The notes under the pieces: model-generated | Database searches by the model: none | Told to the model about the DNA's origin: nothing | The model's input: only the letters and a program-made list of their open reading frames with translations | Source of the DNA: a virus | Taxonomy: Duplodnaviria; Heunggongvirae; Uroviricota; Caudoviricetes | IMG/VR virus record: IMGVR_UViG_2695420427_000002 | DNA length: 8,008 nucleotides | Reading direction: 5' to 3' (one strand) | Shown: piece after piece, positions 1-8,008 of the stretch | Numbering within the stretch: the stretch's first letter is position 1 | Layout of the letters: each line of letters opens with the position of its first letter | Program-made: the position numbers and the translations under genes

Positions 1-25
1 CCCCCCGACAGACCTGTGCTATCGG

Positions 26-60
26 AAAGAAAAAAGGCCATCAGCAAAACTCTGATGGCC
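26..60 (-). terminator. Rho-independent terminator for minus-strand transcripts (end of the tRNA/late transcript)
   Basis: Perfect 9-bp inverted repeat ggccatcag (36-44) / ctgatggcc (52-60) with a 7-nt loop. On the minus strand the stem is followed by a U-run (plus-strand aaaaaa at 30-35). Confidence 0.55.
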
Positions 61-105
61 TGAATCACCTTTACCAATATTGTATGAAAAAACACGCACG
101 ACTAA

Positions 106-134
106 TTGACAATAATTTTCATTTCCATTAAAAA
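106..134 (+). promoter_or_regulatory. Candidate sigma70 promoter on the plus strand (TTGACA-17-TAAAAA)
   Basis: Consensus -35 TTGACA at 106-111, 17-bp spacer, AT-rich -10 taaaaa at 129-134. No downstream plus-strand CDS; the plus-strand hairpin at 170-235 lies about 35 nt downstream. Confidence 0.25.
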
Positions 135-169
135 AGATCGCGTAGCATTCTTAATTCATGAGGAACTTT

Positions 170-235
170 ACCCGCCAGCAATCTGAGTAGCGAAAGCTGT
201 TCATCCCCAATGTTTTTGCTGGCGGGTCCTTTTTT
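170..235 (+). terminator. Plus-strand terminator-like hairpin with T-run (possible 3' end of a small RNA)
   Basis: Perfect 11-bp inverted repeat acccgccagca (170-180) / tgctggcgggt (217-227) with a 36-nt loop, followed by tttttt at 230-235. A second GC-rich hairpin at about 246-261 is followed by T-rich sequence. Neither is followed by a U-run on the minus strand. Confidence 0.45.
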
Positions 236-674
236 CTACGGTCCTCCTCCCCGGAGGGGGGCATTTCATTATTTTTCTAATCGTTACTGGTGAGAAGGCG
301 GAAGAAAAAGCCAGTTCTTCGCCCCTAAATAACAGCATGATTCCAGTCCATGCAAAATCTGATTTCCAGCTCACACATACCGAGCACTGTACAAAAAACC
401 GCCAACCAAGGCAGTTAAGAGTGTGTTCCCGGGGTTTGCTTAGAATATTTTGTAAGTTGTCCGAAGAGATATTTACAACACCAGAATGATGCATTATCAG
501 TCCCCTGCCAGAGGTTCACTACGTAACCTGACCGACAATGCACCATTCTGGTGCTGAAAAAAGAGCACTGGAACTGCAACAAAACAACATCACAGAACAG
601 GAGATGGTAAGGAGTCAGACATTCCCACACAATATTGTGTCAGTGCAAATAACAACCTTCGTCTCAAATCTCGC

Positions 675-749
<75 letters not shown>

Positions 750-752
750 ATA

Positions 753-828
<76 letters not shown>

Positions 829-830
829 GC

Positions 831-907
831 TGGCCCACCACCGAGGACTCGAACCTCGCACCGTCAACTTAGAAGGTTGATGCTCTATCCGGATGAGCTA
901 GTGGTGG
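831..907 (-). tRNA. tRNA-Arg (anticodon UCU, reads AGA/AGG), 77 nt with encoded CCA
   Basis: Reverse complement reads CCACCACTAGCTCATCCGGATAGAGCATCAACCTTCTAAGTTGACGGTGCGAGGTTCGAGTCCTCGGTGGTGGGCCA. Acceptor stem CCACCAC/GTGGTGG (C1-G72), anticodon stem TCAAC/GTTGA with loop CTTCTAA, T-stem CGAGG/CCTCG. 2-nt spacer to the Thr tRNA. Confidence 0.85.
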
Positions 908-908
908 T

Positions 909-985
909 TGGTGGCCCTTGCTGGACTTGAACCAGCGACCTGGCGATTATGAGTCGCTCGCTCTGACCAACTGAGCTAAAGGGCC
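909..985 (-). tRNA. tRNA with CAU anticodon, probably Ile2-type (AUA-reading, lysidine-modified) rather than elongator Met
   Basis: Reverse complement reads GGCCCTTTAGCTCAGTTGGTCAGAGCGAGCGACTCATAATCGCCAGGTCGCTGGTTCAAGTCCAGCAAGGGCCACCA. Acceptor stem GGCCCTT/AAGGGCC, anticodon loop CTCATAA. The anticodon and T arms resemble enterobacterial ileX-type tRNA as I recall it. 1-nt spacer to the Arg tRNA. Confidence 0.85.
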
Positions 986-994
986 GGAGGCAGA

Positions 995-1023
995 ATAATA
1001 ACCATATGTCATCACATCTGCAA
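995..1023 (-). promoter_or_regulatory. Candidate sigma70 promoter for the tRNA array (TTGCAG-17-TATTAT)
   Basis: Minus-strand -35 TTGCAG (plus 1018-1023), 17-bp spacer, -10 TATTAT (plus 995-1000), placing the start a few nt upstream of the first tRNA 5' end at 985. Confidence 0.35.
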
Positions 1024-1073
1024 ACTCATCTGACCACCAGCACGTTTAACGTCCTGTGCCGTTTTTCAGGTAT

Positions 1074-1096
1074 AAAAAAACCCGCATAAAGCGGGC
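1074..1096 (-). terminator. Short rho-independent terminator just downstream of the Q-position gene (tR'-like position)
   Basis: Inverted repeat cccgc (1081-1085) / gcggg (1091-1095) with loop ataaa. On the minus strand it is followed by seven U (plus-strand A-run 1074-1080). It lies about 80 bp downstream of the stop at 1175-1177. Confidence 0.5.
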
Positions 1097-1174
1097 TCTT
1101 TCAAATGTCCATGTCTGCTATTCGCCTCGCGGTACAGCTTTGCGAAGCGTACAAGAATTGAAGCAGTTTTTACG

Positions 1175-1729
1175 TCAAAAAGCAATAACTTTTTTCTCTA
1201 TACCAAAAGCCATAACCATTGGTTTGTACAAAATAAATTCTGCCACCTTTAGCCAATGCTCAATGCGTCTTTCACAGGTTCTTAAACTCCATTTCGGGTG
1301 TGCATCATTCAGCAGTTCAGCCATTTTGCGTTTGGTCATCCCCCGCCCCTCATACCGTTGCCGAAGGACGCTAATCAATCCTGGATGCTCTGCCAGCACC
1401 TCACTTATGACCCGATCAATACATAACGCCTCTGCATCAGTACAATGCGCCAGCCAGCTCTTTTGCTTACCGTTAATCATATCCCGCAAAAAAGCCTCAA
1501 GTTCAGACTTGTTCAGACCTGCTTTTTTCATCCTCCGGAGCGCCTCGTTAATTGCCGTTTTTGTCAGCTTTTTAGAGGTCAACATCAGGTTAAACATATT
1601 CCCCGTCTTACCGCCACCAATATACGACCAGCGCCCCCACATACGTAGTTTTCCCTGAATCCAGACACTTTCCAGCGTGGTGAGACGAAGGTGTTCTCCG
1701 CTTTTTCCTGTATTCGTTGGGTAAATCAT
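1175..1729 (-). CDS. 184-aa protein at the Q position; putative late-gene regulator/antiterminator by synteny only
   Basis: Start ATG at 1729-1727 is preceded by GAAAGGAGGG 7 nt upstream and overlaps the upstream stop (ATGA at 1726-1729), so the longer 224-aa track ORF is not the real start. It is the last gene before the terminator and tRNA array. No Zn-finger motif recognised, so Q identity is an inference. Confidence 0.6.
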   Translation of the reverse strand: MIYPTNTGKSGEHLRLTTLESVWIQGKLRMWGRWSYIGGGKTGNMFNLMLTSKKLTKTAINEALRRMKKAGLNKSELEAFLRDMINGKQKSWLAHCTDAEALCIDRVISEVLAEHPGLISVLRQRYEGRGMTKRKMAELLNDAHPKWSLRTCERRIEHWLKVAEFILYKPMVMAFGIEKKVIAF

Positions 1730-2016
1730 AAATATCCCTCCTTTCTCCAGATTTCTTGTGTGCGAAAAACACCTTCTGCATGCATCAGGCGTAATTCTTC
1801 TTTGGTGTAATCGCTGGTTTTTACCCGCCCGTCGATTAAATCGTGGCACGAGCTACAGGCAATCGCTGCCTGCATATCGTGTGGCTTTATCGCTGTTCCG
1901 CACGTTCCCGCCAGTCGGTAATGCGCCAGCACAGACGTTTCCGGATCGTGATTGCAGTAGCCAGGAATTCTGACGGTGCACATCTGCCCCCGCGCCGCTT
2001 TACGTAAATCCACCAT
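1726..2016 (-). CDS. 96-aa Cys-rich YbcO-like (DUF1364-type) nin-region protein
   Basis: Four Cys in a C-x7-C ... C-x2-C-H arrangement (CTVRIPGYC ... CSSCH), and the same 96-aa length as E. coli DLP12 YbcO as I recall it. TAATG overlap with the upstream gene at 2014-2018. Confidence 0.6.
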   Translation of the reverse strand: MVDLRKAARGQMCTVRIPGYCNHDPETSVLAHYRLAGTCGTAIKPHDMQAAIACSSCHDLIDGRVKTSDYTKEELRLMHAEGVFRTQEIWRKEGYL

Positions 2017-2615
2017 TACGCAAACTCCAGCAGCTGCGCGGCCACATTTTCGACTTGTTCCGGAGAGGAAAATTTACGGAACAGAATCCAGTTCCACAGC
2101 ACATTCAGAACAGATTTATAAACCTGCTGAAACTCGGTTTCGTCCATATTCGCAAAAGCGATGGATTTTGCCCGACGCCCGCGGCTACCGTCCGGATAAA
2201 AATGTTCGGTGTAAAATCCAGCCTGAATGGTTACCCACTCGCGAAAAGCCTCAAACGACTTTAGCAATGCCGTATCCCGGGTTCTGCGTGTCGCAACTGT
2301 ATTCAGATATTGCTCTGCGGCTTCGCTCAGAGCTGGCGTATGTTCCCGACCTACTGATTCGCACAGGTAATCAACGAAACCAGACAGCAGTTCTCGTTCG
2401 CGAGGCGTGATCGCCCCACCGACCGGAGTCCAGTAATCGAATCCCAGTTGCAGGAGTTTGAAAAAACGCTTGTGGAATGCGTAGTTACGCACACGCTTAA
2501 AGTCTGCGTGTATCCACTCACCTGTTTTGATTTGATGCAGAAAATCGCAACTCTCCGGCGTCGCCGGGAGAAGTAATCCGGAAGAGGTTTGTTTGATCAG
2601 TTGTATATGCGCCAT
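2016..2615 (-). CDS. 199-aa conserved prophage protein of unknown function (copy 1 allele)
   Basis: ATG at 2615-2613 with GGAG-type Shine-Dalgarno upstream (cggagaactacgATG). Translationally coupled to the YbcO-like gene. Present in all three cassette copies. Confidence 0.65.
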   Translation of the reverse strand: MAHIQLIKQTSSGLLLPATPESCDFLHQIKTGEWIHADFKRVRNYAFHKRFFKLLQLGFDYWTPVGGAITPRERELLSGFVDYLCESVGREHTPALSEAAEQYLNTVATRRTRDTALLKSFEAFREWVTIQAGFYTEHFYPDGSRGRRAKSIAFANMDETEFQQVYKSVLNVLWNWILFRKFSSPEQVENVAAQLLEFA

Positions 2616-2662
2616 CGTAGTTCTCCGCTGGCGCAGTAGAATGGGTGTTCAGCCCGTTATGT

Positions 2663-2691
2663 AGTATACCAGAATTAATGCCAATACTAAC
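2663..2691 (-). promoter_or_regulatory. Candidate extended -10 promoter (TGgTATACT) in the unique junction upstream of cassette copy 1
   Basis: Minus-strand TGGTATACT (plus 2663-2671) with a weak -35 (gttagt). Lies within the unique 2616-2782 segment immediately upstream of the copy-1 199-aa gene. Confidence 0.25.
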
Positions 2692-2797
2692 AGGATGCTC
2701 TGACTCGCAATTCATCCAGCAGTTTATCATTTCCCATAATGTCACTTACCCTCATCGGTAAAAAAATTGCCTTTCGACCATAGAAGCAGTTTTTACG

Positions 2798-3352
2798 TCA
2801 AAAAGCAATAACTTTTTTCTCTATACCAAAAGCCATAACCATTGGTTTGTACAAAATAAATTCTGCCACCTTTAGCCAATGCTCAATGCGTCTTTCACAG
2901 GTTCTTAAACTCCATTTCGGGTGTGCATCATTCAGCAGTTCAGCCATTTTGCGTTTGGTCATCCCCCGCCCCTCATACCGTTGCCGAAGGACGCTAATCA
3001 ATCCTGGATGCTCTGCCAGCACCTCACTTATGACCCGATCAATACATAACGCCTCTGCATCAGTACAATGCGCCAGCCAGCTCTTTTGCTTACCGTTAAT
3101 CATATCCCGCAAAAAAGCCTCAAGTTCAGACTTGTTCAGACCTGCTTTTTTCATCCTCCGGAGCGCCTCGTTAATTGCCGTTTTTGTCAGCTTTTTAGAG
3201 GTCAACATCAGGTTAAACATATTCCCCGTCTTACCGCCACCAATATACGACCAGCGCCCCCACATACGTAGTTTTCCCTGAATCCAGACACTTTCCAGCG
3301 TGGTGAGACGAAGGTGTTCTCCGCTTTTTCCTGTATTCGTTGGGTAAATCAT
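2798..3352 (-). CDS. 184-aa Q-position protein, copy 2 (identical protein to copy 1)
   Basis: Identical translation to 1175-1729, same Shine-Dalgarno and ATGA coupling. Here it is followed after 15 bp by the unique junction, not by the terminator and tRNAs. Confidence 0.6.
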   Translation of the reverse strand: MIYPTNTGKSGEHLRLTTLESVWIQGKLRMWGRWSYIGGGKTGNMFNLMLTSKKLTKTAINEALRRMKKAGLNKSELEAFLRDMINGKQKSWLAHCTDAEALCIDRVISEVLAEHPGLISVLRQRYEGRGMTKRKMAELLNDAHPKWSLRTCERRIEHWLKVAEFILYKPMVMAFGIEKKVIAF

Positions 3353-3639
3353 AAATATCCCTCCTTTCTCCAGATTTCTTGTGTGCGAAAAACACCTTCT
3401 GCATGCATCAGGCGTAATTCTTCTTTGGTGTAATCGCTGGTTTTTACCCGCCCGTCGATTAAATCGTGGCACGAGCTACAGGCAATCGCTGCCTGCATAT
3501 CGTGTGGCTTTATCGCTGTTCCGCACGTTCCCGCCAGTCGGTAATGCGCCAGCACAGACGTTTCCGGATCGTGATTGCAGTAGCCAGGAATTCTGACGGT
3601 GCACATCTGCCCCCGCGCCGCTTTACGTAAATCCACCAT
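3349..3639 (-). CDS. YbcO-like 96-aa protein, copy 2
   Basis: Identical translation to 1726-2016. Confidence 0.6.
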   Translation of the reverse strand: MVDLRKAARGQMCTVRIPGYCNHDPETSVLAHYRLAGTCGTAIKPHDMQAAIACSSCHDLIDGRVKTSDYTKEELRLMHAEGVFRTQEIWRKEGYL

Positions 3640-4238
3640 TACGCAAACTCCAGCAGCTGCGCGGCCACATTTTCGACTTGTTCCGGAGAGGAAAATTTAC
3701 GGAACAGAATCCAGTTCCACAGCACATTCAGAACAGATTTATAAACCTGCTGAAACTCGGTTTCGTCCATATTCGCAAACGCGATAGATTTCGCCCGACA
3801 CCCACGGCTACCGTCCGGATAAAAATGCTCGGTGTAAAATCCGGCCTGAATGGCTACCCACTCGCGGAAAGCCTCAAACGACTTTAGCAATGCCGTATCA
3901 CTGGTTCTGCGTGTCGCAACTGTATTCAGATATTGCTCTGCGGCTTCGCTCAGAGCTGGCGTATGTTCCCGGCCTACTGATTCACACAGGTAATCAACGA
4001 AACCGGACACCAGTTTTCGTTCGCGAGGCGTGATCGCCCCACCGACCGGAGTCCAGTAATCGAAACCCAGTTGCAGGAGTTTGAAAAAACGCTTGTGGAA
4101 TGCGTAGTTACACACACGCTTAAAGTCTGCGTGTATCCACTCACCTATTTTGATTTGATGCAGAAAATCGCAACTCTCCGGCGTCGCCGGGAGAAGTAAT
4201 CCGGAAGAGGTTTGTTTGACCAGTTGTATATGTGCCAT
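3639..4238 (-). CDS. 199-aa conserved prophage protein, copy 2 (divergent allele, 7 aa differences)
   Basis: ATG at 4238-4236 with Shine-Dalgarno (ccggagaaagccgATG). The 213-aa track ORF begins at a TTG at 4280 and is probably not the true start. Differs from copies 1 and 3 at T/I, R/C, EL/KV, R/S, T/A and R/C. Confidence 0.65.
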   Translation of the reverse strand: MAHIQLVKQTSSGLLLPATPESCDFLHQIKIGEWIHADFKRVCNYAFHKRFFKLLQLGFDYWTPVGGAITPRERKLVSGFVDYLCESVGREHTPALSEAAEQYLNTVATRRTSDTALLKSFEAFREWVAIQAGFYTEHFYPDGSRGCRAKSIAFANMDETEFQQVYKSVLNVLWNWILFRKFSSPEQVENVAAQLLEFA

Positions 4239-4276
4239 CGGCTTTCTCCGGTGGCACGGTGTTACACAGCAGGAGT

Positions 4277-4564
4277 TCAATCCTGCTCAAGATTGTAGAT
4301 GAGTTTATTCTTCAGCAAAAGCAGAAAACCAGCCTTAAAACCAATCTCTTTCAAAACCCGTAATGATGTGACAAATTCGTCCTCACGCAAAATAAAACCG
4401 TCCGTCAGAAGTCCATTACAAAAATAAAATAACACAGCACCGCTCTTCCTTTGTTGAGATTGCAAACATCTAATGCGGCAATGGCTGACAATCGCTCCAT
4501 TCTCAACGCGCACAGCATAGAGGCCATTTTCACTAAAAATTTCACGCAATTCTTCGATTTTCAT
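4277..4564 (-). CDS. 95-aa hypothetical protein, first gene of the operon (at the position rem occupies in E. coli Qin)
   Basis: ATG at 4564-4562 with GGAAGG about 10 nt upstream and a candidate promoter about 80 bp upstream. Identical second copy at 6275-6562. Function unknown. Confidence 0.5.
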   Translation of the reverse strand: MKIEELREIFSENGLYAVRVENGAIVSHCRIRCLQSQQRKSGAVLFYFCNGLLTDGFILREDEFVTSLRVLKEIGFKAGFLLLLKNKLIYNLEQD

Positions 4565-4645
4565 CTTCAGAATCCTTCCAGATAAATAGCTCTCCCCTGT
4601 TCGGGGTCCATCCCTCTTCTCCCTGCGCGCTACTTAAGTGAGTCG

Positions 4646-4673
4646 ATTCTATCTGCGAAGGTGCGCGAATCAA
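4646..4673 (-). promoter_or_regulatory. Candidate sigma70 promoter for the 95-aa / 199-aa / YbcO-like / Q-position operon (TTGATT-16-TAGAAT)
   Basis: Minus-strand -35 TTGATT (plus 4668-4673), 16-bp spacer, -10 TAGAAT (plus 4646-4651), about 80 bp upstream of the 95-aa gene start. Confidence 0.4.
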
Positions 4674-4693
4674 ATTCACCGGAAATAAACAAC

Positions 4694-4736
4694 AAAAAAC
4701 CCGCCGAAACGCTGAGAGATCACAGCGATGGGCGGG
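4694..4736 (-). terminator. Rho-independent terminator downstream of hok
   Basis: Nested hairpin: outer arms cccgcc (4700-4705) / ggcggg (4731-4736), inner stem cgctg/cagcg. On the minus strand it is followed by six U (plus-strand aaaaaa 4694-4699). A 9-bp GC stem gggcgggga/tccccgccc at 4778-4805 lies in the hok 3' UTR. Confidence 0.55.
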
Positions 4737-4813
4737 TTAAGTGCGGGTGCGTTGAGGATGCCTGACACATCAGAGGTGGGCGGGGATGGGATCAGCTCCC
4801 CGCCCGGTCACTC

Positions 4814-4969
4814 TTACTTCCTGGATTCGTAGTCTACGAAGACAGCGACCTCCGTCTGGCCGGTTCGGATTCGTACCTCACAGAGGTCTTTCCTCGTTAC
4901 CAGTGCCGTCACTATGACGGTTAAACAGATGACGATCAGGGCGATTAACATCGCCTTTTGCTGCTTCAT
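4814..4969 (-). CDS. hok: Hok/Gef-family type I toxin (51 aa), copy lacking its own promoter
   Basis: MKQQKAMLIALIVICLTVIVTALVTRKDLCEVRIRTGQTEVAVFVDYESRK: single transmembrane helix followed by the Hok-family LTRK-LCE-R-R-G-EVA-F motif, close to HokD/RelF as I recall it. Shine-Dalgarno AAGGAG upstream of the ATG at 4969. The track ORF is an in-frame upstream extension to 5026. Confidence 0.85.
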   Translation of the reverse strand: MKQQKAMLIALIVICLTVIVTALVTRKDLCEVRIRTGQTEVAVFVDYESRK

Positions 4970-5047
4970 AGCCTGCTTCTCCTTGCCTTTCGGCATGTAA
5001 GAGGCTAACCTACATGTGCAAAGCATGAAATTGGCCTCAGATTAATG

Positions 5048-5350
5048 TTAAGCGTCTTGCCGGACGCGTAATGTTAACTGGGGCTTTTCTCTATCTGCCT
5101 TTTGGTGTTCATGCCTGAAAAGTTCAGACTTGTTCAGACCTGCTTTTTTCATCCTCCGGAGCGCCTCGTTAATTGCCGTTTTTGTCAGCTTTTTAGAGGT
5201 CAACATCAGGTTAAACATATTCCCCGTCTTACCGCCACCAATATACGACCAGCGCCCCCACATACGTAGTTTTCCCTGAATCCAGACACTTTCCAGCGTG
5301 GTGAGACGAAGGTGTTCTCCGCTTTTTCCTGTATTCGTTGGGTAAATCAT
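5048..5350 (-). pseudogene. Truncated Q-position gene: first 76 codons fused at the repeat junction to the hok leader, giving a 24-aa unrelated tail
   Basis: Identical to the 5' part of 1175-1729 down to about 5120. The translation then diverges (ELFRHEHQKADREKPQLTLRVRQDA) because the sequence beyond 5119 is the end of the neighbouring repeat unit. Confidence 0.75.
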
Positions 5351-5637
5351 AAATATCCCTCCTTTCTCCAGATTTCTTGTGTGCGAAAAACACCTTCTGC
5401 ATGCATCAGGCGTAATTCTTCTTTGGTGTAATCGCTGGTTTTTACCCGCCCGTCGATTAAATCGTGGCACGAGCTACAGGCAATCGCTGCCTGCATATCG
5501 TGTGGCTTTATCGCTGTTCCGCACGTTCCCGCCAGTCGGTAATGCGCCAGCACAGACGTTTCCGGATCGTGATTGCAGTAGCCAGGAATTCTGACGGTGC
5601 ACATCTGCCCCCGCGCCGCTTTACGTAAATCCACCAT
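5347..5637 (-). CDS. YbcO-like 96-aa protein, copy 3
   Basis: Identical translation to 1726-2016. Confidence 0.6.
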   Translation of the reverse strand: MVDLRKAARGQMCTVRIPGYCNHDPETSVLAHYRLAGTCGTAIKPHDMQAAIACSSCHDLIDGRVKTSDYTKEELRLMHAEGVFRTQEIWRKEGYL

Positions 5638-6236
5638 TACGCAAACTCCAGCAGCTGCGCGGCCACATTTTCGACTTGTTCCGGAGAGGAAAATTTACGG
5701 AACAGAATCCAGTTCCACAGCACATTCAGAACAGATTTATAAACCTGCTGAAACTCGGTTTCGTCCATATTCGCAAAAGCGATGGATTTTGCCCGACGCC
5801 CGCGGCTACCGTCCGGATAAAAATGTTCGGTGTAAAATCCAGCCTGAATGGTTACCCACTCGCGAAAAGCCTCAAACGACTTTAGCAATGCCGTATCCCG
5901 GGTTCTGCGTGTCGCAACTGTATTCAGATATTGCTCTGCGGCTTCGCTCAGAGCTGGCGTATGTTCCCGACCTACTGATTCGCACAGGTAATCAACGAAA
6001 CCAGACAGCAGTTCTCGTTCGCGAGGCGTGATCGCCCCACCGACCGGAGTCCAGTAATCGAATCCCAGTTGCAGGAGTTTGAAAAAACGCTTGTGGAATG
6101 CGTAGTTACGCACACGCTTAAAGTCTGCGTGTATCCACTCACCTGTTTTGATTTGATGCAGAAAATCGCAACTCTCCGGCGTCGCCGGGAGAAGTAATCC
6201 GGAAGAGGTTTGTTTGACCAGTTGTATATGTGCCAT
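5637..6236 (-). CDS. 199-aa conserved prophage protein, copy 3 (recombinant allele)
   Basis: The 5' end matches copy 2 (V at residue 7, same upstream sequence) while the body matches copy 1 at all the variable sites. Confidence 0.65.
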   Translation of the reverse strand: MAHIQLVKQTSSGLLLPATPESCDFLHQIKTGEWIHADFKRVRNYAFHKRFFKLLQLGFDYWTPVGGAITPRERELLSGFVDYLCESVGREHTPALSEAAEQYLNTVATRRTRDTALLKSFEAFREWVTIQAGFYTEHFYPDGSRGRRAKSIAFANMDETEFQQVYKSVLNVLWNWILFRKFSSPEQVENVAAQLLEFA

Positions 6237-6274
6237 CGGCTTTCTCCGGTGGCACGGTGTTACACAGCAGGAGT

Positions 6275-6562
6275 TCAATCCTGCTCAAGATTGTAGATGA
6301 GTTTATTCTTCAGCAAAAGCAGAAAACCAGCCTTAAAACCAATCTCTTTCAAAACCCGTAATGATGTGACAAATTCGTCCTCACGCAAAATAAAACCGTC
6401 CGTCAGAAGTCCATTACAAAAATAAAATAACACAGCACCGCTCTTCCTTTGTTGAGATTGCAAACATCTAATGCGGCAATGGCTGACAATCGCTCCATTC
6501 TCAACGCGCACAGCATAGAGGCCATTTTCACTAAAAATTTCACGCAATTCTTCGATTTTCAT
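6275..6562 (-). CDS. 95-aa hypothetical protein, second copy
   Basis: Identical to 4277-4564, with the same Shine-Dalgarno and upstream promoter candidate. Confidence 0.5.
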   Translation of the reverse strand: MKIEELREIFSENGLYAVRVENGAIVSHCRIRCLQSQQRKSGAVLFYFCNGLLTDGFILREDEFVTSLRVLKEIGFKAGFLLLLKNKLIYNLEQD

Positions 6563-6643
6563 CTTCAGAATCCTTCCAGATAAATAGCTCTCCCCTGTTC
6601 GGGGTCCATCCCTCTTCTCCCTGCGCGCTACTTAAGTGAGTCG

Positions 6644-6671
6644 ATTCTATCTGCGAAGGTGCGCGAATCAA
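6644..6671 (-). promoter_or_regulatory. Candidate operon promoter, second copy (TTGATT-16-TAGAAT)
   Basis: Same sequence as 4646-4673 at the 1998-bp offset. Confidence 0.4.
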
Positions 6672-6691
6672 ATTCACCGGAAATAAACAAC

Positions 6692-6734
6692 AAAAAACCC
6701 GCCGAAACGCTGAGAGATCACAGCGATGGGCGGG
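6692..6734 (-). terminator. Terminator downstream of hok, second copy
   Basis: Same sequence as 4694-4736 at the 1998-bp offset. Confidence 0.55.
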
Positions 6735-6811
6735 TTAAGTGCGGGTGCGTTGAGGATGCCTGACACATCAGAGGTGGGCGGGGATGGGATCAGCTCCCCG
6801 CCCGGTCACTC

Positions 6812-6967
6812 TTACTTCCTGGATTCGTAGTCTACGAAGACAGCGACCTCCGTCTGGCCGGTTCGGATTCGTACCTCACAGAGGTCTTTCCTCGTTACCA
6901 GTGCCGTCACTATGACGGTTAAACAGATGACGATCAGGGCGATTAACATCGCCTTTTGCTGCTTCAT
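6812..6967 (-). CDS. hok: Hok/Gef-family type I toxin (51 aa), copy with its native upstream region
   Basis: Identical to 4814-4969. Its leader extends into unique sequence at 7118-7194 that contains a promoter candidate. Confidence 0.85.
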   Translation of the reverse strand: MKQQKAMLIALIVICLTVIVTALVTRKDLCEVRIRTGQTEVAVFVDYESRK

Positions 6968-7143
6968 AGCCTGCTTCTCCTTGCCTTTCGGCATGTAAGA
7001 GGCTAACCTACATGTGCAAAGCATGAAATTGGCCTCAGATTAATGTTAAGCGTCTTGCCGGACGCGTAATGTTAACTGGGGCTTTTCTCTATCTGCCTTT
7101 TGGTGTTCATGCCTGAAGCAGATAGCCTCAAGCACCCGCAGTC

Positions 7144-7173
7144 ATTCTACTTACCTCGCCAATATGAAATCAA
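7144..7173 (-). promoter_or_regulatory. Candidate hok mRNA promoter (TTGATT-18-TAGAAT)
   Basis: Minus-strand -35 TTGATT (plus 7168-7173), 18-bp spacer, -10 TAGAAT (plus 7144-7149). Predicted start about 170 nt upstream of the hok ATG, consistent with the long leaders of hok-family mRNAs. Lies outside the repeat, so only this hok copy has it. Confidence 0.35.
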
Positions 7174-7194
7174 TCAGAAAGGTGCCCCATAAAA

Positions 7195-7881
7195 TCACTC
7201 CTTCTCTTCTTTACCGTAGTGGAGTTGACCAATTTTGATAAGAGGGCGTCCCTGAGATTTGCGGTGTAGATTGGTATCGCGCAGAGAATACACACAGCCA
7301 CAATATTCCTGCTGATAGAATTTTTCGCGCTTGCTGATTTCAATCATACGGGACGAGCCGCCCTGCTTGCGCCAGTTATAATCCCAGTACACCATGCCCG
7401 GATAATGCGCGACGGCTCGCCGCCCACAGTCGTTAACCTGCTGCATATTTTTCCAGCGTGAAATGCCCAGTGAACTGCTGATCACACTGAAACCATTTTC
7501 AGCGGCGTACAGCGCTGTCCGCTCAAAACGCATGTCAAAACACATGGTGCAACGGATCCCTCGTTCGGGCTCCCATTCCATTCCTTTGGCTCGTTCAAAC
7601 CAGTTGTCTGTGTCGTAATCAGCATCAATAAACGGCACGCCGTGTTGTTCAGCAAAGCGAATATTCTCATCCTTACGAATTAAATACTCTTTCTGAGGAT
7701 GAATGTTCGGGTTGTAGAAAAAGATGGTGTAGTCGATTCCCGAGGCCTGAAGCGCCTCCATCACCTCACCGGAACATGGAGCACAGCAAGAGTGCAGTAG
7801 TAGTTTGTTTGCCCCGTTTGGGAGCTCCAATTTGGGCCGTTTGAAATCAGCAACTGTCATAAATATGTTTATTGGGGTCAT
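7195..7881 (-). CDS. queH: QueH-like epoxyqueuosine reductase (DUF208 family), 228 aa
   Basis: Long clean ORF with the Cys-rich HSCCAPCS motif near the N-terminus and a C-terminal CGC motif, which I recognise as the DUF208/QueH signature. No obvious Shine-Dalgarno at either candidate start (7881 or 7860). Confidence 0.6.
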
Positions 7882-8008
7882 AAAAATATCAAAGAGTGTA
7901 GCATTAGAACGGGGCTATCGGAAACAGATGTGTGACTGCTCCCCGCCCTTTCGGGTGGTCTCCTGATGATTTGAGGGTGCAGAAATCCCTCCGGTTAAGG
8001 ATTAAATT

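Follow-up and report, generated by a model that had tools for sequence, protein, structure and literature searches.

A candidate antisense small RNA gene next to the class II holin of a lambdoid prophage

Results

Organization of the locus

The window, i.e., the whole stretch of 8,008 nucleotides that was analysed (IMGVR_UViG_2695420427_000002), is the late-regulatory region of a lambdoid prophage with the late genes on the minus strand, and its positions 1-700 are present at at least 99% identity in nine E. coli genomes. The main features are listed in Table 1. A Q-type antiterminator gene lies upstream of an array of four tRNA genes, and the region of interest (61-290) sits within the ~670-bp gap from this tRNA cargo to the lysis cassette. 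Its position, downstream of Q and PR' and between cargo and lysis cassette, is that of the moron-site antisense sRNAs. According to the annotation and sequence of locus L001, a class II holin gene begins just outside the window, with its ATG 6 nt to the left of position 1, and in L001 it is followed by lysozyme and spanin genes. Region 61-290 is neither the 3' UTR nor a coding part of a gene crossing the window start, two readings that the initial annotation had considered.

The holin has a dual-start MYQM motif, and its leader (window 1-30; L001 8985-9030) carries a small stem-loop (CGAUAG..CUGUCG) just ahead of a GGGGGG Shine-Dalgarno sequence, which resembles the structure setting the holin/antiholin start choice in lambda S. 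A minus-strand terminator had been proposed near 26-60 and was found there, with a stem running 61->35 and then TTTTTTCTTTC. It separates the candidate sRNA gene from the holin, and its stem is mismatched in the CFT073 and plasmid copies, where the holin is lost. Weak matches of generic sRNA models (FopS, MicA, Qrr, and isrD) were observed on the minus strand at 25-121. In the relative L002, positions 6028-6124 (-), which correspond to window ~30-126 (-), gave a sub-threshold Rfam match to SgrS (24.8 bits, gathering score 37; E 1.8e-4 when 1.3 kb was searched) that ends at the pre-holin terminator on the late strand. These matches leave room for an additional late-strand RNA terminating at 61->35.

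Downstream of tRNA-Gly, the minus strand of 397-562 contains a long inverted repeat (arms 472-502/530-560, 84% complementary), after which comes a minus-strand terminator (416->397); together these would appear to close the tRNA cargo unit. The minus-strand fold of 390-675 has a z of -3.5. On the other side of the tRNAs, the first Q copy is directly followed by a strong terminator hairpin (1069-1148, minus strand; weak isrK and Trp leader matches), which is likely to represent the tR' terminator of a short leader RNA from PR'. A block coding for a Q-type antiterminator (DUF1133), YbcO, and DUF1367 is repeated in tandem, with three copies in 1157-6280. Stretches of 300 nt at 1499, 3122, and 5120 are 100% identical (spacings of 1623 and 1998 bp). 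The Q region may be genuinely triplicated, or the repeats may have arisen in the assembly. Two hok/sok loci are also present on the minus strand (sok 6962-7137 and 4964-5140; hok ORFs 6812-7024 and 4814-5026); one sok scores 117 bits, and the other, which looks degraded, 52 bits, under the gathering score of 59. A homologue of QueH (epoxyqueuosine reductase) is encoded at 7195-7881 (-), in the prophage early/late junction region.

Table 1. Window coordinates of the main features, with the alignment columns that vary among the flank-anchored sequences
Feature	Position	Strand	Variable columns	Basis or remark
Class II holin 5' leader	1..30	minus		L001 annotation/sequence, fold
Late-strand intrinsic terminator	25..61	minus		10-bp stem 61->35, 7-nt loop, then TTTTTTCTTTC
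Conserved mosaic module	35..388			five sequence lineages; similarity ends at ~388-390 on the right and ~21-35 on the left
Upstream part and promoter	74-136		27/63	
Sigma-70-type promoter-like site	106..134	+		-35 TTGACA, 17-nt spacer, -10 TAAAAA (129-134)
-35 hexamer	106-111	+	0/6	
Predicted small RNA, ~95-100 nt	137..236	+		fold; own CM, 125 bits
5' part of the predicted RNA, possible seed region	137-169	+	15/33	22 variants
Hairpin and T-tract	170-235	+	10/66	
Terminator hairpin, outer 12-bp stem	170..227 (170-181/216-227)	+	2/24	inverted-repeat search, folds
Inner hairpin, 8 bp	184-191/196-203	+	2/16 (stem)	fold; GAAA loop 192-195, two G.U pairs
T6 tract	230..235	+		after the stem and CC (2-nt spacer)
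Downstream part	236-322		51/87	
Second G+C hairpin, 9 pairs (6 G-C)	241..262	+	12/22	T-rich interrupted tail ATTTCATTATTTTTC
tRNA-Met, -Arg, -Thr, -Gly array	985->675	minus		ARAGORN
Q-type antiterminator (DUF1133/Phage_antitermQ)	1175-1849	minus		upstream of the tRNAs

Promoter-like site, hairpin, and predicted transcript

The features given in the initial annotation are all present, no more than a few bases away from the positions stated there. On the plus strand, a TTGACA -35 and an A-rich -10 are present at 106-134, as initially annotated. The -35 is perfect. The -10 is weak, with matches at four of its six positions and without the T at -7 (position 6), and because of this a consensus promoter scan was silent on the site.

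Further downstream, the perfect inverted repeat with T6 that had been described as 11 bp long is present and is perfect, with a length of 12 bp. Its outer arms are 100% complementary, include 8 G-C pairs, and enclose a 34-nt loop in which the inner hairpin forms and the segment AUCCCCAAUGUUU (~203-215) is unpaired in the plus-strand fold. No other perfect inverted repeat in the 8-kb window combines a length of 12 bp or more with a loop of at most 40 nt; any such repeat occurred in 8 of 300 dinucleotide shuffles, and one with a T5 tail, on either strand, in 0 of 300. The G+C-rich 12-bp stem, CC, and U6 have the makeup of an intrinsic terminator. Both the length of the loop (34 nt, with an inner hairpin) and the 2-nt spacer are atypical for such terminators, and the terminator scan missed the hairpin because the loop exceeds the 8-nt limit of the scan. 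The T6 tract was kept in 13 of the 14 distinct variants collected, with T5 in the remaining one (L012).

The promoter-like site and the hairpin-T6 point in the same direction, against the late operon, and they outline a predicted transcript of ~95-100 nt, much as had been proposed. Judging from promoter geometry, its 5' end would be at ~137-142, and its 3' end is predicted within the T-tract. The predicted RNA is perfectly complementary to any late read-through transcript, and RNA 137-236 folds at -30.9 kcal/mol (z = -3.4).

A second GC hairpin with a T-rich tail had also been annotated. It is present at 241-262, but its tail is interrupted and it is specific to the window lineage, in which the poly-G length varies from G4 to G6; in other lineages the 3' arm is replaced. 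As it is not conserved in relatives, it is not a feature of the family.

Conservation and strand polarity

Copies of the region were collected by flank anchors only (CTGAATCACCTTTA ... CCCTAAATWAC), because circularity had to be avoided. The anchors retrieved 43 viral and 61 metagenome loci with 106 instances and 22 distinct sequences, the window included, and a 23-nt loop motif was found in all 43 viral and all 61 metagenome loci. The -35 and the length of the spacer were kept in 22 of 22 distinct flank-anchored variants, although an invariant 6-mer inside a region conserved at ~80% is not significant alone. Variable columns were far fewer in the hairpin and T-tract than elsewhere (10/66 vs. 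93/183; Fisher p=2e-7), and in the 34-nt loop 7 of 34 columns varied. The apparent conservation is inflated by recent spread, since the copies are 83-100% identical and represent only about five lineages, and a pattern of variable 5' and conserved 3' parts is equally expected of a bare terminator. In the conservation and covariation analysis suggested in the initial annotation, the hairpin and T-tract are the most conserved part of the module, and RNAalifold and pair counting found no covariation because the stems are invariant.

With regard to the strand, the T-tract follows the stem on the plus strand only, and no T run comes after the stem on the minus strand. The two G.U pairs of the inner hairpin become A.C on the minus strand, where the fold is also less stable (-28.3 kcal/mol, z -2.7). 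The only two stem changes seen differ in their consequences. G178A, found in plasmids, gives A.C on the plus strand and U.G on the minus strand, and A180G, found in one locus (L057), gives G.U on the plus strand and C.A on the minus strand. In CFT073, Nissle, and the ColV-type plasmids, the plus-strand promoter-like site, the hairpin (intact or with one change), and T6 persist despite deletion of the lysis genes, while mismatches have accumulated in the late-strand terminator 61->35. The polarity of T6, the G.U pairs, the fold, and this persistence favour the plus strand.

Distribution of the module

The similarity between copies (~35-388) breaks off abruptly on either side and delimits a module of ~350 bp. 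Five lineages were distinguished: the window type (lineage 1), the XJW9B277/AR_0086 type of intact prophages, in which the module adjoins the same holin (lineage 2), the CFT073/Nissle type (lineage 3), the ColV-type plasmid type, with iss adjacent in the plasmids inspected (lineage 4), and an IMG/VR type (lineage 5, L036). The DNA upstream of 80 close relatives of the holin fell into 17 unrelated clusters, and the module was present in just 2 of the 17; it is therefore a self-contained mosaic unit and not part of the tRNA cargo. The initial description of the region as lying downstream of the tRNAs fails in functional terms, since very different cargo precedes the module in other prophages.

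Of 5426 complete E. coli genomes, 1427 have matches to window 61-300, which in nearly every case show 80-90% identity and which fall at 915 places on chromosomes and 643 on plasmids, with up to four places per genome. The carriers, about a quarter of the complete genomes, include ExPEC lineages (e.g., CFT073, Nissle 1917, IHE3034, and APEC). In PLSDB, 574 plasmids carry the module, 537 of them conjugative; 21 Klebsiella, 17 Salmonella, and 5 Shigella plasmids are among them. In species representatives, the exact core motif was found only in E. coli and Shigella flexneri, and S. flexneri SFBU1023 and E. coli ECMA0423 have two copies of the element each. Two copies in the same orientation (186-208 and 1466-1488, 1280 bp apart) are also present in an IMG/VR contig (L019). 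The module is absent from the phage GenBank collection, save for a 42-nt match at the holin leader, and the element is absent from UTI89 at the DLP12 position. The nmpC-essD region of DLP12 in K-12 (the reported ipeX area) was rejected as a counterpart, as no similarity was found.

In CFT073 (L005), Nissle 1917 (L008), and two plasmids (L006 and L010), the holin and lysozyme genes are deleted and IS elements flank the module. The distance from the module to iss is ~0.5 kb in the two plasmids, and that to papI is ~2.2 kb in CFT073.

Coding potential, known RNA families, and targets

The non-coding status initially given to the region was borne out, with no credible CDS in 1-675 and no Pfam match for the ORFs there. 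In some genomes RefSeq has a 63-aa hypothetical protein over this stretch (L002 6017-6208), and this ORF is broken in the window. The module lineages differ by 1-, 2-, and 3-nt indels, and no ORF is conserved. Protein-coding readings were rejected on these grounds.

The Rfam search proposed for 60-675 brought up no family. Matches of Rfam 15 in 1-675 were at chance level (E<=1 over the window; E<=10 over 1-420), none being to AgvB (RF02702), AsxR (RF02703), STnc100 (RF02076), or Esr41, and over the whole window only the tRNAs and sok pass. No ncRNA is listed in the RefSeq annotation under any match of the module, and at the element PGAP leaves a blank or a spurious ORF. The element was not found in a literature search by sequence strings and topic.

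Possible targets were searched for by k-mer complementarity and RNAduplex against the initiation regions of holin, lysozyme, Q, and iss, and nothing beyond shuffled controls was obtained. A 10-nt match to Q codons 7-10 is at chance level (~1.4 expected). No sponge or anti-sRNA target was found in these searches, and the element showed nothing that would mimic a known sRNA target site.

Discussion

Interpretation of the element and alternatives

Window 106-236 (+) may be an independently transcribed antisense sRNA gene of ~95-100 nt carried as prophage cargo, which is the most likely reading, with chances that we consider to be about even. In this case, the sigma-70 promoter (TTGACA-17 nt-TAAAAA) would be active in the lysogen or plasmid carrier and direct transcription away from the holin, head-on to the Q-dependent late operon. 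The resulting RNA of ~95-100 nt would end at the 12-bp hairpin and U6. By analogy with PasA/PasC and AgvB/AsxR, the conserved 3' hairpin and U-tail would be the terminator and a probable Hfq scaffold. Pairing in trans with host or phage RNAs would fall to the 33 variable nt at the 5' end, perhaps together with the AUCCCCAAU segment left unpaired in the loop. We infer transcription, the 5' end, Hfq dependence, and trans-acting regulation.

It is rather unlikely that the element is a terminator only, in which hairpin-T6 stops antisense transcription from the lysis/iss side from entering tRNA/Q, the TTGACA being incidental and no discrete RNA being made. The terminator is the sole strongly constrained part, the 5' 33 nt vary like the flanks, and the -10 is weak. 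Moreover, genes of the iss/bor type lie on the plus strand to the left in relatives, and the annotators of phage 434 called analogous hairpins just terminators. However, no plus-strand promoter is evident nearer than iss (~2 kb), and the conserved 34-nt loop, with its inner GAAA hairpin and C-rich segment, would be superfluous for a plain terminator. The analogous hairpin of PasA ends a discrete Hfq-stabilised sRNA (PMC8550237).

The uneven substitutions inside the module (p=2e-7) are unexpected under neutral drift, and a coherent promoter-RNA-terminator unit of the same design as in validated sRNAs also argues against the module being a neutral passenger, i.e., a relic hitch-hiking with the holin or iss and conserved merely through recent common ancestry. 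This explanation, which we regard as distinctly unlikely, could draw on the small number of lineages (~five, at 83-100% identity), the lack of covariation, the presence of the module in only 2 of 17 holin-upstream clusters, and the adjacency of iss, a selected virulence gene, in the plasmids inspected.

Slightly less likely again is a function of the 12-bp stem on the minus strand, in the late RNA upstream of the holin, where it could, e.g., be processed by RNase III, affect stability, or belong to a late-strand RNA terminated at 61->35. The stem is perfect on either strand (minus strand -28.3 kcal/mol, z -2.7), and the plasmid change G178A keeps a U.G pair there while it gives A.C on the plus strand; A180G, however, has the opposite effect with C.A on the minus strand, as do the two G.U pairs of the inner hairpin, which are A.C there. 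The invariant T6 would be an A6 before the stem, without a role, and the element persists where the holin and late operon are gone. Weak alignments of generic sRNA models (minus strand, 25-121), the sub-threshold SgrS match in a relative, and a late-strand IGR fragment recorded by RIL-seq at the PasA locus are in line with a late-strand RNA, whereas no minus-strand promoter is conserved and the spacing of the site at 296->268 changes in relatives. A small protein gene, such as the 10-codon plus-strand ORF 158-190 or the 37-codon minus-strand ORF 264->151, is extremely improbable, since ATG 158, although open to TAG 190 in all lineages, has no Shine-Dalgarno sequence, the 63-aa ORF given by RefSeq in some genomes is broken in the window, the minus-strand ORFs shift frame between lineages through the 1-, 2-, and 3-nt indels, and no Pfam matches were found.

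Returning to the antisense sRNA gene, a new family within the known class of antisense prophage sRNAs is plausible. It is possible, but can be put forward only tentatively, that 137-236 (+) is the founding member of an undescribed, possibly Hfq-dependent sRNA family whose variable 5' end rewires the expression of host or virulence genes of lysogens and plasmid carriers, with the RNA acting as a regulator or as a sponge for one core sRNA. Should the RNA be real, it would be a widespread regulator, unannotated and absent from Rfam, in the ExPEC accessory genome and on ColV-type virulence plasmids. The survival of the element beside iss after the loss of the lysis genes would provide a testable link to serum survival and virulence plasmids.

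Comparison with known prophage sRNAs

Lambdoid prophages of EHEC were reported to encode sRNAs antisense to the PR' transcript in the moron cargo region, and a conserved 3' and variable 5' pattern was described for the anti-sRNAs (Tree et al. 2014, PMC4104026). The element has in common with AgvB/AsxR its place in late-region cargo downstream of Q, the antisense orientation to PR', a Rho-independent terminator, and the conserved 3' and variable 5' parts. It differs in the absence of an Rfam match (conserved 3' region of ~42 nt) and in the length of the predicted RNA, which is about twice that of the anti-sRNAs (51-60 nt). Moreover, unlike AgvB/AsxR-type pairs, it is not arranged tail-to-tail with an STnc100-type late-strand sRNA. 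STnc100/PasD (RF02076) has no match in the window, whereas L002 6488-6676 matches with 114.5 bits. L002 6393-6676, directly beyond the part that resembles the window, has a good promoter (TTGCAA-18 nt-TATTAT) for a predicted antisense RNA of ~60 nt with a PapR-like terminator, convergent with STnc100, as in a textbook convergent sRNA pair; the pair itself occupies 6400-6676. In the XJW/AR_0086-type prophages, this STnc100/antisense pair lies further upstream and begins at the end of the module. As the convergent pair is separate, the element is holin-proximal and positionally equivalent to PasA/PasC rather than to AgvB/AsxR.

PapR is an Hfq-dependent sRNA of UPEC UTI89 (Khandige et al. 2015, PMC4546395). 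PapR and the element both occur in prophage regions of ExPEC, antisense to late genes, and the Hfq dependence is that of PapR. In the XJW/AR_0086-type prophages, a short gene with the 3' terminator module of PapR follows the element on its right side at a distance of ~250 nt. Identity of the element with PapR was rejected; the 5' and 3' ends given by the published primers are absent from the window, and the upstream context differs.

That sRNAs occur at comparable prophage positions, as the initial annotation had pointed out, holds most closely for PasA and PasC, which occupy the same slot in the same orientation. Both were validated, PasA being an 85-nt RNA stabilised by Hfq (NC_011601, minus strand, 743499->743415; Pearl Mizrahi et al. 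2021, PMC8550237 Table S6), and they correspond to EcOnc51/52, prophage sRNAs of EPEC/EHEC (PMC8550237; Zhu, Shabalina & Storz 2026 preprint). In E2348/69, PasA is flanked by a cargo gene (SASA esterase) and a class II holin gene, to both of which it is antisense. A TTGACA ends 30 nt ahead of the PasA 5' end, the PasA terminator hairpin (17-nt loop) is followed after 2 nt by U7, and PasA is separated from the holin by a late-strand terminator. The curated record of phage 434 annotates exactly the three hairpins concerned as (antisense) terminators.

Homology between the element and PasA/PasC was rejected at any detectable level by MAFFT, local BLAST, and covariance models (CMs) in both directions. 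Local BLAST gave E ~4 (3.9), the CM of the element (R1) had no match in the PasA/PasC loci (L003 and L004), and that of PasA/PasC (R2, 5 sequences) had none in the window, L001, L002, L005, L006, or L036 at E<=10. The only sequences in common were short motifs, namely TTGACA, GCCAGC..GCTGGC-Un, and a CGAAAG loop. The shared stem GCCAGC..GCTGGC and the CGAAAG loop motif may be taken as only a lead.

The likeness is one of design and place. The sequence features of the element, their polarity, the conservation pattern, and the positional equivalence to PasA/PasC were all observed directly. Like PasA/PasC, the element is placed between late cargo and a class II holin gene and is oriented antisense to the late operon, and its promoter-like site is separated from the holin by a late-strand terminator. 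TTGACA stands ~30 nt ahead of the 5' end, here a predicted one, and the terminator has a large loop, a 2-nt spacer, a U-tract, and a stem starting with GCCAGC; both combine a variable 5' part with a conserved 3' part. The predicted RNA is somewhat longer (~95-100 nt vs. 79-85 nt), and expression and Hfq dependence were shown for the Pas RNAs, whereas for the element they are proposed. Spread on plasmids also differs, Pas genes being reported on only 12 plasmids and the element being found on 574. If the RNA is real, unrelated sRNA genes of a common design would occupy the holin-proximal antisense slot (PasA/PasC in EPEC/EHEC, the element in ExPEC), and the slot itself, not one family, would seem to be a general entry point for horizontally acquired riboregulators.

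Follow-up and report, generated by a model that had tools for sequence, protein, structure and literature searches.

Gene organization of the locus

The window, i.e. the whole 8,008-nucleotide stretch of Caudoviricetes DNA analysed here (IMG/VR record IMGVR_UViG_2695420427_000002), corresponds to the nin/late-regulatory segment usual for lambdoid prophages, with part of the gene set repeated (Table 1). The predicted order of transcription, on the minus strand, is QueH, hok/sok, Rem, DUF1367, YbcO, the Q-like DUF1133 gene, terminator, tRNAs, and lysis genes. The same gene content and order (QueH, hokD, Rem, DUF1367, YbcO/DUF1364, DUF1133, terminator, tRNA Ile/Arg/Thr/Gly, holin, and lysozyme) are found in the nin/late-regulatory module of Rac/Qin-like and Stx-type lambdoid phages of E. 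coli and Shigella, which is present as single-copy loci with 99-100% identity in many genomes. The window differs from this module in that Q and the upstream genes are separated by an additional 3.6 kb of partly truncated cassette material that represents two other alleles.

Table 1. Features identified in the window
Feature	Coordinates	Strand	Basis
tRNA array, four genes (CAT anticodon, Arg-TCT, Thr-TGT, Gly-TCC); present once	675..985	-	ARAGORN, RefSeq relatives
Strong intrinsic-terminator hairpin, AGAGCCCGC-UUUAU-GCGGGUUUUUUU; tR'-like position 3' of Q copy 1	1075..1103	-	Fold, z = -3.3
Q-position gene copy 1, DUF1133, 184 aa	1175..1729	-	ORF, Pfam
YbcO/DUF1364 copy 1, 96 aa	1726..2016	-	ORF, Pfam
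DUF1367 copy 1, 199 aa, 'B' allele; exact protein in S. sonnei prophage P-B	2016..2615	-	Pfam, locus comparison
P-B-specific remnant: intergenic stretch and a cut 70-aa hypothetical gene, of which the last 95 nt (2687-2781) remain	2633..2781	-	
J1: P-B sequence up to 2781, P-A sequence from 2783; 2 bp (AT) microhomology and an untemplated A	2781..2783		
Q-position gene copy 2	2798..3352	-	ORF
YbcO copy 2	3349..3639	-	ORF, Pfam
DUF1367 copy 2, 'A' allele; exact protein in S. sonnei prophage P-A	3639..4238	-	Pfam, locus comparison
Rem (95-aa gene) copy 2, PF27490	4277..4564	-	ORF, precomputed annotation
hok/mok ORF copy 2	4814..5026	-	ORF, Pfam
Chimeric Q' ORF, truncated, 100 aa: 77 native codons, junction codon, out-of-frame tail	5048..5350	-	ORF, Pfam
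J2: region upstream of hok (= 7117) bluntly joined to mid-Q (= 3122, 1499)	5119..5120		
YbcO copy 3	5347..5637	-	ORF, Pfam
DUF1367 copy 3, 'C' allele = B patch with A 5' end; exact protein in single-copy draft contigs	5637..6236	-	Locus comparison
Rem copy 3	6275..6562	-	ORF
hok locus copy 3, complete: hok/mok ORF (6812-7024) and full Rfam RF01794 element (6962-7137)	6812..7137	-	ORF, Pfam, Rfam
QueH (epoxyqueuosine reductase), present once; flanks the array on its upstream, early side	7195..7860	-	Pfam

Self-BLAST, ORF, and Pfam analyses bore out the first-pass annotation in that three DUF1367-YbcO-Q cassettes lie head-to-tail on the minus strand and that the terminator and the tRNA array adjoin copy 1 only. 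Its description of a three-gene module that occurs three times holds for copies 1 and 2 and needs correction for copy 3, in which the Q-position gene keeps only its first 77 codons. The YbcO proteins are identical across all three copies, as are the Q proteins of copies 1 and 2. The tRNA with the CAT anticodon was called as tRNA-Met by ARAGORN and is annotated as tRNA-Ile in the RefSeq relatives.

The Q-position gene matches DUF1133 with an E-value of 2e-107 (Pfam), and weak matches were obtained to PF06530 (Phage_antitermQ; 29.4 bits, cut-off 26) and to the Q21 structures 6p18/6jnx. DUF1133 has been assigned to the Q antiterminators by HHpred in surveys of Stx phages (PMC8136144). In colinear loci, Q is followed by the holin, lysozyme, and lysis genes. 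The arrangement resembles a lambdoid Q-type module: a Q-family protein is encoded directly ahead of the late operon, and a predicted intrinsic terminator, a hairpin with a U-tract, lies 3' of Q, after copy 1 only; no terminator hairpin follows copy 2 or 3 in the window. For the late promoter (PR') with a Q-binding/qut site that such a module would have between Q and the terminator, a consensus promoter scan of positions 1100-1175 yielded no site. A TTGACG hexamer lies directly past the Q stop codon, with no convincing -10 element alongside.

Copy 2 of Q has 16 nt of native sequence left past its stop codon, and neither a terminator nor a tRNA region of its own. The native part of the third Q runs from 5350 down to 5120; beyond this point the ORF continues in another frame through hok-upstream sequence. 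The resulting chimeric Q' ORF covers positions 1-78 of the 176 positions of Pfam DUF1133. Copy 3 of hok is a complete hok/sok type I toxin-antitoxin locus, with a match to PF01848 and a full-length RF01794 element (117 bits). In copy 2, the hok ORF is intact, but the 5' RNA element has been shortened by 20 nt at J2 with loss of the promoter-like site, and no Rfam match was obtained for the RNA element of this copy, which therefore does not qualify as a complete hok/sok locus.

Repeat structure and allelic composition

Three pairs of direct repeats were detected by self-BLAST: 3122-5119 versus 5120-7117 (1998 bp, 19 mismatches, no gaps), 1157-2632 versus 2780-4255 (1476 bp, 26 mismatches, offset 1623), and 1499-2632 versus 5120-6253 (1134 bp, 6 mismatches). 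Kilobase repeats at 98-99.5% identity are far beyond chance. The first is the tandem repeat previously reported to duplicate hok and the 95-aa gene, for which ORFs are present at both sites, and the spacing of 1623 bp given earlier between copies 1 and 2 was also reproduced. All 19 differences between copies 2 and 3 are confined to 3780-4147 (368 bp of 1998), within DUF1367. Copies 1 and 3 have the equivalent of this patch in common, and from 2597 on copy 1 alone tracks another prophage. In addition, 147 bp of copy 1 (2633-2779) have no counterpart in copies 2 and 3, where an unrelated sequence takes their place, in agreement with the distinct upstream junction noted for this copy. Stretches of 658-997 bp are identical between copies, which in our judgement makes it unlikely that the contig was derived from short reads alone.

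Comparison with natural loci established the block structure of the window and the identity of each allele: three prophage blocks and one orphan base account for every base. Positions 674-2781 are identical to the P-B loci of S. sonnei (L004-L013; no mismatches in 2108 bp), positions 2783-5119 to the P-A loci of S. sonnei (L021-L028; none in 2337 bp), and positions 5120-8008 to single-copy contigs (L014-L020; none in 2889 bp); positions 1-540 are 100% identical to S. sonnei loci L037 and L040. P-A and P-B occupy distinct sites within the same genomes, e.g. at ~0.78 and 1.95 Mb in strain 53G (HE616528), ~1.2 Mb apart. The allele of the third block is a BxA recombinant known from single-copy draft contigs, all of them <20 kb. 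Contigs L014 and L016 speak against the possibility that short-read chimerism between S. sonnei P-A and P-B generated this 'C' allele: it is probably real, because these two contigs carry it within an IS-free phage with different packaging genes.

Single-copy colinear loci with ~99% identity were found in FDAARGOS_944, FDAARGOS_943, IMG/VR locus L030, and loci L032, L034, and L038, and every related locus examined has one cassette; the comparison with close genomes that had been called for revealed a single-copy arrangement at 99% identity in complete genomes. The k-mer around the rare base 405A occurs in two IMG/VR contigs, L030 (colinear and single-copy) and L029, the latter being just 94-98% identical and containing no tandem array within the stretch examined. 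All S. sonnei loci fetched contain IS insertions at the equivalents of 540/541, 673/674, and 914/915, which are lacking in the window. The source of the window is thus unusual, having alleles 100% identical to those of S. sonnei yet none of its IS insertions.

Judged by these matches, the three "copies" are best described as pieces of three distinct related prophages, abutted at two abrupt joints. The suggestion that several related prophages contributed to the region is strongly supported by the three alleles, each of which has its own natural single-copy locus with 100% identity over 2.1-2.9 kb. The apparent triple cassette consists of head-to-tail fragments of three allelic versions with two differing, non-homologous junctions: a P-C-type fragment that stops at Q codon 77; a P-A-type fragment that begins 20 nt within the hok 5' RNA element and extends 16 nt beyond the stop codon of Q; and a P-B-type fragment that starts within the 70-aa gene and continues through the terminator and the tRNAs towards the lysis side.

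These alleles bear directly on the local amplification with later rearrangement that had been put forward for the array. RecA-independent tandem duplications and amplifications occur in bacteria and in phage lambda, and yield one allele and one recurring junction. The window resembles such products in its direct, head-to-tail kilobase copies on the same strand, in the exact 1998-bp tandem repeat of copies 2 and 3 without indels, and in its blunt or microhomology junction (J2), but it contains three alleles and two differing junctions where one of each is expected. If one cassette had been amplified in situ and its copies had diverged by point mutation, the 19 differences would have had to fall by chance within 368 of 1998 bp (probability ~1e-14 for random placement, by our own calculation) and to reproduce pre-existing natural alleles exactly; copy 1 moreover carries 147 bp that are foreign to the other copies. 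In-situ amplification followed by drift was rejected on account of the clustering and the exact allele matches; on the sequence comparison it appears effectively refuted, and we regard it as highly improbable.

Structure and uniqueness of the junctions

The two junctions (J1, AAAAATTGCCTTTCGACCATAGAAGCAGTTTTTACGTC, and J2, TGGTGTTCATGCCTGAAAAGTTCAGACTTGTTCAG, each given as a 35-mer) join different sequences, and both lie inside genes or RNA elements. Neither coincides with a shared repeat or an IS end, and no Ns are present. At J1, base 2782 is an A found in neither parent: both have T at this position, and on the P-A side T occurs in all 27 natural loci checked. An extra A is also the expected leftover from the ligation of dA-tailed or Taq-made fragments. 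J2 has 0 bp of homology and sits within a run of A.

Across all collections searched, J1 and J2 were found in this sequence alone. BLAST searches across J1 and J2 gave no match in 5,426 complete E. coli genomes, exact junction scans gave none in GTDB species representatives, IMG/VR, and JGI metagenomes, and no match was found in phage and plasmid records. Exact look-ups of the chimeric Q' ORF from four alternative starts gave no match among 15 billion proteins. No relevant reports of tandem duplications in S. sonnei prophages emerged from a literature search.

Collapse or misassembly induced by repeats, in its usual form, which had been considered earlier, was not supported as the source of these joins, since the switches between source loci lie between unrelated sequences outside the shared repeats, with 0-2 bp in common. 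With so little overlap, an assembler that follows overlaps or k-mers would need reads containing such joins. The other candidate processes also did not match the junction positions. An IS-mediated origin was rejected: no IS is present in the window, and the closest IS1 site in a relative (a target-site duplication of FDAARGOS_943 at 1123-1132) is 25 bp off 1157 and off both junctions, which does not fit an IS- or transposon-mediated duplication. Contig concatenation at IS or graph breakpoints was not supported either, as the block ends (2781 and the equivalents of 1159, 7117, and 1499) match none of the breakpoints compared, namely the S. sonnei IS sites at 540/541, 673/674, and 914/915, an IS1 near the equivalent of 2966, and draft-contig ends at the equivalent of 1087.

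Origin of the array

The array arose either by a one-off rearrangement or as a sequencing artefact. In the latter case, the three cassettes would belong to three separate prophages of the source, much as S. sonnei carries P-A and P-B apart, and their fragments would have been concatenated during assembly, finishing, or library preparation, e.g. through chimeric clones or reads, through unmerged contig or PCR-product ends placed by homology, or through gap-closing errors. Such an origin is in line with the identity of each block to a distinct natural single-copy locus, two of these loci co-residing far apart in the same genomes, with the single copy in every related locus, and with junctions private to one sequence across all collections searched; the untemplated A at J1 and the position of J2 in an A run are both compatible with the joining of A-tailed fragments. 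The window also resembles false assembly duplications, in which overlapping or paralogous contigs remain unmerged, in having paralogues side by side in one orientation within one record. However, it differs from them in that the joins contain neither Ns nor overlap and the ends are off repeat and IS boundaries. Ordinary graph or overlap misjoins induced by repeats do not explain junctions with 0-2 bp of overlap outside the shared repeats, and the block ends are off the S. sonnei IS boundaries where contigs break, sites that the window bridges seamlessly. Moreover, two independent random chimeras between paralogous loci in the same orientation and near register would be very improbable unless placement had been guided by homology, and no specific pipeline that predicts such coordinates was identified. 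We consider an artefact a serious contender, with a probability somewhat short of even.

We lean towards the interpretation that the array is a real, private product of illegitimate recombination among related lambdoid prophages, and favour it, with slight confidence, over an artefact. The likeliest origin would be homology-independent recombination in vivo between related lambdoid prophages in one cell. Paralogous prophages may have been linked by homology-anchored illegitimate joining or by template switching, or adjacent prophages may have undergone deletion-fusion, all of which would be consistent routes. Alternatively, J2 may go back to a simple tandem duplication, with a short DUF1367 patch exchanged afterwards. 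That the event was very recent and involved three co-resident or tandemly integrated lambdoid prophages, leaving an unselected mosaic intermediate with its joints still inside genes, has about an even chance of being correct.

In the Hendrix/Juhala model, the mosaicism of lambdoid phages arises via illegitimate recombination, and established mosaic joints are usually found at gene boundaries after selection. The window agrees with this model in that segments of different phage lineages meet without sequence homology. Unlike established joints, those of the window lie inside Q, the 70-aa gene, and the hok 5' element, and they have created redundancy without replacement. Intragenic joints that produce redundancy would look like either an unselected recent product or an artefact. 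Several points count against a real array: joins unmatched in all collections searched have no independent confirmation as biological joins; three alleles in one array imply a minimum of one heterologous illegitimate join and additional events, none of them shared with any other sequence, which is a rare combination; and the unusual source and the extra A at J1 also weigh on this side.

Implications for prophage evolution

Every component of the array is already known, and the array would involve no new regulatory biology. The functional outcome would be nothing new, the two intact Q proteins being identical; coupling to terminator, tRNAs, and lysis genes would be limited to the last cassette, the middle hok would lack a promoter and the beginning of its 5' element, and the third Q would be a truncated pseudogene. 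If the array is an artefact, the record needs correcting and the annotations of the three "paralogues" are untrustworthy. Whether it is real or not, tandem prophage cassettes should not be read as amplification without a comparison of their alleles.

If real, the array represents a small structural variant, private to this sequence, of a well-known prophage module, with a double dose of the identical Q protein and an added promoterless hok, and would be of modest interest for phage evolution. It would offer a direct view of how resident prophages become joined without homology, at arbitrary positions that selection has yet to clear. Homologous collapse of such an array would regenerate hybrid alleles, and a crossover between copies 1 and 2 within 2525-2596 would give exactly the natural 'C' allele.

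Organization of the array

All genes of interest in the window are carried on the minus strand and are listed in the table in order of transcription; holin, lysozyme, and lysis genes come directly next in the reference loci that are colinear with the window. The DUF1133 product, encoded at the Q position, weakly passes the Pfam threshold for Phage_antitermQ, gives a weak match to Q21 structures, and counts among the Q antiterminators in a Stx-phage survey (PMC8136144); judged by these sequence matches, it is a Q-like protein. The 95-aa gene has no match in Pfam, but the identical protein on public contigs is pre-annotated as PF27490 (Rem). The tRNA genes lie just downstream of the Q terminator and QueH, a tRNA-modification enzyme (epoxyqueuosine reductase), is encoded a few kb upstream, both being conserved in single-copy relatives. 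Between the tRNA array and the terminator, CCACCAGC at 1034-1041 corresponds to the Chi site GCTGGTGG on the minus strand (seen by eye).

Features of the window in order of transcription
Feature	Coordinates	Strand	Remark
QueH	7195-7860	-	first in transcription order
hok locus, complete (copy 3)	ORF 6812-7024; Rfam RF01794 element 6962-7137	-	
Rem, 95-aa gene (copy 3)	6275-6562	-	
DUF1367 (copy 3)	5637-6236	-	
YbcO (copy 3)	5347-5637	-	
Q-like gene, truncated (copy 3)	5350 down to 5120	-	
hok ORF, second	4814-5026	-	
Rem, second	4277-4564	-	
DUF1367 (copy 2)	3639-4238	-	
YbcO (copy 2)	3349-3639	-	
DUF1133 Q-like gene, complete (copy 2)	2798-3352	-	
Foreign stretch, 147 bp	2633-2779		between copies 2 and 1
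DUF1367 (copy 1)	2016-2615	-	
YbcO (copy 1)	1726-2016	-	
DUF1133 Q-like gene (copy 1)	1175-1729	-	
Terminator hairpin, strong	1075-1103	-	
tRNA genes (n=4)	985-675	-	CAT anticodon (tRNA-Ile in RefSeq annotation), Arg-TCT, Thr-TGT, Gly-TCC

Self-BLAST aligned 3122-5119 with 5120-7117 (1998 bp, 19 mismatches, no indels), 1157-2632 with 2780-4255 (1476 bp, 26 mismatches, offset 1623), and 1499-2632 with 5120-6253 (1134 bp, 6 mismatches). This geometry agrees with the first-pass annotation, which described three tandem cassette copies, a 1998-bp direct repeat, and an offset of 1623, with the terminator and tRNA array adjoining copy 1 only. The DUF1367/YbcO/Q module is indeed present three times, but the third Q-position gene is incomplete: its chimeric ORF (Q'; 100 aa, 5048-5350) retains 77 native codons and then runs out of frame into the hok upstream region.

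Three alleles and their natural loci

Copies 2 and 3 differ at 19 positions, all of them within 3780-4147 inside DUF1367, and the remainder of the 1998-bp unit is identical. The DUF1367 patch is common to copies 1 and 3, and copy 1 diverges from both other copies from 2597 on and is unrelated to them from 2633. To assign the blocks, loci were retrieved by exact-protein look-up and compared by BLAST. The segment 674-2781 matches Shigella sonnei prophage P-B (hok, IS1, 70-aa gene, DUF1367, YbcO, DUF1133, tRNAs, IS) with 0 mismatches over 2108 bp, 2783-5119 matches S. sonnei prophage P-A (QueH, hok, Rem, DUF1367, YbcO, DUF1133, IS) with 0 mismatches over 2337 bp, and 5120-8008 matches single-copy draft-contig loci carrying a third DUF1367 allele, 'C', with 0 mismatches over 2889 bp; positions 1-540 match L037 and L040, two further loci from S. 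sonnei, at 100% identity. P-A and P-B reside on the same chromosomes, ~1.2 Mb apart (~0.78 and ~1.95 Mb in strain 53G, HE616528). By sequence identity, the copies are thus three alleles rather than one cassette copied thrice.

The 'C' DUF1367 gene (that of copy 3; L014-L020) unites the patch of P-B (2157-2524 when numbered on copy 1) with the 5' end of P-A. Its occurrences in the public assembly index are confined to contigs of <20 kb, with none on a complete chromosome. This allele could be a genuine recombinant of the P-B and P-A alleles; alternatively, short-read chimerism across a 72-bp identical stretch could account for it in some S. sonnei drafts. Base 405 is A in the window and G in most relatives, A being shared with L037, L040, and the IMG/VR loci L029 and L030.

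The single-copy arrangement, which the first-pass annotation suggested seeking in close relatives, does exist. A comparison with 5,426 complete E. coli genomes gave FDAARGOS_944 and FDAARGOS_943 as the best matches (~99% identity); both align colinearly with the window except that 3621 bp are missing, which leaves one cassette. The cassette is also single in L030, which has the rare 405A, in 10 of 10 distinct genomic contexts encoding an identical QueH protein, and in every locus that the three DUF1367 alleles retrieved. In FDAARGOS_943, an IS1 (L002 7132-7898) separates the tRNA array from Q, the sequences on its two sides overlapping by 10 bp (target duplication) at the equivalent of window 1123-1132; the left repeat boundary, at 1157, is 25 bp away, apparently by coincidence.

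Junctions and IS elements

At the first junction (J1), P-B sequence extends to 2781 (…TTTCGACCAT), and from 2783 the sequence is again that of P-A (GAAGCAG…). Positions 2780-2782 read ATT in both parents and ATA in the window, and the P-A side reads AATT|GAAGCAG in 27 of 27 natural loci examined. J1 therefore comprises a 2-bp microhomology and a single base for which neither parent supplies the template. It interrupts the 70-aa gene at approximately codon 40, and only 16 nt separate it from the stop codon of the copy-2 Q gene. The second junction (J2, 5119/5120) joins P-A sequence upstream of hok (…CATGCCTGAA) bluntly to the middle of Q (AAGTTCAGAC…), with no shared bases. Through this join the middle hok loses its promoter-like site together with 20 nt from the start of its 5' RNA element, and only the copy-3 hok gave an Rfam match.

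Searches with exact J1 and J2 k-mers gave no match in GTDB species representatives, IMG/VR, or JGI metagenomes. When each junction was queried by BLAST, no site in any complete E. coli genome covered >=80% of the query; phage and plasmid records contained nothing comparable. The Q' ORF, with four alternative starts, was absent among 15 billion public proteins.

No IS sequence was found in the window, and neither junction lies at an IS end. Every fetched S. sonnei locus has IS insertions at the equivalents of 540/541, 673/674, and 914/915. In all fetched complete S. sonnei genomes, an IS replaces 541-914 of P-A (L022 11702-12948) with the loss of three tRNA genes, and an IS cuts P-B immediately left of tRNA-Gly, at 673/674 (L004 from 11943). 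The window lacks both, despite alleles that otherwise agree 100% with those of S. sonnei.

Origin of the array

The first-pass annotation offered a local amplification with later rearrangement or a collapsed or chimeric assembly of related prophages. Several related prophages did contribute, each allele representing a separate natural locus. In-situ amplification alone predicts one allele and one recurring junction; because three pre-existing alleles and two junctions were found, we regard it as extremely improbable. This leaves three related prophage segments joined as a heterologous concatenation.

We lean slightly towards an event in vivo, which may have involved homology-facilitated illegitimate recombination among related prophages, template switching between paralogous prophages, or deletion-fusion of adjacent prophages. 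This reading is favoured because the joins are non-homologous and overlap or k-mer assemblers cannot invent them without reads that contain them, and because the same orientation and near-register layout fit homology-associated illegitimate processes. Between copies, identity is unbroken over stretches of 658-997 bp, and in our judgement a contig of this kind needs long or Sanger reads, which would span the joins. An untemplated base at a microhomology joint, as at J1, is typical of illegitimate repair and was counted in the same direction.

That the array is an artefact is a substantial possibility, though we give it somewhat less than an even chance. It is private to one sequence, its alleles sit in separate prophages elsewhere, the expected S. 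sonnei IS insertions are missing, and the extra A at J1 and the A-run at J2 would both be expected from ligation of A-tailed fragments. However, the block ends match neither IS boundaries nor draft-contig ends, so that no pipeline mechanism found predicts them, and two random chimeras joining paralogues in register are improbable.

Functional implications

All complete copies encode identical Q and YbcO proteins, and the terminator, tRNAs, and lysis genes are coupled to the last cassette only; the array probably creates no new function. Its components are all known, and its layout represents no more than one private example of an already known type of event. In a real array, the additional sequence would form part of the early rightward/nin transcript and would contribute another dose of Q, a further two DUF1367 variants, a second Rem, a hok that lacks a promoter, and the Q' pseudogene. 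Single-copy hybrids would re-form if the array collapsed by homologous recombination; crossing over between copies 1 and 2 within 2525-2596 yields precisely the 'C' allele known from natural loci.

Follow-up and report, generated by a model that had tools for sequence, protein, structure and literature searches.

The stretch of DNA analysed here (8,008 nt, IMG/VR record IMGVR_UViG_2695420427_000002; hereafter the window) belongs to a Rac-like lambdoid prophage of E. coli/Shigella. Positions 1175-1729 on its minus strand hold a real open reading frame of 184 aa, a predicted Q-like late antiterminator gene of the DUF1133 family and the last gene of a DUF1367-YbcO-Q block. Its ATG at 1729 overlaps the YbcO stop codon as ATGA and is preceded, 8 nt upstream, by AAGGAGG. 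A longer, 224-aa reading from a GTG start was rejected because all homologues begin at the same MIYP. The same DNA is found in single copy in E. coli FDAARGOS_944, where the gene order is QueH, hokD, Rem, DUF1367, DUF1364 (YbcO), DUF1133, four tRNA genes, holin, lysozyme, Rz and terminase; the DUF1133 gene is therefore the last before the late region. A sequence-only reading of the window had put the gene in this place, directly ahead of a short terminator and the tRNA/late region, and the FDAARGOS_944 order, RNA folding and ARAGORN all agree with it.

Four tRNA genes (675-985, minus strand), identified by ARAGORN, Rfam and the RefSeq annotation of the reference locus, lie between the terminator and the lysis genes: a CAT tRNA of Met/Ile2 type, Arg-TCT, Thr-TGT and Gly-TCC. 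The first of them (909-985, minus strand) is called Met, anticodon CAT, by ARAGORN, while RefSeq gives tRNA-Ile, the lysidine-modified CAT type, for the identical gene of FDAARGOS_944. A lysidine-type CAT tRNA together with Arg-TCT, Thr-TGT and Gly-TCC would serve rare codons. Upstream of the first tRNA gene, past the terminator, there is a sigma70-like site, TTTGCA-18-TATTAT (995-1024, minus strand; a consensus match only), which could allow Q-independent expression of the tRNA cluster. The element that carries these four tRNA genes also encodes a QueH-type epoxyqueuosine reductase in its early region (7195-7881, minus strand; PF02677, E 2e-65), an arrangement annotated in many E. coli prophages, e.g. 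that of APEC O1.

Tandem copies of the module

The window carries three tandem copies of the DUF1367-YbcO-Q module between positions 1157 and 7117. Positions 1157-2632 equal 2780-4255 at 98.2% identity, and 3122-5119 equal 5120-7117 at 99.0% identity in a head-to-tail unit of 1998 nt. Only copy 1, at 1175-1729, has a complete downstream cassette. A second, identical and intact copy of the gene lies at 2798-3352 (minus strand), its cassette broken at 2780/2779: it keeps the -35 element, the spacer, the candidate Q-binding hexamer and AAACTGC, past the junction it has TTCTAT in place of TTCAAT, and the DUF1367 upstream region stands where the pause element and terminator would be. If active, the promoter of copy 2 would drive transcription into copy 1 with no Q-controlled terminator in between. 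The third copy (5048-5350, minus strand) is truncated, just as the sequence-only reading had noticed. Its first 77 codons (5120-5350) encode residues identical to those of the full-length protein; it is then fused at 5120/5119 to sequence normally found upstream of hok, which gives it a chimeric tail, and its PF06576 match covers profile positions 1-78 only.

The 147-nt segment 2633-2779 matches the DUF1367 upstream sequence of other E. coli prophages at 100% identity. Neither junction, 2780/2779 or 5120/5119, has clean microhomology. The 2780/2779 junction joined to the Q 3′ flank occurred in 0 of 5,426 complete E. coli genomes, and a search of the records for the chimeric truncated ORF did not find it. 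Genomes with the exact Q protein carry it in two different prophage contexts; therefore, the tandem array may be genuine, formed by recombination between two prophages, or an artefact of assembly. The hok/sok regulatory RNA (RF01794, Rfam; 6962-7137, minus strand) was found only for the hok copy at 6812-7024. For the second hok copy (4814-5026, minus strand) the junction at 5119 interrupts the equivalent region roughly 20 nt before the RF01794 model is complete, so that this copy has an incomplete leader and antitoxin region.

Relation of the 184-aa protein to phage 21 Q

Residues 1-176 of the protein match PF06576 (DUF1133) over the whole profile (1-176 of 176; E 2e-107, 356.7 bits against a cut-off of 23.1). 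The second Pfam match is PF06530 (Phage_antitermQ), with 29.4 bits against a curated gathering cut-off of 26, and the PHROG families matched are annotated ‘anti-termination protein Q-like’. NCBIfam has no model matching the protein, hence the RefSeq name ‘DUF1133 family protein’. The sole significant matches among PDB sequences are Q21, the antiterminator of phage 21 (E 4e-4 with phmmer and the single sequence, 2.8e-5 with hmmsearch and a profile). When 50 DUF1133 sequences were compared with 29 Q21-type sequences by hhalign, 136 columns were aligned, query residues 12-178 falling on Q21 residues 4-152, at a probability of 98.4% and E 8.9e-15. Genuine Q21-type proteins carry precomputed matches to both PF06576 and PF06530 and are named DUF1133 in some sources, which makes the two families sisters. 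Thus, the sequence-only reading, which had missed any recognisable hallmark of the Q family and had suggested searching Q-family profiles, was right by eye only, since profile and fold methods recognise the protein as a relative of Q21. It had also credited the protein with only two cysteines; we count three (C96, C103 and C152).

A search of 1.84 billion representatives returned only 89 clusters, mostly fragments, and reached one Q21-type cluster (E 9e-5). By this search the DUF1133 family is narrow. Its range takes in Escherichia, Shigella, Salmonella, Citrobacter, Klebsiella and Providencia, and the 184-aa protein is very common in prophages: its exact sequence turns up in 3,743 indexed blocks of the assembly collection. 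Two close homologues (L009 and L015) come from contigs labelled Candidatus Nanosynbacter (a MAG) and Vagococcus, in all likelihood enterobacterial contaminants or products of mis-binning. Antitermination protein Q is already the name given to the protein in some phage records, and PHROGs also call it Q-like by remote homology. Our literature search found no experimental study of the DUF1133 family, and a mention of it in one paper, which likewise takes it for Q-like but as an HHpred call only (PMC8136144).

An AlphaFold model built on a 50-sequence alignment that includes members from Pantoea, Pectobacterium, Kluyvera and Yersinia has an overall pLDDT of 72.7 and a core above 88; an earlier run with 31 close homologues (pLDDT 56) was too poor for use. 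The predicted model has the three-dimensional fold of Q21: the top 12 Foldseek matches are all Q21 structures, with E-values down to 4.5e-5 and target-normalised TM-scores up to 0.73. The protein is homologous to Q21 (PDB 6P18, 6P19, 6P1A-C, 6JNX and 6JNY; PF06530) along its whole length, at about 19% identity in the Foldseek alignments. The N-terminal WxxGxLxxWGxW helix is conserved, as is the C-x-D motif (C58/D60 in Q21, C96/D98 here). AlpA of Pseudomonas aeruginosa (PDB 7XYA, 7XYB) gives a far weaker match than Q21 and has no sequence similarity to the protein; the match probably reflects the shared helix-turn-helix (HTH) only.

The HTH itself is present and modelled at pLDDT above 88. Several of its residues are kept between Q21 and the 184-aa protein (K94 = K133, T125 = T151, C126 = C152, R128 = R154). 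In Q21, the HTH (H5-H6) contacts DNA through S93, K94, H95, A124, T125, R127 and R128 (PMC6606751). In the hhalign register these correspond to T132, K133, R134, R150, T151, E153 and R154, so that three of the seven are identical. The replacement of the base-contacting R127 by E153 counts against a Q21-like reading; judged from the sequence, the changes at contact residues fit a different target site.

Two further segments set the DUF1133 proteins apart from Q21. Residues ~32-56 of Q21 correspond to ~40-94 here, so that the L1-H2-L2 segment gains about 30 residues and two or three predicted helices. In Q21 this segment moves by tens of angstroms and forms a ring (‘nozzle’) in the RNA-exit channel (bioRxiv 10.1101/651190; PMC6606751). 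Residues ~40-94, which may form a comparable ring, have low confidence (pLDDT 44-67) in our monomer model. The other segment is L3, the long HT[loop]H loop between the two HTH helices. In Q21 this loop reaches into and reads the minor groove, where R113 makes a contact, and it ties the downstream protomer to its upstream partner. Here L3 is 13 residues shorter, R113 and the inter-protomer contact being among what is lost, and every aligned DUF1133 sequence has the same deletion.

With lambda Q (PF03589) and phage 82 Q the protein shares its predicted regulatory role and its gene position, together with a cassette logic in which a binding site in the promoter, a sigma-dependent pause and a terminator are combined. 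It has no match to the family profiles of lambda-type and 82-type Q. Structure comparison, proposed by the sequence-only reading with both Q21 and Q-lambda in mind, likewise led to Q21 and gave no match to the solved lambda Q structures. Lambda Q is named PF03589 in bioRxiv 10.1101/651190, and pfam06323 is also listed as ‘Antiterminator Q’ in PMC8136144.

Late promoter, pause element and terminator

Loci from other species (32) and from close relatives (four) were compared with the annotated late region of phage 21. Comparative sequence analysis places a candidate late promoter directly downstream of the gene, with a single candidate subsite between its -35 and -10 elements, a -10-like candidate pause element in the initial transcribed region and a terminator. 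A candidate -35 element, TTGCTT (1180-1185, minus strand), proposed from conservation, lies within the last codons of the gene; TTGnnn is found 34 nt upstream of TAnGCT in most of about 30 related loci, and TTGACA 36 nt upstream of the pause element in phage 21. The putative Q-binding subsite TGACGT (1172-1177, minus strand), proposed from its position and from co-variation, overlaps the stop codon; it lies 26 nt upstream of the pause element, at the distance of the QBEu subsite (TGAGCA) in phage 21. A conserved AAACTG (1164-1169) precedes a candidate extended -10 element, TGC-TTCAAT (1157-1165, minus strand), suggested by conservation and analogy, which is without the usual A at -11. The pattern TGnTTnAAT is conserved 17 nt after the -35 element in cassettes of the window type and of the 192-aa type. 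The -10-like hexamer TACGCT (1146-1151, minus strand), at about -1 to +5 of the late transcript, is a candidate sigma-dependent pause element by conservation and by comparison with phage 21. At lambda PR′, a -10-like element likewise stands right at the transcript start. TAnGCT occurs at a fixed distance in 29 of 34 tabulated DUF1133 loci, among which the spurious anchor of one (L050) was corrected by hand to TACGCT.

Downstream of these elements folding predicts an intrinsic, tR′-like terminator (1073-1103, minus strand) with the stem AGAGCCCGC/GCGGGTTTT, a TTTAT loop, a GC core at 1096-1080 and a T-run at 1080-1074. The 81-nt leader folds at -30.9 kcal/mol (z = -4.5), and the predicted terminated leader is about 75 nt long. 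The late promoter escaped a simple promoter/terminator scanner, as did the terminator that the sequence-only reading had placed at 1074-1096; for this reason we relied on folding, which supports that terminator, and on comparative alignment. The terminator core AACCCGC-loop-GCGGGTTTTTT is found at the equivalent place in most relatives. An 8-bp hairpin in the 5′ leader (1149-1142 with 1130-1123) was rejected as an RNA element, since RNAalifold on nine relatives kept 3 pairs and found no compensatory change, and Rfam has no family for the leader.

The layout common to most DUF1133 loci is TTGnnn, 17 nt, TGnTTnAAT, 5 nt, TAnGCT, 45-100 nt and a terminator, and the cassette is conserved across Escherichia, Salmonella, Citrobacter, Klebsiella, Enterobacter, Buttiauxella, Kluyvera and Providencia. 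The phage 21 record annotates a -35 element (TTGACA), QBEu ATTGAGCA, QBEd AATGAGCA, a -10 element (AACACT), a start site, a pause element (TAAGCTG, at +2 to +8), a terminator, two tRNA genes and a holin. Both systems thus have a Q gene, a late promoter, a TAnGCT -10-like pause element, a short terminator, tRNAs and lysis genes, in that layout. The phage 21 tRNAs are Asn and Thr. The two systems differ in that the pause hexamer starts 13 nt after the start of the -10 element in phage 21 and 11 nt after it here, and in that the DUF1133 cassette has an extra ~30-50 nt between pause element and terminator.

By analogy with phage 21 and Providencia, we infer that TAnGCT is a sigma-dependent pause element at the transcript start and that the hexamer before it is the promoter -10 element. 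TTCAAT has no A at -11, where one is usual, so TACGCT could be the -10 element instead; it has an A at -11 and a T at -7, and in many relatives a TGn before it. This would shift the start site and leave the cassette without an assigned pause element. We rank it second because Providencia and phage 21 have a separate promoter just upstream of the hexamer, the Providencia loci reading near-consensus TTGACT-16-TATAGT followed 7 nt later by TACGCT.

The hexamer 26 nt upstream of TAnGCT, at the position of QBEu in phage 21, tracks the predicted recognition helix in about 30 relatives, a co-variation partly confounded by linkage, as the spacer of the 192-aa group is itself part of the gene's coding sequence. 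Helices reading TCRRR go with TGAGC(A/C) or TGAAC(A/C) at 15 loci, with one exception (L015, TGCACC). The TCRRE helix of Q21 contacts its published TGAGCA subsite through T125, R127 and R128 (PMC6606751). TCRN is paired with TTAGCC at one locus (L048), and TCRNE, in the Q21-type phage BTP1, with TTATCC, TTAGCC standing at -18. TCE[S/T/N]R goes with TTGCGC at 8 loci, and TCE[R/K]R with T(T/G)ACG(T/C) in the window (TGACGT) and 3 close relatives. Three loci (L046, L048 and L050) have cassettes otherwise of the window type, together with another helix and the hexamer that goes with that helix; the spacers of L048 and L050 are non-coding. A direct repeat of the specificity subsite, like that of phage 21, was rejected: the -18 position reads AAA(C/G)TG in nearly all DUF1133 loci regardless of the helix. 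The DUF1133 cassette accordingly has one helix-specific candidate subsite, against the direct repeat of two in phage 21.

Late antitermination and alternative functions

Homology, predicted fold, synteny and a conserved cis-layout with co-variation make it very probable that the gene encodes the late antiterminator (Q) of a Rac-like lambdoid prophage, that DUF1133 is a sister subfamily of phage 21 Q and that the protein acts by a Q21-like mechanism; DNA binding, pausing, loading and read-through are ascribed to it by analogy with Q21. In such a scheme, RNA polymerase would initiate from a weak, constitutive late promoter lying across the gene's 3′ end (TTGCTT, 1185-1180; TGC-TTCAAT, 1165-1157). 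Sigma70 region 2 would then re-bind the -10-like TACGCT (1151-1146) and cause a promoter-near pause of the polymerase. The HTH of the 184-aa protein would bind between the -35 and -10 elements (candidate TGACGT, 1177-1172) and dock on the paused polymerase, and its N-terminal segment would form a ring at the RNA-exit channel, so that neither the hairpin at 1103-1073 nor later terminators could form. By staying with the polymerase, the protein would let transcription reach the tRNA, lysis and morphogenesis genes. The sequence-only reading had expected a late antiterminator from synteny and had offered a divergent Q family or another type of late regulator; the Q21 homology, the fold and the phage-21-like cassette support the former, and the latter is not needed.

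DUF1133 is thus an uncharacterised subfamily of Q21-type antiterminators and not a new kind of regulator, and the result refines a well-understood antitermination mechanism rather than adding a new one. Whole-length homology to Q21 and a matching cassette justify annotation of the late switch in Rac-like prophages, and the annotation extends to Stx prophages and, probably, LT-II prophages with the DUF1133 type of Q (PMC8136144).

Other readings of the locus were weighed against late antitermination. A protein with an HTH at a late promoter might act on initiation, as a sigma-region-4-like DNA-binding activator or as a repressor, and leave elongation unmodified; we consider this very unlikely. 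We regard as just as improbable that the gene is an intact but idle remnant, exerting no control in its host, within a defective prophage whose tandem array is a product of rearrangement or assembly. The gene may indeed be idle in its host, as the IS-rich genomes with the exact protein carry decayed prophages with IS elements between Q and the lysis/tail genes; the absence of both array junctions from the 5,426 complete genomes, the unrecorded chimeric ORF, the loss of pause element and terminator in copy 2 and the truncation of copy 3 point the same way. However, copy 1 keeps the complete cassette, the identical protein sequence occurs in thousands of assemblies, and intact lysis, terminase and portal genes follow the same module in FDAARGOS_944. 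Idleness in one host would, moreover, leave the identity of the protein unchanged.

A function unrelated to transcription, e.g. in nin-region DNA metabolism like that of the neighbours YbcO and DUF1367, has the smallest chance of all. It would suit the nuclease-like or NinB-like character of the neighbouring products (Pfam, PHROGs) and the fact that neither Pfam nor RefSeq assigns the family a function. Yet all sequence, profile and fold comparisons point to Q21 alone, and the downstream cassette is of the Q type, with a variable hexamer that follows the recognition helix.

Within late antitermination, the missing loop, the single subsite, the longer nozzle segment and the match between helix and hexamer bear on how Q21-type factors recognise their promoters. 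Since the inter-protomer L3 loop is missing and a second specific subsite was not found, the sequences suggest, as a hypothesis only, a variant loading mode with a single DNA-bound protomer. Taken further, DUF1133 could be a streamlined Q21-type antiterminator with single-protomer loading, which would have lost the loop and the second subsite, enlarged the exit-channel segment and followed a transferable helix-hexamer code; we put this forward tentatively and consider it possible rather than probable. In terms of Q21 positions 127/128, the code would read RR for TGAGCA, RN for TTAGCC, E[S/T/N] for TTGCGC and E[R/K] for T(G/T)ACGy. If true, it would let the specificity of the late switch be predicted or re-engineered in thousands of enterobacterial prophages.

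Different late cassettes, with no TAnGCT at the usual place, were seen at L003, L004, L008 (about 3050-3250) and L045 (1150-1280), where the helices read TCCSRV and, in one case, TCRRRV. L003 has TTGACT-17-CTATAT followed by two GC hairpins, and L045 has TGCTAAAAT followed by a consensus TATAAT. The DUF1133 family therefore uses more than one promoter architecture.

Follow-up and report, generated by a model that had tools for sequence, protein, structure and literature searches.

Three allelic versions of a lambdoid-prophage irsA-ybcO-Q cassette in one 8,008-nt window, probably placed head to tail by assembly

The 8,008-nt stretch of DNA analysed here (the window) appears to hold, one after another, three alleles of a single late-regulation cassette of lambdoid prophages, irsA(DUF1367)-ybcO-Q; their head-to-tail order, with its two blunt joints, was probably (roughly 0.6) created by assembly, scaffolding or concatenation and would not reflect a tandem array in a chromosome. 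The features supporting this reading are: the 100% identity of the three blocks composing the window to public haplotypes; the location of the two prophages of Shigella sonnei from which these haplotypes derive (A and B) at separate single-copy loci; the absence of both joints from all the collections searched; the size of the window once the extra copies are subtracted (4387 bp, against 4386 bp for a single-copy locus); the lack of microhomology and the presence of an orphan base at one of the joints; the precedent of a false duplication of the same cassette in a public scaffold (L013); and the frequency with which Shigella drafts break inside irsA.

All the genes of the window are encoded on the minus strand (Table 1). 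The plus-strand order is: four tRNA genes, three head-to-tail late-regulation cassettes and queH. The eight main ORFs were scanned against Pfam and the tRNAs were predicted with ARAGORN. Three proteins are encoded in each copy of the cassette: a Q-like antiterminator (DUF1133/Phage_antitermQ), the HNH-like YbcO (DUF1364) and a DUF1367 protein of 199 aa. In copies 2 and 3, rem and a hok/mok toxin gene lie upstream of the DUF1367 gene. None of the cassette proteins has a family in NCBIfam. The Q-like ORFs (1175-1849, 2798-3472) encode 224 aa from a GTG start and 184 aa from the ATG start used by PGAP; the 224-aa form, which would share 124 bp with ybcO, is unlikely to be the one in use. The rem ORF (95 aa, upstream of irsA) gave no match in the scanned copy of Pfam; precomputed annotations assign it to PF27490 (Rem), and it is named "rem: prophage antirepressor" in the phage Rac record MN652886. 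The fourth tRNA (909-985), with a CAT anticodon, is called Met by ARAGORN and tRNA-Ile by PGAP in FDAARGOS_944, the latter label implying a lysidine-modified CAT. At the A locus of all the complete S. sonnei genomes fetched (L004-L012) an IS stands in place of the equivalent of 541-914, and three of the four tRNAs are missing as a result; their B locus stops matching the window at 674, with an IS-family transposase gene slightly beyond; the window and the drafts L014 and L016 have no IS in 541-914. queH (epoxyqueuosine reductase) lies within the prophage, flanked by replication genes and hok, and looks like a moron-type cargo gene; the enzyme normally used by this host is QueG. Among the phage collection, PP818812.1 (Actinobacillus phage vB_Apl-pPE4) matches 61% of the window at 93.7% identity, a surprising result for a phage of Pasteurellaceae, so that a confusion of hosts or contamination may be involved.

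Table 1 Coordinates of the features discussed in the text (positions in the 8,008-nt window).
Feature	Position	Strand	Details
Four tRNA genes downstream of Q	675-985	-	Gly-TCC, Thr-TGT, Arg-TCT, CAT anticodon; ARAGORN
Q-like late antiterminator, copy 1	1175-1729	-	DUF1133 / Phage_antitermQ; 184 aa from ATG
ybcO, copy 1	1726-2016	-	DUF1364, HNH-like putative nuclease
irsA / DUF1367, copy 1	2016-2615	-	B allele; 199 aa
Q, copy 2	2798-3352	-	
ybcO, copy 2	3349-3639	-	
irsA, copy 2	3639-4238	-	
rem beside copy 2	4277-4564	-	
hok/mok beside copy 2	4814-5026	-	
Truncated Q, copy 3	5048-5470	-	Chimeric ORF
ybcO, copy 3	5347-5637	-	
irsA, copy 3	5637-6236	-	
rem beside copy 3	6275-6562	-	
hok/mok beside copy 3	6812-7024	-	
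queH	7195-7881	-	
Patch in copy 1	2157-2524	-	B-type states at 19 sites
Patch in copy 2	3780-4147	-	A-type states; 19 substitutions vs copies 1 and 3; 368 bp
72-bp identity island common to A and B alleles	2525-2596 (equivalents 4148-4219, 6146-6217)	-	
B-specific 5' end of irsA plus 167 bp upstream	2597-2781	-	Includes truncated 3' part of a 70-aa hypothetical ORF
Block 1, prophage-B haplotype	674-2781	-	2108/2108 bp identical to L024, S. sonnei 53G HE616528, ~1.94 Mb
Block 2, prophage-A haplotype	2783-5119	-	2337/2337 bp identical to L005, S. sonnei 53G HE616528, ~0.78 Mb
Block 3, A/B hybrid haplotype	5120-8008	-	2889/2889 bp identical to S. sonnei draft contigs L014, L015, L017
Joint A, orphan base A	2782		Native base is T both in the B continuation and 5' of the Q-downstream sequence
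Joint B, blunt join	5119/5120		hok-upstream sequence joined to the middle of Q

The three copies were compared by ungapped self-comparison (offsets of 1623 between copies 1 and 2, 1998 between copies 2 and 3, and 3621 between copies 1 and 3). Copies 1 and 2 are identical from 1160 to 2156, show 19 differences between 2157 and 2524, differ again at 2597 and 2610, and are unrelated from 2618. Copies 2 and 3 are identical from 3122 to 3779, show the same 19 differences in 3780-4147, and are identical again from 4148 to 5119; copies 1 and 3 are identical from 1499 to 2596 and diverge from 2597. Copy 3 combines the copy-1 patch with the copy-2 5' end and upstream region, and the switch between its parents can lie solely within the 72-bp identity island. 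The probability of the 19 sites falling by chance within a single 368-bp span of the 1998-bp unit is about 1e-12, and that of finding no difference across the 997 bp adjoining the patch, at the patch divergence of 5.2%, is about 1e-23. The preliminary description, made from the sequence before this analysis, was accurate on these points: it had reported about 19 differences over about 380 bp (19 sites over 368 bp here), with seven amino-acid changes (the same number here), inside coordinates (3760-4160) which bracket the patch correctly; identical flanks including ybcO and Q; and a hybrid third copy switching between 2525 and 2597, placed by the alignment at 2525-2596. The clustering persisted when the copies were realigned, and no even spread of differences was found.

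The window was compared by BLAST with loci fetched through exact-protein look-ups, and each of the three blocks was identical over its full length to a public haplotype (Table 1). Block 3 corresponds to A-type flanks plus a B-type patch, a haplotype already existing outside the window. In every complete S. sonnei chromosome returned (HE616528, CP180280 and CP179990 among them), A and B are separate prophages with one cassette each, about 1.2 Mb apart in the chromosome of S. sonnei 53G, and a single cassette was present at every related locus fetched. This includes FDAARGOS_944, the closest complete "E. coli" genome, whose single-cassette locus measures 4386 bp, a value comparable to that of the window without its extra copies (8008-1623-1998 = 4387 bp). 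On its outer sides (1-1159 and 7118-8008) the window has the sequence that naturally borders the single-copy locus. All the differences among copies are pre-existing polymorphisms, without new mutations. The earlier proposal of recombination between paralogous copies, or of a chimeric assembly, stands as regards the hybrid nature of copy 3 and the assembly alternative, which is now the better-supported reading of the array. Recombination in place between paralogs does not: the sequences do not support treating the three copies as paralogs, given that each block is a haplotype known elsewhere and that A and B are distant single-copy loci.

Joint A (2781/2783) connects B-specific upstream sequence to a point 15 bp past the Q stop codon, with an extra base in between; joint B truncates the copy-3 Q, generating a chimeric ORF. 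Neither joint was spanned by any of 5,426 complete E. coli genomes (megablast), scans of GTDB representatives, IMG/VR and JGI metagenomes returned the exact 32-mers of neither, and the public gene-position index has no entry for the chimeric truncated-Q ORF with either of its two alternative starts. There is no microhomology at either joint and no IS at the joints, nor any transposase-like match among the eight main ORFs scanned; an IS-mediated or microhomology-mediated origin of the joints was rejected, there being no IS sequence and no shared bases. This absence is still compatible with illegitimate recombination at the joints. A false duplication of this same cassette is already present in a public record: in the S. 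sonnei scaffold FTXZ01000093 (L013, position 8838) a contig that stops inside an IS and another that begins in the middle of Q (window-equivalent 1489) are linked through a single N, creating a false 575-bp partial tandem duplication. Shigella drafts frequently break inside irsA, leaving partial genes at contig ends.

Two observations count against an artefactual origin. De Bruijn contigs usually stop at repeat boundaries or IS ends, and the positions of the joints coincide with neither, so that a simple model of scaffolded contigs does not fully explain them. In addition, the window comes from an independent, less IS-ridden genome and is not a paste of public records, as indicated by base 405, not seen in any fetched locus, and by the presence of 541-673, a segment absent from both loci of the complete S. 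sonnei genomes (1-673 continues as the IS-free spacer of L014 and L001). A real array, resulting from the local amplification of the Q cassette at prophage A of an unsequenced S. sonnei-like strain, nevertheless seems unlikely to us. Its favourable points are, besides the atypical joints and the independent genome, the single orientation and register of the three copies, the natural outer flanks, the exchange between prophages A and B which clearly occurs in the S. sonnei lineage, and the fact that enterobacteria are known to form tandem duplications without homology at the junction. However, three rare events would have had to occur within 8 kb: the blunt tandem duplication of 1998 bp (joint B); the capture of a piece of prophage B, held by homology at one end and illegitimately joined at the other (joint A); and the conversion of the patch in one copy from the B-type copy. 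Moreover, neither joint was found in the collections searched, copies 2 and 3 represent different alleles of the same chromosomal locus, both known separately, the draft contigs harbouring the copy-3 allele pass unbroken through the joint-B position, and new mutations, as noted above, are missing from the copies. Taken by itself, joint B may mark a true tandem duplication of 1998 bp, produced by illegitimate recombination. The full version of this scenario, a genuine chromosomal amplification by homology-independent joins whose copies would be trading sequence with each other and with a second prophage, we regard as unlikely; if true, it would show lambdoid mosaic modules in the course of being formed, and would provide two full Q genes and one truncated.

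Prophages A and B share a Q-ybcO-3'irsA module 100% identical over at least 1.24 kb (0 differences in at least 1242 bp), followed by 19 differences in 368 bp; the 19-site patch is the stretch of irsA located directly past the end of this shared module. The unusual feature is the identical flank, not the patch. An abrupt identity step is found here between alleles whose donor and recipient share one genome (HE616528, CP180280, CP179990), and the identical module would have arisen when the two resident prophages exchanged sequence by homology (gene conversion), the tract stopping at 2156/2157. The A-type Q-ybcO module would have been copied into B: the B-type upstream region (2597-2781) shows 99.5% identity to STEC prophages, in which the identity of Q is only 71%, indicating that the B locus carries an A-type module. 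The hybrid allele may have originated by exchange from B to A, taking the patch up to the 72-bp island. The direction of both transfers (A-type Q-ybcO into B, B-type patch into A) was deduced solely from the STEC and FDAARGOS loci. A reciprocal crossover or an inversion between the two prophages was unsupported, as the reciprocal hybrid protein was missing from a collection of 15 billion proteins (exact-sequence look-up); HE616528 yielded its A and B loci in opposite orientations. Phages are documented to exchange sequence with resident defective prophages (PMC3945230). Nothing relevant was found in the literature on gene conversion between S. sonnei prophages.

The alternative origin for the hybrid allele is that short-read assemblers joined the two paralogous prophage genes across the 72-bp island, copy 3 being a chimera inherited from a draft or from mixed-strain data; we consider this possible, although only tentatively so. 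The exact copy-3 protein was found on 163 contigs, all from S. sonnei, the longest of 11,948 bp, and the allele was detected in none of the contigs above 20 kb or closed genomes searched; GCA_022018495.1 and GCA_040035245.1 are among the drafts showing it. In contrast, the copy-2 protein (IrsA in UniRef) appeared on 204 contigs including 5-Mb chromosomes, with 15 collection blocks whose longest carrying contig exceeds 1 Mb; the copy-1 protein was found on about 1000 contigs, chromosomes included. The absence of the reciprocal chimera and the difficulties of assemblers at this locus, which leave partial genes at contig ends, point in the same direction. Against a chimera, the contigs run through the whole 1.9 kb of the would-be two-copy repeat, which is easier if the sequence is single-copy and real; the allele occurs in two prophage contexts (L014 and L015); and natural intermediate haplotypes show real breakpoints inside the patch. 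One of these is L029, the only IMG/VR match of a 104-mer initially considered specific to copy 3, which turned out to be an A-type allele with another breakpoint (between 4112 and 4147).

The 19 changes of the patch are 12 synonymous and seven non-synonymous (T31I, R43C, E75K, L77V, R113S, T129A, R147C; I7V lies outside the patch), with 14 transitions and five transversions; 12 of the 19 sites are third codon positions. The dN/dS is 0.17 in the patch and 0.18 in the whole gene. The same sites segregate in other combinations in FDAARGOS_944, the STEC prophage L003 and the IMG/VR contig L029, and the patch resembles neutral divergence between alleles at the boundary of a lambdoid mosaic. That the 199-aa protein is subject to diversifying selection or programmed hypervariation is highly improbable: the accumulation of seven amino-acid changes in 123 codons, three of them from Arg to Cys or Ser, could suggest it, but the low dN/dS, the 12 synonymous changes, the transition bias and the lack of reverse-transcriptase or other diversity-generating families in the Pfam scan of the eight main ORFs led us to discard it. 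Comparison with L003 goes in the same sense, the DUF1367 gene being, by identity, the most conserved of the cassette (96%, versus 89% for ybcO and 71% for Q). The suggestion that the 199-aa protein is the variable component of a conserved cassette was consequently abandoned; the neighbouring genes seem conserved because prophages A and B have an identical Q-ybcO module. At two sites, 3902 (R113S, codon 113) and 4112 (R43C, codon 43), copy 2 differs from copies 1 and 3 and also from FDAARGOS_944, otherwise A-like. R43 is invariant in 31 DUF1367 homologues and is replaced by Cys in the copy-2 allele (S. sonnei prophage A); both changes suggest functional decay of a cryptic-prophage gene, and R43C also counts against selection for diversity.

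The 199-aa protein can be assigned by sequence to the DUF1367/IrsA family: the search proposed in the preliminary description gave a match to PF07105 along the complete profile (1-198/198), copy 1 scoring 321.3 bits and copy 2 318.2 bits (cut-off 25). The name irsA comes from the phage Rac record MN652886, and IrsA is used in UniRef. As in Gifsy, Rac and other lambdoid prophages, the gene matches DUF1367 at full length and is located in the nin region, just upstream of ybcO and Q; in some Stx phages the DUF1367 gene is located among replication genes (PMC8044961). No function is recorded in the literature for DUF1367/IrsA; non-polar deletion of the homologues of irsA carried by Gifsy-1 and Gifsy-3 left induction reporters unaffected (PMC3121763). 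The protein also matches PHROG 319 (E = 7e-70, profile 1-158/159), labelled NinB/Orf, a label which belongs to the cluster as a whole. It shares with lambda NinB/Orf (PDB 1PC6) this PHROG and a comparable nin-region place upstream of Q; it differs in being about 50 residues longer and in having no Pfam NinB match (DUF1367 was the only family at E up to 10). Lambda Orf was not returned by phmmer and profile searches of the PDB, which gave no significant match to any solved structure; a match to neuroserpin (E ~0.05) was considered noise. The predicted model of IrsA is mediocre (pLDDT 68.5). A NinB/Orf-like fold is at most suggested, with scores that are not significant, and a role of IrsA as an Orf-like recombination mediator should be taken as a lead, not as a finding.

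Taken together, the case corresponds to known prophage mosaicism plus an array that is probably artefactual. Its biological weight is small, module exchange between resident lambdoid prophages being familiar and S. sonnei being full of decaying ones; a real array would amount to a Q antiterminator cassette amplified independently of homology, which is rare. The case serves as a warning that what look like tandem paralogs, one of them "recombinant", may be three alleles from a population set side by side by assembly. The irsA allele of copy 3, which many S. sonnei drafts contain and no closed genome searched does, is unfit as a lineage marker until confirmed by long reads.

The array resembles the false duplications formed at scaffold or gap-closure joins in that overlapping homologous versions of a locus are placed head to tail by blunt joints, one of them with a single filler base, as the single N of L013 at the same cassette. 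It differs from them in that the window has no N and its joints are not at obvious repeat or IS boundaries. The exchange between prophages A and B adds nothing new in kind to the mosaic exchange between lambdoid phages and resident prophages (PMC3945230), with which it shares the abrupt switches from 100% identity to at least 5% divergence, the modules common to two prophages of one chromosome and the recombinant haplotypes with breakpoints in conserved genes.

Follow-up and report, generated by a model that had tools for sequence, protein, structure and literature searches.

Second hok/sok copy behind a truncated Q-like gene in a tandem array of a lambdoid prophage

Described hok loci and their relation to the locus analysed

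According to the hok paradigm, the full-length mRNA is kept in a closed form by the pairing of tac with fbi, the anti-SD (ucb) then masking the mok SD, and any substitution at G4, C5 or T6 of tac in the hok gene of plasmid R1 abolishes toxicity, with the closed-to-open switch blocked (PMC9841398). [quoted passage not shown] One of them belongs to hokW-sokW, a working type I toxin-antitoxin system, whose toxin HokW is made when Sp5 is induced with mitomycin C and assists in the release of the phage (PMC8621323). For the locus described here, Hok toxicity and Sok neutralisation are known only through hokW-sokW (PMC8621323), which is 92% identical to it. The window, i.e. the whole stretch of 8,008 nucleotides that was analysed (IMG/VR record IMGVR_UViG_2695420427_000002), contains a locus sharing about 92% nucleotide identity over its length with hokW-mokW-sokW of the Stx2 phages 933W and Sp5 (VT2-Sakai), including a 51-aa Hok, an in-frame 70-aa mok ORF, an antisense sok gene and the conserved -10 element, mRNA 5' end and fbi. 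However, the annotated neighbours of hokW in 933W are unrelated hypothetical genes, whereas those in the window are QueH and rem, and the window has two hok copies, the second of which is devoid of a promoter and of mRNA nt 1-20.

The gene order of the window (hok-rem-DUF1367-YbcO-Q) resembles that of the K-12 Qin prophage (hokD-rem-ydfU-ydfT), where ydfT is annotated as a putative Q antiterminator. As aligned with the hok locus of the window, the homology of K-12 hokD starts at the hok SD, the 3' end of relE occupies the upstream part, and fbi is present. Through this fusion to relE, hokD has lost the promoter, tac, sok and the mok start, and keeps the hok SD, the ORF and fbi. It is the textbook state of a promoterless hok gene behind another operon. 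The relBEF promoter drives a common transcript of relBE and this gene, which is also named relF (PMC3598666). The second copy in the window has undergone a milder truncation than hokD, as only the promoter and 20 nt are lost while sok, ucb and mok are kept; upstream it is joined to a truncated Q-like gene that is read on into the leader, while the partner of hokD is relE. A promoterless hok gene behind another operon is thus not new, and the second copy is a new instance of a known event. The sequence-only reading had regarded such an arrangement as an unusual regulatory context for a type I toxin, a view contradicted by hokD/relF, which is promoterless, occupies the equivalent prophage position and is co-transcribed with relBE.

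The tandem array and its joints

The window covers the nin/Q region of a lambdoid prophage, with its nearest relatives in Shigella sonnei and E. coli. All of its genes lie on the minus strand in the order (5' to 3') QueH, hok/sok, rem, DUF1367, YbcO, DUF1133 (Q-like) and tRNAs, followed by the lysis genes (Table 1). The Q-position gene encodes a DUF1133 protein, which is named "anti-termination protein Q-like" in PHROGs and, when intact, has a weak match to Pfam Phage_antitermQ (PF06530; 29.4 bits, residues 69–163). Sub-threshold Rfam matches at 1072–1159 (Trp_leader, isrK) and elsewhere were treated as chance.

Table 1. Positions of genes, RNA elements and repeat units in the window
Feature	Position	Strand	Remarks
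QueH (epoxyqueuosine reductase)	7860-7195	minus	228-aa product; upstream of hok copy 1
hok promoter candidate TTGATT-18-TAGAAT	7173-7144	minus	upstream of copy 1 only
Full-length hok mRNA, copy 1	6697-7137	minus	441 nt
Copy 1 mRNA elements, 5' part	tac 7137-7126; anti-SD/ucb about 7089-7076; mok SD 7036-7033	minus	
Copy 1 mRNA elements, remainder	mok AUG 7024; hok AUG 6967; stop 6812; fbi 6755-6743; terminator hairpin 6735-6697	minus	
hok/mok, copy 1	7024-6812	minus	
sok antisense RNA gene, copy 1	7016-7086	plus	mapped from annotated sokW of phage 933W
Repeat unit, promoter-proximal copy	5120-7117	minus	Q'(1-77), YbcO, DUF1367 allele a, rem, hok/mok/sok from mRNA nt +21
rem-family ORF, unit 1	6562-6275	minus	
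DUF1367, unit 1	6236-5637	minus	allele a
YbcO/DUF1364, unit 1	5637-5347	minus	
Truncated DUF1133 gene (Q' fusion ORF)	5350-5048	minus	100 aa; stop UAA at 5050-5048
Repeat unit, second copy	3122-5119	minus	DUF1367 allele b
5'-truncated hok locus, copy 2	4699-5119	minus	no promoter; without mRNA nt 1-20 (all of tac)
Elements kept in copy 2	ucb 5091-5078; mok SD 5038-5035; mok AUG 5026; hok 4969-4814; fbi 4757-4745; terminator	minus	
hok/mok, copy 2	5026-4814	minus	
sok antisense RNA gene, copy 2	5018-5088	plus	wholly inside duplicated segment; promoter kept
rem, unit 2	4564-4277	minus	
DUF1367, unit 2	4238-3639	minus	allele b
YbcO, unit 2	3639-3349	minus	
Intact DUF1133 Q-like gene, unit 2	3352-2798	minus	184 aa; DUF1133 356.7 bits
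Foreign segment U	2782-2628	minus	155 bp
Unit 3 (Q, YbcO, DUF1367 allele a)	1160-2627	minus	matches 2783-4250 at offset 1623
DUF1367, unit 3	2615-2016	minus	allele a
YbcO, unit 3	2016-1726	minus	
Intact DUF1133 Q-like gene, unit 3	1729-1175	minus	adjoins tRNA cluster and late region
Four tRNA genes	985-675	minus	

The two larger units form a direct repeat of 1998 bp at an offset of 1998, which is far beyond chance, and they differ by only 19 SNPs, all at 3780–4147 inside DUF1367. These units lie head to tail and meet at a single novel joint without overlap of the parental breakpoints, as in a tandem duplication. The joint (junction 1) is located exactly at 5119/5120, where codon 77 of the Q-like gene is fused to nt +21 of the hok mRNA leader, the breakpoints thus falling after nt 231 of the Q-like gene and after nt 20 of the leader. 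The hok-side parent reads ...CATGCCTGAA/GCAGAT and the Q-side parent ...AAGCCTC/AAGTTCAGAC, which are combined in the window as ...CATGCCTGAA/AAGTTCAGAC. The match on the hok side stops at 5119 (equivalent to 7117), the adjoining bases being G versus A, and that on the Q side begins at 5120 (equivalent to 3122 and 1499), the bases just before it being C versus A; with mismatched bases on either side, the parents overlap by 0 bp. A 9-bp identity (CTTGAGGCT) between nt 229–237 of Q and nt 6–14 of the hok leader was read from the sequence near junction 1, and is unused by the joint. When CTTGAGGCT, GCCTSAAG and TCTG..CTT were considered as possible microhomology origins, none yielded the observed sequence without extra steps, and the junction is therefore called blunt. 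The claim of a blunt duplication junction at this position with at most 1 bp of shared sequence is thereby confirmed by the repeat map and the joint sequences, and junction 1 most likely arose through illegitimate recombination, as the new joint of a tandem duplication of 1998 bp.

The fusion truncates the Q-position gene, as had been proposed, although the proposed composition of 76 codons plus 24 amino acids is off by one: the resulting ORF (Q') consists of 77 native DUF1133 codons, the last of which is at 5122–5120, and 23 unrelated residues (FRHEHQKADREKPQLTLRVRQDA) read from the hok leader. Q' covers positions 1–78 of 176 in the Pfam DUF1133 profile and positions 1–90 of 189 in PHROG 753, and is not a full-length DUF1133 protein including the Phage_antitermQ-like part. 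It possesses a strong SD (AGGAGG) 7 nt before the AUG, which overlaps the YbcO stop codon (AUGA). The product of the junction would be a dead Q fragment without the Phage_antitermQ-like part and with an out-of-context tail of 23 amino acids.

A second blunt, non-homologous joint (junction 2) is located at 2782/2783, where segment U adjoins the 15 bp downstream of the unit-2 Q stop codon, and base 2782 matches neither parent. Segment U is 100% identical to the 3' end of a different small gene, which is found ahead of DUF1367 in other prophages, in at least 144 E. coli genomes. Owing to this joint and the third unit, the window is a three-unit array of the DUF1367-YbcO-Q module. The DUF1367 alleles follow the pattern a-b-a across the three units, where b is the allele of single-copy relatives; this pattern is unlike a simple recent duplication and needs an additional gene-conversion or recombination step. 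Two non-homologous joints would expand a single-copy locus of about 4.4 kb into the three-unit array. The breakpoint inside the hok transcript, the retention of sok in copy 2, junction 2 and the third unit had all been missed in the earlier reading.

A related array is present in S. sonnei. A protein search revealed a S. sonnei protein comprising the 77 N-terminal residues of the Q-like gene fused to the C-terminal part of IS2 InsC. In S. sonnei CXAQ01000120.1, QueH-hok-rem-DUF1367-YbcO-Q'77 is followed by IS2 without its first ~300 bp, then by DUF1367-YbcO-Q'77, an identical IS2 fragment and DUF1367-YbcO-Q. Window 3121–5119 and window 1039–2658 (the third unit) are each 100% identical to units of this sequence. 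The joints of CXAQ01000120.1 lead into the interior of IS2 through a 10-bp microhomology (TCTGAACTTG; Q nt 223–232, IS2 nt ~302–311), and thus differ from junction 1 in being neither blunt nor joined to the hok leader; it also contains a single hok copy. The Q breakpoint of the window (nt 231/232) falls inside these 10 bp of the Q/IS2 joint. No single event was found that would turn the IS2 array of S. sonnei into that of the window or vice versa. The segment at Q nt 223–232 is flagged by the window and the IS2-joined array as a recurrent breakpoint in the DUF1367-YbcO-Q module.

Loss of promoter and tac and retention of sok in the second hok copy

The ORF of the locus is identified as a Hok/Gef toxin (Pfam PF01848, 79.9 bits; PHROG 251, MokW-like). 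A sequence scan found TTGATT-18-TAGAAT to be the sole promoter-like site upstream of either hok copy, and the -10 element together with the mRNA 5' end (GGGTGCTTGAGG) is kept in the hokW locus of 933W and in the hok locus of an O145 prophage. The sok/hok-leader model (Rfam RF01794) has its position 1 at 7137, 7 nt downstream of the -10 element, and copy 1 matches model positions 1–157 at 7137–6962 with 117 bits (gathering score 59). In the predicted minimum-free-energy fold of the copy 1 mRNA, nt 1–12 pair with nt 383–395 (CCUCAACGCACCC), which is the tac/fbi end pairing; the columns involved are invariant among the aligned loci and lend no covariation support. Opening of the mok initiation region is predicted to cost 14.8 kcal/mol in the full-length mRNA and 7.1 kcal/mol after 3' trimming. 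By end pairing and by the drop in opening energy, copy 1 thus reproduces in silico the switch of plasmid R1 hok/sok, with the elements defined according to PMC9841398. For the sok gene of copy 1, a promoter-like sequence (TTGCCT-17-TAACCT) was read by eye at 6981–7009.

From mRNA nt +21 on, copies 1 and 2 have the same sequence, while in copy 2 Q sequence stands in place of the -10 element and the 5' end (GGGTGCTTGAGGCTATCTGC). The proposal that the second hok copy (4814–4969) is devoid of its native promoter is borne out, as the only promoter lies at 7173–7144, outside the repeat, and is conserved in 933W and O145. A lax scan of the 430 nt upstream of copy 2, including Q', found no site with at least 8 of 12 matches that could serve as its own promoter. 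Any transcription of copy 2 must hence enter from upstream, in agreement with its proposed dependence on the preceding operon, and it is transcribable only as the tail of the rem-DUF1367-YbcO-Q' message.

The loss in copy 2 exceeds the promoter, as the RNA switch is gone too. The RF01794 match of copy 2 (5140–4964) reaches only 52.3 bits, below the gathering score. Unlike plasmid R1 hok/sok, copy 2 has no tac, so that neither the locked nor the open state can form. Its mok initiation region has a predicted opening energy of 10.3–11.9 kcal/mol in any upstream context, whether 3'-trimmed or not, and would be about 3–4 kcal/mol easier to open than that of the locked full-length copy 1 mRNA, which speaks against its silence. 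As tac is also lost and tac-stem substitutions abolish the toxicity of R1 hok, read-through alone need not give toxin. The sok gene is complete in copy 2, and therefore the antitoxin genes are doubled and the autonomous toxin transcripts are not.

Interpretation of the second copy and of the array

Copy 2 is probably a largely silent, disarmed passenger of an illegitimate duplication, adding only extra Sok, to which we assign a probability of about 0.6. In the lysogen, it would make Sok and no autonomous hok mRNA, and its only transcription upon prophage induction would be as the 3' portion of the rem-DUF1367-YbcO-Q' message. Such read-through RNA would form neither the tac/fbi lock nor the tac/ucb "open" stem; with both pairings unavailable, the anti-SD should stay on the mok SD irrespective of 3' trimming. 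The silence of Hok translation from copy 2 is thus suggested by the folding predictions and the published R1 genetics, and the one predicted effect of copy 2 is a doubled dose of Sok.

It is unlikely that copy 2 instead makes Hok from read-through of the rem-DUF1367-YbcO-Q' operon, with ribosomes on the Q' tail opening the mok region in the absence of tac. The Q' tail ORF crosses the anti-SD (5091–5078), and its stop codon (5050–5048) precedes the mok SD by 9 nt and the mok AUG by 21 nt. Folding of the read-through RNA is predicted to pair the mok SD and AUG (5040–5024) with 5078–5091, a stretch inside the tail ORF. When either the tail ORF or the stretch covered by a terminating ribosome was held single-stranded, the predicted opening energy decreased from 11.1 to about 4 kcal/mol, lower than the 7.1 kcal/mol of the activated copy 1 mRNA. 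Translation of the tail would be favoured by the SD of Q' and the overlap of its AUG with the YbcO stop codon, and Hok synthesis would then be coupled to early-operon expression upon induction, which agrees with HokW production on mitomycin C induction of Sp5, where it aids phage release (PMC8621323). However, the case for such coupling is purely thermodynamic, and two sok genes remain, their Sok RNA covering 5088–5018, a stretch that includes the mok initiation region as well as the last part of the tail ORF. An open tail of 23 codons is also close to chance expectation, and the Q'/hok arrangement has no sign of selection and was seen nowhere else in the collections searched. That the truncated Q acts as an upstream ORF of the hok leader, making Hok production from copy 2 independent of both tac and 3' processing, is, by the same modelling, likewise unlikely; if true, it would represent a type I toxin whose control has moved from RNA processing to translational coupling. 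It is highly improbable that the 100-aa Q'-tail protein is itself functional, e.g. as a dominant-negative or modulating antiterminator fragment: its SD is good and the N-terminal half of DUF1133 is intact, but it is devoid of residues 78–184, which include most of the sole Phage_antitermQ-like region (69–163), and its tail is leader RNA read in an arbitrary frame. A homology search of the protein collection found no match carrying this 23-aa tail.

The array, or at least junction 1, may also be an artefact of assembly or consensus building, a chimeric join absent from the cell, which is possible although not likely. Such an error would presuppose several near-identical prophage modules in the genome (alleles a and b and a U-type locus). 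The structure rests on one assembly, and both joints are unique to the window across all collections searched: neither junction 1 nor junction 2 was found in 5,426 complete E. coli genomes, IMG/VR, GTDB species representatives, JGI metagenomes or INPHARED phages, and neither was present in the Shigella records carrying the exact QueH product, a 228-aa protein encoded by S. sonnei Ss046 and S. boydii Sb227 as well as by many S. sonnei drafts. An exact look-up also found the 100-aa fusion protein absent from a collection of 15 billion protein sequences. Each unit is 100% identical to a separate natural S. sonnei segment, such as window 2783–5119 to the single-copy locus of a S. sonnei draft (L012), and the alternation of the DUF1367 alleles would likewise fit a chimera. 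On the other hand, mis-resolved repeats are joined inside shared repeats, whereas both joints here are blunt and lie between unrelated sequences, and assemblers collapse tandem repeats more often than they expand them. Since an independent S. sonnei draft (CXAQ01000120.1) has a three-unit array with Q broken within the identical 10 bp, real amplification at this site is plausible. The window very probably stems from S. sonnei or a close relative, and we read the module as prone to amplification in that lineage.

In E. coli FDAARGOS_944 and FDAARGOS_943, the locus is single-copy (~4.4 kb) and is flanked, within a lambdoid prophage, by the replication genes on one side and the tRNA/holin/lysozyme genes on the other. 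The hok gene of two single-copy loci (L001 and L012) lies between QueH and rem and shares the strand of the phage early genes around it, and transcription entering hok from upstream is therefore probably normal in this prophage family. The array of the window is a strain-specific structural variant without a demonstrated phenotype. As a natural deletion of tac with the anti-SD, mok, hok, fbi and sok intact, copy 2 could be used to probe the need for tac outside plasmid R1, and also whether an invading upstream ORF can replace tac. If real, the locus would be an intermediate between the intact phage hok/sok and the fully decapitated hokD of K-12, and would show how hok loci in the nin region of prophages decay or are rewired through illegitimate recombination.

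Breakpoints within and downstream of the Q-like antiterminator gene

Q, the DUF1133 Q-like antiterminator gene, is broken within the same 10 bp in the window, where they correspond to Q nt 222–231, and in Shigella sonnei draft contig CXAQ01000120.1 (L006), which carries a three-unit array of its own. In the window Q is joined blunt to the leader of the hok mRNA (junction 1), whereas in the S. sonnei contig it is joined to the interior of IS2 through a 10-bp microhomology (TCTGAACTTG), a join that occurs twice. Q contains a direct repeat, GTCTGAAC-AA-GTCTGAAC, at the break site, and the site common to the window and the S. sonnei contig could reflect a recombination hotspot or a shared history. 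A 9-bp identity, CTTGAGGCT, is found both in Q at the breakpoint (nt 229–237) and at nt 6–14 of the hok leader, in its tac region. Junction 1 does not use this identity; a microhomology join there would have retained 15 of the 20 hok leader nucleotides that were lost. At junction 2, where sequence 3' of the middle Q gene meets a foreign segment, position 2782 is A and both parents have T; this base is either a single untemplated addition or a SNP lying exactly at the joint.

Coordinates of sequence features (window positions unless a contig is named)
Feature	Position	Strand	Location
10-bp Q break site	5120–5129; L006 10223–10232 and 12403–12412; L007 491–500		
9-bp identity CTTGAGGCT	3116–3124 and 1493–1501 (5114–5122 equivalent); 7132–7124		Intact Q copies; hok leader
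DUF1367 SNP region	3780–4147 vs 5778–6145 and 2157–2524		Unit 2 vs units 1 and 3
CAU-anticodon tRNA	909–985	minus	
Hairpin GCCCGC-TTTAT-GCGGGT, then T run	within 1072–1160	minus	Directly downstream of distal Q gene
Promoter-like TTGATT-16-TAGAAT	6671–6644 and 4673–4646	minus	Directly 3' of hok terminator, upstream of rem, both copies

Allele order of DUF1367

The DUF1367 copies differ by 19 SNPs, which are restricted to about 370 bp. Units 1 and 3 (promoter-proximal and distal) carry allele a and are identical to each other over this region, while the middle unit carries allele b, the allele of single-copy relatives. The a-b-a order implies, on top of duplication, a step of gene conversion or of recombination between prophages.

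Late control region and the approach to hok copy 2

The tRNA with the CAU anticodon, assigned to Met by ARAGORN and identical to a gene of FDAARGOS_944 annotated as tRNA-Ile in RefSeq, is the first in a cluster of four (CAU, Arg-UCU, Thr-UGU and Gly-UCC) that separates Q from the lysis genes. The hairpin region resembles a short terminated leader of the sort expected between a late promoter and its Q-dependent terminator; the only Rfam matches in this region, to isrK at 19.9 bits and to Trp_leader at 23.1 bits, fall below threshold. The stretch of 15 bp retained 3' of the unit-2 Q gene lacks the hairpin, and thus only unit 3 adjoins the late control region. K-12 Qin has TTGAAG-18-TAGAAT (L005, about 2480–2510) at the place equivalent to that of the promoter-like site upstream of rem, which, if active, would be the nearest origin of transcripts entering the promoterless hok copy 2.

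Follow-up and report, generated by a model that had tools for sequence, protein, structure and literature searches.

A hok/mok/sok cassette of the hokW-sokW lineage, almost certainly complete, in the nin/Q region of a lambdoid prophage

[quoted passage not shown] In R1, target recognition is started by the Sok tail, as known from the literature of the Gerdes laboratory. Hok toxicity, closed and open conformers of the hok mRNA, its 3′ processing to an active truncated form and RNase III cleavage of the Sok-hok duplex have been described for this locus (PMC9841398), and the definitions of ucb and of the other hok mRNA elements used here were taken from the same paper. A prophage-borne relative, hokW-sokW, is carried by the Stx-converting phages 933W and Sp5/VT2-Sakai. 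The sokW RNA was detected by northern blot, and HokW is toxic (Takada et al. 2021, PMC8621323). Protection was lost in a sokW −10 mutant, in which primer YO-421 replaces the complement of TAACCT; it was restored by sokW supplied in trans, with a partial dependence on RNase III and Hfq (PMC8621323). The pair was active in its prophage context, and in Sp5 RecA-dependent induction led to the disappearance of Sok, while HokW speeded growth arrest and phage release (PMC8621323). Prophages in general are enriched in hok genes, and many chromosomal hok loci are reported to be inactive for post-segregational killing (bioRxiv 10.1101/2025.08.07.668861).

We analysed a stretch of 8,008 nt from an IMG/VR virus record of the class Caudoviricetes (IMGVR_UViG_2695420427_000002), here called the window. 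Its positions 6692-7173 are almost certainly a complete type I toxin-antitoxin cassette of canonical hok/mok/sok layout, belonging to the prophage-borne hokW-sokW lineage. The locus is of an ordinary, already known kind and lies in a typical place, flanked by queH and orf95-DUF1367 within the nin/Q region of a lambdoid prophage. The order of its elements is the same as in R1: promoter, tac, ucb, Sok target, mok SD, sok −10/−35, hok, GC hairpin, fbi and terminator. The features of the cassette and the adjacent queH gene are as follows.

7144-7173, minus strand: promoter-like site of the hok/mok mRNA, found by consensus scan (−35 TTGATT at 7173-7168, 18-nt spacer, −10 TAGAAT at 7149-7144)
6692-7137, minus strand: predicted full-length hok/mok mRNA, ~446 nt, with its 3′ end after the T run of the terminator
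7126-7137, minus strand: tac (translational activator element) at the mRNA 5′ end, paired with fbi in the full-length fold and with ucb in the Rfam consensus structure
7078-7086, minus strand: ucb or anti-SD, AAAAGCCCC, placed by fold helices and the Rfam structure line
6812-7024, minus strand: mok ORF of 70 codons, sharing its frame with hok; SD GAGG at 7036-7033
6812-6967, minus strand: hok toxin gene, 51 aa, ATG at 6967, SD AAGGAG at 6982-6977
6776-6803, minus strand: 9-bp GC hairpin of the 3′ UTR, 6803-6795 paired with 6784-6776 in the folds
6743-6755, minus strand: fbi (fold-back inhibitory element), CCUCAACGCACCC, paired with tac in the minimum free energy (MFE) structure and conserved in relatives
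6692-6736, minus strand: intrinsic terminator of the hok mRNA, placed by folds (stem 6736-6729/6703-6696, T run to 6692)
7016-7086, plus strand: Sok antisense RNA gene, 71 nt, coordinates carried over by alignment from the annotated sokW of 933W
6981-7009, plus strand: sok promoter (−35 TTGCCT at 6981-6986, 17-nt spacer, −10 TAACCT at 7004-7009; transcription start site at 7016)
7195-7881: queH gene (Pfam QueH, E 2e-65)

The initial annotation of the window had recognised a Hok-type toxin and had named a protein-family search as one test that could refute it. In this search the ORF fell inside the Hok/Gef family. The 51-aa product, read from an ATG internal to the mok frame (MKQQKAMLIALIVICLTVIVTALVTRKDLCEVRIRTGQTEVAVFVDYESRK), matched Pfam PF01848 HOK_GEF with an E value of 9.8e-23 and 79.9 bits (cut-off 22). 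It is 98% identical to HokW, 90% to K-12 HokD, 78% to HokC, 43% to R1 Hok and 37% to HokB. PHROG 251, 'MokW-like host killing', matched the mok/hok product with an E value of 3e-32. The NCBIfam Hok subfamily HMM reached 55 bits, under its curated cut-off of 73; the NCBIfam Hok HMMs were left out of the membership evidence because their scores were under the curated cut-offs. The in-frame extension of 19 codons upstream of hok, for which a Mok-like role had been suggested, is Mok: the mokW (213 nt) and hokW (156 nt) genes of 933W are nested identically. The mok ATG is retained in almost all of 52 relatives.

The Tyr47 codon of hok is UAC followed by G and lies inside the heptamer CUACGAA (6824-6830, minus strand; A at 6828), a tRNA-Arg-like motif of the kind edited by TadA. 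A-to-I editing of the hokC, hokD and hokE mRNAs at the equivalent Tyr-to-Cys site has been described in a preprint (bioRxiv 10.1101/2025.08.07.668861).

At the DNA level, the locus is 92% identical over ~420 nt to hokW-mokW-sokW of 933W and VT2-Sakai/Sp5. Hok differs from HokW by one residue (R50 versus E50), mok and hok are nested alike, tac, ucb and fbi are shared, and no base differs in the Sok hairpin or in either hexamer of the sok promoter. Differences are found in four places. The Sok 5′ tail differs from that of SokW at 7 of 16 positions, which leaves the pairing with its own mRNA unaffected, since Sok is cis-encoded. The hok −35 region is unlike that of 933W. An intrinsic terminator directly follows fbi in the window, and 933W diverges there. 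Finally, the window locus lies beside queH in the nin/Q region, whereas that of 933W lies near the right end of the genome.

The initial annotation had held that the antitoxin RNA was either divergent or lacking, and had proposed a covariance search of the locus. This search was strongly positive. The Rfam model RF01794 'sok' matched 6962-7137 on the minus strand over its full length (model positions 1-157), with 117 bits and an E value of 6.9e-27, against a gathering score of 59 bits. RF01794 also matches the R1 locus. The hok-family layout that had been proposed for the mRNA is supported.

To learn which strand RF01794 matches mark and what they mean, we examined four control loci and one negative control. 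In 933W, the match covered 823-997 (−) of the sequence record L001, and the annotated sokW, 877-947 (+), lies inside it. In E. coli K-12, hokC was matched at 602-754 (−) with 118 bits, with the annotated sokC at 653-711 (+), and hokB at 1067-1218 (−) with 110 bits, with the annotated sokB at 1120-1176 (+). In the R1-type plasmid locus the match was again on the hok strand; the record annotates no RNA, and the position that we take to be Sok was read from the sequence in the light of the R1 literature. No RF01794 match was found in K-12 hokD, the Sok-less negative control. Since the matches fell on the hok strand in all four controls, RF01794 represents the hok-sense leader with the Sok target, and a full-length match is accompanied by a Sok gene on the opposite strand. 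The model is named 'sok antitoxin', yet it is a 157-nt hok-sense model reaching from tac to the hok AUG, and its matches report the strand opposite to the real Sok, at ~2.5 times the length of Sok.

The window locus (117 bits) scored like the K-12 loci hokC(gef)/mokC/sokC and hokB/mokB/sokB (118 and 110 bits). In these, sokC and sokB are annotated on the opposite strand within the RF01794 match and mokC is in frame with hokC, as in the window. Their Sok hairpins are shorter than that of the window, and they lie on the chromosomal backbone, whereas the window locus lies in a prophage.

The coordinates of Sok were obtained by pairwise alignment of the window with 933W, in which sokW is annotated at 877-947 of L001. 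Together with the RF01794 match, this homology maps a Sok gene to 7016-7086 on the plus strand and overturns the earlier reading that Sok was absent or divergent; as judged from sequence likeness, the locus carries a Sok gene. This gene lies wholly within the RF01794 match. The predicted Sok fold has a single-stranded 5′ tail of 15 nt, a long hairpin (7031-7083) and a final UUUU, as is typical of Sok RNAs. At −28.6 kcal/mol (z = −4.7) it is more stable than the fold of any of 200 shuffled sequences. Sok shows complementarity to the region in which mok translation starts.

Both hexamers of the sok promoter are those of sokW, with a single substitution in the spacer, at 6994. The R1-type promoter, TTGCGC-17-TATCCT, is arranged like TTGCCT-17-TAACCT of the window but differs in sequence, and both overlap the hok SD. 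Compared with the consensus, the window promoter matches at four of six positions in the −35 and three of six in the −10, and six bases separate the −10 from the transcription start site. The 52 relatives do not vary in the −35 and hardly vary in the −10. This weak sigma-70 promoter shares sequence with the hok SD and with the first codons of mok, and its conservation could in part reflect the overlapping hok SD and mok/dcb constraints, not promoter function.

In a generic consensus scan of 6600-7300 the hok promoter was detected, but neither a sok promoter nor any terminator. It repeated the negative result of the initial annotation, which had found no convincing plus-strand promoter or terminator in the leader; homology, by contrast, places both a promoter and a terminator hairpin at 6981-7086 (+). 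The scan and the first reading missed the sok promoter because its hexamers match the consensus weakly, TTGCCT and TAACCT being below the scan thresholds. The hok terminator was missed by the pattern scan because an insertion of 23 nt makes its loop too long for the scan rule. For these two reasons the scan was rejected as evidence that Sok is absent.

The 5′ end of the hok mRNA, GGGUGCUUGAGG at 7137, was taken from position 1 of the Rfam model; R1 has GGCGCUUGAGG as tac at +1. From this predicted end to the hok ATG at 6967 there are 170 nt, in agreement with the leader of about 170 nt estimated earlier, and the leader is intact from tac through the hok ATG. The promoter-like site upstream sits just past the QueH stop codon, and its −10 and the bases near the transcription start are conserved with 933W in the alignment.

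The MFE fold of 7137-6690 has −191.2 kcal/mol (z = −7.96 against shuffles); this z value and the E value of the RF01794 match are both far from what chance would give. In this predicted structure, tac (7137-7126) pairs with fbi (6755-6743) over 12 bp interrupted by a bulge of one base. The mok SD region (7038-7032) is predicted to pair with ucb (7082-7076), through 7082-7080/7034-7032 and 7078-7076/7038-7036, and the neighbourhood of the mok ATG is paired with 6768-6756. The Rfam consensus structure has an alternative stem between tac and ucb and an SD/dcb target hairpin. As models, the MFE fold and the Rfam consensus structure are the closed and the open conformer known from R1. Folds of the truncated mRNA gave a 5′ metastable hairpin and not the tac-ucb stem, and a single MFE fold cannot decide the conformer. 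In counts of covarying pairs across 52 unique IMG/VR relatives, which covered tac-fbi and the hairpins of the GC stem and of Sok, variation was too low to give support to individual helices, and indels had shifted the alignment of the GC hairpin.

The folds also recovered the two 3′ elements that had been noticed before. The GC stem of 9 bp (6803-6795/6784-6776) has the same position as in the R1 hok mRNA, and the terminator consists of the stem 6736-6729/6703-6696 followed by the T run. The terminator loop holds a 23-nt insertion (6707-6729), CCATCGCTGTGATCTCTCAGCGT, which folds into a small hairpin of its own. Most relatives have a plain terminator, ACCCGC-TTCG-GCGGGTTTTTT (GCGGG-T6 after TTCG); the insertion is common to a few IMG/VR loci, for example those labelled L007 and L009. 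Stem and T run are preserved despite the insertion.

By analogy with R1 hok/sok and hokW-sokW, the full-length hok mRNA would be translationally inert. Slow trimming from the 3′ end would remove fbi, upon which tac would pair with ucb and the mok SD would open; translation of Mok would then drive that of Hok. An abundant and unstable Sok would bind first by its 5′ tail, and RNase III would cut the duplex. Once Sok synthesis stops, by loss of the element or by prophage induction, Hok would be made and would damage the inner membrane. A role as in Sp5, with growth arrest and phage release hastened by Hok after induction, is likely on the same analogy; prophage maintenance would be the other classical reading.

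Matches to the locus were found by megablast in 4,713 of 5,426 complete E. coli genomes, at a median of two places per genome. DNA identity was 100% in two of them, E. coli FDAARGOS_943 and FDAARGOS_944. There, the gene is annotated as 'HokD' between QueH and a hypothetical protein, DUF1367, DUF1364 and DUF1133, in an IS-ridden lambdoid prophage. Diversity within the cassette was calculated from 52 unique IMG/VR relatives (from L007-L086), with the following pi values.

7016-7031, Sok 5′ tail and mok start: pi 0.366
Sok hairpin: pi 0.086
sok −10: pi about 0.07
hok coding sequence: pi 0.046
tac: pi 0.026, nearly invariant
sok −35: pi 0.000

Variation in the cassette is thus highest in the Sok 5′ tail, with 19 distinct tails and a median difference of 7 of 16 bases among the 52 relatives. 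Judged by this pattern, the hypervariable tail could reflect a diversification of antisense specificity, through selection for hok/sok cassettes that do not cross-react among co-resident prophages.

Further observations concern the surroundings of the cassette. An ORF of 95 aa lies just downstream of hok (6275-6562, and again at 4277-4564); its only match was PHROG 340, of unknown function, with none in Pfam or NCBIfam, and it is preceded by a promoter-like TTGATT-16-TAGAAT at 6671-6644. Four tRNA genes are clustered on the minus strand at 675-985: Gly-TCC, Thr-TGT, Arg-TCT and one with a CAT anticodon, which is Met according to ARAGORN and Ile according to RefSeq. The cluster follows the Q-like gene on its downstream side, an arrangement found in many lambdoid prophages.

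Self-BLAST showed that 1157-7117 of the window is a tandem array of prophage nin/Q-region modules. Positions 3122-5119 match 5120-7117, a tandem unit of 1,998 bp with 19 mismatches, all of them in 3780-4147, in one copy of the DUF1367 gene. In addition, 1157-2632 matches 2780-4255, and 1499-2632 matches 5120-6253. The array contains three DUF1133-YbcO-DUF1367 modules and two hok/sok copies. Two features belong to the second copy.

4692-5119, minus strand: second hok/sok copy, 0 mismatches to the first copy by self-BLAST and mismatch list
5048-5470, minus strand: chimeric ORF, the N-terminal 117 aa of a DUF1133/Q-like protein and the hok leader, fused in frame at 5120/5119

The second copy is without the hok promoter and the first 20 nt of the mRNA (tac). 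It retains sok (5018-5088, plus strand; promoter 4983-5011), mok (4814-5026), hok (4814-4969), fbi and the terminator. The covariance search that had also been proposed for 4690-5120 did find RF01794 here; owing to the broken 5′ helix, its 52.3 bits fall short of the gathering score. The hairpin of ucb and SD is kept in the predicted fold. At the 5120/5119 junction, codon 117 of the DUF1133/Q-like gene is joined to position 21 of the hok mRNA without microhomology, and the resulting ORF reads across ucb of the second copy and ends 9 nt short of the mok SD. An origin of the junction by recombination at CTTGAGGCT, a shared 9-mer near both breakpoints, was considered and rejected, as the 9-mer is not retained in the junction sequence.

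In R1, single substitutions in G4-T6 of tac abolish toxicity and lock the mRNA closed (PMC9841398). Since tac is missing from the second copy, this copy is, on the R1 analogy, probably toxin-silent while still encoding Sok, as a Sok donor. Its mok and hok could be coupled to upstream translation through the chimeric ORF. If the array is real, there is a slim chance that the second copy is a rewired cassette, which either gives additional Sok and is otherwise silent or makes a toxin whose translation depends on expression of the phage early operon and not on 3′ processing. Separately, and with a chance no better, the Sok tails may have been selected to keep co-resident cassettes from cross-reacting.

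The array could be either a real amplification or a misassembly. That the array, including the truncated hok copy at 4692-5119, is an assembly artefact is a serious possibility, which we hold to be a little less probable than its opposite. Neither array junction (5119/5120 and ~2779/2780) had a spanning megablast match in the 5,426 complete E. coli genomes, and the exact 28-mer across 5119/5120 had no hit among the GTDB species representatives, in IMG/VR or in the JGI metagenome contigs. The nearest genome, FDAARGOS_944, has a single collapsed copy of 4,386 bp, and the flank of the copy termed copy A is typical of a different prophage. These findings favour misassembly. On the other hand, the copies are distinguishable by 19 substitutions clustered in one DUF1367 gene, which a simple over-expansion of a repeat would not give, and the junction is a clean in-frame fusion.

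A second alternative concerns the activity of the cassette at 6692-7173. It may be structurally complete and yet functionally quiescent, carried along in a decaying prophage without killing, like the chromosomal hokA/B/C loci that Pedersen and Gerdes reportedly tested. The nearest genomes carry the locus in a degraded, IS-ridden prophage (IS1, IS2, IS600 and a split terminase gene), and the terminator loop has taken up 23 nt. Chromosomal hok loci reportedly do not mediate post-segregational killing (bioRxiv 10.1101/2025.08.07.668861). We consider quiescence unlikely, given that all regulatory elements and both ORFs are intact, that the terminator keeps its stem and T run despite the insertion, that Hok is one residue from the toxic HokW, and that hokW-sokW is active in its own prophage context (PMC8621323).

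That the locus lost Sok or never had it, like K-12 hokD (relF), is very improbable: the generic scan was empty on the plus strand of the leader and the identical protein is called 'HokD' in RefSeq, after a K-12 family member that is Sok-less, but the window has a full-length RF01794 match where K-12 hokD has none, an intact leader from tac to the hok ATG, and a Sok hairpin and promoter hexamers identical to those of the experimentally validated sokW. K-12 hokD shares with the window 90% Hok identity and a location in a lambdoid prophage, there the Qin prophage. It lies directly after relBE and is without leader, mok and sok, whereas the window locus has all three, so that the hokD/relF-type class was rejected for it. 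R1 Hok is only 43% identical to that of the window, and the Sok hairpin of the window is longer than that of R1; the plasmid-borne or prophage-borne setting also separates these two loci. The preferred reading remains a complete hok/mok/sok cassette of the hokW-sokW lineage.

As one more copy of a cassette present in most E. coli genomes (4,713/5,426), with a 92%-identical relative already dissected experimentally, the locus by itself has little biological weight. It bears more on how such loci are read. The 'HokD' label given by annotation pipelines misleads, as it implies the Sok-less K-12 architecture: the name of the protein transfers, the architecture does not. RF01794 matches mark the hok leader containing the Sok target, not the strand or the extent of Sok. 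Sok promoters are too weak for consensus reading, and a homology or covariance search is needed before Sok is called absent.

Follow-up and report, generated by a model that had tools for sequence, protein, structure and literature searches.

A QueH-family gene carried as cargo by lambdoid prophages of Escherichia coli

The stretch of DNA described here (hereafter the window, 8,008 nt) comes from IMG/VR virus record IMGVR_UViG_2695420427_000002 and contains a queH gene next to a hok/sok toxin–antitoxin locus. As the longest open reading frame (ORF), queH spans 7195..7881 on the minus strand, uninterrupted over 228 codons plus a stop, and the other long ORFs of the window all lie on this strand as well. 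Directly downstream is the type I hok/sok locus (6812..7173, minus strand), consisting of a mok ORF (6812..7024, minus), hokD (6812..6967, minus; the RefSeq annotation in the reference prophage described below), a sok/hok leader (6962..7137, minus) that fully matches Rfam family RF01794 at 117 bits, and a promoter-like site for hok found by a promoter scan (7173..7144, minus). Downstream of the queH stop codon (7195-7197), this site follows after 21 nt and the Rfam leader match after about 57 nt, so queH is directly upstream of the hok promoter and co-oriented with the prophage genes, as the original prediction had it. Four phage tRNA genes (675-985, minus) were detected by ARAGORN: Gly-UCC, Thr-UGU, Arg-UCU, and one with a CAU anticodon.

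The coding sequence of queH probably starts at a second ATG at position 7860, giving a gene at 7195..7860 (minus strand) that encodes 221 amino acids plus a stop, and the upstream ATG at 7881 is probably unused. We favor this start because the seven codons between the two ATGs vary freely among copies from four independent contexts (including a version reading MNLINTF), with only 1–6 differing positions among the same copies in the 221 codons that follow; because one IMG/VR contig has a 1-nt insertion between the ATGs that shifts the upstream ATG into another frame without disrupting the 221-aa ORF; because chromosomal queH orthologs begin at the equivalent of the second ATG; and because RefSeq calls this start in a near-identical genome. 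The interval given in the original prediction (7195-7881) thus has the correct stop end and frame, with a start end that is probably 21 nt too long.

In a Pfam search, the ORF at 7195..7881 matches PF02677 (QueH, formerly DUF208) with an E-value of 1.9e-65 and 220.6 bits (curated cut-off 23.5 bits), covering profile positions 1–174 of 175 and hence constituting a full-length family match. By sequence alone, it also retrieves the crystal chains of Thermotoga maritima QueH (PDB 7lc5, E 5e-22), and both matches are far beyond chance. An AlphaFold model built on 36 diverse homologs (mean pLDDT 93.2, pTM 0.89) superposes on 7lc5 in Foldseek with a TM-score of 0.92 (target-normalized) or 0.75 (query-normalized) and an rmsd of 1.5 Å. 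The top five PDB matches of the model are all T. maritima QueH entries, followed by the [4Fe-4S] sulfurtransferases TtuA and LarE at E-values of about 1e-4, ten orders of magnitude weaker. An identical protein in the near-identical genome carries the RefSeq name ‘epoxyqueuosine reductase QueH’. The DUF208/QueH assignment that had been read from the letters is therefore borne out by the profile search, which returned PF02677 and no different family, by the match to solved-structure sequences, and by the predicted fold. NCBIfam gave no match at E-values up to 0.01; this library apparently lacks a QueH model, so that the null result reflects its content and does not count against membership.

The residues conserved in the family are also present. 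Against an alignment of 83 full-length representatives (drawn from a 1.8-billion-protein library) and a curated set of 36 homologs, the window protein retains every invariant or near-invariant column of the family: C32, C33, P35, C36, N57, N59, P62, E65, Y66, R69, W94, E106, R110, C111, C114, R118, K144, C194, G195, and C196 (228-aa numbering). The seven conserved cysteines among these (C32, C33, C36, C111, C114, C194, and C196) complete the pattern CCxPC ... CxxC ... CGC and include counterparts of all six cysteines of T. maritima QueH. In line with PDB entry titles, we take the cysteines of this pattern to be the probable ligands of a [4Fe-4S] cluster and an adjacent iron, metal-binding roles that Li et al. 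reportedly described in 2021. T. maritima QueH (PDB 7lc5, 7lc7, 9deu) thus has the same fold and is likewise a full-length family match, at about 30% identity to the window protein. It differs in having Asp13 (mutated to Asn in PDB entry 9dco) at a position where the window protein has a cysteine. Since 69 of 75 family representatives also have a cysteine there, this residue appears to be the family norm, and the only structurally characterized enzyme would be a member that is atypical at this position.

The part of the window that holds queH (5120-8008) is 99.3% identical to positions 18121-21009 of a prophage locus in E. coli FDAARGOS_944, which serves here as the reference prophage (L001). 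Its minus strand reads int, xis, recE, cI/cro-type repressors, YdaT, a DnaC-like ATPase (ydaV), and DUF977, followed by a hypothetical gene, queH, hokD, a hypothetical gene, DUF1367, and YbcO/DUF1364, and then by a DUF1133 Q-like antiterminator, four tRNAs, holin/lysozyme/spanin genes, terminase, and head and tail genes. Host genes (ybhA, modCBA) begin only past the integrase, about 11.5 kb beyond queH. The same slot, with replication genes on one side and hok on the other, is occupied by queH in a Rac-like prophage of E. coli 042, in an SCU-171 prophage whose Q/RusA module differs and whose tRNA set is Ile-Arg-Arg, and in HannyBb, an isolated phage (8581-9267 of locus L002) in which the gene is annotated as ‘hypothetical protein’. 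Because phage genes surround queH as far as the integrase and the slot recurs in four contexts, queH is prophage-internal cargo and not host flank. The comparison with related genomes thus places it inside the prophage boundary, and it is not part of a conserved backbone of prophage-free strains.

Compared with the single-copy reference prophage, the window is a partial tandem triplication with junctions at about 2632-2780 and 5119/5120. Window positions 1-2632 correspond to 16624-19254 of the reference (98.9%) and positions 2780-5119 to 17779-20118 (99.8%), and queH occurs once, in the colinear segment at the end. Three copies each are present of the DUF1133 Q-like, YbcO, and DUF1367 genes, and two each of mok/hok and a 95-aa ORF. 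This ORF, located between hok and DUF1367 (6275-6562 and 4277-4564, both minus), is conserved in the reference prophage, where it is annotated as a ‘hypothetical protein’, and matches nothing in Pfam. At the first junction, 147 nt (2633-2779) are without counterpart in the reference. At the 5119/5120 junction, the third copy of the Q-like DUF1133 gene (5048-5470, minus) is truncated to 140 aa, and the hok copy at 4814-5026 is missing the upstream part of its leader and its promoter; the Rfam sok match is found only at the hok/sok locus adjoining queH. Among complete E. coli genomes, none is colinear with the whole window or has its repeated-module arrangement, and the triplication may be a genuine amplification, the product of recombination between sibling prophages, or an artifact of assembly.

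Homology between different prophages stops about 50–70 nt upstream of the queH start and resumes through hok, indicating a mobile cassette. When window positions 7000-8008 were compared by megablast, matches ended at query position 932 in most genomes, and a multiple alignment shows the same edge. The conserved upstream edge of the cassette accordingly spans 7861..7931 (minus strand), with similarity to most other E. coli prophages ceasing near 7931. Just inside this boundary is a predicted promoter candidate (7895..7923, minus) with a weak −35 element, TTCCGA (7923..7918; TCCCGA in other copies), a 17-nt spacer, and an extended −10 element, TGcTACACT (7903..7895). The −35 agrees with consensus at about 3 of 6 positions and the −10 at about 4 of 6, and in the promoter scan this site fell below the consensus threshold, as did all sites upstream of queH. 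The sequence TGCTACACT is invariant in all of the best 80 viral-contig copies and in the four independent prophage and phage contexts, and homology between contexts ends about 10–40 nt upstream of it. Transcription from the candidate would start near 7887 and produce an AU-rich leader of about 27 nt, in which no Shine–Dalgarno sequence was found. The 148 nt upstream of queH showed no unusual RNA structure (z = −0.73), leaving a riboswitch or attenuator at this position unsupported.

On the downstream side, a mok/hok ORF starts less than 250 nt from queH in 63 of 78 viral contigs (among the best 80 from IMG/VR), making hok/sok, rather than the tRNAs, the gene set most often linked to queH. One or more contigs (2698536677_000006; L041, 1494-3510) have, in place of the hok gene next to queH, a type II restriction–modification pair: a methylase of the C5 cytosine type (PF00145, E 4e-54) and a restriction enzyme of the NgoMIV family (PF09015, E 1e-126). 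The position directly downstream of queH therefore appears to be a hotspot for addiction or defense modules. The hok region, in turn, is found without queH in many more genomes than carry queH, and also in Stx phages.

Searching with the gene alone, we found queH in 995 of 5426 complete E. coli genomes (about 18%; in 985 of them coverage was 80% or more), scattered widely along the genome and almost always chromosomal. Only 3 of the 1017 queH places were on plasmids, which may be phage-plasmids. By comparison, queG was present in all 5426 genomes. This agrees with the statement in the original prediction that E. coli K-12 uses QueG rather than QueH for this step, and it means that every queH-positive strain has two non-homologous enzymes for one reaction. 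The notion of queH as accessory cargo likewise holds up, given its patchy occurrence, its many chromosomal positions, and its location within lambdoid prophage early regions in the contexts inspected. Within IMG/VR, 189 viral contigs contain queH relatives, and in the best 80 of these the 221-aa ORF is intact in every case, with five protein variants in all. The PHROGs family matching the window protein, phrog_3217, carries the label ‘unknown function’ and has a profile that starts only 33 residues into the protein, thereby leaving out the CCxPC motif. Among GenBank phages, HannyBb is the only convincing isolated phage with a close queH copy; the other tblastn matches were short unannotated metagenomic fragments or large, probably bacterial records.

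Phage-borne copies differ from one another by a dN of 0.002–0.012 and a dS of 0.09–0.27 (dN/dS 0.02–0.06), which reveals strongly purifying selection and speaks against decay as a passenger. Outside Escherichia, the nearest relatives, at 89–92% amino acid identity, are found in Scandinavium, Kluyvera, and Enterobacter species, followed at 80–87% by Erwinia, Pantoea, Serratia, Photorhabdus, Providencia, and others. These chromosomal proteins (80–92% identity for those of Scandinavium, Kluyvera, Enterobacter, Erwinia, Photorhabdus, Providencia, and Serratia) are of equal length and have the same motifs. Four of the loci were inspected (Photorhabdus, Providencia, Scandinavium, and Enterobacter quasihormaechei), and all are chromosomal contexts containing no phage genes, with queH adjoining tmcA/purC in Providencia. 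As the closest relatives reside in such non-phage contexts, the phage gene is a captured host-type housekeeping gene, probably from within the Enterobacteriaceae. Synonymous sites are saturated relative to the Photorhabdus and Providencia copies, so the gene was not captured recently from either lineage.

The original prediction raised the question of whether tRNA genes and a tRNA-modification enzyme travel together, and they do so only loosely. Among the best 80 IMG/VR contigs, 28 of the 32 with at least 7 kb downstream of queH have a tRNA array. However, these arrays come in six compositions, located 2.6–7 kb away across different Q antiterminator modules, and none of the 128 phage tRNAs in queH contigs has a GUN anticodon, so the phage tRNAs are not substrates for queuosine modification. 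Each also occurs alone: HannyBb has queH and, in the 17-kb region read with ARAGORN, no tRNA (its tiny ‘hypothetical’ ORFs were considered as mis-annotated tRNAs and rejected on this result), and 933W has the ileZ-argN-argO tRNA genes and no queH. In the window, queH and the array are 6.2 kb apart, compared with 2.6 kb in the single-copy reference, because the intervening module is triplicated. The CAU-anticodon tRNA is called Met by ARAGORN and tRNA-Ile by RefSeq, and is presumably a lysidine-modified AUA reader like ileZ of 933W. We conclude that queH and the tRNA array form a common phage architecture with a translation theme, and are neither an enzyme–substrate pair nor a co-inherited unit. 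Their rationales differ as well. The codons read by the phage tRNAs (AGA, AGG, AUA, ACA, and GGA) are 2–7 times more common in the reference prophage than in a host gene sample. For the codons decoded by queuosine-modified tRNAs, NAU/(NAU + NAC) is 0.54 in the prophage and 0.57 in the host sample (p = 0.21). A special phage need for these codons is thereby rejected, and host-like usage fits a benefit at the level of the host better than a phage-specific decoding requirement.

How might a phage-borne QueH act? QueH is a cobalamin-independent reductase of epoxyqueuosine (oQ) that is unrelated to QueG, as described in PMC5615194 (citing Zallot et al. 2017), and the same paper and PMC9508795 give tRNA-Asp, -Asn, -His, and -Tyr as the substrates of both enzymes. 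QueG requires cobalamin (PMC4646009). Bacteria grown on glucose-salts medium lacking B12 contain oQ34, and those in rich medium Q34, according to PMC6850298 (citing Frey et al. 1988). Most plausibly, and with a probability that we put at roughly 65%, the prophage gene encodes a functional QueH, captured by a lambdoid phage from an enterobacterial chromosome, that completes queuosine (Q) without B12 in the lysogen or infected cell. The gene would form a short cassette of the early-right (‘nin’) region, flanked by the replication genes on one side and the Q antiterminator module on the other, and usually joined to the hok/sok addiction locus. As an iron-sulfur, cobalamin-independent enzyme, its product would reduce oQ to Q at position 34 of the four tRNAs, serving as a back-up to QueG when B12 is unavailable and oQ would otherwise accumulate. 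E. coli does not synthesize cobalamin de novo, and since QueG needs this cofactor, a B12-independent enzyme could be of benefit. The gut is usually rich in corrinoids, which weakens a rationale based on B12 limitation in that habitat. Nor are oQ and Q known to differ in decoding, which makes the benefit of the final reduction uncertain. The weak promoter candidate, the missing terminator, the unremarkable upstream RNA, and the departure from the solved T. maritima enzyme at Asp13 likewise tell against this reading.

By analogy with its family, the phage enzyme should be independent of B12 and should catalyze the conversion of oQ34 to Q34 without cobalamin. We infer that it is catalytically active, that it is expressed from its own extended −10 element as opposed to read-through from the early promoter, and that it provides a selective benefit. 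A bolder version of this proposal casts a widespread family of E. coli lambdoid prophages as agents of lysogenic conversion for the tRNA epitranscriptome, in which a QueH made from its own promoter would free Q completion from external cobalamin. We regard this version as tentative and, on balance, doubtful.

As the main rival, the gene for the same enzyme could be a lytic auxiliary gene, silent in the lysogen and expressed only after induction, by antiterminated early-right read-through, which would maximize Q-containing tRNA for the synthesis of late proteins instead of helping the lysogen. The position of queH in the delayed-early nin region, co-oriented with replication and Q genes, would suit such a role, as would the lack of any upstream promoter above the scan threshold and of a terminator after queH (no terminator-like site was found in 6600-8008 on either strand), and the tRNA genes of the same prophages, which match their own codon bias, make translation tuning a theme. 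We nevertheless consider it unlikely, because the host-like NAU/NAC usage gives no sign of a demand peculiar to the phage, too little tRNA would probably be turned over in a lytic cycle lasting tens of minutes for a change in modification to matter, the conserved extended −10 motif falls exactly inside the cassette boundary, and the partner locus hok/sok is expressed autonomously. That queH is a neutral passenger, hitch-hiking beside hok/sok or the restriction–modification pair with no benefit of its own, seems improbable. Its tight linkage to these modules and its redundancy with core queG are what such a passenger would show, but a dN/dS this low over the observed synonymous divergence, the intact reading frame in all of the best 80 of 189 contigs, the complete set of catalytic-site residues, and the persistence of queH where hok has been replaced all speak against it.

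Slightly less credible still is recruitment to another task, either in 7-deazaguanine processing of phage DNA or in altering anticodon modification to evade tRNA-targeting toxins or defense nucleases. Phages do use queuosine-pathway enzymes for DNA modification (PMC6884629, PMC10516641), and conflict genes, hok and the restriction–modification pair among them, cluster in the nin region; yet no homolog of dpdA/tgt, folE, or queC/D/E is annotated in the 32-kb prophage, none of the PADLOC anti-phage defense models matches the window protein, and its 80–92% identity to housekeeping QueH of Enterobacterales with unchanged conserved residues makes a substrate switch unlikely. The alternative raised in the original prediction, that queH is host backbone simply marking the prophage edge, is refuted despite the chromosomal location of close homologs in other genera, as about 11.5 kb of phage genes, ending with the integrase, separate queH from host ybhA in the near-identical genome, 82% of E. 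coli genomes lack queH and its coordinates in the others vary widely, and HannyBb carries it as an isolated phage.

A functional, B12-independent QueH supplied by the prophage, our preferred reading, has partial parallels in known systems. QueG performs the same reaction on the same substrates according to PMC5615194 and PMC9508795, and is present alongside QueH in queH-positive strains, but it has an unrelated fold and cofactor and belongs to the core genome (5426/5426), in contrast to the accessory queH (995/5426). A comparable arrangement of two redundant final-step enzymes per cell exists in S. aureus, which has both QueG and QueH, differently expressed, with cofactor availability as the proposed reason (PMC13443448). 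There, both are treated as the bacterium's own features and neither as phage-borne (PMC13443448), whereas in E. coli the second enzyme comes on a prophage. Queuosine-pathway genes are also phage-borne in the 7-deazaguanine DNA clusters (FolE/QueD/QueE/QueC plus DpdA; PMC6884629, PMC10516641). These clusters act on DNA and comprise early-pathway enzymes and a transglycosylase, whereas the window prophage has only the last, tRNA-level enzyme. Among lambdoid phages, morons and other cargo, such as ileZ-argN-argO and stx of 933W, are likewise variable genes at fixed slots with sharp homology boundaries. A classical moron is a gene with its own promoter and terminator; in the queH cassette, by comparison, the promoter is only a candidate, no terminator was found, and the hok promoter follows 21 nt past the stop codon.

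The QueH family, its structure, and the automatic annotation of the window protein are already known. Its setting on a temperate phage differs from the chromosomal housekeeping setting of known QueH, and in the literature searched on QueH/DUF208 with phage or prophage we found no paper on prophage-borne queH in E. coli. Apart from this setting and the gap in annotation, queH is a conventional member of a characterized enzyme family, and a real but fairly ordinary case of a phage carrying a host-type housekeeping gene. The gap itself (phrog_3217 labeled ‘unknown function’, the HannyBb copy ‘hypothetical protein’) is easy to fix. If lysogenic conversion were the correct reading, this would be, as far as we found, the first described temperate phage to supply a cofactor-independent isozyme for host tRNA modification, and the consequences in B12-poor niches would include altered anticodon modification and possibly effects on translation, stress phenotypes, and sensitivity to toxins that act on Q34-tRNA. 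Given an active prophage enzyme, about a fifth of E. coli strains would finish queuosine without vitamin B12, whereas the rest cannot, so that a mobile element would make strains differ in tRNA modification. This would bear on the reading of oQ/Q measurements and of queG mutant phenotypes in non-K-12 strains, and a tRNA-modification enzyme would join the short list of translation cargo of temperate phages, which at present consists mostly of tRNA genes.
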